This document shows, piece by piece, positions 1-64,000 of a DNA stretch of 64,000 nucleotides. This DNA comes from Paludibacteraceae bacterium (lineage in GTDB: Bacteria > Bacteroidota > Bacteroidia > Bacteroidales > Paludibacteraceae). Position 1 is the stretch's first letter. Each line of letters starts with the position of its first letter. The stretch lies in NCBI GenBank assembly GCA_045601825.1, contig JAZSAI010000033.1, positions 57,946 to 121,945 of the forward strand. The letters run 5' to 3'. Made by a program: the position numbers and the translations under genes. The notes below the pieces were generated by a model. It was not told the DNA's origin. It saw nothing but the letters and a program-made list of their open reading frames with translations, and ran no database searches.

Positions 1-1
1 T

Positions 2-2110
2 GTTAACCTCTCACCTTCGTTCTTCGACAAACACCTCAATATCAACTTCAATGCCAAGGGATTGTATATCTACAATAGTTATCCTGCTGGCGTAGTGGGT
101 TCTGCTTTGTCAATGGATCCTACATTGCCTATTAAGGGTGGCGCTACCAATATCTATGGTGAAGAGTACTTCTCCAAGGATGCTATGGATAAGTTCTTTG
201 GTGGATACAACCAACCTACTACTGGTGCTAACTACAACGACCCTGAATGGACACTCACTTTCGACCCTAATACAACCAACAACCCTGTGGCTGCACTCAA
301 TCAACAATCTTCTATTGCTAATTCAGGTGCTTTCGTAGGTAACTTGGAGTTGGATTACCAAATCCACGGATTTGAGGATTTGCGTCTCCATGCTAACTTT
401 GGTGCAGACTATAGTTATGGTCACCAACGCTATCAAAATAGTCCTTATGGTGTAGCGGGTCACTACTATGGTTGGGATGGTTACGATGTAAAGAATAAAT
501 ACAACCTCCAGTTCAACGCATACGCTCAATACTATAAAGACTTTTCTGATACCCAACACTTCGACATTATGGCAGGTTTTGAGTGGCAACATTTCTACAA
601 TGATTATTTCAACGAAGGAAATGGTATTATGCCTATGACCAACAACAACGTTGACTTGCGCGGTAAACCATATAACTATGCAGAGAGTTCCTCCAAAACA
701 GAGAGCCGTTTGATGTCTTTCTTTGGACGTGCAAACTATATCGGTTGGAACCAACTCATGCTTACTGCTACGGTACGTGCCGATGGTTCTTCACGTTTCG
801 CTCCTGATCATCGTTGGGGCATCTTCCCTTCTGTAGCGCTCGGTTGGAAGATTAAAGAGACTTTCCTACAAGATGTCAACGAAATCAATGATCTCAAACT
901 TCGTCTTGGTTATGGTATCACGGGTCAACAAGAAATCAACCAAGGTGACTACCCATACATGGCGCAATATTCTATCTCGCAAGATTATGCATATTATCCA
1001 GTGGGTGGCGAAAATAGTGTATTGAAGGATAACACTGGTACACCGATGTATGACGCAAGTGGTAACCCTATTTATTCTACTTATCGTCCTAATGCATACA
1101 ACGCGGATATTACTTGGGAGAAAACGACTACCTACAACGCAGGTATTGACTTCGGTTTCCTCAACAACCGTGTTAGCGGTAGCATCGATTATTACTATCG
1201 TCAAACCGATGACCTCTTGAACGTGGTTCCAGTGGCTGTAGGTACCAACTTCCGTAATAAGGTGATCTCTAACGTAGGTTCACTCACCAACCAAGGTGCT
1301 GAGTTCTCTATCAATGCGGTAGTTATCGACAAAAAGAACTTCAAATGGGATCTTGGATTCAACTTTACTTACAACGAGAACAAGATCATTCGTTTGAATA
1401 CGGGCGAGGATGAGACTCCTATCCCTACTGGTGGTATCTCTAACGGTACTGGTAATACGATCCAACGTCATGCTGTTGGTCTTCCTACCTCTTCTTTCTA
1501 TGTATATGAAACAGGTATGGGTACACGTGATAATGGCGAGAAATACTACTACGTAGTTGACCGCAACGAGGATGGTAAGATTACTGAGGACGACCAATAC
1601 TACTACCATAGTCCTAATGCGCCTATCACCATGGGCTTCCAAACTAAGTTCCAATTCTACGGATTTGACTTGGGTATCTCACTCCGCTCTAACGTAGGCA
1701 ACTATGTTTACAACGATGTATTGGCTGGTAACTTGCGCTATGCTAACCCTGGCGAAATTTATCGTAACGGATTCCATAATGTCATGAAGTCAGTTTATGA
1801 TACACACTATAACAAAGGTATGCAAAGCAACAAAGTTTATACCAGTCCTGATGGTACAGGATCTACCTTTACTGATTTCTTCCGTCTTGACTATTTCGTA
1901 GAGAATGCATCATTCGTGCGTATTGACAATATTACCTTGGGATACTCTTTCAAAGGTGACAAGATTTCTGGTCGTGCATACTTAACCGTACAAAACCCTT
2001 GCGTATTCACTCCATATTCTGGTCTTGACCCAGAGGTATTTGGCGGTATAGACAACAATATCTATCCTCGTTCCATGACTTCATTGGTAGGTTTGAGTCT
2101 GCAATTTTAA
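2..2110 (+). CDS. susC: SusC/RagA-family TonB-dependent outer-membrane transporter, C-terminal barrel part (5' end outside the window)
   Basis: The frame is open from the window edge, so the TTG at 62 is internal. The sequence is beta-strand rich and ends ...SLVGLSLQF, with a terminal Phe as in OM barrels. A SusD-like gene starts 30 nt downstream. Confidence 0.9.
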   Translation, partial: VNLSPSFFDKHLNINFNAKGLYIYNSYPAGVVGSALSMDPTLPIKGGATNIYGEEYFSKDAMDKFFGGYNQPTTGANYNDPEWTLTFDPNTTNNPVAALNQQSSIANSGAFVGNLELDYQIHGFEDLRLHANFGADYSYGHQRYQNSPYGVAGHYYGWDGYDVKNKYNLQFNAYAQYYKDFSDTQHFDIMAGFEWQHFYNDYFNEGNGIMPMTNNNVDLRGKPYNYAESSSKTESRLMSFFGRANYIGWNQLMLTATVRADGSSRFAPDHRWGIFPSVALGWKIKETFLQDVNEINDLKLRLGYGITGQQEINQGDYPYMAQYSISQDYAYYPVGGENSVLKDNTGTPMYDASGNPIYSTYRPNAYNADITWEKTTTYNAGIDFGFLNNRVSGSIDYYYRQTDDLLNVVPVAVGTNFRNKVISNVGSLTNQGAEFSINAVVIDKKNFKWDLGFNFTYNENKIIRLNTGEDETPIPTGGISNGTGNTIQRHAVGLPTSSFYVYETGMGTRDNGEKYYYVVDRNEDGKITEDDQYYYHSPNAPITMGFQTKFQFYGFDLGISLRSNVGNYVYNDVLAGNLRYANPGEIYRNGFHNVMKSVYDTHYNKGMQSNKVYTSPDGTGSTFTDFFRLDYFVENASFVRIDNITLGYSFKGDKISGRAYLTVQNPCVFTPYSGLDPEVFGGIDNNIYPRSMTSLVGLSLQF

Positions 2111-2139
2111 ATAAGTAACTATAAAAAACATAAAATAAT

Positions 2140-3789
2140 ATGAAGAAGTTTATTAAACATACATCAATTATTTGCTTCTTGCTGATAGGTTTCACTGCTT
2201 GTTTAGATTTGCAACCTATTGATAAAAACTCTACTACGGGTTTCAATCAAGATGCTGTATTTGCTAAGTGTTATGCGTCACTTGCACTTTCTGGACAACA
2301 AGGTGCAACTGGTCAAGGTGACGTAGATGATATCGATGAAGGTCAATCATCATTCTACCGTATCACATGGTACCTCAACGAGTTCCCTACCGAAGAAGGT
2401 TGGTGGATTTGGGCAAACGACCCAGGACACAAGGACGTGCTTACTCACAACTGGAATGGCGACAACATTCTTGTGAAAGGTTTGTACTATCGTTTGAACA
2501 TCAACATCCGTTTCTGCAACCACTTCTTGGCTCGTACAGAAGATTTGACAGATGAGAAAACCATCCAACAACGTGCTGAAGTGCGTTTCTTAAGAGCACT
2601 TTATTCCTGGTATATGTTGGATATGTTCAATTTGATTCCTTTCAATGAGAAAGAGAGTTCCGAACTACCAGAGTTCTATACACGTCCTCAAATGTATGAA
2701 TGGCTAGTAGGCGAATTGGAGAGCTTAATCAAAGACCTTCCTGAAAAACGTATCAACAAATATCGTGTGGACAAATATGCAGCATGGTTGCTTCTTGCAC
2801 GTGTATATCTCAACGCAGAGGTTTATACTGGTACACCTGCTTGGGCAGATGCACAAGCAGCCGCTGAAGAGGCTTTGAAAGGTCCTTACAAATTGCATAC
2901 CAATGGCTTTACTACCTCTGAAGGTTTGTACTATTCTGCTTACCAACAACTCTTCATGGGTGACAACCGTAGCAATGGTGCACAAGATGAGGCATTGCTC
3001 CTAATCTATCAAGATGGTGCTTTCTCACGCAGTTATTCTGGTCAAATGATCATCGCTGCTACTCGTGATAATGGCTTCGTTAAGTGGGGCTCAGACGCTA
3101 ACTGGAAGTGTTTCCGCACAAGTCCTGAGTTTGTTTATAAATTTACTACCAAGGAGGTTGCTGATACTATCAAAGCAAACGAGTACGAGATGCCTAAGAT
3201 TCTTAAGGATGATCGCGCAATCCTATGTTCTACCTACGATGGTAAGAACTTTGCAATTGACGGTAGCATGGCTGTAGAAGATGCTGGTTGGCTCAAGTGT
3301 TGGGCGGCTCCTAAGTTTACCAACGTTTACTCTAAGAGCAAATCACCTGCAGATTCTGAGCAATACTGCTCCGATAAATCTTGGCCTGATGTAAATATTC
3401 CTCTCTTCCGCTTGGCAGAGGCATACATGATTCAAGCAGAGGCACTCCTCCGTCAAGGTAAAAATGATCAGGCGTTGGATATTATCAACAACGTGATTCG
3501 TAAACGTGCAAATGCTACTCCTCTTGCTAAGTTGGATGAACAAACACTTTGCGATGAGTGGTGCCGTGAGTTCTATCAAGAAGGACGCCGTCGTTCTGAC
3601 TTGATTCGTTTCAACCGTTTTGCAGGTCCTAAGGCTGATGCGGCTGCATACAATTGGGAAGGACGCAATGGAGCTTCATCGAATGCTGGATACAAGACAA
3701 TGGAAGAGAAATTCAATTGGTATCCTATTCCAAACGATGATAAGGCATCCAATACAAATTACAAGAAAACCCAAGGTGACGGATATTAA
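2140..3789 (+). CDS. susD: SusD/RagB-family nutrient-binding outer-membrane lipoprotein
   Basis: Lipoprotein signal ...LLIGFTAC. SusD-like helical core (AEVRFLRALYSWYMLDMF, FRLAEAYMIQAEALLRQG, CREFYQEGRRRSDLIRF). It lies immediately after susC. Confidence 0.92.
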   Translation: MKKFIKHTSIICFLLIGFTACLDLQPIDKNSTTGFNQDAVFAKCYASLALSGQQGATGQGDVDDIDEGQSSFYRITWYLNEFPTEEGWWIWANDPGHKDVLTHNWNGDNILVKGLYYRLNINIRFCNHFLARTEDLTDEKTIQQRAEVRFLRALYSWYMLDMFNLIPFNEKESSELPEFYTRPQMYEWLVGELESLIKDLPEKRINKYRVDKYAAWLLLARVYLNAEVYTGTPAWADAQAAAEEALKGPYKLHTNGFTTSEGLYYSAYQQLFMGDNRSNGAQDEALLLIYQDGAFSRSYSGQMIIAATRDNGFVKWGSDANWKCFRTSPEFVYKFTTKEVADTIKANEYEMPKILKDDRAILCSTYDGKNFAIDGSMAVEDAGWLKCWAAPKFTNVYSKSKSPADSEQYCSDKSWPDVNIPLFRLAEAYMIQAEALLRQGKNDQALDIINNVIRKRANATPLAKLDEQTLCDEWCREFYQEGRRRSDLIRFNRFAGPKADAAAYNWEGRNGASSNAGYKTMEEKFNWYPIPNDDKASNTNYKKTQGDGY

Positions 3790-3842
3790 TCCCTATTATA
3801 TCATTAACAACTTTATTTATTAACTTTTAAATTTTATCAATT

Positions 3843-4835
3843 ATGAAAAAAATTTCTATGTTTTTTGCAGCATTGGTAGTAGCAGTAGCTTCTTTTGCAG
3901 CTCCTGCAACCACTCCTACTAAGAATGATCTCGCTGACTATTACGAGCCAGGTCAATTGTGCGTTTGCATTTACTTCGAGGCTGAGATTTGCAACGATGT
4001 TGTATTTATTGGTACCTACAACAACTGGGATTCTTCAAATCCTGCCTCTATGGCTAAATTCTCTCCACTCGAGGGCTTCGAGGGTTGGTACTATGTAGCT
4101 GTTACCGATACATGTGCGAATATCGAAGGTAAACCAGTTCAATTGACTGCTGATGGTTCTTTCTCTTGGGATAACCAAACAGGTGATGTGGCTTCTTGGG
4201 TACTTGTCGCAGGTACTGTAAACATTGAAGCAGGTTACGATGGTGAGTCTAACCTTAAGGGTTATTCTACTGCAGAGCCAGTTATCTTGATTTCTAAGTA
4301 TTTCAAGAATCACAAAGACCTTTGCTCTTATGTTGCTGAGTATGCAGATTACACTATCCGCCTTAACGCTCCTTTCTGCGCTGGTGCTGATGGTACATAC
4401 TACGATCCTGCTATCATTGGTGATTTCAATACTTGGTCAGAGGGTGTTGCTGCTAACTATGTAGATGAAACTACTTTCGAATATGTATTCGAACTCAAAC
4501 AAGCTGAGAAGACCAAAGCTTTCAAATTTAAAGCTCTTGGCGATACAGACTGGAGCAACCAAATTCAACTTCAAGAAGTTGATGAGAATGGTAACCCTGT
4601 ATTGGATGAGAATGGTGCAGAGAAGTGGTACGACAATCCAAACCTTACTTTAGGTGATGAGACCACTATCTCTATTGACTATTCTGCAGGTCGTTTCACT
4701 CTTTGCGTTGAAGGTACTACTGACGTAGAAGAGGTTGTAGTAGAGAAAACTGCTGTTAAGACTATCAAAGATGGCCAATTGGTTATTGAGATGAACGGCA
4801 AACTCTTCAACATCCTTGGTGCTGAGGTAAAATAA
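3843..4835 (+). CDS. Secreted or surface glycan-binding protein candidate (SusE/F position) with two CBM-like repeats
   Basis: Signal peptide MKKISMFFAALVVAVASFA. Two internal repeats carry G-x-[YF]-N-x-W motifs (FIGTYNNWDSSNP, IIGDFNTWSEGV), as in E-set/CBM20-48-type sandwiches. It is located between susD and GH53. Confidence 0.6.
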   Translation: MKKISMFFAALVVAVASFAAPATTPTKNDLADYYEPGQLCVCIYFEAEICNDVVFIGTYNNWDSSNPASMAKFSPLEGFEGWYYVAVTDTCANIEGKPVQLTADGSFSWDNQTGDVASWVLVAGTVNIEAGYDGESNLKGYSTAEPVILISKYFKNHKDLCSYVAEYADYTIRLNAPFCAGADGTYYDPAIIGDFNTWSEGVAANYVDETTFEYVFELKQAEKTKAFKFKALGDTDWSNQIQLQEVDENGNPVLDENGAEKWYDNPNLTLGDETTISIDYSAGRFTLCVEGTTDVEEVVVEKTAVKTIKDGQLVIEMNGKLFNILGAEVK

Positions 4836-4869
4836 TCATTGAATAATACATCTTTTATTCAAATAAATG

Positions 4870-4901
4870 GAAGCGTCCACTACTTGGACGCTTCTTTTTT
4901 T
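4870..4901 (+). terminator. Intrinsic terminator after the CBM-like gene
   Basis: GAAGCGTCCA-ctact-TGGACGCTTC followed by T7. Confidence 0.8.
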
Positions 4902-4936
4902 ATACCAAATTATTTGCATATCTCAATAATTTTTAC

Positions 4937-4944
4937 TACCTTTG
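4937..4944 (+). promoter_or_regulatory. Bacteroidota -7 box (TAnnTTTG) upstream of GH53
   Basis: TACCTTTG, 26 nt before the ATG at 4970 and just after the terminator at 4870-4901. Confidence 0.55.
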
Positions 4945-4969
4945 CGGCGATTTATTATACATAATAACC

Positions 4970-6037
4970 ATGAAAAAACTTCTGTTACTATTCGCTGTTG
5001 TGTCGCTCATAGCGTGTAACCCTCCCCAAGACACGTATCCTGATCCTGTAGTAGGCAGTTATGCTTATGGTGCTGATTGTTCTTGGATTAGTGAGCAAGA
5101 AGCAGATGGAGTGCTCTTCTATGATTCCCTTGGTATGGTCAAAAATGGCATGCATGTAATGCGTGATGCAGGTATGAATTCTGTACGCTTTCGTGTATGG
5201 GTAAACCATTCTACTGGGTGGAGCAACAAAGAGGATGTCATTCGTAATGCTCGTCGTGCGGACTCACTCAAACTGCGCGTAATGATAGATTTCCATTATT
5301 CCGACTTCTTCGCAGACCCTAGCCGTCAGAATATTCCTATTGCGTGGGCAGACTATGACCTTGAGCAAATGAAGCAAGCAGTAGCCAACCATACTACCGA
5401 TCTACTATCAGCACTCAAAGCAGAGGGCGTCAGCCCTGAATGGATTCAAGTGGGCAATGAGACGCGCAGTGGTATGCTCTGGCCAATGGGACGTTTCCAA
5501 GATGAGAACGGCGAGATAGAAGGTGGGTGGAGCCGTTATGCACAACTCACCACCGCTGGCTATGACGCATGTAAAGCAGTATTCCCAAATGCCCAAGTGA
5601 TTGTACATATTGATAATGCATATTTGGATAATAATTGGTTTTATCGCAATCTGTTGCAACATGGAGGTAAGTTTGATATGATAGGTCTTAGCCACTACCC
5701 AATGATGAAGCAATGGTCAGGCAAAGACTGGCAGGAGATGAATCAATTGGCGGCACAAAACATCGTTAATTTGCATAACGAGTTTCAATGCCCTGTGATG
5801 GTGGTGGAAATAGGTACCTATGCCAATGATTCTAACTCCGTGGATGTTATAACCGATTTCCGCCAACGTGTGGACACTATGGAGTATATGAAAGGAATCT
5901 TCTATTGGGAACCACAAGTCTATGGAGGTTGGCGCCCACAAGAATATATCCCATTAGGGTGGGGAGCATACCATATGGGAGCTTTCACATCAAACGGACA
6001 ACCTAATGAAGCCCTCAAAAACCTCTGGAAAAGATAA
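4970..6037 (+). CDS. GH53 arabinogalactan endo-beta-1,4-galactanase (lipoprotein)
   Basis: Lipoprotein signal ...VVSLIAC. GH53-type motifs are GADCSWISEQEADGVLFYD, NSVRFRVWVNH, IQVGNETRSGMLWP (acid/base Glu) and VMVVEIGT (nucleophile Glu). Confidence 0.88.
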   Translation: MKKLLLLFAVVSLIACNPPQDTYPDPVVGSYAYGADCSWISEQEADGVLFYDSLGMVKNGMHVMRDAGMNSVRFRVWVNHSTGWSNKEDVIRNARRADSLKLRVMIDFHYSDFFADPSRQNIPIAWADYDLEQMKQAVANHTTDLLSALKAEGVSPEWIQVGNETRSGMLWPMGRFQDENGEIEGGWSRYAQLTTAGYDACKAVFPNAQVIVHIDNAYLDNNWFYRNLLQHGGKFDMIGLSHYPMMKQWSGKDWQEMNQLAAQNIVNLHNEFQCPVMVVEIGTYANDSNSVDVITDFRQRVDTMEYMKGIFYWEPQVYGGWRPQEYIPLGWGAYHMGAFTSNGQPNEALKNLWKR

Positions 6038-6070
6038 TTCAAAATTCATAATTCAAAATTCATCATTCAA
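6036..6070. repeat. Five phased heptamers AATTCAW filling the GH53-stop to GH2-start spacer
   Basis: aattcaa aattcat aattcaa aattcat cattcaa. The TAA stop (6035-37) and ATG (6070-72) sit on the array edges. Confidence 0.9.
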
Positions 6071-8478
6071 TGACTATCCTGATTTTAGCAATCACTTCTC
6101 TGCTTACTTCTTGGCAATTTGCCAAAGAGCAAAATGACCACCAAATACCAGTGGCAGAAGACAAAAATTGGCAAGAAGTAACTATACCTCACGATTGGGC
6201 TATCTATGGACCATTTGACCGTGCGAATGACTTGCAAAACGTGACCGTTTGGCAAAATGGCGAGACCTTCCCAACAGAGAAGACAGGTCGCACTGGCGGT
6301 CTGCCATACATGGGTAGTGCATGGTACAAAACCATTCTTCCCCTTCAGGGGGAGTTAGAGGGGGCTTATTTTCTCCTCTTTGATGGAGCAATGAGTGAAG
6401 CCGAAGTATTTGTCAATGGACAGAAAGTATGCTTCTGGCCATATGGCTACAATGCGTTTCATTGTGATATTACATCTGCTTTGCAGGTTGGCGAAAACGA
6501 GATTGCTGTTCGTTTGCAAAATCGTGAGCAGAGTAGCCGTTGGTACCCTGGTGCAGGATTATACCGCAATGTACATCTGATTCAAAAACCACAAGTATAT
6601 GTACCTATATGGGGTACACATATCACTACTCCATACGTAACCGAGGAATTGGCAGCCGTGAATATCAAGACCACTGTGGCTAATGCCCTCAACAAGCATA
6701 TCGAATTGCGTACATCGCTCATTCACAAAGCAACAGGCGAAGTGGTGGATTCGCTCATAAGCCACTATGATGTGAAGCATAACTTGCCATTGGAGCAAAA
6801 TATCACAATCCAAAATCCTGCTCTTTGGTCGCCTGAAACACCAAACTTGTATATTGCTCGCACACGTGTGGTGGCAGACAACGTATATCAAGAAACAGTA
6901 GAAACTACTTTTGGTGTGCGCAGCGTGCAAATCGTACCAAATGTGGGCTTCTTGCTGAATGGCAAAGTGCGTAAGTTTCAAGGCGTATGTTTACACCATG
7001 ACCTTGGCCCTCTTGGTTCGGCAATTAGTAGGGATGCGCTACGACGTCAGTTGCTTATGCTCAAGGAGATGGGCTGCGATGCTATTCGTACTTCTCATAA
7101 TATGCCTGCACCCGAGCAAATCGAACTATGCGATGAACTCGGTTTGATGGTCATGTGCGAACCGTTTGATGAATGGGATTGGGCTAAGTGCAAAAATGGC
7201 TACCACCGTTTCTTCAACGAGTGGGCAGAGCGCGATATGGTGAATATGTTGCACCATTTCCGCAATAATCCAAGTATAGTGATGTGGTCTATCGGTAACG
7301 AAGTGCCTACACAGTGCGCCCCTGAGGGATATAAGATTGCCAAAATGCTCCAAGATATCTGCTTGCGCGAAGATGGCACACGTCCTTGTACCGCAGGTAT
7401 GGATCAAGTGACTTGTGTACTCGAGAATGGTTTTGCCAGTGTACTCCAAATCGTTGGTCTCAACTACAAGGCATACCGCTACGAGGAGTCCTACCAACGT
7501 ACCCCTCAACACCTGATTTTGGGTTCAGAGACAGCTTCCACTGTTTCTTCGCGCGGCGTCTATCTCTTGCCCGCAGTACCAGATAATACGGATCATATCA
7601 CCAATCGCAATCATCCAGGAGGCAATAGCCAAACCAATCAATGTTCGGGTTATGACCTGCAATATTGTCCATGGAGCAATGTGCCTGACGAGGACTTCCG
7701 CAATATGGATGACTATCCATGGACGATTGGTCAGTTCGTTTGGACAGGTTTTGACTATCTTGGCGAACCATCTCCATGGGATACCGATGCATGGCCAAGT
7801 CACTCTTCCTACTTCGGTATCATTGACCTTGCAGGTATTCCTAAAGATCGCTACTACCTCTATCGCTCTATGTGGCGCAAGGATGTACACACGGTACATC
7901 TCCTTCCTCATTGGAATTGGAATACGAGTGACACCCTCCCTGTTATGGCATATACCGATGCTGCTGAAGGCGAACTCTTTGTCAATGGCAAGAGTATGGG
8001 TAAGGTACGCAAACTCACCCGTGAGGAGTCAGAAGCTGCCATTAAAGCAGGCGACCCATTGGGCTTGCAACGCCGTTATCGCCTTATTTGGGATAATGTG
8101 CCATTCGAGGCAGGAGAAATTAAGGTGGTTACACCTGTTGGAGAGGCTATTCGCAAAACTGCAGGTACACCACACCATATAGAGATGTACGTGGAGGATA
8201 TTCCTGCAACAGACAATAAACCACTTCACTTCGTGCGTGTACGTGTTTGTGATAAGAACGGCAATGTTTGTCCACAAGCCAATCATCTCATTCGTTTCTC
8301 TACCAAAGGTGAAGGACGTTTCCGCGCGGCTGCCAATGGCGATGCTGCTAATCTTGACCTCTTCCATTTGCCTCAGCACCACGCTTTTGCTGGCGAATTG
8401 ACGGCTATTGTAGAAGGAAGTTGCACATTGACCGCTACAGCAAAAGGTTTGAAGAAAACCACAATAAGCATTCAATAA
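6070..8478 (+). CDS. GH2 beta-galactosidase
   Basis: 802 aa. GH2 sugar-binding, Ig-like and TIM-barrel pattern (FLLFDGAMSEAEVFVNG, IRTSHNMPAPEQIELCDELG, MWSIGNEVP). Context is the galactan locus. Confidence 0.85.
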   Translation: MTILILAITSLLTSWQFAKEQNDHQIPVAEDKNWQEVTIPHDWAIYGPFDRANDLQNVTVWQNGETFPTEKTGRTGGLPYMGSAWYKTILPLQGELEGAYFLLFDGAMSEAEVFVNGQKVCFWPYGYNAFHCDITSALQVGENEIAVRLQNREQSSRWYPGAGLYRNVHLIQKPQVYVPIWGTHITTPYVTEELAAVNIKTTVANALNKHIELRTSLIHKATGEVVDSLISHYDVKHNLPLEQNITIQNPALWSPETPNLYIARTRVVADNVYQETVETTFGVRSVQIVPNVGFLLNGKVRKFQGVCLHHDLGPLGSAISRDALRRQLLMLKEMGCDAIRTSHNMPAPEQIELCDELGLMVMCEPFDEWDWAKCKNGYHRFFNEWAERDMVNMLHHFRNNPSIVMWSIGNEVPTQCAPEGYKIAKMLQDICLREDGTRPCTAGMDQVTCVLENGFASVLQIVGLNYKAYRYEESYQRTPQHLILGSETASTVSSRGVYLLPAVPDNTDHITNRNHPGGNSQTNQCSGYDLQYCPWSNVPDEDFRNMDDYPWTIGQFVWTGFDYLGEPSPWDTDAWPSHSSYFGIIDLAGIPKDRYYLYRSMWRKDVHTVHLLPHWNWNTSDTLPVMAYTDAAEGELFVNGKSMGKVRKLTREESEAAIKAGDPLGLQRRYRLIWDNVPFEAGEIKVVTPVGEAIRKTAGTPHHIEMYVEDIPATDNKPLHFVRVRVCDKNGNVCPQANHLIRFSTKGEGRFRAAANGDAANLDLFHLPQHHAFAGELTAIVEGSCTLTATAKGLKKTTISIQ

Positions 8479-8514
8479 ATTTGTAATTATCAAACAACTA
8501 TAATACATACTCCC

Positions 8515-9681
8515 ATGAAAATTGAAGAATTAAAATCTGCTTACGAGGCAGCGTATCAAAAATCAGCAACCGACATTTTCTTCTCACCAGGTCGTGTCAA
8601 CTTAATCGGTGAACATACCGACTATAACGGTGGTTTTGTATTTCCATGTGCTCTCAGTTTTGGTACTTATCTATTGATTTCTCCCAATGGCGAACAGAAA
8701 ATTAATTTCCGTTCGTTGAATATGGAGGCAGTATATGCTTTAGGTTTGGATGAACTGACCGCGCCACTACCTGACAAAGCATGGGCAAATTATCCATTGG
8801 GTGTCTTTGCTCAATTCATTAAGCGTGGCGTAGCCATTACTCAAGGATACGATATCCTCTTCTGGGGCAATGTGCCTGCTGGTGCAGGATTGAGTAGTAG
8901 TGCTGCGATGGAAGTGGTGACTGCATATGCTCTGAACGAATTGTTAGGTACAGGATATGAACTGACTGAATTAGCTAAGATTGGTCGTGCTGCCGAGCAT
9001 GAGTTCGCAGGTGTTATGTGCGGAATAATGGACCAGTTTGCTTCTGCACACGGAAAAGCTGATCATGCTATCTATCTGAATTGTGATACATTGGAGTATG
9101 ACTTAGTGCCTGTGAAATTAGATGGCGTAAAGGTAGTTGTCACCAACACCCACTCACCTCACAAACTCGATTCAGGTTCTTTTAATGATCGTGTGCGCCA
9201 ATGTCAATTGGCTGTTGAGCAAATTAATGCTGTTCGCCCTACTCAATATCTTGCTGAACTCTCGCAAGCAGAGTTTGAGCAGGTAAAAGATGCTATTACA
9301 GACGAAGTAGCCTTTCGTCGTGCACGCCACGTCGTAGGCGAGGTACAACGTACCAAAGATGCTGTTGAGGCTTTGCAACAAGGCGATATCGTGAAGTTTG
9401 GTGTGTTGATGAACCAAAGCCATATCTCACTTCGTGATGATTATGAGGTAACAGGTCCTCAACTGGACGCATTGGCAGAAGCAGCATGGAAAGTAGAAGG
9501 CGTATTGGGTAGCCGTATGACGGGCGGTGGCTTTGGTGGCTGCACCGTATCATTGGTACGCGATGAAGCGATCCCTACTTTTATTGAGCAAGTAGGTGCT
9601 GAATATACCGAGAAGACGGGACTAAAAGCCGATTTCTATATCGCTGAGATTGGCGATGGAGCTCATCGTATTACTGAATAA
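8515..9681 (+). CDS. galK: Galactokinase
   Basis: GalK signature GRVNLIGEHTDYNGG. GHMP-kinase ATP motif PAGAGLSSSAA. C-terminal GGGFGGC. Confidence 0.95.
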   Translation: MKIEELKSAYEAAYQKSATDIFFSPGRVNLIGEHTDYNGGFVFPCALSFGTYLLISPNGEQKINFRSLNMEAVYALGLDELTAPLPDKAWANYPLGVFAQFIKRGVAITQGYDILFWGNVPAGAGLSSSAAMEVVTAYALNELLGTGYELTELAKIGRAAEHEFAGVMCGIMDQFASAHGKADHAIYLNCDTLEYDLVPVKLDGVKVVVTNTHSPHKLDSGSFNDRVRQCQLAVEQINAVRPTQYLAELSQAEFEQVKDAITDEVAFRRARHVVGEVQRTKDAVEALQQGDIVKFGVLMNQSHISLRDDYEVTGPQLDALAEAAWKVEGVLGSRMTGGGFGGCTVSLVRDEAIPTFIEQVGAEYTEKTGLKADFYIAEIGDGAHRITE

Positions 9682-9704
9682 TCACAGTTGGTTATCTATA
9701 TAAT

Positions 9705-9738
9705 AAACCACCTCTTTCGTATTTGAAAGGGGTGGTTT
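9705..9738. terminator. Bidirectional hairpin between convergent galK and gcvT
   Basis: AAACCACCTCTTTC-gtattt-GAAAGGGGTGGTTT, flanked by A/T runs on both sides. Confidence 0.7.
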
Positions 9739-9769
9739 GTTATTGTATATATAATTGAAATCTTTCTAA

Positions 9770-10837
9770 TTATACTATCTTAGCAGGAATCAGTTTCTCG
9801 CGAATTTTCACATAGATAATCGTCTCTTTCTTGGCAAACGCTGTTTGCACATAGCCCATCCCAATGCCCACTTTAGTAGTAGGCAGCATGATACCGCTGG
9901 TGACATTACCAATCGTATTGCCCTCGGCATCGCAAAGCTCATAGCCACAACGTGGAATAGCACGCTCTTGACACTCAAAATGCACCAGTTTGCGTTTTAC
10001 GCCTTCGGCTTTCTGCTGGAGCAAGTACTCTTTGTCGATAAAGTCCTTAGCATCAAACTTCGTAATCCAACCCAATCCTGCTTCCAATGGCGAAGTGGTG
10101 TCATCTATATCATGACCATAGAGGCAGTACCATTTCTCCAAACGCAAACTGTCGCGTGCGCCCAATCCGATAGGTGCCAAACCAAAGTCTTTGCCCACTT
10201 CGAAAAGCGCATCCCAGATTTGTTTGCTATGCTCTTTGGGGAAATACAATTCAAATCCGCCTGCGCCCGTATAGCCTGTATTACTGAGGATGACGCCCTG
10301 CGCGCCTGCGAATGACCATTCTCGGAAAGCATAATAAGGAATCGCACTCAAATCGGCGTCGGTAAGCAGTTGCAACATCTCTGTGGCTTTAGGTCCTTGC
10401 ACTGCCAATTGACCATAGCGATCGCTGGCGTTCTCCAATTGCACACCAAAGGTGTTGTGCTCGTTTACCCATGCCCAGTCCTTGTCGATATTGCCTGCAT
10501 TGACAACGAGGAGGTACTTAGTGGTGGAGTACTTGTAGATAATCAGGTCGTCCACAATACCGCCTTTGCCGTTAGGGAAGCAGGTGTATTGTGCTTTACC
10601 AGCTTCGAGTTTGCTCACATCATTGGTGGTGATATATTGCAGGAAGTCCAATGCCTTCTCACCTTTCACCCAAAACTCGCCCATGTGGCTCACATCGAAC
10701 ACGCCCACGCCTTCGCGCACGATGATGTGTTCTTGATTGATACCTGTAGGGTATTGAATAGGCATATTAAAGCCCGCAAAATCTGCCATCTTCGCTCCCA
10801 GAGCGATATGGATGTCTGTAAATGGAGTAGTTTTCAT
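9770..10837 (-). CDS. gcvT: Glycine cleavage system T protein (aminomethyltransferase)
   Basis: 355 aa, [29 protein letters not shown]...[12 protein letters not shown]...LAVQGPKA. This is the canonical GcvT layout. Confidence 0.93.
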
Positions 10838-10863
10838 ATAATTCTTTTAGTTCACTTTGTTTA

Positions 10864-10995
10864 CGTTATTGGTTCGCTTCGCTCACGAAAGTGGTTTCAC
10901 GTTAATGGCTTTGCGTTATTTACGTACCAAAGGTACCACTTTCGTCGAAGACCATTTTCGCTTTAGCCACTTTCGCGGCTCTGCCGCCATTTACG
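10864..10995. repeat. Word + mini-hairpin array (words CGTTAWTGG / CCAYTTWCG)
   Basis: Words alternate with GCTTCGC, CACGAAAGTG, GCTTTGC, TACCAAAGGTA, GTCGAAGAC and CGGCTCTGCCG. Confidence 0.9.
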
Positions 10996-11002
10996 AAAAT
11001 TG

Positions 11003-12214
11003 TTACGCTTTCTCAACAATTTTCAAAATCACCTCCATCGCCTTCTCCATGGATGGAATAGGCAAATACTCAAATCGGCTGTGGAAATTCACACCGCCTG
11101 CGAAGATGTTAGGGCATGGCAGTCCCTCAAACGACAGGCGTGCGCCGTCTGTTCCGCCACGGATAGGTTGTACCTTTGGTGTCACACCCACCTCTTTCAT
11201 CGCTTCCTCTACGAGGGTAACGATATGCATCACAGGTTCCACTTTCTCGCGCATGTTGTAGTATTGGTCGCGGAGCTCTACCTCTACGGTGCCTTCGCCA
11301 TATTCTTGATTAATCTTGCGTGCCAAGTGCTCCATCTCGCGTTTGCGGCTCTCAAAGCGTGCGCGGTCGTGGTCGCGGATAATATATTGCAAGGTAGTTT
11401 CTTCTACGCTACCGTTCATAGCGATGAGGTGATAAAATCCCTCATAACCTTGTGTGTGCTCTGGTGTCTCCCAACGAGGCAACATAGTGGCAAACTGATT
11501 AGCAATACGCATAGAGTTGATCATCTTATGGTAACCATATCCTGGGTGTACATTCACGCCATGCACTTTCACTTTGCAGCCCGCTGCGTTGAAATTCTCG
11601 TATTCCAGTTCGCCCACAGCACCACCGTCCATGGTGTAGGCAAAGTCGCATCCGAACTTCTCCACATCAAAGTGGTCGGCACCTTGACCAATCTCCTCAT
11701 CTGGCGTAAAGCCCACACGAATCTTGCCGTGTTGAATCTCAGGGTGTTGAATAAGGTACTCGCATGCGGTAACAATCTCCGCCAAGCCCGCTTTGTCGTC
11801 TGCGCCGAGCAGGGTCGTTCCGTCAGTCACGATAATGTCTTGCCCTTTGTAATCCAGTATCTCAGGGTATTTAGCCACTTCGAAGACGATGTTTTTCTCT
11901 GCATTGAGCACGATGTCATTGCCGTCGTAGTGGGTGACGATGCGTGCTTTTACGTTCTTGCCACTTGCATCAGGTGCAGTGTCCATATGGGCAATAAAAC
12001 CGATAACGGGCTTACCTTCCACGTTGGCGGGTAGGGTAGCCATCACATAGCCGTTCTCGTCCAATGTCACCTCTTGCATACCAATCTCTTTGAGTTCATT
12101 GGCGAGGTACTTTGCAAACTCCATCTGCCCTGGAGTAGAGGGCGTCATGTTGGTTTCTTCATCCGATGTGGTGCAGAAACTCACATACTTCAAAAATCGT
12201 TCTGTAATATTCAT
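11003..12214 (-). CDS. pepT: Peptidase T (tripeptide aminopeptidase, M20B)
   Basis: [20 protein letters not shown]... N-terminus. Metal-site motifs IAHMDT, GADDKAG, TPDEEIG. Confidence 0.93.
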
Positions 12215-12248
12215 ATCTTAAATGTTTTATATTCTTCTTTTGTCAGTT

Positions 12249-12342
12249 GCTTACCCCTTGCTTACCCCTTAGTTGCCCCTTACTCGCCCCCTATTTCCAT
12301 TGGAACCTCATTGGAACCTCATTGGAACCTGATTGGAACCTC
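12249..12342. repeat. Continuous 11-nt periodic array (4 x GCTTACCCCTT-like, then 4 x ATTGGAACCTC)
   Basis: Direct reading of the spacer between the 2-hydroxyacid dehydrogenase stop and the pepT start. Confidence 0.9.
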
Positions 12343-12351
12343 ACCGTATGA

Positions 12352-13269
12352 TCAAAGGATTATATCCATACTATCTATATCCTTTCTCTCCCACGCGAGG
12401 ATATTGTCGCACACATTCTCACACATGGCGATACGTCCTTCCCACGTACCTGTGCCCGTGTGGGGTGAGAGCACCACATTATCCATCTCAAGCAGTTCTG
12501 GAGTAATCTGTGGCTCGTGCTCATACACATCCATCGCAGCACCTGCTATCTCACCTTCTTTCAGTGCCTTCACCAACGCTTGTTCATCTACGTGCGCGCC
12601 GCGCGCGGTGTTGATAAGGTAGGCAGTGGATTTCATCATGCGCAATGCTTTGCCGTCAATGATATGCTTCACTTCAAGCGTATAAGGCAAATTCAAACTC
12701 ACAAAATCTGCCTCCATTAGCAACTCCTCTTTGCTCACATATCTTGCCTCGTAGCCTAATCGCCTCATCGCCTCATCGCCCAACGGACGACGATTGTGGT
12801 AAACAATTCGCATGCCGCTTGCCACCGCTCTTCTCGCCAATGCTTGTCCGATACGTCCCATGCCAATGATACCCAAGGTCTTGCCATAGAGCGAGTGGCT
12901 GAGGTTATTCATCACACCAAAGGGCTCTGCTTTGCCTTCTCTGAGTTTGCGGTCGAACTCTGTTGTACGTCTTGCCACATCGTGCATGAGCGCAAATGCC
13001 AGTTCGGCAGTGGGCTCAATCACAGGATTGGGGGTGTTGGTGACACGAATACCACGCTCTCGACATGCTTCTAAGTCAATATTGTTGAATCCGACACCAA
13101 AGTTTGTAACCAACTGTAGATGAGGTGCCGACATAATCATAGCCCGCGTCACGGGTTTATCAAAGGTGCTGACCAACACCTCTGCCTCTTCTAATGCGGC
13201 ATACAATTGGTGTGTGCGCAAGCGTTGAAATCCTTCTTCTGGTAGCGATGTGGTAAAAGCTATTTTCAT
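12352..13269 (-). CDS. D-isomer-specific 2-hydroxyacid dehydrogenase (glyoxylate/hydroxypyruvate reductase-like)
   Basis: Rossmann motif GIIGMGRIGQALARRA. Also LINTARGAHVDE and SPHTG, which give the catalytic Arg/Glu/His pattern. Confidence 0.85.
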   Translation of the reverse strand: MKIAFTTSLPEEGFQRLRTHQLYAALEEAEVLVSTFDKPVTRAMIMSAPHLQLVTNFGVGFNNIDLEACRERGIRVTNTPNPVIEPTAELAFALMHDVARRTTEFDRKLREGKAEPFGVMNNLSHSLYGKTLGIIGMGRIGQALARRAVASGMRIVYHNRRPLGDEAMRRLGYEARYVSKEELLMEADFVSLNLPYTLEVKHIIDGKALRMMKSTAYLINTARGAHVDEQALVKALKEGEIAGAAMDVYEHEPQITPELLEMDNVVLSPHTGTGTWEGRIAMCENVCDNILAWERKDIDSMDIIL

Positions 13270-13288
13270 GATGTGATTAGCCTAATGG

Positions 13289-14470
13289 TTACTGCTGTTT
13301 TTTCTTGTTCTTTCTAATGCGCATCCTTGTTTTCTGCCACCAAAGTGGTTTCACAGGTATAGAATGTGTCATATCATCAGACATATGCAGCACAAAACGC
13401 TTGTAATAGGAGATGAGCAGGGTAGTGACAGGCAAGGCAATAATCATACCTACAAAACCGAGCAACGATCCCCAAACCGACAAGCTGAGTAGAATCCAAG
13501 CGGGGCCCATACCAGTTACATTGCCCATGATTTTAGGTACTAATATCAAGTTTTCGACTAGTTGTACAAAGGCAAATACTGCGGCGATACATAATAGCAC
13601 CACCCATATTGGTCGTCCTGATTCTGCCGCCTGAATCAGACCGAGCAGCACAGCAGGCAATGCGCCCAAAATTTGCATGTATGGTACCAAATTGAGCACA
13701 CCAATCATCAGTCCTAAACCGATGCCCATAGGTAATCCAATAATCTGAAAACCAATGGCAAACAATACGCCATTGATACCTGCTATTATGGCTTGTCCAC
13801 GAAAATAGGCATTCATGTTGTTATCCAAATCACGAATCAGCATTTGTGTGCCTTCGCTGAAGCGTTTAGGGATATATCGATGCCAATTAGTAGTAATTTT
13901 CTCATAGTCAATCAGCAAGAAAATGATGTACATTAGGCAGATAAAAATCACAGTCAAACTCATTACTGCATTCACCCCATTAGTAATCCAACCGCCTAAG
14001 ACAGGTATAAATTCTTTGATACCTTGTTGCACCTCTTCTGACTGAAGCAATGTCTTAACATCCAGACTCTGAATAACTTTCTCTATCTGTTCGTTAACAC
14101 GTGGAGAGAAATATTCGTGTCCGTTCCGCTGAGTCACGTATTCCTTTACACTTCTGGATAGCGAAGTAGCTTGCTTACTGATGGCAGGTACTACTGCGGC
14201 TATTGCACCTGTTAGCAAACCCACAACCAATAGTATTGTAACTATTACTGACAGAACACGATTCTTCAGGCGGCACTTGTGTTGAAAGAAGTTCACGATA
14301 GGTGCCAACATATACGCCACCACAAAACTAATCAAAAATGGCAACAATACGCCGCTCAAACGACGTATCAACAGATACAACGCCGCCAATACTAACAACG
14401 TGATAACACCATGAATTATTGCGGAACGATTAATTGATTGTTGATTACTATTTTCACCTTGTTCTGTCAT
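13289..14470 (-). CDS. AI-2E family (PerM/UPF0118) membrane transporter
   Basis: 393 aa with multiple TM segments and an AI-2E-like C-terminal core (...LNLVPYMQILGALPAVLLG...VENLILVPKIMG...). Confidence 0.75.
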   Translation of the reverse strand: MTEQGENSNQQSINRSAIIHGVITLLVLAALYLLIRRLSGVLLPFLISFVVAYMLAPIVNFFQHKCRLKNRVLSVIVTILLVVGLLTGAIAAVVPAISKQATSLSRSVKEYVTQRNGHEYFSPRVNEQIEKVIQSLDVKTLLQSEEVQQGIKEFIPVLGGWITNGVNAVMSLTVIFICLMYIIFLLIDYEKITTNWHRYIPKRFSEGTQMLIRDLDNNMNAYFRGQAIIAGINGVLFAIGFQIIGLPMGIGLGLMIGVLNLVPYMQILGALPAVLLGLIQAAESGRPIWVVLLCIAAVFAFVQLVENLILVPKIMGNVTGMGPAWILLSLSVWGSLLGFVGMIIALPVTTLLISYYKRFVLHMSDDMTHSIPVKPLWWQKTRMRIRKNKKKQQ

Positions 14471-14608
14471 CTTTTTGTGCTGATAATAACGTTTTTTCTA
14501 TAAAAATCAAATTTGGCGCAAAGTTACAAAAAAGATTTGATATAAAAAAATAAAATAAAATTTTATTATGTTTTTTCTATTTTGCTTGTGTATATGCGAA
14601 AAATGTAG

Positions 14609-14616
14609 TATCTTTG
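14609..14616 (+). promoter_or_regulatory. -7 box upstream of the carboxyltransferase gene
   Basis: TATCTTTG, preceded by TTTGCTTGTGTATATGC (a -33-like TTTG). Confidence 0.55.
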
Positions 14617-14714
14617 CACGATAATTGTTGAGGGGTAAGAAAACTATTACAACTTTTAAAACCCTTACAGCTTTTTCAACTTAATATAATTGAACCCTTA
14701 AAACTAATTACAAT

Positions 14715-16622
14715 ATGGCTAAAAAAGAAATTCAATTCTCCCTCGTCTATCGCGACATGTGGCAGAGTAGTGGTAAGTATGTACCACGCAAAGATCAATT
14801 GGCAAAGATTGCTCCCGTCATTATCGACATGGGCTGTTTTGACCGCGTAGAAACCAATGGCGGTGCCAGCGAACAAGTCAATCTTCTCTATGGTGAGAAT
14901 CCAAATATAGCAGTACGCACCTTTACCAAGCCCTTCAACGAGGCAGGTATCAAGACCCACATGCTCGACCGTGGTCTCAACGCTTTGCGTATGAACCCTG
15001 TACCTGCAGATGTGCGCCAGCTCATGTATAAGGTGAAACATGCGCAAGGTGTGGACATCACGCGTATCTTCTGTGGACTCAACGACCCTCGCAATATCAT
15101 CCCATCCATCAAATGGGCAAAAGAGGCAGGTATGACCGCACAAGCGACCATGTGTATCACCTATTCTAAGGTGCACAATGCGGAATACTATATCAACCTC
15201 GCAGAGGAACTCATCGCCAATGGTGCACAAGAAATCTGTCTCAAGGATATGGCAGGTATTGGGCGCCCTGCAATGCTTGGTACTATTGTATCTGCGATCA
15301 AAGAGAAACATCCTGATATCATTATCCAATACCACGGGCACTCGGGTCCTGGTTTCTCAGTAGCAAGTATGTTGGAGGTGGCCAAAGCAGGTGGCGACGT
15401 GCTTGACGTAGCTATGGAGCCACTCAGTTGGGGTATGGTACACCCAGACGTAATTACTATCCAATCTATGCTCAAAGATGCGGGTTTCCTCGTGAAGGAT
15501 ATCAATATGAAAGCGTACATGGAGGCACGTTCGCTCACCCAATCGTTCATCGATGACTTCCTCGGCTACTGGATTGATCCACGCAACTCGAAGATGACTT
15601 CGCTCCTCGTAGGTTGTGGTCTGCCAGGTGGTATGATGGGCTCGCTCATGGCTGACCTCAAGGGTATGCATGCGGCTATCAACGCCAACCTCGTGAAACG
15701 TGGTCAAAGTGCCCTCAGCGAAGACGAACTCCTAGTAGAGCTCTTCGACGAAGTACAACGTATCTGGCCTATGCTCGGTACACCTTGTCTCGTGACACCA
15801 TTCTCTCAATATGTGAAGAATGCTGCGTTGATGAACCTCTACAGCAAGTCCATGGGCGAGAAACCATTCACTCGTATGGACCCTGCTATGTGGGGTATGA
15901 TTCTTGGCAAGTCGGGTAAGTTGCCTGGCGAACTCGCACCAGAGATCATCGAACTCGCTAAAGAGAAAGGCATGGAGTTCTACACCGATGACCCACAAGC
16001 CCTCTATCCAGATGTTCTCCCACAATTCATCGCCGAGATGGAAGAGAAAGGTTGGGATCGTGGTCAAGACGACGAGGAACTCTTTGAGTTCGCTATGCAC
16101 GAGAAGCAATACCGCGAATACAAATCGGGTCAAGCCAAAGAGCAGTTCAATAAAGATTTGCTAGAGCGCATGGAGAAAGCCGCACAAGGAGGCAAACAAG
16201 TTACCTTCATCTCTGCTGCCGACAAACGCGCCATCTTGCATCCTAACGCTGAACCATTGGAGGCAACGCTCTCTGGTAAAGTGCTTTGGGAACTTGACTT
16301 CAACGAGGACAGCAAAGCCCCTGCCTTGGGTACTTTCTACAAACAAGGCGATGTAGTATGCTACCTGCAAACACCTCATGGCATCGAGCCAATTCGTGCG
16401 TTTGAGCACTGCCGCATAGTGGCTATTGACAAAGAGCAAGGTGCTACTGCGGTCAAGGGCGATGCACTCTGCTGGGTGGAGAAAGCCGACCTCGTAGAGG
16501 AGATTATCACCGATGTCAAAGGTGCTGCCAAGAAGGTTAAAGATGCTATCAAAGACGCAGTCAAGAAAGCAGACGACCAAGTCATCGAAGCCCCTAAAAG
16601 CAAGTGGAAATTTACAAAATAA
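14715..16622 (+). CDS. Pyruvate/oxaloacetate carboxyltransferase (OadA/PycB-like) with a C-terminal biotinyl/lipoyl-like domain lacking the canonical MKM
   Basis: HMGL-like carboxyltransferase residues are present: VYRDMWQS (in place of RDAHQS), CLKDMAG (carbamyl-Lys motif) and IQYHGHSG (H-x-H). The C-terminal hybrid-barrel-like segment reads GDVVCYLQTPHGIEPIRA...GDALCWVEK. Confidence 0.75.
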   Translation: MAKKEIQFSLVYRDMWQSSGKYVPRKDQLAKIAPVIIDMGCFDRVETNGGASEQVNLLYGENPNIAVRTFTKPFNEAGIKTHMLDRGLNALRMNPVPADVRQLMYKVKHAQGVDITRIFCGLNDPRNIIPSIKWAKEAGMTAQATMCITYSKVHNAEYYINLAEELIANGAQEICLKDMAGIGRPAMLGTIVSAIKEKHPDIIIQYHGHSGPGFSVASMLEVAKAGGDVLDVAMEPLSWGMVHPDVITIQSMLKDAGFLVKDINMKAYMEARSLTQSFIDDFLGYWIDPRNSKMTSLLVGCGLPGGMMGSLMADLKGMHAAINANLVKRGQSALSEDELLVELFDEVQRIWPMLGTPCLVTPFSQYVKNAALMNLYSKSMGEKPFTRMDPAMWGMILGKSGKLPGELAPEIIELAKEKGMEFYTDDPQALYPDVLPQFIAEMEEKGWDRGQDDEELFEFAMHEKQYREYKSGQAKEQFNKDLLERMEKAAQGGKQVTFISAADKRAILHPNAEPLEATLSGKVLWELDFNEDSKAPALGTFYKQGDVVCYLQTPHGIEPIRAFEHCRIVAIDKEQGATAVKGDALCWVEKADLVEEIITDVKGAAKKVKDAIKDAVKKADDQVIEAPKSKWKFTK

Positions 16623-16697
16623 CGCTTTAGCCACTTTCGTGAGCGTAGCGAACCAATAACGCGAAGCCAATAACGTCGGCAAAGCCGACCAATAACG
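16623..16697. repeat. Word + mini-hairpin array (3 x CCAATAACG)
   Basis: CACTTTCGTG, GCGTAGC, GCGAAGC and TCGGCAAAGCCGA interleave with CCAATAACG. It shares the 17-mer CGCTTTAGCCACTTTCG with 10959-10975. Confidence 0.9.
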
Positions 16698-16720
16698 TGA
16701 GTTTTAACGAACTAAGAAGT

Positions 16721-17809
16721 ATGAAGAAATACAATTTCAATGCAGGACCAAGTATCCTGCCCGCAGAAGTAATCAAACAAACAGCAGAAGCTGTAGTTGA
16801 TTTTCAAGGCGAAGGCCTGAGTATCCTCGAGATTTCTCACCGCGCCAAGTATTTCCAACCCGTTGTGGATGAGGCAGAAGCACTCATGAAAGAGCTGCTG
16901 AATATCCCAGAGGGCTACCGCGTGATTTTCGTAGGCGGTGGTGCTAGTCTGCAATTCTGCATGGTGCCATTCAACAGTCTTGAGCACAAAGCCGCATATC
17001 TCAATACAGGCGTGTGGTCGAAGAAAGCCATCAAAGAGGCAAAGGCCTTTGGCGAAGTAGTAGAGGTGGCTACCTCTGCTGCGGAGAACTTCACCCATAT
17101 CCCTATGGATTTCGAAGTGCCACAAGATGCGGATTATCTGCATATCACTACCAACAATACCATTTATGGTACCGAGATCTCTGATGAGAAACTCCAAGCC
17201 ATCTACGACAAGAAAGGCAACGTGCCTCTCATCGCAGACATGTCTTCTGATATCCTCTCTCGCCCAATTGATGTGAGCAAATACGATATTATCTATGGTG
17301 GTGCACAAAAGAACCTCGCACCTGCAGGTGTCACCTTCGTGATCGTAAAAGAATCTTTCCTTGGCAAAGTCACTCGCCATATCCCAACAATGTTGGATTA
17401 CCGCACTCACGTAGAGAATGGCAGTATGTTCAATACCCCTCCTGTATTGCCAATCTATACCGCAATGCTTACTCTGCGTTGGCTGAAAGCCAATGGTGGA
17501 TTAGAGGCAGCATTAGAGCGCAACGTGGCTAAAGCAGAACTCCTCTACAACGCCATTGACGAGAGCAAGATTTTCGAGGGTACTGCCAAGAAAGAGGATC
17601 GCTCAATGATGAATATCTGCTTCGTGTTGAAACCAGAATATGCACACTTGCAAGACGACTTCTTTAAGTTTGCTACTGCCAAAGGTATGGTAGGTATCAA
17701 GGGACACCGCCTCGTAGGTGGCTTCCGCGCAAGTACTTATAATGCCATGACACTCGAAGGCGTACAAGCCCTTGTGGATTGCATGAAGGAGTACGAGCAA
17801 TCGCTCTAA
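16721..17809 (+). CDS. serC: Phosphoserine aminotransferase
   Basis: [14 protein letters not shown] start. The track ORF begins 8 codons upstream at a GTG inside a repeat array, which I did not use. Also GGGASLQF and the PLP-Lys motif [12 protein letters not shown]. Confidence 0.93.
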
Positions 17810-17828
17810 ATCACAAACGTAAATCATA

Positions 17829-17868
17829 ATACCCATCCATCTTGACAAAAAGAAGGATGGGTATTTGT
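17829..17868 (+). terminator. Hairpin terminator after serC
   Basis: ATACCCATCC-(16-nt loop)-GGATGGGTAT followed by TTTGT. Confidence 0.6.
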
Positions 17869-17907
17869 AAAATAATATGAGGTTGTAAAATTGTAAAGAA
17901 AAAACTT

Positions 17908-20058
17908 ATGAATGGTTTTAGATTGAGATACACAATTGTCATTGTTTCTCTGTTTATGTATTGTTCTTTGAATGCTCAGACATTTAAGCAACTCAGTTTA
18001 ATGGTTCCTCACTATTATCCTGGTGAAGTCTATTTTCAGGATGGAACGCATGAATCATATGCTGAGATTGAACTACCTCGCTCTGGAAAAGATAAATTAT
18101 CCGTAAAGAAAAATAAAGAAGATAAAAAACGAACGGATATTGAAGCAATAGATATTGTTGGAATCAAAATATGGCATGCGAGATTCCCAGAAAAAGCCCA
18201 TGAATTATATTATGTGAAAGCGAAGAAGGCTTTTATGCAAAATGATAACCAATGGGGAACGCCAATTATGGGTAATAGTTGGGGAATTGTATACCAATGT
18301 GAGATTAATTATGAAATAGACAAGAAGACGGGCGAACTTCATGTGGTGAAATTTGCAGGAGGAACTGGTCCGAGCACACCAACTTTGTATTATTTGAAGC
18401 GTCATGACCAACAGATTGCAGATTTGATAGGTTCGGATACTGGTATCAGGCGTTCAAAGAACAAGTTCTCGGAACTGTTTCAGGATAACGCAAAGATAAG
18501 CGAGGATATTCGCTCGGGAAGACTGGGGTTAGGCGATATGCAGTATATCTTGGATGAGATGGCTTCTAATATGGGGGCTAATATACCTTCTAATAGAGTG
18601 GAGACGGTAACAACTCAGGATGCTGAACCTTTAGGACTGCGCCGTAGCGTATGTGTTATTAAGCCCGAATACACCGCAGAGGAGCGTGAGCTGATGGAGG
18701 ATTATTCTTTGCATATGGCTCGCGCTGGTATGAAAGAAGCATCGCGCCGACTAGCAGCATACAAAAGTGATGATACCTTCGGGTCTGGTGTGCTAATAGA
18801 GCAAGATGGCGAAAAATATATCCTTACGAATTTGCATGTGGTAGGTTATGCAAAGAGTACAACTGTTAGTTTTCAATTGCAAGGCCAAACTGCTAGTTAT
18901 TCTCAATGTCCTGTACAGGCAGTATGCCCAAATAGTGATTTGGCATTAATCAAACTGCCACAGGATTCTAATTTGTTGGCATTGTCAGTCTATCAGTCAG
19001 ATATATCGGAAGAAATGGCGGTTGTCGCTGCTGGTTTTCCAGGTTTAAATAATGCTCCATCGTGGCAAGTAACCCGTGGTTTTGTTTCGAATGCTCGTTT
19101 GAGTGTATTGGACGATATGCGTTCCACTCATATTATCCAACATACTGCCCCTATAGATCCTGGAAGTAGTGGTGGGCCGCTTTTGTATAAAAATTTGAAC
19201 GGCACATACGAGATAGTAGGTATCAATACGTGGAAATATTTTGGTCGTGAGGGAGTCGGACTTGCAATTGGCACAAACGATATCGTATCATTCTTAGACA
19301 ATCTTCCTGATGTAGAAGTATCGCATAATGGCGATATACATTCGCTTGATGAAGTAAAGGCAGAAGATTGGTTGTTCGTGTATAATCAATTACCCGAACA
19401 GGAAAAAGAACAATTGCATAAAATGGATTGCTATTTGCCTCTAGATCAGGTTTTGCAAACATTGACGCTAAGAGATAGTATCATACAGGAAGATGCCAAA
19501 CTTGCAAAACGATATGACAAGTCTGCTGCTCGTATTACAGATGATATTCAAAAAATGTCTTTCAGATTGTTATACGAAAATTACTTTGGCATCGAACAGC
19601 AAGTAATTGCCCAGATTGGAGCAGATTGGATAGGGTATATACCTGCTGGATTGCAGTTTTCTGTACCAATCCTGAATTGTATGACGCATGACGAAGCTAC
19701 TAATATAGGATTAGGTTATGCCAACTGTGCGGGAGTAACATTTGGACTCTATCTAGGAGGGCAACTTCCTATATCAGTAGGTAAGAGTGTAGTTGTACCT
19801 CGTATCATTCAAAGCGCATCAGGAGGCTTTGTTCAGGCTGCTGGAGTAATTGAATCTGAGATATTCGCAACTGATACTCGTGTAGGGCTAGATTGGCGTA
19901 TACCTTTTTCCTATTGTGATATGTTAATAGGTATGCATTATAACATGAGGTGGTTCTGGACTAAACATCTATTGAGCATACAACCTAATAAAGATACAGA
20001 TAACTATGACCAATATTTACAACATGGTATTGGCATGTCTATTGGTATTGGCTTCTAA
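17908..20058 (+). CDS. Secreted trypsin-like (S1/S1C-type) serine protease with unknown N-domain and barrel-like C-terminal domain
   Basis: Signal peptide ...MYCSLNAQ. Catalytic triad context is LTNLHVVGY (His), NSDLALIKL (Asp) and DPGSSGGPLL (Ser). The last ~230 aa have alternating hydrophobic strands and end ...GIGMSIGIGF. Confidence 0.75.
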   Translation: MNGFRLRYTIVIVSLFMYCSLNAQTFKQLSLMVPHYYPGEVYFQDGTHESYAEIELPRSGKDKLSVKKNKEDKKRTDIEAIDIVGIKIWHARFPEKAHELYYVKAKKAFMQNDNQWGTPIMGNSWGIVYQCEINYEIDKKTGELHVVKFAGGTGPSTPTLYYLKRHDQQIADLIGSDTGIRRSKNKFSELFQDNAKISEDIRSGRLGLGDMQYILDEMASNMGANIPSNRVETVTTQDAEPLGLRRSVCVIKPEYTAEERELMEDYSLHMARAGMKEASRRLAAYKSDDTFGSGVLIEQDGEKYILTNLHVVGYAKSTTVSFQLQGQTASYSQCPVQAVCPNSDLALIKLPQDSNLLALSVYQSDISEEMAVVAAGFPGLNNAPSWQVTRGFVSNARLSVLDDMRSTHIIQHTAPIDPGSSGGPLLYKNLNGTYEIVGINTWKYFGREGVGLAIGTNDIVSFLDNLPDVEVSHNGDIHSLDEVKAEDWLFVYNQLPEQEKEQLHKMDCYLPLDQVLQTLTLRDSIIQEDAKLAKRYDKSAARITDDIQKMSFRLLYENYFGIEQQVIAQIGADWIGYIPAGLQFSVPILNCMTHDEATNIGLGYANCAGVTFGLYLGGQLPISVGKSVVVPRIIQSASGGFVQAAGVIESEIFATDTRVGLDWRIPFSYCDMLIGMHYNMRWFWTKHLLSIQPNKDTDNYDQYLQHGIGMSIGIGF

Positions 20059-20071
20059 ACTCTTGTCTATT

Positions 20072-20126
20072 CGCTTACCACTCCGTTATCACTCGCTACC
20101 CTTGCGCAACCTTTGCGCTACCCTTA
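20072..20126. repeat. Five phased 11-mers (CGCTTACCACT / CCGTTATCACT / CGCTACCCTTG / CGCAACCTTTG / CGCTACCCTTA)
   Basis: Immediately 3' of the protease stop, which itself lies in the word TTCTAAAC. Related to the 12249 family. Confidence 0.8.
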
Positions 20127-20134
20127 CGCATAAT

Positions 20135-20165
20135 AAATGCACCTCTCGAGGTGCATTTATTTGTA
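20135..20165 (+). terminator. Intrinsic terminator after the protease gene
   Basis: AAATGCACCTC-tc-GAGGTGCATTT followed by ATTTGTATTT. Confidence 0.75.
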
Positions 20166-20173
20166 TTTCTAGC

Positions 20174-20207
20174 TTCTAAACCCTAGCCCGCAAGGCGTCC
20201 TCTAAAC
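20174..20207. repeat. Composite CTAAAC-hairpin-CTAAAC spacer element (diverged copy)
   Basis: TTCTAAAC-CCTAG-CC CGCAA GG-CGTCCTCTAAAC. Confidence 0.7.
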
Positions 20208-20300
20208 TGAAAATAGCGAAAAAGTCACTATTCCTCTTGCTCAATCCAAAATAATTCACTTCATTTGCAGTCGCAAACCCAAAGTTTGTAGACATAACCT

Positions 20301-20789
20301 TTATGATAGTCGCTGGTACGCTATTCGGGGAGAATAGCTGCGGGGGTAGATGATACCGCACCAGGTGAATCCTTCGCGCTCGATGAGATGGATCATGCGG
20401 CTATTGTCTTGGTGGGTGTCAATGCGGATGTTGGCGCATTGGGCTGTGCACCATTCGAGGGCGGTGCGAAAGATGCCCTTGCAACTGCCATTCGAAGCAA
20501 TGCGGTGGATAGTGCCATAGTGCAAACTATCGTCCAACCACGCGCCGTCTTCTATCACATCGTAGGTAGGGTCATTACCGATGATAAAGACAAAAGTGCC
20601 GCATATATGTCCCTCGTGTTCAATGACATAGCTCACGCCTCGTTGGATGTCTTCTTCCAATTGCTCATGCTCAGGATAGCCGTCTCCCCATTGTGTAGGA
20701 TTGCCGTCTGTAGCCATCTGCCTTCTCGCGTGAGCGAAGATAGCAAGTAGCGCATCAATGTCGGCGTATGTAGTAGGGCAAATAAGCAT
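20301..20789 (-). CDS. GNAT-family N-acetyltransferase (paralog of 58035..58520)
   Basis: 162 aa, aligns end to end with the ORF at 58035..58520 (by eye about 70% identical; not computed). Its start overlaps the upstream stop as TAATG. Confidence 0.8.
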   Translation of the reverse strand: MLICPTTYADIDALLAIFAHARRQMATDGNPTQWGDGYPEHEQLEEDIQRGVSYVIEHEGHICGTFVFIIGNDPTYDVIEDGAWLDDSLHYGTIHRIASNGSCKGIFRTALEWCTAQCANIRIDTHQDNSRMIHLIEREGFTWCGIIYPRSYSPRIAYQRLS

Positions 20790-21295
20790 TATTTCTCTTT
20801 GATCTCGCAGAGGGTATTGAAGATAGAGTAGTCTTCAATGCTGACTACAACGGGTTGTTTGCTTCTGCGGGTGATGATACAAACATCTTTTGGATCGGTT
20901 ACCAACGAGAAGTGGCGACCACATTTGCTACTATCAAAAATACCGAGATTACCAAAGAATCCACCCGCTCCTACAATACGGTGCGAGTCGATGCCATTAG
21001 CATGGTGCTCGATACCTATAATCTCATCGGCAGGGATATGTACTTTGCCGAGTACCATGTGTATGTCTATAGCATTGTCCGTTACGACTGCTCTGCGAGG
21101 GAAAATGGCAATTGAGCTGAGCGTAGCGAGCAGGAGAATGCCCGTTGTAACCCAATACATGATGCGGGTGATATTATCGCTCGTAACTATTGTTCGTTGC
21201 ACCAGAATGGCAATAGAAACAACAATGATGATCGTGCCGATGATGGTCGTCCACAAAATAGCGGAACTTAATGGAAGGAAGAATGTTGTTTTCAT
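20789..21295 (-). CDS. Small membrane protein with bacterial PH-like domain
   Basis: Two N-terminal TM helices, then a soluble domain with ...GAGGFFGNLGIFDS...FSLVTDPKDVCIITR..., typical of bacterial PH-domain (YdbS/T-like) proteins. Confidence 0.55.
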   Translation of the reverse strand: MKTTFFLPLSSAILWTTIIGTIIIVVSIAILVQRTIVTSDNITRIMYWVTTGILLLATLSSIAIFPRRAVVTDNAIDIHMVLGKVHIPADEIIGIEHHANGIDSHRIVGAGGFFGNLGIFDSSKCGRHFSLVTDPKDVCIITRRSKQPVVVSIEDYSIFNTLCEIKEK

Positions 21296-21424
21296 ATATT
21301 TCCGATATGTTAGATAGGTGGTGTTGTTTGGGGATTCTGCTGCAAAGGTATGGATTTTTTGTGAGATATGTGTAATAATCAGATAGATAAATCTATCTTT
21401 TTTTGGAAATAATACTCGCTTTGC

Positions 21425-21455
21425 TTGTGTATGTGCATTTTTTATTGTACCTTTG
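21425..21455 (+). promoter_or_regulatory. 31-nt promoter cassette (-33 TTG ... -7 TACCTTTG) upstream of the nitroreductase gene
   Basis: TTGTGTATGTGCATTTTTTATTGTACCTTTG. 30 of 31 nt match 52110-52140. Confidence 0.6.
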
Positions 21456-21481
21456 CAGCCAAATTATTAATTTGACTGATT

Positions 21482-21991
21482 ATGCGTGATTTTCAAAGTT
21501 TGTGTCAAGAACGTCGTTCGTATCGTAAATATACAGATCAACCTGTAGAGCAGGAAAAATTGGACTACATCATGCGTTGTGCGCTGATGTCGCCTGCGGG
21601 CAAGCGTATGAACCCATGGCACTTCGTAGTGATTAAGAATGAGGCGATTCTTCGTCAGTTAGCAGGTTGCCGCACCTACGGTAGTGGTATGTTTGATACC
21701 GCTATGGCTGGTATCGTGGTGGCTGCGGATACCAGCGTGATTGATACATGGCAATGTGATGCTGCTATTGCTGCGCAAAATATCTGGCTCGCTGCTGCGG
21801 ACCAAGGACTGGGTGCTTGTTGGTGCCATGTGTATCAAAGAGAAGGCGCGGAGGACTTGGTGCGCAAGTTAACGGGGCTGCCAGAGAACTTCACGGTATT
21901 ATGCGTGATGTCGCTCGGCTACAAGAACGAAGAGCGCAAACCGTTTGATTTCGAGAAATTATCGTATGACAAAGTTACGCAAATAGATTAA
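21482..21991 (+). CDS. Nitroreductase-family protein
   Basis: 169 aa, RRSYRKYTDQPVE...SPAGKRMNPWHFVVI...AAIAAQNIWLAAADQGLGACW. This is the nitroreductase fold pattern. Confidence 0.85.
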   Translation: MRDFQSLCQERRSYRKYTDQPVEQEKLDYIMRCALMSPAGKRMNPWHFVVIKNEAILRQLAGCRTYGSGMFDTAMAGIVVAADTSVIDTWQCDAAIAAQNIWLAAADQGLGACWCHVYQREGAEDLVRKLTGLPENFTVLCVMSLGYKNEERKPFDFEKLSYDKVTQID

Positions 21992-22012
21992 AGTTTAGAG
22001 TTTAAAGGCAAG
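21992..22012. repeat. Short heptamer run AGTTTAG AGTTTAA AGGCAAG between the nitroreductase and pdxA genes
   Basis: Complement orientation of the CTAAAC word family. Confidence 0.6.
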
Positions 22013-22016
22013 GTAT

Positions 22017-23102
22017 ATGAAACCAATAATAGCAATTACAGCAGGCGATATCAATGGAGTAGGGTATGAGATTATCCTCAAGTCGTTGGTGAATCCGCAT
22101 ATCTGCGAGATTTGTCGCCCAATCGTGTATGGCAACGCCAAAGTAGCACGCCAACATATGCAAACCCTCGATGAGGAGTATCGTAATATCCAATGGAATA
22201 TCATCCAAGACCCCAAACAGGCGAAAGATGGGCGATTGAACCTCATCACTTGCTACCCCGATGACACGCCTGTGCAATTAGGTGTATCCACACCCGAAGC
22301 AGGAAAAGCTTCGCTCAAGAGCTTGCAACGAGCATGCCAAGACCTCAAGAACGGACTGGTACACGCTATCGTGACGGCACCTATCAACAAGGATAACATT
22401 CAATCGGATGAGTTCCGCTATTCAGGACACACCGAGTATCTGACACAACTATTTGGCGAAGGCAAAGATAGTCTGATGATGATGATTAGCGACCGTATGC
22501 GCGTAGCATTGGTATGTAACCATACACCTATCGCCAAAGTGGCAGAGACCATCAATGAGGAGCGTATCCTTAGCAAACTGGCAGTGCTCAACGACACCCT
22601 GAAGATGGACTTCACTTGTCGCAAGCCACGCATCGCTGTGTTGGCGCTCAACCCACACGCAGGCGATAACGGACTCATTGGAGAGGAAGAGACCAATATC
22701 ATTCGCCCTGCTATCGCCAAGGCGCAAGAGCAAGGTATTTGGGCTTTTGGTCCTTATTCGGCTGACGGCTTCTTTGGCGCGGGACAATACAATCACTTCG
22801 ATGCCGTGTTGGCTATGTACCACGACCAAGGGTTGGCGCCATTCAAGGCATTAGATATGAGTGGCGTGAACTTCACCGCAGGTCTGCCTGTAGTACGCAC
22901 CTCGCCCGATCACGGTACGGCATACAGTTTGGCAGGCAAGAACGAAGCCGATGCAACCAGCATTTTGCACGCTATCTATGCAGCCATAGACGTTCTGCGT
23001 CAGCGTGAAGAGAACGAGAAACTGCTCGCCAACCAACTCGTAGTGGAAGTCAAAGAAGTGAAGAAAGAGTACAAAGTAGAGAAATTTATACCACAAGATT
23101 AA
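22017..23102 (+). CDS. pdxA: 4-hydroxythreonine-4-phosphate dehydrogenase
   Basis: [19 protein letters not shown]..., GHTEYL and LNPHAGDNG motifs. Confidence 0.92.
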
Positions 23103-23103
23103 T

Positions 23104-25698
23104 ATGACAAGCAAAGAGATTAGAAAATCCTTTTTGGATTATTTTGAGAAGAAAGGACACAAGATTGTACCTTCAGCACCCATGGTTATCAAAGATGACC
23201 CAACACTGATGTTCACCAACGCAGGTATGAACCCATGGAAGGGTATCATCCTCGGTAATGACCCTATACAATATCCTCGCGTAGCGGACTCGCAGAAGTG
23301 TCTCCGCGTGAGCGGTAAGCACAACGACCTGGAGGAAGTAGGTCACGATACCTACCACCACACCATGTTCGAGATGCTCGGCAACTGGTCGTTTGGCGAT
23401 TACTTCAAAGCAGGTGCCATTGACTTCGCGTGGGAGTACCTCGTGGACGTGCTGAAACTTGACCCAAAGAACCTCTATGTAACCGTGTTCGAAGGTTCAC
23501 CTGAAGAGGGCATCGAGCGCGACAACGAGGCAGCAGAGATCTGGGCAAAGCACTTGCCTGCCGACCATATCCTCAACGGCAACAAGCACGACAACTTCTG
23601 GGAGATGGGCGATACAGGTCCTTGTGGTCCATGCTCTGAGATTCACGTGGATAGCCGTAGTGAGGAGGAGAAAGCGGCTCTCTCTGGTCGCGAACTGGTG
23701 AACAAAGACCACCCACAAGTGATTGAGATTTGGAACCTCGTGTTCATGCAATACAACCGCAAAGCCGATGGCTCGCTTGACACCTTGCCAAACAAAGTGA
23801 TAGATACAGGTATGGGCTTCGAGCGTTTGGTGCGCACTATGCAAGGCAAACAGTCGAACTACGATACCGACGTCTTCCAACCTATGCTGAAGAAGATTGG
23901 CGAAATCTGCGGCTCTGAGTATGGCAAAGAGGAGAAAGTGGATGTGGCTATGCGCGTGATTGCTGACCATATCCGTACTATCGCTTTCGCTATTGCTGAT
24001 GGTCAGTTGCCAAGCAATGAGAAGGCAGGTTATGTGATTCGCCGAATCCTCCGCCGTGCAGTGCGCTATGGCTATACCTTCCTCGGACAACGCGAGGCGT
24101 TTATGTACAAACTTGTGCCACAACTCATTGCCGATATGGGCGAGGCATATCCCGAATTGGTGAAGCAAGAGGCACAAATTACCCCTGTAATCAAGAGCGA
24201 GGAGGACGGTTTCCTCCGCACATTGGACAAGGGTATCACTCTGCTCGACAAACTGATGAAAGAGGCGAAAGGCAAAGAGATTTCGGGTGTGGATGTGTTC
24301 ACATTGAAAGATACATACGGTTTCCCTCTCGACCTTACTCAATTGATTTTGAGCGAGAACGGCTTTACCACCAACGAGGAAGAGTACAACAAGGCATTGG
24401 AGCACCAAAAAGAGATGGGTCGCCAAGCCAACAAACAAGAATTGGGCGACTGGGTAGTGATTAGCGAAGGTGAAACAGAGTTTGATGGATACGACGTGCT
24501 GCAATGCGAGACACAAGTGTTGCGCTACCGCAAAGTGAACCAAAAAGGCAAAGAACTCTATCAAGTAGTGCTCAGCCAAACACCATTCTACGCCGAGATG
24601 GGTGGTGAGGTAGGCGATTCGGGTACATTGGGCAATGTGCGCGTGTTGGATACCAAACGCGAGAACAATCTGGCAGTACACCTCTGTGCGGAATTGCCTG
24701 AGAATATCAAGAGCAAGATGATGGCTGAGGTAGATGTTACTCGCCGTCAAGCCATTGCTTGCAACCACACTGCTACGCATATCATACACTACGCATTGCG
24801 CCAAGTATTGGGCGAGCATGTGGAGCAAAAGGGTAGTTTCGTATCGGCAGACAGCTTGCGCTTCGACTTCTCACACTTCCAGAAAGTGAGTGCGGAGGAG
24901 CTTCGCCAAGTGGAGATGCTTGCCAACGAGATGATTCGCCAAGACTTGCCTCTTGAGGAATGTCGTAATACTCCAATAGAGAAAGCCAAAGAAATGGGTG
25001 CTATGGCACTCTTCGGCGAGAAATATGGTGATGAGGTACGTGTCATCAAGTACGGCCCATCCGCAGAGTTGTGCGGTGGTTGCCACGTAGCAAGTACAGG
25101 TAAGATTGGTGCGGTGCGCATTGTGATGGAGACCAGTGTAGCTGCGGGTATTCGCCGTATTGAGGCAGTGACAGCTGCCAAGGCCGATGAACTCTACTAC
25201 AAGCAAGTGGATATGATTGGTGGTCTGCGTGCGCTGTTCAATAACGCTCCAGACTTGGTGGGTGCTATCCGCAAAGCCATTGATGAAAACGCGGGCTTGA
25301 AGAAGCAGATAGAGGCCTTTATGGCAGAGAAAGTAGAACGCTTCCGTGATGAACTGATTGCAAAGGCAGAGGACTACAATGGCATTAAACTTGTGCGCGT
25401 AGAAGGCACCGTAGATGCTAACTTGCTGCGCAATGTGCCCATGTTGCTGAAAGGTAAGTTTACCGATGTGAAGTTCGCTGTAGTAGGTGCTACCGAGTGG
25501 GAAGGCAAACCAATGATTACCGTGGTACTGTCGCAACCATTGGTAGATGCGGGAAAGAACGCAGGTCAGATCATCAAGTCGGCTGCTAAGCATATCCAAG
25601 GCGGTGGCGGTGGTCAAGCATGGATGGCTACCGCAGGTGGCCGCAATGTAGCAGGATTAGGTGCTGCTATGGAGGAGATGCTTGGTGCATTGCTATGA
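23104..25698 (+). CDS. alaS: Alanine--tRNA ligase
   Basis: 864 aa. Has [30 protein letters not shown], the editing-domain motifs NHTATH / CGGCHV, and a DHHA1-like C-terminus GGGGGQ. Confidence 0.97.
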
Positions 25699-25757
25699 GA
25701 TCTAGTATCTGACACCATGTCTAATTCTCGACACCCGAATCCCGAATAAAATTGAAG

Positions 25758-26192
25758 ATGAAAACCCTTACAGGTCGTTTACCGATAAAATATCGTAGTG
25801 CAGTCCGTTTCGTGCTCGTAGGAGCATTAGGAACGGGGCTGCAATATGGTATTTATTACCTGTTGTTAGGGGTGTTTCAAACCAAATGGCCAGAGATTGC
25901 ATTGTTGACATCACTAGCTTTTACTGTGGGGTATGTGATAGAAATGGTAGTAAACTACTTCTTGACGAGTTTTTACACTTTCAAGAAACGCCCTAGTTGG
26001 AAGAATGCAGGAGGATTTTTGTTTGGGCGTGCACTCAACTATGGCATACAATTGCTACTTCTAAATGTGTTAATTTGGCTACATATGAGTGAAGAATGGG
26101 CAGGAATAGTAGCGATTATGTTGGCAGGTGTAATCAACTATTTCGTGCTCAGACCATTTTATAAAGATAAGAAAAAAGAGTCTCAAAACTAG
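25758..26192 (+). CDS. GtrA-family membrane protein
   Basis: Four TM helices, RFVLVGALGTGLQYGIYYLL. I chose the ATG at 25758 over the TTG at 25752. Confidence 0.75.
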   Translation: MKTLTGRLPIKYRSAVRFVLVGALGTGLQYGIYYLLLGVFQTKWPEIALLTSLAFTVGYVIEMVVNYFLTSFYTFKKRPSWKNAGGFLFGRALNYGIQLLLLNVLIWLHMSEEWAGIVAIMLAGVINYFVLRPFYKDKKKESQN

Positions 26193-26212
26193 ACTTTTTA
26201 TAAGTATATAGT

Positions 26213-28081
26213 ATGAAGAAAAAAACGTATTTAGATAATCAGGGTAAGGCATTACCATATCCTTGGTTAATCAATACTGCACTATGTTTGGTAGGTGGCA
26301 GTCAACGACTTAGATTGAACTATTGGAATCGTCACCCCAAGCAAGCAGCAGAAAGAACATTGCGAGATATTTTAACTATTTCGCGCGATACAGTTTACGG
26401 CAGAGAACATCATTTTGACCGTATTCTATCTGCTACCACTACAGAAGATTTGTTCCGTTTGTATCGCCAATATGTGCCCGTAAATGATAGTTTTGAGCCA
26501 TTGCGACCATATGTAGAACGTCATAAGAATGGCGAGGAGAATGTGCTCTTCCCTGGCAAACCAGATATGTATGCCACTACTTCGGGTACTACTTCTGAGC
26601 CTAAATGGGTGCCTATGACCCATAAGTATCTCAAGGATGTATATGGCAAGATGACCCACGTGTGGATATGGAATTTTATTACTCATCGTAGCCGTATTTT
26701 CGGAGGACATCTATTTACCACCGTAGGTAAGGAACTTGAGGGATACGCTCCAGATGGTACTATTTTTGGAGCGGTGAGTGGTGTACTCGTGCGCGATGTA
26801 CCTAAGATTATCAAGAAACACTATACCGCCCCAGCTTGTGTGATGTCGATTGATGATTATGCAGCGCGTAACTATACGTTGATGCGACTAGCAATGCAAT
26901 ATCGCGATGTGACTCTATGGGCAACTGCCAATCCATCTACTATCTTGGAATTGCTGCGTACGCTCAACGAGAACACTGAAGAAATGATTGATGATATTGA
27001 AAAAGGAACACTGAGTTGGAATTTCGATATATCCAATTATATCCGCGAGGAACTTGAGGCATACATGTCGCCTCAACCAGAGCGTGCTGAGGAACTTCGC
27101 CAATTGCTCAAAGAGCATGGAAAGTTAGAGCCGAAGCATTTCTGGCCATGGTTGCAACTACTATCAACGTGGAAATGTGGTAATACCAAAATTTATATGG
27201 ATAAGTATATGGATCAGTTCAATTGGGACAAAACCTTATATCAAGAATTAGGGTATATTGCCACGGAATGTCGTTTTGGTTTTGCATTGGATGAAACCAA
27301 TGAATCAGTACTTTTTCCACATTTCCACTACTATGAATTTGTAGAGGAGAGCGAATTGGATAAACCGCATAAGCGATTCTTGCAAATTTACGAATTAGAG
27401 AAAGGTAAACGATACTGCACGTATGTAACCACATATTCGGGCTTATTCCGCTACAACATGAACGACTTGGTGGAAGTGGGTGGTAAGTTCTACAATACAC
27501 CTACCGTACATATGGTGTCTAAGGTCAATGGTATTGTGTCTATGACGGGAGAAAAACTCTACGAGCCACAATTCATTGATGCTGTACATAAAACCGAAAA
27601 ATTGATGGATATCAAGACCAAGTTCTTTGTTGGTTTTGCCGATGTCAGAGAGTCTAGATACCACTTCTACTTTGAGTTTGAAGACGAAAGTATAAGTCAA
27701 GATATTGTGGATGAGTTCACAAAGGTAGTCGATCGTAAGTTGCAGGAAATCAATAATGAATACGAATCTAAGCGTTCATCATTCCGCCTCAAAGAACCGC
27801 AAGCGCACATCTTGCTGAGTAATGCATATTCTCGCTTTAAGGCGGCATGTTTACGCGATGGTTTCCGCGATGGGCAGTTTAAGTTCAATTTGCTTATGCA
27901 GGATGATAAGCGTCGCCGTAAATTTGATCAGATTGAACGTCATGAGACATTATCAGATAAGATTATGAATCTTGCGGATAATATTGATAACAATATTAAT
28001 CGCCGCAGAAAAGCGCGTGCAGAACGTCAGGAGCAACGTCAGGAACGACGTATCGAACGACAAATGAATCACTCTAAGTAG
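26213..28081 (+). CDS. GH3-family (JAR1-like) acyl-acid amido synthetase homolog with Arg/Glu-rich C-terminal tail
   Basis: Adenylate-forming motif TSGTTSEPKWVPMT. Layout matches the Bacteroidota 'GH3 auxin-responsive promoter family'. The tail ...RRRKARAERQEQRQERRIERQ is encoded by four 12-nt units at 28022-28069. Confidence 0.8.
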   Translation: MKKKTYLDNQGKALPYPWLINTALCLVGGSQRLRLNYWNRHPKQAAERTLRDILTISRDTVYGREHHFDRILSATTTEDLFRLYRQYVPVNDSFEPLRPYVERHKNGEENVLFPGKPDMYATTSGTTSEPKWVPMTHKYLKDVYGKMTHVWIWNFITHRSRIFGGHLFTTVGKELEGYAPDGTIFGAVSGVLVRDVPKIIKKHYTAPACVMSIDDYAARNYTLMRLAMQYRDVTLWATANPSTILELLRTLNENTEEMIDDIEKGTLSWNFDISNYIREELEAYMSPQPERAEELRQLLKEHGKLEPKHFWPWLQLLSTWKCGNTKIYMDKYMDQFNWDKTLYQELGYIATECRFGFALDETNESVLFPHFHYYEFVEESELDKPHKRFLQIYELEKGKRYCTYVTTYSGLFRYNMNDLVEVGGKFYNTPTVHMVSKVNGIVSMTGEKLYEPQFIDAVHKTEKLMDIKTKFFVGFADVRESRYHFYFEFEDESISQDIVDEFTKVVDRKLQEINNEYESKRSSFRLKEPQAHILLSNAYSRFKAACLRDGFRDGQFKFNLLMQDDKRRRKFDQIERHETLSDKIMNLADNIDNNINRRRKARAERQEQRQERRIERQMNHSK

Positions 28082-28083
28082 CA

Positions 28084-29013
28084 GTGAGAAAGATATTTCC
28101 TTACATAGCCATACTAACTGCCATGTTGATATGGGCTGGAGCGGGGATTGCAGTCAAAGAAGCATTGCTCGTATATCCACCGCTAACACTCATAGTCCTG
28201 CGTTTCACACTAGCGGTACTTTTGATGCTTGTTATAGGACTAATCTTTCGGCGTAATGAGATATTGGGATTGCAGTATATAGCTAAGAGGGATATTCCGC
28301 TATTTATATTAGGAGGATTGTTTCAACCGTTTCTGTACTTTATTTTTGAGACATATACCTACCAGAGTTTTGATTCGCCCACGATAGCTGAAGCATTATT
28401 GAGTACGCAACCTGTGCTTGCGCCAATATTTGCATTTGTGTTACTGCGTGAACATATTACGCGCAACAATATCATAGGTATTGTTTTATCCACCATAGGT
28501 ATGTTGATGTTGCTGCTGATGGGGGCGGAAAACTTTACTTTGGGCAATCCATGGGGAATATTACTGGCATTTCTAACCGTCAGTATGTCAGTTAGTTATT
28601 CTGTTGTATTGCGTCGTATACCTAGTCGCTATTCGCCATTATCTATTGTGTTTTATGTGCAGTTAATATCCCTTATCTTGTTCTACATACTTTGGGGAAC
28701 TACTCATCTTTCGCCTCTTACTTCACAACTCTCAACTTTTAATGCTCAACTCTCAACTCTCAATTCACTGCTAGCAGTATTATATTTAGCTGTATTAGCA
28801 TCTGTAGCAGCATTTATATTGTTTTGTTATACGGTACGTAAGATAGGTGTCACGCGCGCGAACGTATTTAATAATATTCGACCCGTATTTACTGCAATAT
28901 TGATGTGGTTGATGTTTGACGAACGACTACCAGTATGGAAGATGATAGGTATAATTGTTATCATTATTGGTTTATTTATTAGCCAAAAGCACGAAAAATA
29001 TAATAATAATTAA
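28084..29013 (+). CDS. DMT-superfamily (EamA-type) transporter
   Basis: GTG start 3 nt after the GH3 stop. About 10 TM segments forming two EamA halves. Contains an in-frame heptamer array (28728-28769). Confidence 0.8.
   Translation: MRKIFPYIAILTAMLIWAGAGIAVKEALLVYPPLTLIVLRFTLAVLLMLVIGLIFRRNEILGLQYIAKRDIPLFILGGLFQPFLYFIFETYTYQSFDSPTIAEALLSTQPVLAPIFAFVLLREHITRNNIIGIVLSTIGMLMLLLMGAENFTLGNPWGILLAFLTVSMSVSYSVVLRRIPSRYSPLSIVFYVQLISLILFYILWGTTHLSPLTSQLSTFNAQLSTLNSLLAVLYLAVLASVAAFILFCYTVRKIGVTRANVFNNIRPVFTAILMWLMFDERLPVWKMIGIIVIIIGLFISQKHEKYNNN
28728..28769. repeat. Six in-frame heptamers (ACTCTCA-like) inside the DMT transporter CDS
   Basis: actctca actttta atgctca actctca actctca attcact, 42 nt, encoding QLSTFNAQLSTLNS. 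Confidence 0.85.
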
Positions 29014-29043
29014 GATTTATTTGGATATTTCAAAAAAACTTTG

Positions 29044-29051
29044 TAACTTTG
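29044..29051 (+). promoter_or_regulatory. -7 box upstream of the 5-alpha-reductase operon
   Basis: TAACTTTG, 68 nt before the ATG at 29119. Confidence 0.5.
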
Positions 29052-29071
29052 TCGCCTAATTTGGTTCTAGT

Positions 29072-29103
29072 CTATCACCTTATTGCCTCGTAGCCTAGTA
29101 ACC
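29072..29103. repeat. Four phased octamers ending in CC (CTATCACC TTATTGCC TCGTAGCC TAGTAACC)
   Basis: Lies in the 5' leader of the 5-alpha-reductase operon. Same family as 39451-39490 and 12741-12780. Confidence 0.8.
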
Positions 29104-29118
29104 TAAAAAATATTGCTT

Positions 29119-29901
29119 ATGGAAATATCTACTGCTTTGGAATCATTTCATAATTTTCTTTTTATCCTATTTATTGTAGGATTGGTGGTCTTTGTGGCAT
29201 TGTACTTTGTAGATGCTGGCTACGGGAAAATGCGTACAGAAAAATGGGGACCTGCCATCAATAATAAAGTAGGGTGGTGTCTGATGGAAATGCCTGTGTT
29301 TGTGGTAATGCTGTACCTTTGGGCGATTTCTGATGTGAAATTTCAATTACCATATTTGATATTCTTCCTGATATTCCAATTCCACTATTTCCAACGCTCA
29401 TTTATTTTTCCACTTCTGCTGAAGGGCAATAGTAAGATGCCTATCATCATTATGGCATTTTCTGTGGTATGGAATTTGGTAAATGGCTATATTCAAGGAT
29501 ATTGGCTCTTCCATTTGGCACCTCAGTTTGCGCCATATGCTACTTCGTGGATGACCGATTGGCGATTTATTCTTGGAGTAGCGATTTTTGTATGTGGTTG
29601 GGTTATCAATATGCACTCTGACCATGTGATTCGTCATCTTCGCAAACCGGGTGACACCAATCACTACTTGCCTAAGAAAGGTATGTACAAGTATGTGACT
29701 AGTGCCAATTATCTCGGGGAGATTACCGAGTGGCTTGGCTTTGCTATTCTCACGTGGTCATGGGCTGGTTTGAGCTTCTTCTGGTTTTCATGCTGCAACC
29801 TCGTTCCTCGTGCGAACTCCATCTACCACCGCTACAAAGCAGAATTCGCAGACGAGTTCGACGAAAAGAAATTGAAACGTATTATTCCGTTTATATACTA
29901 A
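29119..29901 (+). CDS. 3-oxo-5-alpha-steroid 4-dehydrogenase (steroid 5-alpha-reductase family) membrane protein
   Basis: SRD5A-type C-terminal domain: NMHSDHVIRHLRKPGDTNHYLPKKGMYKYVTSANYLGEITEWLGFA...PRANSIYHRYKAEF...IIPFIY. Confidence 0.88.
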   Translation: MEISTALESFHNFLFILFIVGLVVFVALYFVDAGYGKMRTEKWGPAINNKVGWCLMEMPVFVVMLYLWAISDVKFQLPYLIFFLIFQFHYFQRSFIFPLLLKGNSKMPIIIMAFSVVWNLVNGYIQGYWLFHLAPQFAPYATSWMTDWRFILGVAIFVCGWVINMHSDHVIRHLRKPGDTNHYLPKKGMYKYVTSANYLGEITEWLGFAILTWSWAGLSFFWFSCCNLVPRANSIYHRYKAEFADEFDEKKLKRIIPFIY

Positions 29902-29904
29902 ACA

Positions 29905-31152
29905 ATGAGCAATAATCTCCTTTTTACCGAGCATAAACTCGGTCCTATTACTTTGCGCAACCGCGCCATCCGTAGTGCCGCTTTCGAGAACATGGCATAC
30001 GGCAACAAACCTAGTCAAGATCTCTATAATTATCATACTGCCGTAGCACGCGGTGGTGCAGCGATGACCACGGTGGCATACTGCTCTGTCACTCGTTCGG
30101 GTGTCTCTTTCGACGGTCAACTCTATATCCACGACGAAATCAAGGAAGACCTCAAAAAACTCACCGATGGCATTCATGCTGAGGGAGCAAAAGCAAGTAT
30201 TCAGCTTGGGCACTGCGGTAATATGACCCACTTCTATACTTGCAAATGTATGCCAGTTGGTGCTAGTACAGGTTTCAACCTCTATTCGCCAACTTTGCAT
30301 CGCGCACTGAAGAAAGAAGAAATCAAGGAGATTGTCAAGGCGTTTGGTCATGCGGTGGACTTCTGTCGCGAGTGCGGTTTCGACTGCGTAGAGATTCACG
30401 CGGGTCACGGTTATCTCATTTCGCAATTCCTCTCGCCATATACCAACCATCGTCGCGATGAGTACGGAGGTTCGCTTGAGAATCGTATGCGCTTCATGAA
30501 CGAAGTGATGGCAGAGGTGATGGAGCATGCAGGCGATGATATGGCTGTGGTAGTCAAGACCAATATGTACGATGGCTTCAAGTCTGGTCTCAAAGTAGAG
30601 GAGTGTATCCGTATCGCACAAGAGATTGAGAAACATGGTGTGCATGCGCTCGTACTCACCGCAGGCTTCGTGAGCAAAGCACCTTTCACCGTCATGGGTG
30701 GTGCTATGCCAATCAAAACTTTGGCTCACTACATGAACCCATGGTCATTCTGGTGGTTGCGTCTTGCGCTTCGCTTCGTGGGTCATTTGATGATTCCTAC
30801 TGTGCCTTTCAAAGAGCTCTTCTTCCTCGATACGGCTAAGCAATTCCGCAAAGCACTCAAGATGCCACTTATTTATGTCGGTGGTATCATGGGACGCGAG
30901 AACGCAGAGACAGCTCTGGCTGAGGGCTTTGATTTTGTGCAGATTGGACACGCTTTGGTGCGCGACACTGATTTCGTGAATAAGATGCGTGAGGAGCAAT
31001 ATCACTCTGAGTGCAAACGCTCTAACTATTGCGTAGCGCGTATGTACACCCTCGATATGAAGTGTCACGAGTGTGATAAGGATATCCCTAAATACCTCAA
31101 GAAAGAAGCACTCAAATACGAACAAATGTGGTATCCCTCCTCTAAACACTAA
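29905..31152 (+). CDS. Old-Yellow-Enzyme-family NADH:flavin oxidoreductase with C-terminal Cys cluster
   Basis: LGPITLRNRAIRSAAFE, IQLGHCGN, VEIHAGHGYLISQFLSPYTNHRRDEYGGSLENR (OYE signature). The tail is SECKRSNYCVARMYTLDMKCHEC. It starts 4 nt after the 5-alpha-reductase stop. Confidence 0.88.
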   Translation: MSNNLLFTEHKLGPITLRNRAIRSAAFENMAYGNKPSQDLYNYHTAVARGGAAMTTVAYCSVTRSGVSFDGQLYIHDEIKEDLKKLTDGIHAEGAKASIQLGHCGNMTHFYTCKCMPVGASTGFNLYSPTLHRALKKEEIKEIVKAFGHAVDFCRECGFDCVEIHAGHGYLISQFLSPYTNHRRDEYGGSLENRMRFMNEVMAEVMEHAGDDMAVVVKTNMYDGFKSGLKVEECIRIAQEIEKHGVHALVLTAGFVSKAPFTVMGGAMPIKTLAHYMNPWSFWWLRLALRFVGHLMIPTVPFKELFFLDTAKQFRKALKMPLIYVGGIMGRENAETALAEGFDFVQIGHALVRDTDFVNKMREEQYHSECKRSNYCVARMYTLDMKCHECDKDIPKYLKKEALKYEQMWYPSSKH

Positions 31153-31181
31153 ACACTAAACTCTAAACACTAAACTAGAAT
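31140..31181. repeat. Six phased heptamers CWCTAAA spanning the OYE stop to the SDR start
   Basis: ctctaaa cactaaa cactaaa ctctaaa cactaaa ctagaat. The last OYE codons (..SKH*) and the SDR ATG are inside the array. Confidence 0.9.
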
Positions 31182-32007
31182 GCTTGCACTCGTTACTGGC
31201 GCATCATCGGGTATTGGACTCCAATATGCCACCCAACTCGCGCGCGATTATCATACGGATCTTCTGTTGGTTAGTAACCAGCAGGAAGAACTCAACCAAG
31301 TAGCCACCGACTTGGCTACGCAATATGCTGTAAAGACTATTCCGCTCTACGCCGATCTCAGCAAACAAGACGCAGCGGAGCAATTGCATCAATACTGCAA
31401 GGACAACAACCTCGTAGTGGATATCCTTATCAATAACGCAGGTGTGTTCTTCTTCAATCCCTACTGTGAGACCAGTATGAAGCGCATTGACTTGATGCTC
31501 AACCTGCATATGATTACAGTGGCCAAACTCACTCGTCTTTTTGGCGAGGATATGATCAACCGCCAACTCACTGCAGAAGAACAAGCTCAAAAGATTTGCC
31601 GTAAACCACGCCGAAAGGGCTATATCTTGAATATGTCGTCTATGTCCGCATGGATGGCTATGCCGGGTATCCAGACCTATAATGCGACCAAGGCGTTTAT
31701 CTATAATTTCTCCAAGTCGCTTTGGTATGAATTCCGTCCTAAGGGAGTGAATATCACCGTGATGGCTCCAGGGGCTGTGGATACAGCTTTGTTTGGCTTG
31801 GCACCTCACCTGCGTCGTTTGGCAGTTAATCTGACGGTATCTATTCCACCAGAGAAATTGGTTAAGCGCGCCCTGAAGAAACTGTTCCGCGGCAAGAAAG
31901 CCGACACTCCTGGTTTCCTCAATTGGCTGGCAACGCCATTGCTCAAGCACACTCCCGACTGGCTGGTGTTCTGGGCAATTAAACTAGTCGGCAAGTTCCA
32001 AAAATAA
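31180..32007 (+). CDS. Short-chain dehydrogenase/reductase (candidate hydroxysteroid dehydrogenase)
   Basis: TGASSGIG, NNAG and the S...YNATK catalytic pattern. It is a paralog of 45763..46530 but carries an extra ~16-aa segment (NRQLTAEEQAQKICRKPR). Confidence 0.85.
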   Translation: MLALVTGASSGIGLQYATQLARDYHTDLLLVSNQQEELNQVATDLATQYAVKTIPLYADLSKQDAAEQLHQYCKDNNLVVDILINNAGVFFFNPYCETSMKRIDLMLNLHMITVAKLTRLFGEDMINRQLTAEEQAQKICRKPRRKGYILNMSSMSAWMAMPGIQTYNATKAFIYNFSKSLWYEFRPKGVNITVMAPGAVDTALFGLAPHLRRLAVNLTVSIPPEKLVKRALKKLFRGKKADTPGFLNWLATPLLKHTPDWLVFWAIKLVGKFQK

Positions 32008-32026
32008 ACTCTAAATAGTAGGTGAT

Positions 32027-32386
32027 TTGGGCACGTTATGTACCCGAAAAGAAGAACAAGAGATTCAACTTAATCGCAAACTGGCTCAGATAGTAATTGG
32101 CGTACGACGCAGTGGAAAATCTACATTGTGCCAAAAAGTTCTCTTGCAAAGTGGCGTACATTTCGCTTATGTAAATTTCGATGACGAACGCTTACAACGA
32201 GTGTCTGCAGAAGATTTAGATGATATATTGCAAGAACTATATGCTATCTATGGGGCATTCACACATCTATTCCTAGATGAGGTACAAAATGTCAGTGGTT
32301 GGTACTCGTTTGTGAATAGATTGCTTCGACAAGGGGTTAAATTGATACTTACGGGTAGTAATGCGAATTTACTTAGTGGAGAATGA
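32027..32386 (+). pseudogene. Fragment of an AAA ATPase (COG1373/DUF4143-type), truncated at both ends
   Basis: Only the Walker A (GVRRSGKST) and Walker B (LFLDEVQ) region is present, 119 codons from a TTG. Full-length relatives are about 400-450 aa, for example 34227..35561. Confidence 0.7.
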
Positions 32387-32521
32387 AGTACGCATCTGAC
32401 TAACCCTTAGAATTGACAATAATTGACGTCTTAATTGACGATAATTGTCTTTAAACATTGACCCTTGATTTATAAATATTTTTATAGCGAGTGTAACGAA
32501 GCGTATTTTTGTTTGAAAAAA

Positions 32522-33571
32522 ATGAAACAACTGCTCACATACCCCGACATAGCCCCCACCGCTTGGCAAGAGTTGGTGGACCGCTCACCCTACGCTACGT
32601 GGTTCCAAACGCCAGAGGCGTATGAATTCTATGCGTCACTCCCAGAGGAGATGACGCCGTTTGCCTATGCGGTAGCAGAAGATTCCTCATCGCCTTATCG
32701 CCTAAAAGCATTATGCGTGGGCTATATTACAAAAGAAAAGAGTGCTCTCAAGCAGTTCTTCACTCGCCGTGCGATTATCATCGGTGGACCATTGCTCGCC
32801 GAAGATGCAACCGCCGAAGAAATAGCCGCCTTGCTTAACGCAGTGAAAAAACTACAGCGAAGCAATCTACAGCCCGCAGGGCGATCTACAGCAAAGCGAT
32901 CTACAGGGCATAGCCCGATTTATGTAGAAACGCGTAATTTTCATAATTACAGTCACTGGAGAGATTCATTTGAAGCTTGTGGGTTCTTATACCAGCCACA
33001 CTATGATATTCATGTGCATTGCAATGCTACGCACACCATGAGTGAGCGACGTCAGCGCGAACTCAAGCGCGCTGTGAAAAACGGTGCGGAGATCGTAGAG
33101 GCATCATTCGAACAGGAGATACGCGATTGGTACCAGATTCTCAGTAAACTTTATCGCCAGAAAGTACGTACTCCGCTATGGAGCGAAGCGTTTTTCCTGC
33201 AATTCTATCGCAGTGGAGTAGGGAAGTACTTACTAGTGAAGTGCCAAGACAAAGTCATAGGCGGAATGATGTGCCCGATACTACAAGGAAAAGCGATATA
33301 CGAATGGTATGTATGTGGATTGGATGAGGAGTATCGCGACTTCTTCCCATCTGTGATGGCTACGCATGCTGCTATCGAATATGCCAAGACCAACGCTCTG
33401 CCTCTCTTTGATTTTATGGGCGCAGGCAAACCCAATGTGCCATACGGCGTGCGTGATTTCAAGATGGAGTTTGGTGGCGAACTGGTGGAGTATGGAAGAT
33501 TTCTTTGTATTCGCAAGCCACTGCTATATAAGATTGGAGAATGGGGAGTGAAATGGTTGAAGAGATGGTGA
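32522..33571 (+). CDS. FemAB-like / GNAT-fold peptidoglycan-bridge-type acyltransferase family protein
   Basis: 349 aa from the ATG at 32522. C-terminal GNAT-like core ...GKAIYEWYVCGLDEEYRDFFPSVMATHAAIEYAKTNALPLFDFMGAG...VRDFKMEFGG. Contains an in-frame word/hairpin array (32852-32916). Confidence 0.55.
   Translation: MKQLLTYPDIAPTAWQELVDRSPYATWFQTPEAYEFYASLPEEMTPFAYAVAEDSSSPYRLKALCVGYITKEKSALKQFFTRRAIIIGGPLLAEDATAEEIAALLNAVKKLQRSNLQPAGRSTAKRSTGHSPIYVETRNFHNYSHWRDSFEACGFLYQPHYDIHVHCNATHTMSERRQRELKRAVKNGAEIVEASFEQEIRDWYQILSKLYRQKVRTPLWSEAFFLQFYRSGVGKYLLVKCQDKVIGGMMCPILQGKAIYEWYVCGLDEEYRDFFPSVMATHAAIEYAKTNALPLFDFMGAGKPNVPYGVRDFKMEFGGELVEYGRFLCIRKPLLYKIGEWGVKWLKRW
32852..32916. repeat. In-frame word + mini-hairpin array (word GATCTACA) inside the FemAB-like CDS
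   Basis: Hairpins GCGAAGC, GCCCGCAGGGC, GCAAAGC and GGGCATAGCCC alternate with (A/G)ATCTACA. Encodes LQRSNLQPAGRSTAKRSTGHSP. Confidence 0.9.
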
Positions 33572-33678
33572 AATTCCTATTTTTGTGTAGTTTAGTCCCC
33601 TATTAATTACCTGTCTTTCCCGACGGTCACCCGACGGCTGAGCGACGGTCATATATACAAACACCGAAACATTACCCT

Positions 33679-34062
33679 ATGGCAAAGATTACACCAGTAG
33701 ATTACGTACAAGGAATTAGCGGTAAAGTCAGTGGCAAAAGCTCTGGCTATTTCTACCAATCCAAACAAACAGGCAAAACCTACTACCGCGAACGCGAAGA
33801 AACCTATCAAGCCAATCAGTCCCCACGTCAGAAGTGGAACTCTGCGGCTTTCGCCTATGCGCACCGCGAGCTCCGCAAGATTGAAGTTGACTACACGCAA
33901 AAGGAACAGATGGAGAAGGATTACGAACAATCCAACCATCGTGCTCCTAACGGCAAGTCTTACACCACTGCCCATGCTTGGAAATTCAATTGCCTTCTTC
34001 ACGAGTACAAATTAGCCAATCCCTTCGAAAATATTTTGGGGAAACACGGAAAAACGGACTAA
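33679..34062 (+). CDS. Hypothetical basic protein (127 aa)
   Basis: ATG-initiated ORF with soluble, Lys/Tyr/Gln-rich composition. The overlapping antisense ORF 33649..34002 looks like mirror-frame noise. The last 8 codons and the stop lie in unit 1 of a 33-bp tandem repeat. Confidence 0.45.
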   Translation: MAKITPVDYVQGISGKVSGKSSGYFYQSKQTGKTYYREREETYQANQSPRQKWNSAAFAYAHRELRKIEVDYTQKEQMEKDYEQSNHRAPNGKSYTTAHAWKFNCLLHEYKLANPFENILGKHGKTD

Positions 34063-34132
34063 AAAGTTTTGGGGAAACACGGTAAAATGGACTAAAAAGT
34101 TTTGGGGGAAATGGAAATTGTCTGAAAACCAG
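34034..34132. repeat. 33-bp tandem repeat, about 3 units (third unit degenerate)
   Basis: TTTTGGGGAAACACGGAAAAACGGACTAAAAAG, then the same with 2 mismatches, then a decayed copy. Unit 1 contains the stop of the 127-aa ORF. Confidence 0.85.
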
Positions 34133-34167
34133 TAGTTTATGAGTTTTATTCAACTTTTCTTGTAAAA

Positions 34168-34209
34168 ATACTTGCAAAATCCCTGAAAAAGTAGTACCTT
34201 TGCAGCGAA
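34168..34209 (+). repeat. 42-nt promoter-bearing direct repeat, copy 1
   Basis: ATACTTGCAAAATCCCTGAAAAAGTAGTACCTTTGCAGCGAA. 40 of 42 nt match 35900-35941. Confidence 0.9.
34195..34202 (+). promoter_or_regulatory. -7 box upstream of the AAA ATPase gene
   Basis: TACCTTTG inside the 42-nt repeat 34168-34209. Confidence 0.55.
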
Positions 34210-34226
34210 TATTAGTTGTTTTCGTT

Positions 34227-35561
34227 ATGAGTACACCTATTTTTAAACGAAAGTTATACGACCAATTATTGGCTTGGAAACAAACAAATATCGGTCAAAC
34301 AGCTCTTTTGATAGAGGGGGCTCGCCGTGTGGGTAAATCTACATTGGTTTCGCTATTTGCCAAAAACGAGTATCGTTCGGCAATTATTATTGATTTTAAT
34401 AATGTACCTCAGCATATTATTGATTTGTTTGATGATTATTCTAACTTGGACTTCTTATTTTTGAATCTTCAAACGCACTATCATGTACAATTATTTGAGC
34501 GTGAATCTGTAATCATATTTGATGAGGTGCAGCAATGTCCTCGTGCACGACAGGCAATAAAATATTTAGTAGCAGACGGCAGATATGATTATATAGAGAC
34601 TGGCTCTTTAATTCGTTTACACAAAACTACAAAAGACATCACTATCCCTAGTGAGGAAAAACATATTACACTATATCCTCTTGATTATGAGGAATTCTGC
34701 TGGGCTTTAGGTGATACACTAACAATGAATCTCGTTCGTCAGCAATTTAGCCAACAACGTGGTTTCGGTGGTGCACATCGTGATTTGATACGCGACTTGC
34801 GATTATATATGTTAGTGGGTGGTATGCCGCAAGCAGTAAAGGCATATATCGAAACGAATAATTTTGCTCAGGTTGATGCTATCAAAAGGGATATTTTGAC
34901 TCTTTATGCGGATGATTTTCGGAAAATAGACTCTACTGGAAGAATCTCCAAGTTGTTTATGTCGATTCCTGCTCAGTTGAGCAAAAACGCTATTCGCTAT
35001 ATAGCATCAAGTGTGGTAGGAGAAATAGATTCTAATCGATTATTGGAGATGCTTGCGCAGATGGAAGATAGTCAGGTTGTGAATTTTGCATACCATGCTA
35101 ATGATCCAAATGTGGGTATGTTTCTGAATAGCAATCATGGACAATATAAAATGTTTTTATGTGATACAGGATTATTTGTTACATTGGCATTTTGGGATAA
35201 AGATTTTACAGAAAATGTGATATATAAGCAATTATTATCAAATAAATTATCTGCTAATATGGGATATGTGTATGAAAACTTGGTTGCTCAAATGTTAGTA
35301 ACTGCAGGAAATAAGTTGTTTTATTATACCTTTCCCAAAGATAATAAGCATTACTACGAGATTGATTTCCTTATTTCAAGAGGAAAGAAAATATGTCCTA
35401 TAGAGGTAAAATCGGGTAATTATCGCACACATGTTTCATTGGATGTTTTTATAGGTAAATTTAGTGATAGAATAGAACGTTCGTATATTTTACACACCAA
35501 AGATACAGAGAAGAAAGGTAATATTCTCTGCCTCCCAATGTATATGACACCATTGTTGTAG
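34227..35561 (+). CDS. AAA ATPase, COG1373-type (AAA_14 + DUF4143-like C-terminal domain)
   Basis: Walker A GARRVGKST and Walker B IIFDEVQ. The C-terminus ...YEIDFLISRGKKICPIEVKSG is typical of this family. AT-rich compared with neighbouring genes. Confidence 0.8.
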   Translation: MSTPIFKRKLYDQLLAWKQTNIGQTALLIEGARRVGKSTLVSLFAKNEYRSAIIIDFNNVPQHIIDLFDDYSNLDFLFLNLQTHYHVQLFERESVIIFDEVQQCPRARQAIKYLVADGRYDYIETGSLIRLHKTTKDITIPSEEKHITLYPLDYEEFCWALGDTLTMNLVRQQFSQQRGFGGAHRDLIRDLRLYMLVGGMPQAVKAYIETNNFAQVDAIKRDILTLYADDFRKIDSTGRISKLFMSIPAQLSKNAIRYIASSVVGEIDSNRLLEMLAQMEDSQVVNFAYHANDPNVGMFLNSNHGQYKMFLCDTGLFVTLAFWDKDFTENVIYKQLLSNKLSANMGYVYENLVAQMLVTAGNKLFYYTFPKDNKHYYEIDFLISRGKKICPIEVKSGNYRTHVSLDVFIGKFSDRIERSYILHTKDTEKKGNILCLPMYMTPLL

Positions 35562-35702
35562 ACATAAGTAACCTATTTTTATATAGTCTTATTGGTATAA
35601 TTCAAATCTACTTTCGTACTGTGAATTTGAGATAATATATTGAAAAGTGTAATAAATTGACCGTAAATTATATTGAAAAGTGTGTTAAGATATGCTAAAG
35701 AA

Positions 35703-36042
35703 CAAGATGGAACATGGCGGCGAACTGGTAGAGCATTACTTTATTTTATCACGATAATACAAAGTTCTACTTTAGATTGTCATAATACTTAAACACGATG
35801 AATAATCGCAATTCGCGTATGTTGAATGGAGTGGAGGTACTACCTGCGATGTAATTTCTCAAATTGCTTTGGGAAGGAAAAATTTGTTAATCATTTTAGA
35901 TACTTGCAAAATCCATGAAAAAGTAGTACTTTTGCAGCGAAAATCGCGAAAATGTGTATTGCAAACCACTGCTATATAAGATAGGTAAATTGGGAGTGAA
36001 GTGGTTGAAGAGATAGTAAAAATCCTATTTTTGTGCAGTTTG
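35703..36042 (+). pseudogene. Two remnants of a second copy of the 3' end of the FemAB-like gene, split by ~214 bp
   Basis: 35703-35739 matches 33460-33495, and 35954-36042 matches 33506-33593 (by eye about 80-85% identity; not computed). No intact ORF remains. Confidence 0.7.
35900..35941 (+). repeat. 42-nt promoter-bearing direct repeat, copy 2 (orphan, inside the FemAB-like remnant)
   Basis: ATACTTGCAAAATCCATGAAAAAGTAGTACTTTTGCAGCGAA. Confidence 0.9.
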
Positions 36043-36164
36043 ATTTGCATATGTTAAAGATTTTCAGCGTTTTATTAGCAGAATGGCTATTGCAATGTAA
36101 ATAACATATATAAGGATATGGAAATGCTGGTAAAAATAAAATATTCAATAAAAAATAGATAATC

Positions 36165-37247
36165 ATGAAGGTATTAATAGATGTCAATCATCCTGCTCAC
36201 GTCCATTATTTTAGAAATCTAATCAAAATTATGACGACCAATGGGCATGAATTTATCGTGATAAATCGAGATGATAAAATGATAAATGAGTTGCTCGATT
36301 ACTATGACATAAAACACGTCATTCGTAATAAGCGGCCAGAAAAGAAAAATTCCTTCATCTCACTGTGCTATTTGATGGGATGTATATGGGGATGTATCAA
36401 AGCGACATTAAAATATAAACCTAATATGTATCTTGGGTTTGGTTCTTCTGCAGCTTCTATTACAGCGTTATTATTCCGTAAACCTTGTATTCTATTGGAT
36501 GACACAGAGCATAATAAATTGAATCATAAATTATATATGCCAGGTGCATCAGTTGTTTTAACTCCGTTCTATTACAATATAGAGTTGGGTAAAAAACAAG
36601 TTAGGTTCAATGCTTATGTAGAGCAATTATATATGCATAGTAACTATTTCAGCATGAATGAAAATGTGATAGAGGAACAAGATGTAAAAAACAATGAATA
36701 CGTATTGGTTCGTTATATAGCATATGATGCTCATCATGATAAAGATGTTAAACCACTTTGCGAAGAGCAAAAAAAATCTATTGTACAGTTGTTGGCAAAG
36801 AAATATAAGGTGCTTCTTTCGTTAGAAAAAAATATTAAGGATGAGTTTTATAAACCTTATTTAGTGCGTTTTTCACCAGAGAAGATGCACGATATTGAAG
36901 CAGGAGCAAAATTCTTGGTGACAGAAGGTGCTACGATGGCTAGCGAGGCATTTGTGAATGGTATCCCATATGTCTATCTAAATCCTTTACGAGTAGGATA
37001 TGTCGATCAACAAGAAAAAATGATGCCTCAATATTTTACTCAAACAACTGATTATGAGAATGTGGTGGATTATATTGAAAGATTGTCATCAATGAAGGTG
37101 GATAATGAGTTAATAAAATCAGAGATTGAATCCACGACAATTGACCCAACGCGTTTCTTGGTTTGGTTTGTAGAAAACTATCCAGAGAGTGTACAGCAAA
37201 CCCGCGAGAACCAAAAGAACGATGCCTTCTGGGCAAAGTTTAAGTAA
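36165..37247 (+). CDS. DUF354-family protein (glycosyltransferase/epimerase-like fold, usually partnered with UDP-GlcNAc 2-epimerase)
   Basis: MKVLIDVNHPAHVHYFRNLIKIM..GHEF N-terminus is characteristic of DUF354. 360 aa. Confidence 0.7.
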   Translation: MKVLIDVNHPAHVHYFRNLIKIMTTNGHEFIVINRDDKMINELLDYYDIKHVIRNKRPEKKNSFISLCYLMGCIWGCIKATLKYKPNMYLGFGSSAASITALLFRKPCILLDDTEHNKLNHKLYMPGASVVLTPFYYNIELGKKQVRFNAYVEQLYMHSNYFSMNENVIEEQDVKNNEYVLVRYIAYDAHHDKDVKPLCEEQKKSIVQLLAKKYKVLLSLEKNIKDEFYKPYLVRFSPEKMHDIEAGAKFLVTEGATMASEAFVNGIPYVYLNPLRVGYVDQQEKMMPQYFTQTTDYENVVDYIERLSSMKVDNELIKSEIESTTIDPTRFLVWFVENYPESVQQTRENQKNDAFWAKFK

Positions 37248-37343
37248 ACTCAAATTTACAGATTTCTACATGTTTGGCGAAAATTAATTTGCGGATTTAT
37301 GCAATTTAATTATGAAAAATTTGTGTATATCAAAAATAAATAC

Positions 37344-37351
37344 TAACTTTG
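37344..37351 (+). promoter_or_regulatory. -7 box upstream of abiEi
   Basis: TAACTTTG, 60 nt before the TTG start. A near-palindrome CGAAAATTAATTTGCG lies at 37278-37293 upstream. Confidence 0.5.
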
Positions 37352-37410
37352 CAGCCAGAATTTGAATAGTTAAACGATTTTTTCTCGTTTTACTGTTGAA
37401 ATATTAGCTA

Positions 37411-38055
37411 TTGAGTATATTGTCACAATTAAGAAACATAGGATGTTTGCCTTTTGATAAGGGATGGCTGCAATCGGTCTTCCCTAATAATATACATCTC
37501 ACGGATAAAGTACGTCAATTAGTGGCAACAGGACAAATCATACGCCTCAAAAGAGGCATGTATGTTCTCAGCGAAGAACTAACTCAAAAACCTATTAACC
37601 GATTTATAGTGGCTAATCACTTGTATGGTCCTAGTTATGTGTCGCAGCAAACTGCTCTGCGCTATTATGGACTAATCCCTGAAACTGTATATTCTGTACA
37701 ATCGGTGACAACTAAAGCAACGCGTTCGTTTAATACGCCAATAGGAACGTTCTTCTACACTTCGGCACAACCGCAATGGTTTCCTATTGGCGTACATATG
37801 CATACGGAAACGGATCTGTCCTATTTAATCGCTACTCCTGAGAAAGCACTGCTGGATGTAGTGCAGTTTACGGCAGGTGTATCTATGCGCTACGCGAAGG
37901 AAGTAGGTGAATGGTTGGAAGAAGATTTGCGCTTTGATATGGATTGGTTAGCCGAAATCAATATGGATATACTTAAGCAACTAGCACCTCTATCACATAA
38001 ACAAAGAACAATAGAAACTATCATTCGATTTATAGAAAATGAACGACGTGTTTAG
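37411..38055 (+). CDS. abiEi: AbiEi-family antitoxin / transcriptional regulator (type IV TA, abortive infection)
   Basis: TTG start. ...QLVATGQIIRLKRGMYVLSEE... wHTH N-domain, then the AbiEi C-domain. Overlaps the downstream toxin gene by 17 nt. Confidence 0.8.
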   Translation: MSILSQLRNIGCLPFDKGWLQSVFPNNIHLTDKVRQLVATGQIIRLKRGMYVLSEELTQKPINRFIVANHLYGPSYVSQQTALRYYGLIPETVYSVQSVTTKATRSFNTPIGTFFYTSAQPQWFPIGVHMHTETDLSYLIATPEKALLDVVQFTAGVSMRYAKEVGEWLEEDLRFDMDWLAEINMDILKQLAPLSHKQRTIETIIRFIENERRV

Positions 38056-38863
38056 TCAAATGTTAGCTGTGCACACCATGCAAGGTACAGATGGTCAGCG
38101 CAATGCGCTATACGAGGTTATGCAACAGGTGGCATTGGCTGGTTTAGCGCGGGGTGGGTTCTTTCAAGAAGCTGCCTTCTATGGTGGCACATGTTTGCGC
38201 CTATTTCATGGACTGAAACGTTATTCGGAAGACATGGACTTCTTGCTGATACAAAAGAACCTTGATTTTCAGTTTGAGAAATATTTTCCTGCCATTATTG
38301 AGGAAGCACGTTTGTTGGGACGAGAGGTGTCTATCACCAAAAAAGACAAACGCAATTTTGGTCGTGTAGAGTCTGCATTTTTGAAGGATACAACAGATGT
38401 GTACAACCTCAGTTTCCAAACAGATCGCTCTGTGCGGATAAAGATAGAAGTTGATACCAATCCTCCAATGTCGTTCACGACCGAACAACGACTGATGGTG
38501 CAACCCTATTCGTTTATGGTACAATGCATGACTTTGCCTTGTCTGTTTGCAGGTAAGATGCATGCATTAGTTTACTGCCAATGGAAAAATCGCGTCAAAG
38601 GGCGCGATTGGTATGACTTTGAGTGGTATGTAAGGTGGAACCATCCTTTGAACTGGGCACATCTGCATGAACGTATTGTGGAGTTCTCGGGAAAGGAATG
38701 TACAAAAAATGAGTTCATAGGACTCCTCAACGAACGATTAGCAACGACCGATATAAATCAAGTGAAAACAGATGTGCTGCCATTTGTGCACCATCCAAGA
38801 GAATTAGATATCTGGTCTAATGATTACTTTTTGCAACTAGCTCAGCGTATTCGCTGGGAATAA
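38039..38863 (+). CDS. abiEii: AbiEii/AbiGii-family nucleotidyltransferase toxin
   Basis: NTase motif FYGGTCLRLFHGLKRYSEDMDF and the downstream ...KIEVDTNPP... pattern of the AbiEii family. Confidence 0.85.
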   Translation: MNDVFSQMLAVHTMQGTDGQRNALYEVMQQVALAGLARGGFFQEAAFYGGTCLRLFHGLKRYSEDMDFLLIQKNLDFQFEKYFPAIIEEARLLGREVSITKKDKRNFGRVESAFLKDTTDVYNLSFQTDRSVRIKIEVDTNPPMSFTTEQRLMVQPYSFMVQCMTLPCLFAGKMHALVYCQWKNRVKGRDWYDFEWYVRWNHPLNWAHLHERIVEFSGKECTKNEFIGLLNERLATTDINQVKTDVLPFVHHPRELDIWSNDYFLQLAQRIRWE

Positions 38864-38888
38864 TCCTGTTTTGATTCAAGAAAATCAC

Positions 38889-38896
38889 TAATTTTG
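38889..38896 (+). promoter_or_regulatory. -7 box upstream of wecB
   Basis: TAATTTTG, 54 nt before the ATG at 38950. Confidence 0.5.
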
Positions 38897-38949
38897 CAGA
38901 GTTTTTGAAATAAAATGCTATATCACACGACAATCATCGAACCAATCAT

Positions 38950-40134
38950 ATGCTCATAACACTTATCGCAGGCGCACGCCCTAACTTCATGAAGATTGCG
39001 CCACTCATCAAAGCCATACAAGCCGCTGAGGCAGCAGGCAAAGATATCCACTATCGTCTAGTACACACTGGACAACACTACGACAAGAATATGTCCGACA
39101 CCTTCTTCGAGGAACTCGGCATACCAATGCCCGACGTGAACCTAGGATGTGGTGGCGGTACACAAGCCGAACAGACAGCCAACATCATGGTGGCTTTTGA
39201 ACGTGATCTAATGGCTAATCCTACCGACTTGGTACTAGTCGTAGGCGACGTGACGAGTACTATGGCGTGCTCCATTGTGGCGAAGAAACTCAATACCAAA
39301 GTATGCCACGTAGAGGCCGGCATACGCAGTTGGGACCTAACTATGCCTGAAGAAATCAATCGTATGGTTACTGACTCATTGGCGGATTATATGTTTACGA
39401 CGAGCGAAGTGGCCAATAAGAACTTAGTTCTTAGTGGCTGCAGTTTAGAAAATGTGCCTAATAGCCTTATTGCCTCATCACCTGATAGCCTTCCCGAAGA
39501 AGGTTACACTTTCGAACGCATCAAACAGCGCGTATGGTATGTAGGCAATGTAATGATTGACACATTATTGGCTAATCACAGTCGCTTCCGCAAACCTGAG
39601 GTATATGATGCGCTCGGACTAGAGGAAAAACAATACATTGTCATGACCATGCACCGACCAGCGAACGTGGACGAAGAGGCGCACCTCAAAGCCCTCATGG
39701 AGCAGATAATTACCAACGTGCACGGATTGCCTATCATCTTTCCAATACATCCTCGTACTGCCAAGATTTTTTACAACCTATGGGGGGATGAAGAGCGACT
39801 AAAACAACTATTTCCTAATCTGCATATTGTAGCTCCAATGGGCTATCTGGAGTTTAACTATCTAGTAGAGCGTGCCAAAGCCGTAGTCACTGACTCGGGC
39901 GGCATCACCGAAGAGACCACCGTGATGGGTGTACCATGTATCACCTTGCGCGACAACACAGAGCGCCCAGAGACTTGCACTGTGGGTACCAACGAACTGA
40001 TAGGTACTGACCCTACAGCCGTGAAACCTGCACTGGATTTATTATTTAGTGGACAATGGAAGAAAGGCGCCATCCCTCCACTCTGGGACGGACACACCGC
40101 TGAACGCATTGTGGAGATATTGCTTAGTGTTTAG
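38950..40134 (+). CDS. wecB: UDP-N-acetylglucosamine 2-epimerase (non-hydrolysing)
   Basis: ARPNFMKIAPL, HTGQHYD, VVGDVTSTMA, HVEAGIRS, DSGGITEETTVMGVPCITLRDNTERPE. Carries a ~26-aa extra segment encoded by an octamer array. Confidence 0.9.
   Translation: MLITLIAGARPNFMKIAPLIKAIQAAEAAGKDIHYRLVHTGQHYDKNMSDTFFEELGIPMPDVNLGCGGGTQAEQTANIMVAFERDLMANPTDLVLVVGDVTSTMACSIVAKKLNTKVCHVEAGIRSWDLTMPEEINRMVTDSLADYMFTTSEVANKNLVLSGCSLENVPNSLIASSPDSLPEEGYTFERIKQRVWYVGNVMIDTLLANHSRFRKPEVYDALGLEEKQYIVMTMHRPANVDEEAHLKALMEQIITNVHGLPIIFPIHPRTAKIFYNLWGDEERLKQLFPNLHIVAPMGYLEFNYLVERAKAVVTDSGGITEETTVMGVPCITLRDNTERPETCTVGTNELIGTDPTAVKPALDLLFSGQWKKGAIPPLWDGHTAERIVEILLSV
39451..39503. repeat. In-frame octamer array plus hairpin inside wecB
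   Basis: aatgtgcc taatagcc ttattgcc tcatcacc tgatagcc, then CCTTC-ccgaa-GAAGG. Encodes NVPNSLIASSPDSLPEEG. Confidence 0.85.
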
Positions 40135-40169
40135 GAACGGCGCATAGCGCCTACTGTTTAGAGTTTAAA
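40127..40169. repeat. Composite CTAAAC-hairpin-CTAAAC spacer element, inverted orientation
   Basis: GTGTTTAG-gaac-GGCGC ATA GCGCC-tac-TGTTTAGAGTTTAA. The wecB stop TAG is inside the first word. Confidence 0.85.
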
Positions 40170-40180
40170 GATAAAAATAT

Positions 40181-40729
40181 ATGATACTACCAATTTATTT
40201 ATATGGGCAACCAGTATTGCGTAAGCCCACTGAAGACATTACACCCGAGTCAGTTGACCTAAAGCAACTGATTGCAGATATGTGGGAGACACTAGCCGTA
40301 GCAGAAGGATGTGGACTTGCAGCTCCGCAGATAGGCAAAGCTATTCGTCTTTTCATCGTGGATGGTACTGAATTGGCAGAAGACTATCCTGAGTGTCAGG
40401 ATTTTAAGAAGGTCTTTATCAATCCAGAGATTATCGAGGAAAGCGAAGATGATGCCACTTTCTCTGAGGGCTGTCTTTCGTTGCCTGGTATATCCGAGAA
40501 TGTCATCCGTCCTGCTAGCATCACGATTCGCTACATGGATGAGAACTTCACCGAGCATACCGAAACCTATGATGGGTTTGCAGCACGTATTATCCAACAC
40601 GAGTATGATCACTTGGAGGGACATGTCTTCACCGACCGTATCTCGCCTATCCGCAAACAGTTTGTTCGTACCAAACTCACCAACATCGCCAAAGGCAAGG
40701 TAGCCGCTCGCTATCGCACCAAACGATGA
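40181..40729 (+). CDS. def: Peptide deformylase
   Basis: GCGLAAPQIG, EGCLSLPG and QHEYDHLEG motifs. Confidence 0.95.
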   Translation: MILPIYLYGQPVLRKPTEDITPESVDLKQLIADMWETLAVAEGCGLAAPQIGKAIRLFIVDGTELAEDYPECQDFKKVFINPEIIEESEDDATFSEGCLSLPGISENVIRPASITIRYMDENFTEHTETYDGFAARIIQHEYDHLEGHVFTDRISPIRKQFVRTKLTNIAKGKVAARYRTKR

Positions 40730-40740
40730 TGCATATGAAT

Positions 40741-40807
40741 GTTTAGTGAACGCACCTCAAGAGTCACAATTTAGTGTAAAGAGATCAGCACAAAGTGCCT
40801 TAAAAGG
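40741..40807. repeat. Heptamer-phased spacer with GTTTAGT/ATTTAGT words and a GCAC-AAA-GTGC hairpin (def to GT32)
   Basis: gtttagt gaacgca cctcaag agtcaca atttagt gtaaaga gatcagc acaaagt gccttaa aaggATG. Confidence 0.7.
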
Positions 40808-41527
40808 ATGATACCAAAGGTAATCCATTATTGTTGGTTCGGAAAAGGTGATATGCCCGAATTGGCGCAAAACTGCATCACCTCATGGCATGCTCATATG
40901 CCTAATTGGGAATTCCGGCTTTGGTCAGAAGATAATTTCGATATTACTTCTGCACATCCATACGTTCAAGAGGCATATGCTGCTCAGAAATATGCGTTTG
41001 TGAGCGATTATGTACGATTGTGGGCATTAGAACGAGAGGGAGGCATATATCTAGATGTCGATGTGGAAGTGCTACGCCCAATGGATAACTTGCTAGCAGA
41101 TATAGCCTTTATAGGGATGGAAGAGTCGCTAGAACTACTGCCTGGCACATGCGTGATGGGATGTGAAGCACATTGCCAATGGGTGAAAGATATGTTGGCA
41201 ACCTATAATGATGCACATTTCTTTAGGAATGGTTCGCTAGATATGACTACCAATGTAGTGCGACTAGGTAAACGAATGGTGGTAGGTGGATTGCAACAAT
41301 ATGTGCGTGAGGTACAATATTTGCCCCAATGGGGACTGCGCGTATATACCCACGACTACTTCTCACCCATCACTGCTGCTCGCATTATGCGCCAGTCTTA
41401 CCAAACATATGCCATACATCGCTTTGCAGGTAGTTGGGTGGAGAAAAAAGGTTTCAAATGGTATAATTGGTGGATATTGCGGCAAATGATGCAGGGATTG
41501 ATTGCTTGGAGGCGAATAATGTTATGA
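40808..41527 (+). CDS. GT32-like glycosyltransferase (DXD sugar-binding region, capsular/LPS type)
   Basis: IPKVIHYCWFG...SDYVRLWALEREGGIYLDVDVEV (DxD). Confidence 0.75.
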   Translation: MIPKVIHYCWFGKGDMPELAQNCITSWHAHMPNWEFRLWSEDNFDITSAHPYVQEAYAAQKYAFVSDYVRLWALEREGGIYLDVDVEVLRPMDNLLADIAFIGMEESLELLPGTCVMGCEAHCQWVKDMLATYNDAHFFRNGSLDMTTNVVRLGKRMVVGGLQQYVREVQYLPQWGLRVYTHDYFSPITAARIMRQSYQTYAIHRFAGSWVEKKGFKWYNWWILRQMMQGLIAWRRIML

Positions 41528-41555
41528 GGTGAGGAAGTATCACACAATAAGAAAG

Positions 41556-42122
41556 ATGAGTTTACTGACGATTATATTAATGGCAATTGGATTGGCGATG
41601 GATTGCTTCGCCGTATCGGTGTGCAAGGGATTGACATCGCCGCATGGCTATGTGCCTCGCTATATCAAACCCATGCTCATGGCATTGTTGTTTGGTGTGT
41701 TTCATGCGGGCATGCCGCTGATTGGCTATTTCGCTGGCAGTCTGTTTGCCTCGTTCTTCGAGCGCTTTGCGCCATGGATAGCACTACTATTGCTTGGTTT
41801 TATTGGTGGTAAGATGATTTACGATTCGTTGAAAGAGGACAATGATGAAACGCATTTAGCCGATTTCTCTTTCTTGGGTTTGTTGTCATTGGCATTTGCC
41901 ACATCAATGGATACTTTGGCAACAGGTGTGATTTTTATTCCTCATCCAGAAGTATTGTGGATAGCTGTGGGCATTATAGCAGCGACATGTTTCTTGTTTT
42001 CTATGACGGGTTTTGTGATTGGTCATTTAGTAGGCGCTCGCCTGAGAATGAACGTAACAATTCTCGGTGGAGTGATACTTATTCTTATTGGTGTGAAAAT
42101 TTTTCTTGAAGGAATCCTATAA
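41556..42122 (+). CDS. mntP: Manganese efflux pump MntP
   Basis: MSLLTIILMAIGLAMDCFAVS N-terminus and the second half ...ATSMDTLATGV. I preferred the ATG at 41556 to the GTG at 41529. Confidence 0.85.
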   Translation: MSLLTIILMAIGLAMDCFAVSVCKGLTSPHGYVPRYIKPMLMALLFGVFHAGMPLIGYFAGSLFASFFERFAPWIALLLLGFIGGKMIYDSLKEDNDETHLADFSFLGLLSLAFATSMDTLATGVIFIPHPEVLWIAVGIIAATCFLFSMTGFVIGHLVGARLRMNVTILGGVILILIGVKIFLEGIL

Positions 42123-42123
42123 T

Positions 42124-42164
42124 CACTAAACAGTAGCGCTTTAGCGCGTTCTCTAAACACAAAA
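42124..42164. repeat. Composite CTAAAC-hairpin-CTAAAC spacer element (mntP to DUF3109)
   Basis: CACTAAACAGTA-GCGC TTTA GCGC-GTTCTCTAAACACAAAA, then ATATG. Confidence 0.85.
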
Positions 42165-42166
42165 AT

Positions 42167-42748
42167 ATGTTTTTGATTCAGAATACATTAGTTAGTTTGG
42201 ATGTCTTGGAGAAGGACTTTTGTTGCGATTTGGATAAATGTCGCGGATGTTGCTGTATCGAAGGCGATGCTGGCGCACCACTGACCGATGAAGAAGAGGA
42301 GAAAATACGCGAGATACTACCTATACTGCTGCCCGATATGACCAAAGAGGCGCGTGCCGTGGTGGAAGCGCAAGGGGTATCGTATCTTGACCCTTCAGGC
42401 GAAAAAGTCACTTCAATTGTCAATGACAAAGATTGTGTCTTTGCCCGAACTGACCACAATGGGTGGTGCTACTGCCTGATAGAAAAAGCATACAACGCAG
42501 GCAAGATTGATTTCAAGAAACCTATCTCTTGTCATTTATATCCTATACGATTGAACAAAGTGGGCGATATGATTGGGGTGGAGTACCATCGTTGGGATAT
42601 TTGCCATTGCGCACGACAACTGGGCAAGAAACTGCATCTGCCTATCTATCAATTTCTGAAAGAGCCACTTATTCGACGTTTTGGACAAGAGTGGTATGAT
42701 GAGCTTTGCCTTGTTGCCTATGAATGGCACAAGCAGGTTAAAGGTTAG
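42167..42748 (+). CDS. DUF3109-family Cys-rich protein
   Basis: Cys cluster FCCDLDKCRGCCCIEGDAGAPLT plus later CYC/CH.C motifs typical of DUF3109. Confidence 0.7.
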   Translation: MFLIQNTLVSLDVLEKDFCCDLDKCRGCCCIEGDAGAPLTDEEEEKIREILPILLPDMTKEARAVVEAQGVSYLDPSGEKVTSIVNDKDCVFARTDHNGWCYCLIEKAYNAGKIDFKKPISCHLYPIRLNKVGDMIGVEYHRWDICHCARQLGKKLHLPIYQFLKEPLIRRFGQEWYDELCLVAYEWHKQVKG

Positions 42749-42758
42749 AAGCATGGAT

Positions 42759-44060
42759 ATGAAGGCTGAGATTATAACAATAGGCGATGAACTGCTGATT
42801 GGGCAAGTGGTGGATACCAACTCGGCTTGGATGGCAGAGCGACTCAATGAGGCGGGGATTGAACTCTACCAAATAACATCTGTGCACGATGACCGAGAAC
42901 ATATACTGAAGGCATTAGACGAAGCCTTCTCGCGTGCAGATATAGTGCTGACTACGGGAGGACTGGGTCCTACCAAAGATGATATTACCAAGCACGTTAT
43001 GTGTGAGTATTTTGGCACTACACTGGTGGAAGATTCGCGCGTGCGTGAGCATATACACGAGTTGTATAAGGAGCGACCTGATGTACTCAATCGCTTGACT
43101 GCTACCCAATGGCTCGTTCCCGAATCGGCTACCATACTGCCTAATCGGGTAGGTAGTGCACCGATTATGGTGTTTGAGAATGAGGTTAAAGGTGAGAGGT
43201 TAGAGGTTAGAGGCGAGGGACAAAATTCAAAATTCCTCATTGCCATGCCTGGTGTACCCCATGAGATGAAGATTGCGATGAGGGAGCAGGTACTTCCGTT
43301 TATTAGGTTAAAGGTGAGAGGTGAGAGGTTAGAGGTGAGCGGTGAGATTATTCATCGCACAATGATGTTGTATGGCATAGCGGAATCGACATTGGCACTA
43401 AAAATAGAGGAATGGGAGAATGCTCTGCCACAATCAATGCATTTGGCATACTTGCCTAAGGACGGTATTATTCGCCTGCGATTGAGCAGTTATGGCGAAG
43501 CAACAAAAGAAGAAATAGAGCAGCAATTAGCTAATCTAAAGCCACTGATAGCAGACTATCTGATAGCCACCGAAGATTTGCCTTTAGAAACGATATTGGG
43601 CAATCTACTCAAACAACGTCATCAGACTATTGCCACGGCAGAGAGTTGTACAGGTGGACGTTTGGCAGCCGCACTCAATGCGCAGTCGGGCGCATCGGCA
43701 TACTATATGGGTTCGGTAGTGGCATACGACAATACCATCAAGGAGCAAGTGCTGGGCGTGAAGCATGATACATTGGAAAAATACGGTGCCGTCAGCGAAC
43801 AAACTGTGCGTGAGATGGCTGAAGGTGTACGCGCACTAATGAACACGGATTATGCAATTGCCACATCAGGTATAGCTGGCCCTACTGGGGGAACACCAGA
43901 CAAGCCCGTAGGTACAGTATGGATAGCATGGGCTACGCCAAAGGGTACGACGGCGGAGTGTTATCACTTTGGTGTTGCGCGTGAACGCGAACAAATCACC
44001 CAGCGTGCAGTCACTGCTGCTTTGGTAGAACTAATCAAATCACTAAACACTAAACAGTAG
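42759..44060 (+). CDS. cinA: CinA-family competence/damage-inducible protein (MoCF-binding domain + PncC-like nicotinamide-nucleotide amidase domain)
   Basis: MKAEIITIGDELLIGQVVDTNS start (an ATG also occurs at 42753). C-terminal domain ATAESCTGG...IATSGIAGPTGG. Contains two in-frame heptamer arrays. Confidence 0.9.
   Translation: MKAEIITIGDELLIGQVVDTNSAWMAERLNEAGIELYQITSVHDDREHILKALDEAFSRADIVLTTGGLGPTKDDITKHVMCEYFGTTLVEDSRVREHIHELYKERPDVLNRLTATQWLVPESATILPNRVGSAPIMVFENEVKGERLEVRGEGQNSKFLIAMPGVPHEMKIAMREQVLPFIRLKVRGERLEVSGEIIHRTMMLYGIAESTLALKIEEWENALPQSMHLAYLPKDGIIRLRLSSYGEATKEEIEQQLANLKPLIADYLIATEDLPLETILGNLLKQRHQTIATAESCTGGRLAAALNAQSGASAYYMGSVVAYDNTIKEQVLGVKHDTLEKYGAVSEQTVREMAEGVRALMNTDYAIATSGIAGPTGGTPDKPVGTVWIAWATPKGTTAECYHFGVAREREQITQRAVTAALVELIKSLNTKQ
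43182..43237. repeat. In-frame heptamer array 1 inside cinA
   Basis: gaggtta aaggtga gaggtta gaggtta gaggcga gggacaa aattcaa aattcct. Encodes ..EVKGERLEVRGEGQNSKF.. Confidence 0.85.
43304..43345. repeat. In-frame heptamer array 2 inside cinA
   Basis: taggtta aaggtga gaggtga gaggtta gaggtga gcggtga, 42 nt, encoding RLKVRGERLEVSGE. Confidence 0.85.
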
Positions 44061-44087
44061 CCCGCAGGGCGTTCACTAAACACCAAA
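44041..44087. repeat. Composite CTAAAC-hairpin-CTAAAC spacer element (cinA to transporter)
   Basis: CACTAAA CACTAAA CAGTA-GCCC GCA GGGC-GTT CACTAAA CACCAAA, then TATG. The cinA C-terminus SLNTKQ* is encoded by the words. Confidence 0.9.
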
Positions 44088-44088
44088 T

Positions 44089-45750
44089 ATGGAATATATA
44101 CGCGAATTGTTTTTAATACCTTCGGTGACGCAATCTATAGTGTTGCTCACGTTGGTTGTATGCCTTGGTCTGTGGGCAGGAGAACATCTGCGTATCAAAA
44201 ACTTCTCGTTGGGTATCACGTGGATACTGTTTGTGGGTATTATCTTCTCGTCTTTTGGCATTACGATTGATCCGCAGGTTAGCCATTTTGCCAAGAACTT
44301 CGGACTGATACTCTTTGTCTATTCCATCGGTTTGCAAGTTGGACCTTCCTTCTCACCCTTTGGCAAGAGTGGTTTGCGATTGAATATGTTGGCAGTGGCA
44401 ATCGTGTTGCTGGGTTGTGGTATTACCATCGCTCTGCACTATATCACAGGTATTGAGATGACGACCATGGCAGGTATCATGTCGGGTGCGGTGATGAATA
44501 CCCCTTCGCTGGGTGCAGTGCAACAGACGGCAGCCGATATGATGGGTGAAGTGTCGCCTGATATAGCGATGGGTTATGCCTTGGCTTATCCGCTCAGTAT
44601 CGTGGGTTTGATATTGTCGTTTGAGTTGATACGTTTTTGCTGCCGTGTGAACCTGCGTCAAGAAGATGAGAAGTTACGCCAAGAGCATGTGTCGGATGAT
44701 GATCCAATCTGTGTGGATATTCGTTTGATGATAGATCATGCAATCACACTGAAGGAATTGCATGACCTTTGCCCCGTGGATAAGATGTTAGTCAGCCGCG
44801 TAACGCATGAGGATGGACGAGATGAATTGGTAAATGCGACTACCGTATTGTATCCCAATGATGTGATTCGTATCGTGAGTGATAAGCGTCATGAGAAAGA
44901 CTTGCAGGTATTGGGTGAGGTGACGCATTACGGTTTTCGTGGTCGCGAACGCTCCGACCACTTGATTTCGCGTCGTGTGGTGGTTACTCGCACAGAGTGC
45001 AATGGCAAGCGTTTGAGCAGTTTTGACGTGCGCCACCGCTATCATGCCACTATCACACGTATCAATCGTGCAGGTGTGGAGTTGTTGGCGACTCCTGATT
45101 TCGTATTGCAATTGGGCGACCGTATCATGGTGGTGGGCGATAAGGAAGATGTGCGCCATGTGGCGGAGATGTTTGGTAATGAGCTCAAGCGTTTGGACTT
45201 GCCTAACTTGATGCCCATCTTCTTTGGCATCTTCTTGGGTGTATTGTTGGGCTCTTTGCCAATTGCGATACCAGGTATGAACCAGTCCTTCAAGTTGGGT
45301 TTGGCAGGTGGGTCACTGATTGTGGCGTTGCTGATTGGTCGTTTTGGTCCGTATTATAGTATGGTGACATTTGCCACGACAAGTGCCAATATGATGTTGC
45401 GTCAGGTGGGTTTGACGTTGTTTTTGGCTGCAGTGGGCTTGAGCGTAGGGGATGGTTTTGTGCATACGATCATCAATGGTGGATATATGTGGGTAGTGTA
45501 TGGTGTGCTGATTACCATGATACCGCTCGTAGTCGTAGGATTGATAGCCTATAAAGGAATGAAGATCAACTTCTTTAAGGTGGTGGGTCTGCTGATAGGT
45601 GCTATGACTGGTGCGCCAGCATTAGGATATGCGGAGAGTCTTTCGTCGCACAATGACCAAGCATCGGTGGTATATGCTACGGTATATCCATTGACCATGT
45701 TCTTGCGCGTGATGGGGGGACAATTGCTAGTATTGTTATTCTGTTCGTAA
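44089..45750 (+). CDS. YidE/YbjL-type (AAE family) transporter with two central TrkA_C/RCK_C domains
   Basis: 553 aa. Duplicated membrane halves flank two soluble repeats (...VSRVTHEDGRDELVNATTVLYPNDVIRIV..., ...ITRINRAGVELLATPDFVLQLGDRIMVVG...). Confidence 0.8.
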   Translation: MEYIRELFLIPSVTQSIVLLTLVVCLGLWAGEHLRIKNFSLGITWILFVGIIFSSFGITIDPQVSHFAKNFGLILFVYSIGLQVGPSFSPFGKSGLRLNMLAVAIVLLGCGITIALHYITGIEMTTMAGIMSGAVMNTPSLGAVQQTAADMMGEVSPDIAMGYALAYPLSIVGLILSFELIRFCCRVNLRQEDEKLRQEHVSDDDPICVDIRLMIDHAITLKELHDLCPVDKMLVSRVTHEDGRDELVNATTVLYPNDVIRIVSDKRHEKDLQVLGEVTHYGFRGRERSDHLISRRVVVTRTECNGKRLSSFDVRHRYHATITRINRAGVELLATPDFVLQLGDRIMVVGDKEDVRHVAEMFGNELKRLDLPNLMPIFFGIFLGVLLGSLPIAIPGMNQSFKLGLAGGSLIVALLIGRFGPYYSMVTFATTSANMMLRQVGLTLFLAAVGLSVGDGFVHTIINGGYMWVVYGVLITMIPLVVVGLIAYKGMKINFFKVVGLLIGAMTGAPALGYAESLSSHNDQASVVYATVYPLTMFLRVMGGQLLVLLFCS

Positions 45751-45762
45751 ATACGTACATAT

Positions 45763-46530
45763 ATGTTTGCATTAGTTACAGGAGCTAGTTCGGGTTGTGG
45801 GTATGAATATGCCCGAATAATGGCACAGAAAGGTTATAAGCTGCTCATAGTCAGCAATGAAGAAGCAATACACGACAAAGCACTGCTTCTTCGCCAAGAT
45901 TTTGGTGTGGAGGTGGTTGCGTTGGTTCGCAATTTGGGAGTACAAGATGCTGCCAAAGAATTGTATGACTATTGCAAGGCAGCAAACATACAAGTAGAAG
46001 TACTCATCAATAATGCAGGTGTATATCACGATTGCGATTTCTTGGCTGATTCTGAGGGATTTAACCAATTGATATTCAATCTTCATATGCATACGCCCGC
46101 TATGTTGATGTACTATTTCGCTCAAGACATGGTCCAACGTGGCAAAGGATATATCCTCAATATGTGTTCAATCACTGCGGATATTGCCGTGCAACGTTTG
46201 AGCACCTACGGTGCAACCAAAGCATTTTTGAGCAACTTTACCCGTTCGGTGCATATCGAATTGAAGGAGAAGGGAGTGTATGTGACCAATGTCACTCCAG
46301 GAGCTATCAATACGGGATTGTACAATATCCGTCCGTGGCTCACAAAGATGGGATTGGTGTTGGGCTATATTGTACAACCTGATTATTTAGCTCGCCGTGG
46401 TGTGAGAGCCATGATGAAGGGTAGGGCAAAAGTTTCGGTGCCTGGCGTATGGAATAGTATATTGCTGTTTTTTGTGGCGTTGATACCTACATGTGTGCTC
46501 AGATTGATTCGTAAACTGAAAATATTTTGA
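45763..46530 (+). CDS. Short-chain dehydrogenase/reductase
   Basis: TGASSGCG, NNAG, S...YGATK. Paralog of 31180..32007. Confidence 0.85.
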   Translation: MFALVTGASSGCGYEYARIMAQKGYKLLIVSNEEAIHDKALLLRQDFGVEVVALVRNLGVQDAAKELYDYCKAANIQVEVLINNAGVYHDCDFLADSEGFNQLIFNLHMHTPAMLMYYFAQDMVQRGKGYILNMCSITADIAVQRLSTYGATKAFLSNFTRSVHIELKEKGVYVTNVTPGAINTGLYNIRPWLTKMGLVLGYIVQPDYLARRGVRAMMKGRAKVSVPGVWNSILLFFVALIPTCVLRLIRKLKIF

Positions 46531-46531
46531 T

Positions 46532-47083
46532 ATGATTGAGAAACTAGAAAATAGAGCTTGGAAAGTACTCAAGTCGGAGAATATATTGAATCTTGGTCCT
46601 TGGTTGAATGTGCGCAAAGAGTTGGTGGAGTTGCCTTCGGGTAAGCAGATTCCGACATGGTTTGTGTTGGATTTTCCGGATTGGATCAATGTGATAGCGA
46701 TTACCAAAGATGGTGATTTTGTGCTGGAAGATCAATACCGCCATGGTCTAGGAGAGACGCATTATGAATTGGTGGCAGGTGTGATTGACCCAGGAGAAAC
46801 ACCCCTGCAAGCCGCTCAGAGAGAACTAAGCGAAGAGACAGGATTTGGTGGGGGAGAGTGGCAATTGTTTATGACCTTATCACCTAACCCAACTAATCAT
46901 AAGAATCTGAGTTATACGTTCTTAGCAACGGGAGTAGAGCGATTGCGAGAGCAACATCAAGAGCCTACAGAAGATATCCGAGTGCATGTGCTGAAACGTG
47001 AGGAAGTGAGGCACCTGCTCGAAAAGGGAGAGATAGTTCAGGCACTGCATGCTGCGCCACTGTGGAAGTATTTTGCGCAGTAG
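46532..47083 (+). CDS. NUDIX hydrolase
   Basis: Nudix box GVIDPGETPLQAAQRELSEETGF. Starts 1 nt after the upstream stop. Confidence 0.88.
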   Translation: MIEKLENRAWKVLKSENILNLGPWLNVRKELVELPSGKQIPTWFVLDFPDWINVIAITKDGDFVLEDQYRHGLGETHYELVAGVIDPGETPLQAAQRELSEETGFGGGEWQLFMTLSPNPTNHKNLSYTFLATGVERLREQHQEPTEDIRVHVLKREEVRHLLEKGEIVQALHAAPLWKYFAQ

Positions 47084-47111
47084 TGCGTTAGGTGTTTATG
47101 GTTTTGGGAAT

Positions 47112-47140
47112 GGTGTAGCAAAAATGCTACACCATTTTCT
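47112..47140 (+). terminator. Hairpin terminator after the NUDIX gene, overlapping the last ALDH codons on the other strand
   Basis: GGTGTAGCA-aaaa-TGCTACACC followed by ATTTTCTTT. Confidence 0.65.
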
Positions 47141-48536
47141 TTATAAGTTTGAATAGCTTATACGGCATGTAGCGGAAAGGCATGTCCACGAAGGTTGGGG
47201 TAGAGACTACCGAACGGCGGTGGGAGAAAGTTATGAAACTCTCCTTGCCATGATATGACCCCATACCCGAATTGCCTACACCGCCAAAGGGCACGTCGTG
47301 ATTCACTATGTGCATAATCACATCATTCACACAAGCACCGCCTGAAGATGTGTGGCGCAATACATAATTGCCATTGGTGCCGAAATAATACAATGCCAAT
47401 GGCTTCTCACGGTCGGTAACAAAAGTGATAACCTCATCTATCTCCTTGAATGTTAGCACGGGGAAGATTGGACCAAAAATCTCTTCTTGCATGACAGGGG
47501 CGTCTGGACTGACATCCGTCAAGATTGTTGGACTCATATAACGTTCGGCGCGGTCATAGTGACCGCCGTAATAGATGGACGCTTCGCTATGGGACGGCGT
47601 TCCGCCTATTGGACGCCCTGACGGGCTATTGGATATAGGCAAGTAACTAATCAAACGCTCCAATGCTTTGTCGCTGACAATACGCACGAAGTGTTTTGCC
47701 TTTTGTGGGTCTTTGGTTAGTAGGTGTTTCCACTCTTTGACAAGCAGTTTGAGGAACTGATCTTTTACGTCCTCATGAATCATCAGATAATCAGGTGCAA
47801 TACATGTCTGTCCTGCGTTGAGTGCTTTGCCCCATGCCACGCGTTTGGCTGCCACTTTAAGGTCGGCGGACTTGTCAATGATACATGGGCTCTTGCCACC
47901 CAACTCAAGCACGACAGGAGTGAGGTGCTTGGAAGCGGCTTCCATAACCATCTTTCCTAGCGAAGGGCTTCCTGTGAAGAATATTAAGTCCCATCGCTCA
48001 GCAAGCAGCATTTGATTAACCTGACGGTTACCCTCAACAATAGCGATATACTCCTCGGGGAAAGTGGCGCGAATCATCTCAGTAAGTACTGCCGATACAT
48101 GTGGTACGTATGGCGAGGGCTTGAGCATGGCTGTACAGCCTGCAGAAATGGCACCTACCAATGGATTGAGCAGCAATTGCACAGGGTAGTTCCATGGCGC
48201 AATGATGAGGGTATTGCCAAGCGGCTCTTTGATAACCTTGCTGGTAGCAGGCATAATCGCAATAGGCGAACATTTGCGTTCGGGGCGCGCCCAACGGCGC
48301 ATATGCTTGAGGTGATTGCGAATCTCACCATAGACAATGCTCAGTTCGGTGAGGTATGCCTCTTCGTAGGACTTGTGAAGGTCGGTCCAAAGGGCTTCAG
48401 CAAGTGGCTTCTCATATTGGTGCATGGCGTCGGATAACTTGCGTAGCATTTGCTTGCGGAAAGGTAGCGCAAGGGTAGCGCCAGAGCGGAAATACGCTTG
48501 TTGCTTGCTGCGAGTCGTTGAAATGTATTCTTTCAT
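47127..48536 (-). CDS. Aldehyde dehydrogenase (ALDH3-like class)
   Basis: FTGSPSLGK, LELGGKSP, CIAPDY (catalytic Cys), EEIFGPI. Has a ~17-aa extra loop encoded by a word/hairpin array. Confidence 0.9.
   Translation of the reverse strand: MKEYISTTRSKQQAYFRSGATLALPFRKQMLRKLSDAMHQYEKPLAEALWTDLHKSYEEAYLTELSIVYGEIRNHLKHMRRWARPERKCSPIAIMPATSKVIKEPLGNTLIIAPWNYPVQLLLNPLVGAISAGCTAMLKPSPYVPHVSAVLTEMIRATFPEEYIAIVEGNRQVNQMLLAERWDLIFFTGSPSLGKMVMEAASKHLTPVVLELGGKSPCIIDKSADLKVAAKRVAWGKALNAGQTCIAPDYLMIHEDVKDQFLKLLVKEWKHLLTKDPQKAKHFVRIVSDKALERLISYLPISNSPSGRPIGGTPSHSEASIYYGGHYDRAERYMSPTILTDVSPDAPVMQEEIFGPIFPVLTFKEIDEVITFVTDREKPLALYYFGTNGNYVLRHTSSGGACVNDVIMHIVNHDVPFGGVGNSGMGSYHGKESFITFSHRRSVVSTPTFVDMPFRYMPYKLFKLIKKMV
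47581..47633. repeat. In-frame word + mini-hairpin array inside the ALDH CDS (minus-strand gene)
   Basis: GCTTCGC, GGCG-TTC-CGCC and GCCC-TGAC-GGGC alternate with TATTGGA/TATGGGA words. Encodes PISNSPSGRPIGGTPSHSEA. Confidence 0.9.
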
Positions 48537-48585
48537 ATTGATTTAATGAGGATAATCTGATAGTTTTCTCTTAGTAAAGTCTGCT

Positions 48586-48618
48586 GTCGTTGCCGTCTCG
48601 TTGCCGTCTCGTTGCCGT
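48586..48618. repeat. Three tandem 11-mers (C/G)TCGTTGCCGT
   Basis: gtcgttgccgt ctcgttgccgt ctcgttgccgt, followed by the GAAA hairpin at 48622-48637. Confidence 0.9.
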
Positions 48619-48621
48619 GTT

Positions 48622-48637
48622 TGTCTCGAAAGAGACA
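48622..48637 (-). terminator. GAAA-loop hairpin between the SDR stop and the ALDH start
   Basis: TGTCTC-GAAA-GAGACA. There is no clear U-run, so it may be an attenuator or processing hairpin rather than a full terminator. Confidence 0.4.
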
Positions 48638-48664
48638 GGCAAAATACAGCGGAAATATGGGTAA

Positions 48665-49468
48665 TTATTTGCGACCAGTAAAGTGGTCCATTGTACGATA
48701 GATGCCAAAAACTGTGCCAAAGAGCCAATCAAATACACGCAATGGCAGAATAGCTTGCCAGAAACGTATGAAATGATAGCCAAAAGGTATGCCTGCAAAG
48801 ATGGTATTGCGTTCGATGGCACGGATAATCTTCTTTGCCGTTGGTTCGGGCTTGAGGATAGGGAAGATAGAACGCACACCTTGGAACATGCCCGTGCTGA
48901 TGAAGTAAGGTGCGACGGTAGTGACATGTACGTTGGCTTTGCGTTGCTGTAGTTCGATGCGCATGCTCTCGCTCCAACCGATTACTGCCCATTTGCTAGC
49001 ACCATAGACCGACATTTTGGGATTCCCCAACATACCTCCTGCCGAAGCGATATTGCAGATATGTCCGCGATTGCGCTTGAGCATATCGGGCAATACTTGC
49101 AAGGTGAGCACCATGGGTGCGACAGTATTGACGTCCATCGTGAGGCGGATATCTTGGATAGTTTGGTGGTCAAACGTATTGTTACCGCGAACGATGCCTG
49201 CGCAGTTGATGAGGATGTCCACATTGCCACATTCTTCTTTCACACGCTGGTAAGCAGCAATGACCGCATCGCTATCTGCCACATTCACGGCATAGGTAAA
49301 GACCGTGCCTAAAGTGGCAAACTCGGCTTTGGTGGACTCGAGGTTATCTGGATTGATATCCCATATAATCAGTGATTTCGCGCCTTTCTCCAGAGCAAGA
49401 CGTCCCATTATTTTTCCTATTCCTGATGCACCTCCCGTGATCAGTATATTTGTATTCTTGATTTTCAT
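48665..49468 (-). CDS. Short-chain dehydrogenase/reductase
   Basis: Start taken at MKIKNTNILITGGASGIGK. The 54 upstream codons of the track ORF run through the promoter region. Also NCAG and S...YGASK. Confidence 0.85.
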   Translation of the reverse strand: MKIKNTNILITGGASGIGKIMGRLALEKGAKSLIIWDINPDNLESTKAEFATLGTVFTYAVNVADSDAVIAAYQRVKEECGNVDILINCAGIVRGNNTFDHQTIQDIRLTMDVNTVAPMVLTLQVLPDMLKRNRGHICNIASAGGMLGNPKMSVYGASKWAVIGWSESMRIELQQRKANVHVTTVAPYFISTGMFQGVRSIFPILKPEPTAKKIIRAIERNTIFAGIPFGYHFIRFWQAILPLRVFDWLFGTVFGIYRTMDHFTGRK

Positions 49469-49519
49469 ATTAAAATAGTTTTTATTAATATTACTACAAT
49501 TTCTGTACCAAATCGGCGA

Positions 49520-49527
49520 CAAAGGTA
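49520..49527 (-). promoter_or_regulatory. -7 box (minus strand) for the SDR gene at 48665..49468
   Basis: Plus-strand CAAAGGTA equals TACCTTTG on the minus strand, 52 nt before the start. Confidence 0.5.
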
Positions 49528-49540
49528 GTGCATTATTTTC

Positions 49541-49552
49541 GAACAAACGTTC
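49541..49552. promoter_or_regulatory. Candidate TetR operator GAACAAACGTTC
   Basis: Inverted half-sites GAAC/GTTC. Lies between the divergent SDR and tetR -7 boxes. A second copy is at 50301-50312. Confidence 0.45.
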
Positions 49553-49593
49553 AGTTTTTTGCAAAAAAATTTGCGAGTATAAAATATTTTTAA

Positions 49594-49601
49594 TACCTTT
49601 G
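49594..49601 (+). promoter_or_regulatory. -7 box upstream of the TetR gene
   Basis: TACCTTTG, 31 nt before the ATG at 49632. Confidence 0.55.
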
Positions 49602-49631
49602 CAGCCGAAAAAGCATAAAATCGAATGCATT

Positions 49632-50234
49632 ATGGTAGAAGATAGACGAGAAAAAATACTGCTGAAAGCAATCGAATTATATATGATTGAGGGCTATGCC
49701 AATGTGTCAATCACAGACTTGCAAGCAGCATTGAACATGGGGCGTGGTACGTTGTATTACTATTTTAAGGATAAAGAGGAACTATTTCAAGAAGCTGTGA
49801 GCATGTATCTTATCCAACCTAAACAACGTGCCTTGAGTAGAGTAAAGGATACTGATACCATTCCTGAGATGATAGATACTATGTTGTACTACATCAATCA
49901 GTTACAAGAGATATATAATCAAGTTGAGAATAAAAACATTAATATTTCCAATGTGGTGACGGTGATGTACACGGCTTATAGTCGATTTCCTGAACTGCAC
50001 AAGAAAGCGCGTAAATTGTACGAACACGAATTGAGTCTTTGGGTACAAGCTGTTAAAAATAGTATGCGCGCAGGCGCGATACGCGGAGATGTACCTATCG
50101 AAACAACGGCACTGATGTTTTTGCATATCAAAGACGGTTGGGACCCAGGTCGAACCAGTGTGCCTATCAATTTTGATATTTTTCCACAGCAGTATAACTA
50201 CTTATATGAATTGATTAAGAAGCAAAACTCTTAA
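49632..50234 (+). CDS. TetR/AcrR-family transcriptional regulator
   Basis: N-terminal HTH ...YANVSITDLQAALNMGRGTLYYYFKDKEELF. Divergent from the SDR gene. Confidence 0.88.
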   Translation: MVEDRREKILLKAIELYMIEGYANVSITDLQAALNMGRGTLYYYFKDKEELFQEAVSMYLIQPKQRALSRVKDTDTIPEMIDTMLYYINQLQEIYNQVENKNINISNVVTVMYTAYSRFPELHKKARKLYEHELSLWVQAVKNSMRAGAIRGDVPIETTALMFLHIKDGWDPGRTSVPINFDIFPQQYNYLYELIKKQNS

Positions 50235-50300
50235 AAATATTTGCATATTTCAAAAAAAAACGCTAATTTTGCAAAAAATGTTATAAAACACATTCTTTTT

Positions 50301-50312
50301 GAACAGGCGTTC
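50301..50312. promoter_or_regulatory. Candidate TetR operator GAACAGGCGTTC
   Basis: Same GAAC-N4-GTTC palindrome, 14 nt upstream of the acyl-CoA ligase -7 box. Confidence 0.45.
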
Positions 50313-50325
50313 GAAAAATATGTTG

Positions 50326-50333
50326 TACCTTTG
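50326..50333 (+). promoter_or_regulatory. -7 box upstream of the acyl-CoA synthetase gene
   Basis: TACCTTTG, 30 nt before the ATG at 50363. Confidence 0.55.
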
Positions 50334-50362
50334 CAGCCGATAATTCATAAAATACACATAAT

Positions 50363-52015
50363 ATGGAATTAAAACATTATTTGGAGTATCTCCAAAACAC
50401 GATTGTCAACAAGTGGAACGTGTTGGCAATGAAGGATTTAGATGGTAATACATCTTATACATATGGCGAAATGGCAAACGAAATTGCTCGTTTGCACACT
50501 ACTTTCCGCGAACTAGGTCTTAAGGAAGGCGATAAGATTGCACTTTGCGGTCGCAACTGCGCTAATTGGGGTTTGACATTCTTAGCTATTGAGACTTACA
50601 AGGCAGTTGCTGTAAGTATTCTTCCAGACTTTACTGCTGAAGGCGTGCATGCGTTGGTTAATCACTCTGAGGCGAAGTTGCTATATGTAGGCCCTAATGT
50701 GTTGAAGAAGGTTGATGCCAACGAAATGCCTGGTCTAATAGCAATGGTATTCATGGATGATTTCTCGTTGAAACATGCTGCATCCGAAGAGGTGGAGAAG
50801 AAGTATGCTGCTGTGGATGAGGTATTTAAGAAAGAATGGCCAGAAGGCGTGAAAGCAGCAGATGTAAAATATCCTACTGATAATATTGATGAGTTGGCAT
50901 TGATCAACTATACATCGGGCTCAACAGGTAATCCTAAGGGCGTGATGATCAGCCATAAGAACTTGAGCGGAAATATCGACTTTGCAGTGAAACGTATTCC
51001 TCACCAAGCAGGTGATAAAGTGCTGAGTATGTTGCCTATCGCGCATATGTTTGGTTTGATGTTTGAGTTCTTGTACCAAGTATGCGATGGCGCAGAGGTG
51101 TATTTCTTGACCAAAGCACCAACTCCATCGGTTTTGATGCGCGCATTTGCACAAGTGCATCCATTTATGATTTTGACTGTACCTTTGGTTATCGAGAAGA
51201 TTATCAAGGGCAAAGTGTTGCCTGTAATCAATAAACCATTGATGAAAGTACTTTGGAAAACGCCAGGTATCAACAAACTATTGCATAAGAAAGTGGGCAA
51301 TACTTTGTTGCAAGCCTTCGGTGGTAAGTTGCGTTTCTTGATTATTGGTGGTGCAGCGCTCAACGAAGAAGTGGAGAAATGTATGCATGATATGCACTTC
51401 ATGTATTGCGTAGGTTATGGTATGACCGAGTGCGCTCCGCTTATCACTTACGAAGATTGGTACAAGTATGTATATCGCTCATGCGGTAAAGGTATTGTGG
51501 GAATGGAAATGCGTATTGACTCGGAAGATCCTGCTACCAAAGAGGGTGAGTTGCAAGTACGCGGCGTAAACGTGATGATGGGTTACTATAAGAACGAAGA
51601 AGCCACTAAAGAAGCGTTTACCGAAGATGGTTGGATGCGTACGGGTGACCTAGGTATTATTGATAAAGAGGGTAACCTCTTCCTTCGCGGTCGTAGCAAG
51701 AATATGTTGCTTGGTCCTAGCGGACAAAATATTTACCCAGAGGAGATTGAGGACAAACTCAATAGTTTGCCATTCGTACTAGAGTCAGTGGTAGTGCAAC
51801 GCGACCAAAAATTGGTAGCATTGGTTTATCCAGACAACTCAGAGGCTGCTAAAAAGCAATTGGCTGGCAAAAATATCTTTGAGGTGATGGATAGCAACCG
51901 TCTGGAGCTCAATAAGCAATTGCCTCAGTATAGCCAAGTGACTGCTATTGAGGTGGTAGAGAAAGAGTTCGAGAAGACTCCAAAGCGTAGTATCAAACGA
52001 TTCATGTATAGTTAA
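50363..52015 (+). CDS. AMP-dependent acyl-CoA synthetase (long-chain-fatty-acid--CoA ligase-like)
   Basis: AMP-binding motif YTSGSTGNPKGVMISH, plus GYGMTE and TGDLG. Confidence 0.88.
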   Translation: MELKHYLEYLQNTIVNKWNVLAMKDLDGNTSYTYGEMANEIARLHTTFRELGLKEGDKIALCGRNCANWGLTFLAIETYKAVAVSILPDFTAEGVHALVNHSEAKLLYVGPNVLKKVDANEMPGLIAMVFMDDFSLKHAASEEVEKKYAAVDEVFKKEWPEGVKAADVKYPTDNIDELALINYTSGSTGNPKGVMISHKNLSGNIDFAVKRIPHQAGDKVLSMLPIAHMFGLMFEFLYQVCDGAEVYFLTKAPTPSVLMRAFAQVHPFMILTVPLVIEKIIKGKVLPVINKPLMKVLWKTPGINKLLHKKVGNTLLQAFGGKLRFLIIGGAALNEEVEKCMHDMHFMYCVGYGMTECAPLITYEDWYKYVYRSCGKGIVGMEMRIDSEDPATKEGELQVRGVNVMMGYYKNEEATKEAFTEDGWMRTGDLGIIDKEGNLFLRGRSKNMLLGPSGQNIYPEEIEDKLNSLPFVLESVVVQRDQKLVALVYPDNSEAAKKQLAGKNIFEVMDSNRLELNKQLPQYSQVTAIEVVEKEFEKTPKRSIKRFMYS

Positions 52016-52019
52016 TCCG

Positions 52020-52082
52020 GGTATCGGTTATCGGATATTGGTTATCGGTTATCGGATATCGGTTATCGAATATCGGATATTG
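52020..52082. repeat. Nine tandem heptamers GWTATYG
   Basis: ggtatcg gttatcg gatattg gttatcg gttatcg gatatcg gttatcg aatatcg gatattg. Starts 5 nt after the acyl-CoA ligase stop. Confidence 0.92.
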
Positions 52083-52109
52083 AAAAGTATTGGAAAATGC
52101 GCATACCGT

Positions 52110-52140
52110 TTGTGTATGTGCATTTTTTTTTGTACCTTTG
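52110..52140 (+). promoter_or_regulatory. 31-nt promoter cassette upstream of the MATE gene
   Basis: TTGTGTATGTGCATTTTTTTTTGTACCTTTG. Near-identical to 21425-21455. The -7 box ends 4 nt before the ATG. Confidence 0.55.
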
Positions 52141-52144
52141 TGCC

Positions 52145-53479
52145 ATGAAATCACAGTCACTTAATTATCAAATATTGCGCCTTGCTATTCCAAGCATTTT
52201 AGCAAACATTACTATTCCGTTGGTTGGATTGGTGGATACGGCTATTGTAGGTCATATCTCCAATGCTACTGCTATTGGTGGTATTGCTATTGGCACTATG
52301 CTCTTCGATTTGCTCTACTGGAACTTCGGTTTTCTGCGTGTAGGTACTAGCGGTATAACGGCCCAAGCTTATGGTCGTGGAGATCGGGTGGAGTGTTCGC
52401 GAATCTTCAGTCAAAGTATCGGAATAGCATTGATTGGAGCTGTATTGATTTGGCTGATCCAGTGGCTATTTGTGAATGTGGTGTTGATGTTGGTCCCCTG
52501 TTCTCCTGAGGTAGCTAGTTTTGCCCGTGAATACTTCTTTATCCGTATTTGGGCTGCTCCAGCCACCTTGTCGCTGATGGCTTTCAAGGGGTGGTTTATC
52601 GGCATGCAAGATACGGTCAGTCCGATGATTACAGATATAGCTGTCAATGTGGTGAATATGGTGGTTAGTTATGTGCTGGCAGTCTATACGCCAATGGGCG
52701 CATTGGGTGTGGCATTAGGTACGGTGATAGCACAATTTACAGGTTTAACAATAGCTGCGATGATACTAGTAGCGAAATATCGCCATCTTTGGAAGGGGCT
52801 ATCGCCTTGGCGTTTGGCATTTGATGGGAAGGGCATGCGTCGCCTGCTTTCGCTCAATGGTAATATATTTATCCGTTCATTATGCTTTATGGTCGTCTAT
52901 GTAGGTTTCACTTCGTTGGCAGCTAAATATGGTGATGTAGAATTGGCAGTCAGCACCATCATGATGAAACTCTTTATGCTCTTCTCTTATTTCGTAGATG
53001 GTTTTGCCTATGCAGGTGAAGCGTTGGTGGGAAAATATGTGGGTTTGGGTCAGGAGTCAGGAACCAAGAACCAAGATAAATCAGATATATCTCGTGTTGT
53101 TCGTTTGTTATTTGTCTGGTCTTTAGGAGTAGGTGTGATCTTTACATTGATTTTTGCCCTTTGGTCGGGAGAATTTTATCGTGCCATGACTTCTGATTCC
53201 ATTGTTTTGGGACGGTTAGCCGATTACACTGGTTGGTTGATTGCTATGCCAATTGTATCTACCTTGGCATTTATGTGGGATGGTATTTATACGGGTGCAA
53301 CAGCAGGCAAACAGATTCGCAATGGCATGATTTACGCTGCAGTTAGTTTTGTGGTTTGTTATTTGTTAACCTATCATTGGTTAGGAATTCAGGGATTATA
53401 TGTTGCTTACTTTGCCCACTTAGCGGCGCGGGTGTTATACCTTACTTTTGCGTGGAAGACAGTACGAAAAGCGATATGA
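52145..53479 (+). CDS. MATE-family efflux transporter (DinF-like)
   Basis: ILRLAIPSILANITIPLVGLVDTAIVGH N-terminus and 12 TM. The ATG at 52145 lies only 5 nt after a TAnnTTTG box. Confidence 0.85.
   Translation: MKSQSLNYQILRLAIPSILANITIPLVGLVDTAIVGHISNATAIGGIAIGTMLFDLLYWNFGFLRVGTSGITAQAYGRGDRVECSRIFSQSIGIALIGAVLIWLIQWLFVNVVLMLVPCSPEVASFAREYFFIRIWAAPATLSLMAFKGWFIGMQDTVSPMITDIAVNVVNMVVSYVLAVYTPMGALGVALGTVIAQFTGLTIAAMILVAKYRHLWKGLSPWRLAFDGKGMRRLLSLNGNIFIRSLCFMVVYVGFTSLAAKYGDVELAVSTIMMKLFMLFSYFVDGFAYAGEALVGKYVGLGQESGTKNQDKSDISRVVRLLFVWSLGVGVIFTLIFALWSGEFYRAMTSDSIVLGRLADYTGWLIAMPIVSTLAFMWDGIYTGATAGKQIRNGMIYAAVSFVVCYLLTYHWLGIQGLYVAYFAHLAARVLYLTFAWKTVRKAI
53048..53089. repeat. Six in-frame heptamers inside the MATE CDS
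   Basis: ggtcagg agtcagg aaccaag aaccaag ataaatc agatata, 42 nt, encoding GQESGTKNQDKSDI. Confidence 0.8.
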
Positions 53480-53511
53480 GATACCTATAAAACTAATTAG
53501 AAATAATAAAT

Positions 53512-53534
53512 GGACTGCAATTTGCGGTCCTTTT
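53512..53534 (+). terminator. Intrinsic terminator after the MATE gene
   Basis: GGACTGCA-att-TGCGGTCC (one G-T pair) followed by TTTTATTATTT. Confidence 0.65.
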
Positions 53535-53615
53535 ATTATTTCTAGCAACTTCTTGCTCGAGTACGATTTAATAATTTTTTAATATTTTCTTAATACCTAT
53601 ATAATGATATGGCAG

Positions 53616-53623
53616 TACTTTTG
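53616..53623 (+). promoter_or_regulatory. -7 box upstream of the Na/Pi transporter gene (implies a ~190-nt leader)
   Basis: TACTTTTG. The leader contains the word/hairpin array 53646-53782. Confidence 0.5.
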
Positions 53624-53645
53624 CACAGGATTTGAGATAAAGAAG

Positions 53646-53782
53646 TTAGATCGCTGCGCTTGTAGATGGTAGATCGCCACTGAAGTGGCTGTAGATCGGG
53701 CTAAAAGCCCTGTAGATGGTAGAATGCAGCGTTATGCTACACAATCCTACACGTACGCAAAGCGATCGTTTGAGCGCTAGCG
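53646..53782. repeat. Word + mini-hairpin array (word GTAGATCG/GTAGATGG) in the leader of the Na/Pi transporter gene
   Basis: Hairpins GCTGCGC, CCAC-TGAA-GTGG, GGGC-TAAAA-GCCC, CGC-AAA-GCG and the palindrome CGCTAGCG. The words are the reverse complement of the GATCTACA words at 32852-32916. Confidence 0.9.
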
Positions 53783-53819
53783 AAATAAGAATACTATACA
53801 AAACAATTATAATACATTT

Positions 53820-55544
53820 ATGGGAATTTTACAGATCTTTACGCTCCTTGGAGCACTCGGAATGTTCCTCTACGGAATGAACCTAATGTCATCGGGCTTG
53901 CAAAAAGCTGCAGGTGATAAACTACGCGGATTCTTGTCTGCCATGACATCTAATCCGTTCAAAGGTGTACTTACAGGACTGGGCATCACCTCCATCATCC
54001 AATCTTCTTCTGCCACAACGGTGATGGTGGTGAGCTTTGTCAATGCAGGACTGCTGACCCTCACGCAAGCAATAGGCGTGATTATGGGTGCGAATATCGG
54101 TACGACCGTTACCGCATGGATGGTGGCGTGGCTCGGATTCAAAGCCGACATCTCTATTCTGGCTATTCCATTGATGCTGTTCGGTTTCTTGTTCTCTAAC
54201 TCGAAGAAGAACAAACATCAAAACATTGGCGAACTCATCGTGGGCTTCTCGCTGTTGTTCCTCGGTTTGTCGTTCATGAAAGAGTCAGTGCCAGATTTGC
54301 GCGAGACACCACAAGTGCTTGAGTTCGTGCGCAACTGGTCAAGTTATGGCTTTGGTTCGGTACTGCTATTCTTAGCGTTTGGTACAATATTGACATTGGT
54401 GCTGCAATCTTCTTCTGCCACTATGGCAATCACACTCATCATGCTGAGCATGGGGTGGATACCTTTCCACATGGCGTGTGCGATGGTGTTGGGTGAGAAC
54501 ATCGGTACAACAATCACCGCGAATATCGCAGCAGCAGTGGGCAATACGCAAGCTAAGCGTGCCGCGATGTCGCACACGATTTTCAATGTGTTTGGTGTGA
54601 TTTGGGCATTGATTCTGTTTAAGCCATTTACAGCGTTGGTGGGTAAGGTCATCGAACTCTTTGGTTTACCTAACCCAGCAGCAGAGGGTTTTGCAGTAGT
54701 GGAAGGCGATATGGGTAGCAGTACGGCGGCGTTGTACGGATTGAGTATGTTGCACACGATGTTCAATACCATTAACACCTTACTTCTCGTATGGTTTATC
54801 AAGTACATAGAGAAAGCGGTGGTATGGATTATCAAGCCAAAGAACCAAGAAGCAGAACCATTCCGCCTCAAATATATCTCTGCGGGACCATTGGCTACAC
54901 CAGAACTCGCTGCTGCACAAGCGTTTGACGAGATTGTACACTTTGCAGAGATCTCTCGCAATGGTTTGGGCTATGCCAAGCAAGCGATTGCAGCCGATGC
55001 AAAGCATTTTGATGAGCTGCGCGAGAAACTGGTGAAGTACGAGGAGATTTCTGACCGTATCGAATATGAGATTGCTGCCTTCCTCAACGGTGTGTCCGCA
55101 GGCGACATCAGTGAGGCAACGCGTGTGAAAATCAAGGCAATGTATAAGATTATCGGTGAGTTGGAGTCGCTGGGTGATTCGGGCGAGGCGATTAGTCGTA
55201 TGCTTAGCCGCAGGAATGAGCACAAGAAGAGTTTTGATACAGCGACTATCGAGAAGATTAACATGATGATAGCAAAAGTGGATAGCGCGTATGAGGTGAT
55301 GATTGCCAATCTGATTGCTGCGCACGAGGGTACGCTGACCAGCATTGCGAATGCGTATGATGCAGAGGAACAGATCAATGCGCTGCGCAACGAGCTGCGC
55401 GAGGCTGAGATTGAGGCGTTGGATAACAACGACAAGAACTACCAAACGAGCGTGTATTACATCGACATTATCAACGAGCTTGAGCACATGGGCGACTTCA
55501 TGATTAACATCTCGCAAAGCTTGGAGAGAGCGTTTGTACATTAA
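53820..55544 (+). CDS. Na+/phosphate cotransporter family protein with PhoU-like C-terminal domain
   Basis: Duplicated GANIGTT / GENIGTT motifs and QSSSATT repeats, followed by a helical PhoU-like tail. Confidence 0.88.
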   Translation: MGILQIFTLLGALGMFLYGMNLMSSGLQKAAGDKLRGFLSAMTSNPFKGVLTGLGITSIIQSSSATTVMVVSFVNAGLLTLTQAIGVIMGANIGTTVTAWMVAWLGFKADISILAIPLMLFGFLFSNSKKNKHQNIGELIVGFSLLFLGLSFMKESVPDLRETPQVLEFVRNWSSYGFGSVLLFLAFGTILTLVLQSSSATMAITLIMLSMGWIPFHMACAMVLGENIGTTITANIAAAVGNTQAKRAAMSHTIFNVFGVIWALILFKPFTALVGKVIELFGLPNPAAEGFAVVEGDMGSSTAALYGLSMLHTMFNTINTLLLVWFIKYIEKAVVWIIKPKNQEAEPFRLKYISAGPLATPELAAAQAFDEIVHFAEISRNGLGYAKQAIAADAKHFDELREKLVKYEEISDRIEYEIAAFLNGVSAGDISEATRVKIKAMYKIIGELESLGDSGEAISRMLSRRNEHKKSFDTATIEKINMMIAKVDSAYEVMIANLIAAHEGTLTSIANAYDAEEQINALRNELREAEIEALDNNDKNYQTSVYYIDIINELEHMGDFMINISQSLERAFVH

Positions 55545-55545
55545 T

Positions 55546-55686
55546 GTTTAGTGGACGCTCGCGTTCGGCAATTGAAGCGCACAGAACTCGCTTGGCGAGT
55601 TGAAAGCGCTCAATGCCTCCGCTCTCCCCACTCGCTCACGAGGCTCGTGGGGCCCCCGATTGATGGCTATTGTTTAGTGTTTAGAG
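55546..55686. repeat. Expanded GTTTAG-flanked element with a GC-rich nested-hairpin core
   Basis: GTTTAGTG at 55546 and GTTTAGTGTTTAGAG at 55672 flank AGCGC-[AACTCGC-TTG-GCGAGTT]-GCGCT (55576-55610) and CACGA-GGC-TCGTG (55637-55649). Confidence 0.8.
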
Positions 55687-55687
55687 A

Positions 55688-55720
55688 AACAATGCACAAG
55701 CATGGGGCTTGTGCATTGTT
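55688..55720. terminator. Strong bidirectional hairpin between the convergent Na/Pi transporter and C45 hydrolase genes
   Basis: AACAATGCACAAGC-atggg-GCTTGTGCATTGTT (14-bp stem). Confidence 0.8.
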
Positions 55721-55749
55721 ATTGTATGAGATATTTCACTCTCTCTGTA

Positions 55750-56793
55750 TTACAATTCGATGGTGTAAGGCGTTGAGAAGTTTGCATTGAAATAATACGT
55801 TGCTTTGCGCTGAGAAGGGTGAAAGAGTACTGACCAACGTGTCCAACCGTCAAATGCGACATCTTGTATGCTGTTTAATAATGACTTGCTATTTGGTGCT
55901 GCAAGCAATTGCTCAAGGCGCTGATGTGAATTAGAGATAGCAGGTTGCAGAGTAGTGTCGGTGGGGTGGGCATTGCACGTCAAACGGTGGTTGGTACATG
56001 CCATAGATTCTTTTACTACCAATTGATTATCAACGTATTCTACTACCGCGTATTTGCCTGTAGTATCGCACAAAGCAAAGTGGTGTGCTACGTTCATAGA
56101 GGCATGCATATCGTATTGTTGCAGCAATGCAATGGCTTCATCTACGTTAGCGGCATAGTCCAACATCAGTCGAATGGCAGCCACAGTAGTGATAGGTGTC
56201 TTACCTGTGTTTTGATGTGCTGCTTCGCCATCTATCTCAATCAGATCGGCTACGCATAGTCCACACTCGTTCATGCCGTCAAGTGGCACATAGATTGCTG
56301 CTATAGCAGGCATACGCATGACGATATTGTCCGCAGGTTGCCATGTGTCGCCGTAGCCTAAGAAGAGGATACTATTGGTGGCAATGGAAGCATAACCATC
56401 TTTAGGATAGGTACGTGTAATCATTGTTTGCCCATGATGCTCGTAATCGAAATTGCGTCCCATGCAAATGCTTGATTCTGTTTTGCGTATCAATGATGAG
56501 CAGCCAAAAGGTTCTTGCTCAGGTGCTTCAGCTTGGGCAGTAGGAATGATACCATGTGTGAGAAATTGACCGATATACACAGCCATGGCCGAGTCGGTAG
56601 TAGCACCGCCAGACGCAAGGAAGTCGGCAAAACCATAATCTCCTTCGTAGGTCATGGTATATACATTGGGAGCAACTTGCTCAATAGACTTAACCGCTTT
56701 GACTTGAGGAGCAAAAATATACATGAAGTAGGTGCCAAAAGTAGCAGCACCAATCATCAGTAGGATAAAGAATATTCGTAGTATCTTTTTCAT
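55750..56793 (-). CDS. Ntn-hydrolase, peptidase C45 / choloylglycine-hydrolase-like (acyltransferase/amidase) with N-terminal membrane anchor and propeptide
   Basis: TM anchor, then EPFG|CSSL at Cys98 followed by MGRNFDYE. This resembles the Gly-Cys autoprocessing site and R-N-x-D motif of C45/CGH enzymes. Confidence 0.6.
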   Translation of the reverse strand: MKKILRIFFILLMIGAATFGTYFMYIFAPQVKAVKSIEQVAPNVYTMTYEGDYGFADFLASGGATTDSAMAVYIGQFLTHGIIPTAQAEAPEQEPFGCSSLIRKTESSICMGRNFDYEHHGQTMITRTYPKDGYASIATNSILFLGYGDTWQPADNIVMRMPAIAAIYVPLDGMNECGLCVADLIEIDGEAAHQNTGKTPITTVAAIRLMLDYAANVDEAIALLQQYDMHASMNVAHHFALCDTTGKYAVVEYVDNQLVVKESMACTNHRLTCNAHPTDTTLQPAISNSHQRLEQLLAAPNSKSLLNSIQDVAFDGWTRWSVLFHPSQRKATYYFNANFSTPYTIEL

Positions 56794-56804
56794 CGTTTAA
56801 TGTG

Positions 56805-57971
56805 TTAGTAGCATGCTTTGAGGATAGCCAGAATATCTTCGGCGTTGAGTTGTTTGTAGCCGCCGCCGAGGGCAGTGGAGTTGGCAATGAGCGGTAGCAT
56901 TTCTTCGGTTGCACCCACTTCGCGGAGGGTAGCAGGAATGCCTAATTCAGCGATAAATGCTTCGAGGCGATTGATACCCTCTAATGCAATCGCTTCGTCG
57001 CCCTGACCGTGGTCTTCTACGCCCCAGATATGCTTGGCATAGCGCACAAAACGGTGCAAGCCGTCGCGGTAGATATAGCGATAGTAGGCAGGCGAGATGA
57101 TAGCCAGACCAATGCCATGTGCGCAGTCGGTATAGGCACCCAATTGGTGCTCAATCATGTGCACTTCCCAGTCTTGCGTCTTGCTCAGTCCGAGTATTTT
57201 GTTGAGTCCCATAGTGGCGCACCACATGATATTGCTGCGTGCCTCGTAATCTTCTTGATTGACAATAGCTTTGCGCGATGCAGAGATAAGCGAGAGCATC
57301 AGTCCTTCGATGAGGTAGTCGCTGGTGCAGTCGTCATCGCCAGAGAAATACTGTTCCATTAGGTGGGAGAAGATGTCGAAGATACCGCTAATCATCTGAT
57401 ATTTAGGCACGGAGTAGGTGTATTCGGGGTTGAGGATAGAGAAACGTGGAGTGACCAATGCCAATGGATAGACACGACCAATCTTCAGATTCTCTGCCTC
57501 GTTGGTGATGACTGAGCCAGAGTTCATTTCGCTGCCAGTGCCTGCCATCGTGAGGATACTACCTACAGGTATGACGCGGTTGGTCACGGGTTCTTGATTG
57601 ACGTAGTAGCGTTGCCATACATCGCCTTCGGCGTAGGCAGCACAAGCGATACCTTTGGCGCAGTCGATGACCGAACCGCCACCCACAGCGAGGATAAGGT
57701 CGATATTGTGCTCACGCACGAGACGTGCACCTTCGAGCAACTGGGTATAACGAGGATTGGCATTGATGCCTGCTAGTTCCACGACATGCTTGCCTTCGGC
57801 TTGCAGGATATTGATGACTTGGTCGTAGAGACCTATTTTCTTGATAGCAGCTTTGCCGTAAACGAGTAGGATGTTATTGCCGTACTCACGGAGTTCGCCA
57901 GCAAGCTTGTTGATGGCTTTCTTGCCAAAGTGAATCCGCGTAGGATTCTGATAGGTGAAGTCGTATAACAT
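56805..57971 (-). CDS. Iron-containing (group III) alcohol dehydrogenase, butanol-dehydrogenase-like
   Basis: LAVGGGSVIDCAKG, plus the metal-site histidines of the Fe-ADH family (...HMIEHQLGAYTDCAHG...). Confidence 0.88.
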   Translation of the reverse strand: MLYDFTYQNPTRIHFGKKAINKLAGELREYGNNILLVYGKAAIKKIGLYDQVINILQAEGKHVVELAGINANPRYTQLLEGARLVREHNIDLILAVGGGSVIDCAKGIACAAYAEGDVWQRYYVNQEPVTNRVIPVGSILTMAGTGSEMNSGSVITNEAENLKIGRVYPLALVTPRFSILNPEYTYSVPKYQMISGIFDIFSHLMEQYFSGDDDCTSDYLIEGLMLSLISASRKAIVNQEDYEARSNIMWCATMGLNKILGLSKTQDWEVHMIEHQLGAYTDCAHGIGLAIISPAYYRYIYRDGLHRFVRYAKHIWGVEDHGQGDEAIALEGINRLEAFIAELGIPATLREVGATEEMLPLIANSTALGGGYKQLNAEDILAILKACY

Positions 57972-58026
57972 GTTTTGTGTTTAGTTTAAAGTTTATAGTT
58001 TTAAGGGAGGGAGGCGGTTGTGCCGC
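57972..58026. repeat. Five phased heptamers (minus strand CTNTAAA-like) plus a GCGG-TTGTG-CCGC hairpin, between the GNAT stop and the ADH start
   Basis: Plus strand reads gttttgt gtttagt ttaaagt ttatagt tttaagg. The ADH ATG abuts the array. Confidence 0.8.
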
Positions 58027-58034
58027 TTATCACC

Positions 58035-58520
58035 TTATATTCTCTGATACGCAATTCTGGGGGAATGATCTCGTGTGTAGATGATACCACAATGCGTGAA
58101 ATGGTTTTGCTCGATGAGGTGAAGCATGCGGGTGTTGGCTTGGTGGGTGTCAATGCGGATGTTGCTACATTGTGCTGAGCACCAGTCGAGTACGGTACGG
58201 AAAATTCCTCGTAGCTGCCCATTAGAGGCGATGCGATGAATGGTGCCGTAGGGTAGCGTGTCGTCTAACCATTGACCGTCCTCAATATATTGATAAGTAG
58301 GGTCTGCTCCTATGATAAAAACGAAAGTAGCACAGGGCACTCCTTCGTGCACAATGACATAACTCACGCCGCGTTGGATGTCGTTCTCCAACTGCTCGCG
58401 GGTAGGGTAACCATCGCCCCATTGCGTAGGATTGCCATCAGCAGCCATCTGCGCACGAGCATAAGCGAAGATTGCTGTAAGAGCGTCAAGGTCGGCGTAT
58501 GTCGTAGGTCGGATGGTCAT
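58035..58520 (-). CDS. GNAT-family N-acetyltransferase (paralog of 20301..20789)
   Basis: 161 aa, collinear with the other copy (TTYAD.DAL.AIFA.AR.QMA.DGNPTQWGDGYP...YGTIHRIASNG...IRIDTH). Confidence 0.8.
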   Translation of the reverse strand: MTIRPTTYADLDALTAIFAYARAQMAADGNPTQWGDGYPTREQLENDIQRGVSYVIVHEGVPCATFVFIIGADPTYQYIEDGQWLDDTLPYGTIHRIASNGQLRGIFRTVLDWCSAQCSNIRIDTHQANTRMLHLIEQNHFTHCGIIYTRDHSPRIAYQRI

Positions 58521-58523
58521 AGA

Positions 58524-58543
58524 TTTTTTTTTTTGGGGGGGGG
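58524..58543. repeat. Back-to-back homopolymers T11 G9 (C9 A11 on the coding strand)
   Basis: agaTTTTTTTTTTTGGGGGGGGGagg. Occupies most of the 33-nt spacer between the TolC-like stop and the GNAT start. Confidence 0.95.
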
Positions 58544-58553
58544 AGGAATGCAG

Positions 58554-59954
58554 TTACTCCGTCCAACCACCACCGAGAGATTTGTAGAGCGTAATCATGG
58601 CAATGTACTCATCTCGGATGGCATTGGAGAGATCAATCTCTGCATTCAAATAACTACGTTGTGCGTCTAGGACATCCATATAACTGATATGGCCATTGAT
58701 GTGCTGGAAGTTAGCTAATTCTACATACTTCAGTGCTGCATCGTGCAAGTTCTGCATGAGCACCACTTTCTCACTAGCAGATGAATACCCCACCACAGCA
58801 TTATTCACTTCTTGGAAACACTGTAGTACTTTTTTCTCATACTGATAGCGTTGAGCATCGTATGCCTTAACGGCTGCGTTGTAGCGAGCTTTGCGTTTGC
58901 CAAAAGAGAAGATAGGTGAGGTTAGTTCACCAATCATATATGTCCATGGAGCAGCTAAGAACCCTCTAAAAGCATCGTTCTCCAAACCACCTTGTAGGTT
59001 TATCGTAAAGCGTGGAAATCTATCTGCCCACGCTATTCCCGCACGAGCCATTGCTGCTTTGAGATTTTGTTCTTCAGCACGCATGTCGGGTCGGCGTTTG
59101 AGCAGATCGGATGGGAAACCGACAGCCAATTCTACTTGATTCTTTTGATAGGTACGTATATCAGATCGTTCAATAGCCATAGGCATTTGTCCTGTGAGTA
59201 AGGCAATATGGTTCTCCTTGCTCTCAATCTTGCGTTGTAGATCAGGAATAAGGGCGGCAGTACTAGCATACTCTACCTCTGCCTGTTGGTAAGGTATTTC
59301 GGAGGTGAGTCCTCCTTCAAAACGCAGCTTGGCTTTGTCGCGGTCTTCCTTACGTGTTTCTACTGTGCGCGTGATGATACGTAGCTCATTGTCGAGTGCC
59401 ATCAGTTCCACATATGCAGTTACTACTTCTGCCACCAATGTCATCTGCAAAGCGCGTTGGCCTTCTACACTTGCCAAGTATTTGGCCAGGGCTTCGCGAT
59501 TGGCCCAACGTACTCTACCGAAGAAATCTACCTCCCAAGAGAGCGTTCCTACGGCAGCTACCTCAAGGTCGTTGGCAGGGGTAGAATTGGTATGACGGGT
59601 GGTTTCGTAGTCTATATGCGCTTCCGCATTCAGCGATGGGAAGAAATCAGCTTTGGCCACGCGATGAAGTTTCTCTAACTCCTGCATGCGTGCGGCTGCG
59701 GCAAGCAGGTCTTTGTTGTAAGTCAGTGTTTGTTGTACCAATGACTGCAAAAGGGTATCAGCAAATATTTCTGACCAATGCAAGTCTGCCAGCGACATTG
59801 AGTCTGATGCGATAGTATCAATAATCTGCTCTGGTAAGGTGACTTGAGGATCTACGCAATGCTTACGCAAGGAGCAACTTGCCATACTGAATACTACAAG
59901 AATAGATAGAATGACATAGCGGCTTGCTGTGTGATATAGTGTGGTAGGTCTCAT
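58554..59954 (-). CDS. Efflux outer-membrane factor lipoprotein (TolC/NodT family)
   Basis: Lipobox ...VFSMASC. Two coiled TolC repeats. C-terminal ...LYKSLGGGW. Overlaps the RND pump stop (ATGA). Confidence 0.88.
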   Translation of the reverse strand: MRPTTLYHTASRYVILSILVVFSMASCSLRKHCVDPQVTLPEQIIDTIASDSMSLADLHWSEIFADTLLQSLVQQTLTYNKDLLAAAARMQELEKLHRVAKADFFPSLNAEAHIDYETTRHTNSTPANDLEVAAVGTLSWEVDFFGRVRWANREALAKYLASVEGQRALQMTLVAEVVTAYVELMALDNELRIITRTVETRKEDRDKAKLRFEGGLTSEIPYQQAEVEYASTAALIPDLQRKIESKENHIALLTGQMPMAIERSDIRTYQKNQVELAVGFPSDLLKRRPDMRAEEQNLKAAMARAGIAWADRFPRFTINLQGGLENDAFRGFLAAPWTYMIGELTSPIFSFGKRKARYNAAVKAYDAQRYQYEKKVLQCFQEVNNAVVGYSSASEKVVLMQNLHDAALKYVELANFQHINGHISYMDVLDAQRSYLNAEIDLSNAIRDEYIAMITLYKSLGGGWTE

Positions 59955-62900
59955 TTTTTCTTTCTCCTATTTTTGAGGTACTCTTTCAACTTGTGAATAC
60001 AAACGAAGAAGAAAGGCACTAATACTATTCCAACTGTGATAGCCACCAACATGCCGAAGAATACACCGATACCGATACTCTGACGGCTGGCAGAGCCAGG
60101 ACCAGTAGCCCATACTAGCGGTAGCATGCCCAATATAAAGGTCAGCGAGGTCATCACGATAGGGCGGAATCGTAGGGTAGCAGCGTGTATGGCTGCTTGT
60201 ACTACCTCCACGCCATTCTGTACCTGCTCCTGTGCAAATTCTACGATAAGAATAGCATTTTTAGCTGCCAAACCAATGAGCATCACTAATCCGATTTGGA
60301 AATAAATATTATTCTCTATTCCGCAAATGGCTATACCAACGAAAGCACCCAAACAAGCAATAGGCAATGATAGCAGTACAGCCAATGGCACAGACCAACT
60401 CTCGTATTGAGCTGCTAAGAAAAGGAAGACAAAGAGAAATGCTAACAGGATGACTATACCTGTTTGTCCGCTCTGTTGCTTCTCTTGGAATGAGAATCCA
60501 CTCCATTCCACACCTGCCTCTTGTGGTAATCGTTCGCGTACAATCTCCTCCAGCACATCCATCGCTTGTCCCGAACTATAGCCATTGGCGGCTTCGCCAG
60601 TGATTGAAGCGGCATAGTACATATTGAAGCGTTTGATAGTACCAGGACCTGTAGTATAGGTGGTCGTGCCGAGCGAAGTAATAGGTATCATTTGTCCACC
60701 ATTGCCCTTCACGAAGTAGAGGTTCATATTATTGCGGTGTGCACGATAGCGCTCATCGGCTTGCAGATAGACGCGATAGACACGATTGAAAAGGTTGAAA
60801 TCATTGACATATACAGAGCCCGTGTAGGTCTTCATCGTGGTGAAGATATCTGCTACAGATACACCCATAAGTTTAGCCATATCACGATCCACATTGATAT
60901 AGAGTTGAGGTATCTCATCCTGCATTGAGGAAGATACACGCGCCAACTCTTTGCGTTGCGAAGCATAGTGTAGTAGAGTATCGGCGGCTGCTTGCAAGTC
61001 ACCATAAGTCATATTTCCTTTGGCCTCAATAGCCATCTCAAAGCCGCCCGATGATCCCAGTCCAGGGATTACAGGTGGAGAGTTGAGATAAACTTTTGCC
61101 TCTGGATATTGGCTTAAGTGCTCGCGTACAATCTCCATCGTCTGACTCAGGTCTTTCTCCTTGCGCTCGTCCCATGGGTGCATGATGACAGTGAGTTGGC
61201 TATGCGACTGGCTGGTACCTAATCTAGGACTGCTACCCGTCACATTTAGCACATGCTCCACATCGGGTAGAGTCATTAGGTACTCCATCGCGCGATTAGT
61301 CACTTCACGAGTACGCTCCAGCGATGCGCCTTCTGGTAACTCCAACTCTACCGTGAAATAGCCTTGGTCTTCGCTCGGAATGAAACTCTGTGGAATAAAC
61401 CGCATCATCACAAAGATAAGCACTATGCTGACAATATAGCCGCTGAAAATACGTTTGGGGTGTGCTACGGCACGGCGTATCATATTACCATACACCACAT
61501 TACCTTTGTCCAACCAGCGGTTGATAGCACGGAAGAGTGCATTCTTTGGGGTTTCTAAATGTGCAGGGCGCAAGAATTTGGAGCACATAACAGGGCTTAA
61601 TGTTAGCGCCACCACGGTGGAGATAATCACAGACACTGCAATGGTAATGGTAAACTGACGATAGAGCATGCCTGATATGCCTGATAAGAAACTCACAGGC
61701 ACAAAGACGGCGCAGAGCACTAGCGAAGTGGCTATCAGTGCCCCACCGATATTGCGCATCGCTTTTTTGGTGGCTTCATAGGGGGTGAGATGCTCGGTTC
61801 GCATCAACATATCCACACTCTCTACCACTACGATAGCGTCATCCACCACTGTGCCGATAGCCAGCACTAATCCCAAGAGAGTCAGCGTGTTGAGTGTGAA
61901 CCCGAAAGCCAACATTACGCCGAAAGTACCTATCAGCGAGATAGGCACGGCGATAGCGGGAATTAGCGTAGCACGCCAACTTTGTAGTGAGAGGAATACC
62001 ACCAAAATGACTAACAATAATGCTTCGAAAAGCGTCTTATATACCTCGTTGATAGACTGCGAGATATAATCGGTCATGTCAAATGGAATGTCGTATGTGA
62101 TACCTTGAGGAAAACGTTTGCTGATTTCCTTCATGGTTTTCTTAACTTGTTTGGATACCTGCATGGCATTCATGCCTGGCAACATCTTGATTTCAAGCAC
62201 AGCAGCGTTCTCACCATTGATACCACTCTCTGTGGTGTACGATTGTGCCTCTAATGCTACATCTGCCACATCGCGCAGACGCAGAATTGAACCATCGCTA
62301 TTGGCTTTGATAACAATGTCCTCAAACTCGTTGATGTTCGATAATCGTCCGCGGGCTACAATAGGGATAGTGATATCGATGCCCTCCATCGGTTGCTGTC
62401 CCATTACACCAGCTGCCGACTCGCGGTTCTGCTCCTTGATGGCATTGGTCACATCCTGCACTGTCAATCCCATAGCTGCCAAACTCTCAGGACGAACTTT
62501 GATTTGCATGGCGTAGTAGCGACTACCAATATTGGAAACTTGACCCACACCATTCACACGACGCAGCGCGTCCAGCACATTCAGTGTGGCGTAGTTACTC
62601 AGATATATCTCATCAAACTTGGGGTCATTGGATTTGAGCGTGATAGTCATCAGTTTGCTTGATGCTTGCTTGTCAATGGAAATACCATTTTGCACCACCT
62701 CTTGCGGTAGGCGGGCTTCGGCATCTTTCACCCGATTTTGCACCTCCACTGCTGCTAAGTCAGCATCGGTGTCAATGTCAAAAGTCAACGTGGCGGAGAA
62801 GGTTCCATTGTTCGAACTGCGAGATTCCATATACAACATACCTGGTGTACCATTCAGCACCTGTTCAATAGGTGTAGCTACAGCTTGCGATACTGTTTCT

Positions 62901-63064
62901 GCACCTGCGCCAGGGTATGATGCCGACACTTTCACCACAGGAGGGACTATATTAGGGTATTGGTCAATAGGCAATAATGCCAAACCAATACATCCCACCA
63001 GCACGATGATGATGGAGATGACAGTAGAGAATATCGGTCTATCTATAAAAAAATCACTCTTCAT
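59951..63064 (-). CDS. RND multidrug efflux permease (AcrB/MexB type)
   Basis: 1037 aa, FFIDRPIFSTVISIIIVLVG N-terminus, 12 TM with two large periplasmic loops. Confidence 0.95.
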   Translation of the reverse strand: MKSDFFIDRPIFSTVISIIIVLVGCIGLALLPIDQYPNIVPPVVKVSASYPGAGAETVSQAVATPIEQVLNGTPGMLYMESRSSNNGTFSATLTFDIDTDADLAAVEVQNRVKDAEARLPQEVVQNGISIDKQASSKLMTITLKSNDPKFDEIYLSNYATLNVLDALRRVNGVGQVSNIGSRYYAMQIKVRPESLAAMGLTVQDVTNAIKEQNRESAAGVMGQQPMEGIDITIPIVARGRLSNINEFEDIVIKANSDGSILRLRDVADVALEAQSYTTESGINGENAAVLEIKMLPGMNAMQVSKQVKKTMKEISKRFPQGITYDIPFDMTDYISQSINEVYKTLFEALLLVILVVFLSLQSWRATLIPAIAVPISLIGTFGVMLAFGFTLNTLTLLGLVLAIGTVVDDAIVVVESVDMLMRTEHLTPYEATKKAMRNIGGALIATSLVLCAVFVPVSFLSGISGMLYRQFTITIAVSVIISTVVALTLSPVMCSKFLRPAHLETPKNALFRAINRWLDKGNVVYGNMIRRAVAHPKRIFSGYIVSIVLIFVMMRFIPQSFIPSEDQGYFTVELELPEGASLERTREVTNRAMEYLMTLPDVEHVLNVTGSSPRLGTSQSHSQLTVIMHPWDERKEKDLSQTMEIVREHLSQYPEAKVYLNSPPVIPGLGSSGGFEMAIEAKGNMTYGDLQAAADTLLHYASQRKELARVSSSMQDEIPQLYINVDRDMAKLMGVSVADIFTTMKTYTGSVYVNDFNLFNRVYRVYLQADERYRAHRNNMNLYFVKGNGGQMIPITSLGTTTYTTGPGTIKRFNMYYAASITGEAANGYSSGQAMDVLEEIVRERLPQEAGVEWSGFSFQEKQQSGQTGIVILLAFLFVFLFLAAQYESWSVPLAVLLSLPIACLGAFVGIAICGIENNIYFQIGLVMLIGLAAKNAILIVEFAQEQVQNGVEVVQAAIHAATLRFRPIVMTSLTFILGMLPLVWATGPGSASRQSIGIGVFFGMLVAITVGIVLVPFFFVCIHKLKEYLKNRRKKK

Positions 63065-64000
63065 CTGTAGTCTTGTTTACGATATTAACTTGCATACCAT
63101 GTGAGAGTTTGTGGAAACCCTCTACGATAATCATCTCATCTCTACCTAAACCGCGCTCTACCACCACTTTGTTCGGAATCTCTGGTCCGAGTTCAATGAA
63201 ACGCTTCTCCACAATATTATCTTGGCGCACCACAAAGACAAATGCACCACCTTTCTCAATCACCAAGGCCTTTGTGGGGACCACGATAGCATCTTCGCGC
63301 ACATCCAACAGCAGTCGCACACGGGTCAACTGACCTGGCAATAGGATATGGTCAGGGTTAGGCATCTGCGCACGCACAGAGAAGGTGCCTGTGTTGGGAT
63401 CTACTTGTGGGTCAGCAAAATCCACAATACCTATAAAAGGATATTCTGTGTTGTCTGCTAGCGTGATAGTGATGTATGGGTTCCAATTGCGCTCTTCTAT
63501 TTTCTGTCCGAGTTTTACATTTCGCTCCTTGCTACGTAGATAGTCCAAACCAGTCATGCTGAAGTTTACTTGCACGGTATCGCTATTGACAATCGTTGCT
63601 AGGAGTGATTTTCCGCCAGGTCCTACCAGCGTACCAATGTCTGCACTACTCTCGCTGATAAAACCTGAGATAGGCGAACGAACGGTGGTGTAACTCAGCG
63701 CAATCTCGGCTTGCACTAAGTCGGCTTCGCTCATGATTACTTCAGCTTTAGCGCTCTCATAGGCAGCAATAGCGTTGTCCAAATCAAGCTTGCTGGCTGC
63801 ATTCTGCTCGTATAGCGGTTGGATACGCGCCAAGTTGCGCTCCGCTTTTTGTGCATTAGCTTGATTCTTATTGAGTTGTGCTTTTGCTTTCTCTACACGT
63901 GCTCGGTAGAGCTTAGGGTCGATGGTGAAGAGAATATCATTCTTCTCCACATATCCACCTTCCGAGAAATGCATGCGCTCCAAATAACCCTCCACGCGTG
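63054..64000 (-). CDS. RND efflux periplasmic adaptor (membrane-fusion protein), 5' end beyond window
   Basis: Frame open to the window edge. Lipoyl, coiled-coil and beta-barrel MFP pattern (...VRSPISGFISE...). Overlaps the pump start by 11 nt. Confidence 0.88.
   Translation of the reverse strand, partial: RVEGYLERMHFSEGGYVEKNDILFTIDPKLYRARVEKAKAQLNKNQANAQKAERNLARIQPLYEQNAASKLDLDNAIAAYESAKAEVIMSEADLVQAEIALSYTTVRSPISGFISESSADIGTLVGPGGKSLLATIVNSDTVQVNFSMTGLDYLRSKERNVKLGQKIEERNWNPYITITLADNTEYPFIGIVDFADPQVDPNTGTFSVRAQMPNPDHILLPGQLTRVRLLLDVREDAIVVPTKALVIEKGGAFVFVVRQDNIVEKRFIELGPEIPNKVVVERGLGRDEMIIVEGFHKLSHGMQVNIVNKTTDEE

Follow-up and report, generated by a model that had tools for sequence, protein, structure and literature searches.

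A short in-frame tandem array of REP-like mini-hairpin units in an ALDH3-class aldehyde dehydrogenase of Paludibacteraceae

How does a conserved enzyme come to encode, within its own reading frame, an array of short words and mini-hairpins of the kind found between genes? This question is raised by positions 47581-47633 of the window, by which we mean the whole stretch of 64,000 nucleotides of Paludibacteraceae DNA that was analyzed. An initial annotation of the window described a word/mini-hairpin array at these positions, and the plus strand reads exactly as claimed, i.e., GCTTCGC-TATGGGA-C-GGCGTTCCGCC-TATTGGA-C-GCCCTGACGGGC-TATTGGA. The annotation further proposed that the array is translated inside a conserved aldehyde dehydrogenase (ALDH), and that a repeat family of intergenic type has thereby invaded the enzyme in frame. 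Both proposals are borne out: the array lies within a minus-strand ORF that encodes an ALDH, and the units of the insert recur in intergenic spacers as well as in other enzymes.

The host gene and its insert

The product of the host ORF matches the Pfam family Aldedh (PF00171, E=3.9e-83) over residues 13-442, which corresponds to the full-length domain. Among solved structures, the best matches are S. aureus AldH (6k0z, E=3e-122) and human ALDH3A1 (E=3e-115), and an AlphaFold model of the protein agrees with these ALDH3 structures at TM 0.84-0.88. This model was built on a deeper alignment; an alignment of 48 close homologs had given a model with a pLDDT of 41, which was unusable. In an alignment of 70 sequences, N116, E211 (in ELGGKSP), C245 (in GQTCIAPDY) and E352 are invariant, so that both the fold and the catalytic residues of the class are found in the host protein. 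We take the roles of catalytic Cys, general-base Glu and oxyanion Asn to be those of the equivalent residues in ALDH3A1. The gene, its variable segment and the units within this segment are as follows.

47127-48536, minus strand: ALDH3-class aldehyde dehydrogenase gene, host of the insert; intact ORF, 469 aa
47577-47639, minus strand: variable segment of the ALDH; encodes PISNSPSGRPIGGTPSHSEAS (21 aa), in place of the ancestral 4-residue DNGT
47614-47633, minus strand: unit 1, 20 nt; TCCAATA linker, hairpin GCCCGTCAGGGC (47615-47626) and G
47595-47613, minus strand: unit 2, 19 nt; TCCAATA linker, hairpin GGCGGAACGCC (47596-47606) and G
47580-47594, minus strand: unit 3, 15 nt; TCCCATA linker, mini-hairpin GCGAAGC (47581-47587) and G

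On the coding (minus) strand, the insert region reads ...YLPISNSPSGRPIGGTPSHSEASIYYGG. In it, three DNA units follow one another head to tail, with lengths of 20, 19 and 15 nt (54 nt of tandem sequence), and in each of them a TCC(A/C)ATA linker precedes a G/C mini-hairpin. Unit 3 is directly followed by the native flank TCCATC (47574-47579), which is itself linker-like. Where the initial annotation had contrasted 24 aa with 7 aa, the net gain actually amounts to 17 aa (51 nt), with 21 aa standing in place of DNGT; by structure-sequence comparison, the protein has 15 more residues at the insert point than 6k0z, and 17 more than human ALDH3A1. The 65-nt insert stretch folds moderately better than shuffled sequences (z = -2.1 as DNA, -3.5 as RNA). 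In the AlphaFold model, insert residues 303-316 are predicted to be coil with a pLDDT below 50, between a helix (289-297) and a strand (320-323). The insert segment is a short in-frame tandem array of REP-like mini-hairpin units, located at a helix-to-strand turn.

Allelic variation at the insert site

The initial annotation had suggested a comparison with orthologs and a survey of alleles that lack the array. No comparable segment is present in the distant orthologs L006-L080 (50-72% identity), all of which have a 5-residue turn at this place, e.g., LQDGK or LKDGT, while the longer turn is confined to L001-L005 and the close relatives of the window's ALDH. This comparison of sequences indicates that the short turn is the ancestral state and that the longer forms arose by insertion. 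Alleles without the array are also frequent among close relatives. The 120 closest homologs (83-96% identity) include 60 distinct versions; 42 of the 120 have the short form, and the others are longer by 4 to 50 residues. All internal length differences among these homologs fall at the insert site and at no other position.

Variation at the site is extensive even between alleles that are 93-96% identical elsewhere, which carry either the short form or linker families that are unrelated to each other. Across strains, the inserts are mosaics, and at least four linker families are found at the same site; for example, the allele of L086 is built from the ATCTACAG linker family. Individual alleles carry from 1 to more than 6 units, with unit lengths of 15, 19, 20, 21, 24 or 33 nt, and alleles that are otherwise nearly identical differ by whole units. 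Steps in copy number include NSEAS versus NSEAS-NSLKEAS-NSEAS, the presence or absence of a 33-nt EPSELLNSEAS unit, and the duplication of a 57-nt superunit. Versions of unit 1 with altered loop bases are present in L081, L084, L088, L098 and L116. Short and insert-bearing alleles are intermixed in a tree of the remaining ALDH gene, so either recombination or repeated gains are needed to explain their distribution. We rejected an assembly artefact as the source of this variation, because identical ALDH alleles recur across many independent samples and sources.

Copy number clearly changes fast, and most units have a length that is not divisible by three, which might suggest a contingency (phase-variation) switch, in which the gain or loss of a 19- or 20-nt unit shifts the frame and turns the enzyme off or on. 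However, the recovered alleles are all in frame, in a search that returned full-length proteins only, and the 19-nt unit always follows a 20-nt unit, the pair adding 39 nt. A cytosolic housekeeping-type dehydrogenase would also be an atypical target, and units identical in type sit in RecQ, RecJ and NadA. We therefore regard such a switch as improbable. It is very unlikely that the peptide itself is selected, e.g., as an adaptive loop that offers a new interaction surface, with the DNA repeat structure as a by-product. The insert is kept in frame in many lineages and the sense-frame peptides are hydrophilic, as this explanation would have it, but in closely related strains the insert is missing or encodes a wholly different peptide, copies of these DNA units are also found in intergenic DNA, where they are not translated, and the structural model predicts disorder.

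Related arrays in the window

The window contains several other arrays of similar construction.

16641-16697, plus strand: intergenic sister array; CCAATAACG linkers alternating with GCGTAGC, GCGAAGC and GTCGGC-AAA-GCCGAC
32852-32906, plus strand: in-frame array in a FemAB-like gene; ATCTACAG linkers with GCGAAGC, GCCCGCAGGGC and GCAAAGC; peptide LQRSNLQPAGRSTAKRSTG
43182-43209 and 43312-43347, plus strand: two in-frame word arrays in CinA; AGGTGAG/AGGTTAG words
44041-44082, plus strand: array at the CinA stop codon; CACTAAACA linkers with GTAG-GCCCGCAGGGC-GTTC
48587-48628, minus strand: tandem ACGGCAACGAG, three copies, in the spacer upstream of the ALDH start
53647-53717, minus strand: intergenic array with ATCTACAG linkers, GGGCTTTTAGCCC and GCCACTTCAGTGGC

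In the window, features of this kind are more numerous than expected by chance. Words of the CCAATA/TATTGG type cluster within 30 nt four times (0.28 expected), there are 17 arrays in which a 7-mer is found three times within 60 nt (0.55 expected), and motifs of a word, a GC hairpin and the same word number 17 (3.4 expected). Mini-hairpins with an all-G/C stem of 4 bp number 29, where 13.4 +/- 4.1 are expected. The ALDH is not a unique case, given the in-frame arrays in CinA and the FemAB-like protein. The array in the FemAB-like gene is missing in the homologs of L002 and L088, and L004 has a different insert in the same place. The CinA arrays vary in length among the window, L084 and L086, and the spacer upstream of the ALDH start has another tandem word in each relative.

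The insert had also been linked to the array at 16653. This link holds for the shared grammar of a linker with a GCGAAGC or GCGTAGC hairpin, but not for sequence identity, CCAATAACG being a sister linker family. By exact match, no k-mer of the insert of 11 nt or longer recurs elsewhere in the window, so a family link cannot be demonstrated from the window alone. An Rfam scan of the window found no family. Copies that are much closer to the insert than the 16653 array do occur in other genomes.

Dispersal in other genomes and genes

A 22-nt module of the family is present at 41 metagenome loci, about 22 of which are independent, and the ALDH accounts for a single one of them. Around 12 of the 22 independent loci lie inside ORFs. 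The module is in frame in RecQ, RecJ, NadA, peptidase U32 and a TPP oxidoreductase, and likewise in FolC/CoaE, SDH_alpha, DHH and PG_1098-type proteins, while its intergenic loci are situated 45-220 nt after a co-oriented gene. As a whole, the repeat family occupies intergenic spacers and also lies in frame in 10 or more other conserved enzymes. Similarity extends to longer stretches: the RecJ array of L116 matches the window's insert at 58 of 68 nt with an identical order of units, L098 matches it at 40 of 42 nt, and an intergenic array in L088 is built of ALDH-insert units. In addition, the peptide NSQSPIAN is common to a MutS-type gene of L004 and the ALDH allele of L003. The units are members of a repeat family dispersed through this Paludibacteraceae lineage, with copies both between and inside genes. 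A scan of viral contigs for the repeat modules gave no match, and a comparison of the concatenated repeat peptide with a protein database gave 28 word-sharing candidates, none scored.

These findings bear on the idea that the array is a purely local minisatellite, in which native ALDH codons were duplicated in place and any likeness to intergenic repeats is coincidental. The native downstream flank TCCATCTAC is linker-like and alleles differ by whole-unit steps, both of which would fit this idea. However, it is contradicted by the occurrence of the 22-nt module at about 21 other independent loci and by the 68-nt stretch that is common to the insert and the RecJ array, and the linker families that occupy the ALDH site in different strains are unrelated to each other. 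We consider a local origin extremely unlikely.

Grammar of the repeat unit

The general unit opens with an A/T-rich linker of 7-8 nt, TCC(A/C/T)ATA, and closes with a G; between the two stands a hairpin whose perfect G/C stem of 2-6 bp encloses a loop of 3-5 nt. The hairpins are 7-16 nt long. The commonest of them, GCGAAGC, has a 2-bp stem; GCGTAGC and GCGCAGC occur too, and many larger stems close a G-N-A loop. A perfect stem of at least 4 bp is found in 66% of distinct inter-linker segments, versus 7.7% after shuffling, and at least 10 different stems are represented. The commonest inter-linker segment is GCGAAGCG (47 of 113), with GGCGGAACGCCG second. Among the 47 distinct segments, 41 begin with G and 37 end with CG. 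In the TCCMATA family, the junctions with the linkers are thus TA+G in 41 and CG+TCC in 37 of the 47 distinct units, i.e., ATAG...CGTC, in which the G and the C can pair. The CACTAAACA family has the flanks GTAG...CGTT, and the flanks of the ATCTACAG, CTGAAC and CCAATAACG families differ from ATAG...CGTC.

The lengths of the 47 distinct units are distributed 12/17/18 modulo 3. Because unit lengths are not multiples of three, the repeat must be an object at the level of DNA, and only the sum of the units stays in frame. Counted locus by locus, the GCGAAGC strand is the sense strand in 19 of the 22 independent loci; among all G-N-A hairpins with a stem of at least 3 bp, where chance hairpins dominate, 103 are sense and 97 antisense.

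Comparison with known systems

Units of genic VNTRs are normally multiples of three and are derived from local sequence. The arrays described here resemble coding minisatellites or VNTRs in that units are arranged head to tail and copy number differs between strains, as is observed for the ALDH array, and slipped mispairing is a likely engine in both. They differ in that units can have any length and come from a dispersed source family, and in that families replace one another at one site.

Among the Rickettsia palindromic elements (RPEs), RPE-1 is a single element of about 100-150 bp, and RPE inserts are, as far as is known, stable between strains. By contrast, the inserts described here are hypervariable stacks of 15-33-nt units, and occur in another phylum with another lifestyle. 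In-frame insertion in functional genes is common to both, but a single long palindrome is not found here. RPEs end in CGTC, a motif that is also found next to the stems of the main family here. Further, RPEs are described as selfish-looking palindromes that are in frame in functional genes at apparently tolerated positions (PMC3733652), which is also how the present units appear.

REPs are 20-40 bp long, with stems of 5-13 bp (GTAG) or 8-9 bp (CGTC) (Di Nocera et al. 2013, PMC3733652, Table 1), and CGTC repeats have been reported in Bacteroidetes (PMC3733652). Like intragenic GTAG/CGTC REPs, the units here are short dispersed stem-loops, mostly just 3' of genes and in the transcribed orientation, and a subset is in frame in known proteins, often of DNA repair, encoding 20-30 aa or more (PMC3733652). 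Many dispersed copies with this location and orientation are indeed found, although more than half of one module's independent sites lie inside ORFs, as noted above, which sets the units apart from REPs. The stems of the main family are flanked by ATAG/GTAG and CGTC motifs, which may correspond to the tags of REPs. However, the 7-16-nt hairpins with their stems of 2-6 bp do not reach the stem-loop size of REPs. Moreover, REPs are mostly head-to-head dimers, whereas here a constant linker of 7-8 nt separates units in head-to-tail order; their stems differ from unit to unit without a family consensus, and several linker families with other flanks coexist.

The likeness to REPs raises the possibility, which we consider doubtful, of a genuine mobile element in miniature (a mini-REP), in which a dedicated ssDNA enzyme, i.e., a RAYT/IS200-type HUH transposase or similar, recognizes the hairpin with its flanking tag and moves the units by cut and paste. 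The ALDH array would then reflect repeated transposition into a permissive loop, with slippage being secondary. The main-family flanks, (A/G)TAG, stem-loop and CGTC(C), correspond to the two tags by which the REP superfamilies are defined (PMC3733652), and stems vary freely while flanks are fixed, as would be expected if shape and tag were recognized together. Blocks of several units are found in identical form at unrelated loci, the strand bias is strong, and the genes affected here include RecQ, RecJ and a MutS-type gene, intragenic REPs elsewhere being frequent in DNA repair genes (PMC3733652). On the other hand, three linker families of the same genomes are flanked differently, the G of TAG can pair with the C of CGTC, so that these are not clearly unpaired tags, and the stems are shorter than those of known REPs. 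A tblastn search with two approximate RAYT/IS200 probes found no match in 1.67 Mb, a sample that covers less than 3% of any one genome and is too small to be informative, and CGTC REPs are without a known transposase (PMC3733652).

TAACTGA heptamer direct-repeat arrays are found in Beggiatoaceae, Cyanobacteria and some Bacteroidetes, and Paludibacter is a carrier (MacGregor 2015, PMC4679880). Like the arrays described here, they are A/T-rich tandem words that are mostly intergenic near gene ends and occasionally in ORFs, and they are missing from the same spacer in neighboring species (PMC4679880). In contrast, they use one fixed heptamer and no hairpins, their ORF cases are mostly at protein ends, and hypervariability between alleles of conserved enzymes is not among their described features (PMC4679880). 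The sequence d(GCGNAGC) is known as a mini-hairpin DNA motif (PMC13037366). GCGAAGC, the commonest hairpin of the family, conforms to it, as do GCGTAGC and GCGCAGC. It is a biophysical motif rather than a genetic element, and the hairpins here are predicted from sequence.

Three other candidates were rejected. MITEs have 70-300 bp with terminal inverted repeats and a target-site duplication, whereas the array consists of tandem units, 54 nt in all, and has no terminal inverted repeats. CRISPR arrays, which go with cas genes, have repeats of 24-48 bp and foreign spacers of about 30 bp, as opposed to linkers of 7-8 nt and self-complementary 'spacers' of 7-16 nt, and Rfam was empty. Finally, the palindromes exclude the linker ends, unlike the P-nucleotides of transposon excision footprints.

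Proposed origin

We consider it likely, with a probability of roughly 0.75, that a REP-like array was seeded in the ALDH turn and has since been shaped by fast unit turnover, block copying and selection on frame and fold, in a loop that tolerates it. Seeding would have occurred, once or more than once, in the ancestor of a narrow clade. Comparisons of alleles suggest that whole units may then be gained and lost rapidly by slipped mispairing between linkers, which the hairpins would favor, and that blocks of several units may be copied from other arrays by way of linker microhomology with the native flank TCCATCTAC. Selection would purge those combinations that break the frame or the fold, such that the surviving sums of units are divisible by three. 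To judge from the predicted structure, the S/N/P/G/E-rich peptide probably forms a disordered loop at the surface, which the enzyme tolerates and which adds no function. It is important to emphasize that slippage accounts for changes in copy number, but not for the birth of new stems with perfect complementarity, and that pure slippage does not explain the strand bias either.

A broader hypothesis, which we advance only tentatively, is that the units represent an undescribed class of ultra-short, hairpin-defined repeats in Bacteroidales. These repeats would proliferate head to tail and routinely colonize loops of housekeeping enzymes (ALDH, RecQ, RecJ, NadA, CinA and others), driven by a process that creates or recognizes any perfect G/C stem beside a short linker. 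This process could be a dedicated ssDNA enzyme, or a templated fold-back insertion that writes new palindromes. In the literature on Bacteroidales, we found no prior description of such repeats; the only related papers concern REPs and heptamer repeats.

Implications

Palindromic repeats that colonize proteins in frame are already known in Rickettsia and in some REP-rich Proteobacteria and Verrucomicrobia. These known elements are longer and, as far as is known, fairly stable. What is distinct in the present case is that the hairpins are near the smallest possible and are stacked in tandem, and that turnover is so fast that strains whose genes are about 95% identical outside the site carry unrelated inserts or none. 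The arrays therefore offer a natural experiment on the amount of random loop sequence that the fold of a conserved enzyme can take up, and on the birth and spread of repeats without an obvious transposase. In practical terms, the array sites sharply distinguish strains of uncultured gut Paludibacteraceae. In protein databases, the arrays give rise to spurious differences in length and to low-complexity segments, and they are a likely cause of assembly breaks. If the units do form an undescribed class, this lineage would possess a genome-wide generator of hypervariable peptide loops.

Anatomy of the insert

Read directly, positions 47581-47633 of the window carry, on the plus strand, GCTTCGC TATGGGA C GGCGTTCCGCC TATTGGA C GCCCTGACGGGC TATTGGA, which confirms to the nucleotide the alternation of words and hairpins described in the initial annotation. 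The stretch is enclosed by a minus-strand open reading frame of 469 codons (47127..48536). On sequence grounds this frame is identified as a full-length ALDH3-class aldehyde dehydrogenase (ALDH), given its Pfam Aldedh match (residues 13-442, E = 3.9e-83), its closest solved structures (S. aureus AldH 6k0z, E = 3e-122, and human ALDH3A1) and the alignments to those structures. In these alignments, a comparison that the initial annotation had proposed, 15 (6k0z) or 17 (ALDH3A1) residues between ...RLISYL and IYYGG have no counterpart. On the coding strand, the insert parses into three head-to-tail units, each a linker, a G/C mini-hairpin and a trailing G:

47633-47614, minus strand, 20 nt: unit 1, TCCAATA-GCCCGTCAGGGC-G
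47613-47595, minus strand, 19 nt: unit 2, TCCAATA-GGCGGAACGCC-G
47594-47580, minus strand, 15 nt: unit 3, TCCCATA-GCGAAGC-G

The native flank TCCATC follows unit 3 directly, and the insert encodes PISNSPSGRPIGGTPSHSEAS.

In an AlphaFold model built from a 70-sequence alignment (mean pLDDT 81, pTM 0.71; TM 0.84-0.88 to ALDH3-class structures), the insert is a predicted disordered loop: residues 303-316 are coil with pLDDT <50, between helix 289-297 and strand 320-323. N116, E211, C245 and E352, which by comparison with ALDH3A1 we take to be the catalytic residues, are the same in every sequence of the alignment.

Four related patterns all occur in the window more often than a Markov shuffle predicts:

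CCAATA/TATTGG clusters within 30 nt: observed 4, expected 0.28
7-mer three times within 60 nt: observed 17, expected 0.55
Word, all-GC hairpin, same word: observed 17, expected 3.4
All-GC mini-hairpins with a 4-bp stem: observed 29, expected 13.4 +/- 4.1

The folding energy of the 65-nt insert stretch is only moderately unusual (z = -2.1 as DNA, -3.5 as RNA), so the case for the array is made by its grammar and by sequence comparisons rather than by thermodynamics. Single G/C mini-hairpins were also seen at 38098 (GCGCAATGCGC), 40140 (GCGCATAGCGC) and 42136 (GCGCTTTAGCGC), the latter two in very short spacers directly 3' of the stop codons of co-oriented genes.

Insertion at a hypervariable site

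An ortholog scan with one genome per GTDB species yielded 80 loci. The five closest (78-91% identity), all from Paludibacteraceae MAGs of animal guts, have extra residues at the insert site. All 75 others (50-72% identity) have a 5-residue turn there, e.g., LQDGK, LKDGT or LDNGA, and a segment comparable to the insert, which the initial annotation had said would count against it if present in close and distant orthologs alike, is therefore confined to the close ones. The short form is thus ancestral, and the array is an insertion relative to the ancestor. Separately, five loci of Bacteroidaceae MAGs, another lineage at ~62% identity (L030, L032, L035, L048 and L050), have an unrelated ALDH insert of ~10 aa (MHISLSDPDADAKASSHEVL...) in a different place, immediately before the EEIFGP motif.

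Among the 120 closest proteins in a large protein collection (83-96% identical; 452-502 aa), all length differences fall at query residues 300-318, ragged N-termini aside, and this site exists in 60 distinct versions. Array-less alleles, for which the initial annotation had suggested a survey, do occur: the short form Y(M/I/L)DNGTIYHGG is found in 42 of the 120, and the remaining alleles add 4 to 50 residues. Among alleles that are 93-96% identical to the query in aligned columns, some share its insert, some have the short form, and others have entirely different insertions, e.g., PTSEPLNSEASKPSELLNSEAS and PSTGEADPPSTAKQST. Long and short alleles are intermingled in a neighbour-joining tree from which the variable columns were left out, which points to recombination or repeated change at the site.

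At the DNA level, we compared 13 ALDH alleles. Their inserts are patchworks drawn from at least four linker families, in which linkers alternate with G/C mini-hairpins:

TCC(A/C)ATAG linkers: hairpins GCGAAGC, GCCCnnnnGGGC or GGCGG(A/T)ACGCC
TCTGAAC linkers: hairpin GCGAAGC
ATCTAC(A/C) linkers: hairpins GCGAAGC or GGCGAAGCC
Longer-hairpin family: e.g., CCCCTCCC-TTCA-GGGAGGGG

Two families are combined in single alleles of two relatives (L084 and L085). Units are 15, 19, 20, 21, 24 or 33 nt long, and throughout the 13 alleles a 19-nt unit invariably comes after each 20-nt one, so that it takes both together, not either alone, to restore the frame. Such pairwise restoration marks a repeat that exists at the DNA level and is sieved by selection to keep the frame open. 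Copy number changes by whole units: near-identical alleles have NSEAS once or three times, possess or lack a 33-nt unit, or have a 57-nt superunit duplicated. It is only the array as a whole that preserves the reading frame.

The spacer between the upstream SDR gene and the ALDH start was compared across the window (48587-48628), L001-L005 and L081-L088, and its tandem word differs by relative:

ACGGCAACGAG three times: window 48587-48628, L004
CATAGGGACTT four to six times: L082-L084, L086
AACTCTAAAC/AACTCTACAC: L002
CACTAAACA and GCCCGTAGGGC: L003
No tandem word in this spacer: L005, L087

An 11-mer, CATTGGAACCT, is present in 3-5 copies upstream of ALDH in L001, L081 and L088, and four times in tandem at window 12298-12343, between two minus-strand genes.

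A dispersed repeat family

The units of the ALDH insert are members of a dispersed repeat family, with further arrays in the window:

16641-16697: intergenic, CCAATAACG with GCGTAGC, GCGAAGC and GTCGGC-AAA-GCCGAC
32852-32906: in frame in a FemAB-like gene (about 32522..33571), ATCTACAG linkers with GCGAAGC, GCCCGCAGGGC and GCAAAGC
43182-43209 and 43312-43347: two in-frame arrays in CinA (about 42756..44060), AGGTGAG/AGGTTAG words, no hairpins
44041-44082: at the CinA stop codon, CACTAAACA words around GTAG-GCCCGCAGGGC-GTTC
53647-53717: intergenic, ATCTACAG with GGGCTTTTAGCCC and GCCACTTCAGTGGC

The initial annotation had related the ALDH words to an array at 16653 and proposed that an intergenic family invades the enzyme in frame. 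That interpretation is supported, as arrays of the same grammar occur both between genes, including at 16641-16697, and in frame elsewhere. The FemAB-like array encodes LQRSNLQPAGRSTAKRSTG, is absent from the L002 and L088 homologs, and shares the peptide STAK(Q/R)ST with the ALDH allele of L086. The CinA arrays encode EVKGERLEVRGEG and LKVRGERLEVSGE, and the protein's Pfam MoCF_biosynth match is stretched (180 residues for 143 profile positions); at the first array, L084 is longer by 16 aa, and the CinA peptide VKGERLEVKG recurs in a FemAB-like protein of L004. The array at 44041-44082 provides CinA's final codons and stop. An intergenic array of L088 has units identical to those of the ALDH insert, and a gene of L004, called MutS-type from its GPNAGGKS motif alone, encodes TNSQSPIANN; the ALDH allele of L003 encodes PNSQSPIANGH.

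As a probe for dispersal, the 22-nt module TCCMATAGCGAAGCGTCCMATA was found at 41 metagenome loci, only two of them ALDH. By our grouping of orthologous contigs these represent ~22 independent sites, ~12 of them within long ORFs. Hosts identified with Pfam are RecQ, RecJ, NadA, Peptidase U32, a POR/TPP oxidoreductase, a CoaE-FolC-like protein, an SDH_alpha protein, a DHH phosphoesterase and a PG_1098-type protein. The window insert and the RecJ array (L116) agree at 58/68 nt, with the three hairpins in the same order, and another locus (L098) matches units 1-2 at 40/42 nt; multi-unit blocks are therefore common to unrelated loci.

Other word arrays were observed in the window. CTCAACT words at 28726-28763 encode SQLSTFNAQLSTLNS in a predicted EamA-type transporter (28084..29013), with no length difference from the one ortholog compared (L008); its peptide words recur in ALDH allele P0089 (PQLSTLNSQLST) and in CinA of L084 (SQLSTFN). 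Tandem CTAAACA-type words (31142-31175) span the stop codon of an Oxidored_FMN gene (29905..31152), ATTCA(A/T)AA words (6015-6070) occupy the spacer before a GH2 gene at 6070, and a unit related to the array at the CinA stop codon (44041-44082), CTAAACAGTA-GGCGCTATGCGCC-GTTCCTAAAC, lies in the orientation opposite to it at 40129-40161, in the spacer after gene 38950..40134.

Between successive TCC[ACT][AT]TA linkers in the sequence examined, we counted 113 segments, 47 of them distinct. Among the distinct segments, G is the first base in 41 and CG the last two bases in 37, and their unit lengths modulo 3 are distributed 12/17/18. A perfect stem of at least 4 bp is found in 66% of the distinct segments vs 7.7% when shuffled, with at least 10 different stems (GCCC, GGGC, GGCG, GCTC, GCTCGC, GCGGC, GCCTC, GGCAC, GCAGC, GGCC), so the two stem arms change together between constant flanks. 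GCGAAGC is the most frequent hairpin, and GCGTAGC and GCGCAGC are variants of it; all fit GCGNAGC, a mini-hairpin motif of DNA described in PMC13037366. At 19 of 22 independent sites GCGAAGC reads in the sense direction of the host gene or of the gene directly upstream (two-sided binomial p ~0.001, our calculation). Peptide-level selection may explain part of this bias, since antisense frames give hydrophobic peptides, e.g., IGRFAIG and LDASLLD.

Possible mechanism and relation to known repeats

Direct repeats flanking a palindrome are the classical slipped-mispairing model, and arrays would expand and contract by slipped mispairing between linkers brought together by the hairpin. Blocks may also be imported from other arrays through microhomology between the linkers and the native flank (we compared native TCCATCTAC with TCCAATA, CCATCTACAG and GCATCTGAAC). 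More speculatively, template switching (quasi-palindrome correction) would create new perfectly complementary stems. The main rival, that a RAYT-type single-strand DNA transposase mobilises the units, is attractive because the main linker family reads (A/G)TAG, stem-loop, CGTC, i.e., the tags of the two REP superfamilies (PMC3733652). However, other linker families have different flanks, and no described REP has stems this short.

A minority of GTAG- and CGTC-tagged REPs lie in frame within genes, often replication or repair genes, where they encode 20-30 aa or more; Rickettsia RPEs terminate in CGTC, and carriers of CGTC repeats include Bacteroidetes (PMC3733652). The present arrays act as intragenic REPs and RPEs do, but they are too small to count as either, run in tandem between fixed linkers, have freely varying stems, combine several coexisting linker families and are hypervariable among close strains. 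Tandem heptamers, mostly intergenic, are reported for Beggiatoaceae, Cyanobacteria and five Bacteroidetes including Paludibacter (PMC4679880). Such heptamer arrays are resembled by window 52016-52085, where about nine 7-mers (TTATCGG / ATATCGG / ATATTGG) without hairpins begin immediately 3' of the stop codon of an AMP-binding gene (50363..52015). We found no prior description of the present arrays in the open-access literature.

Distant Bacteroidales loci (L056, L073, L030 and L019, from Alistipes, Tidjanibacter and Bacteroidaceae MAGs) have many short arrays with words of their own, in a few cases alternating with hairpins (GGTTAATC with GCCGTTTCACGGC in L030, CCCCATAAAG with GGGCGGAACGCCC in L019), so the phenomenon may extend beyond this genus. 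It is best filed as a case of the already known in-frame colonisation of proteins by palindromic repeats, here with unusual anatomy and dynamics.
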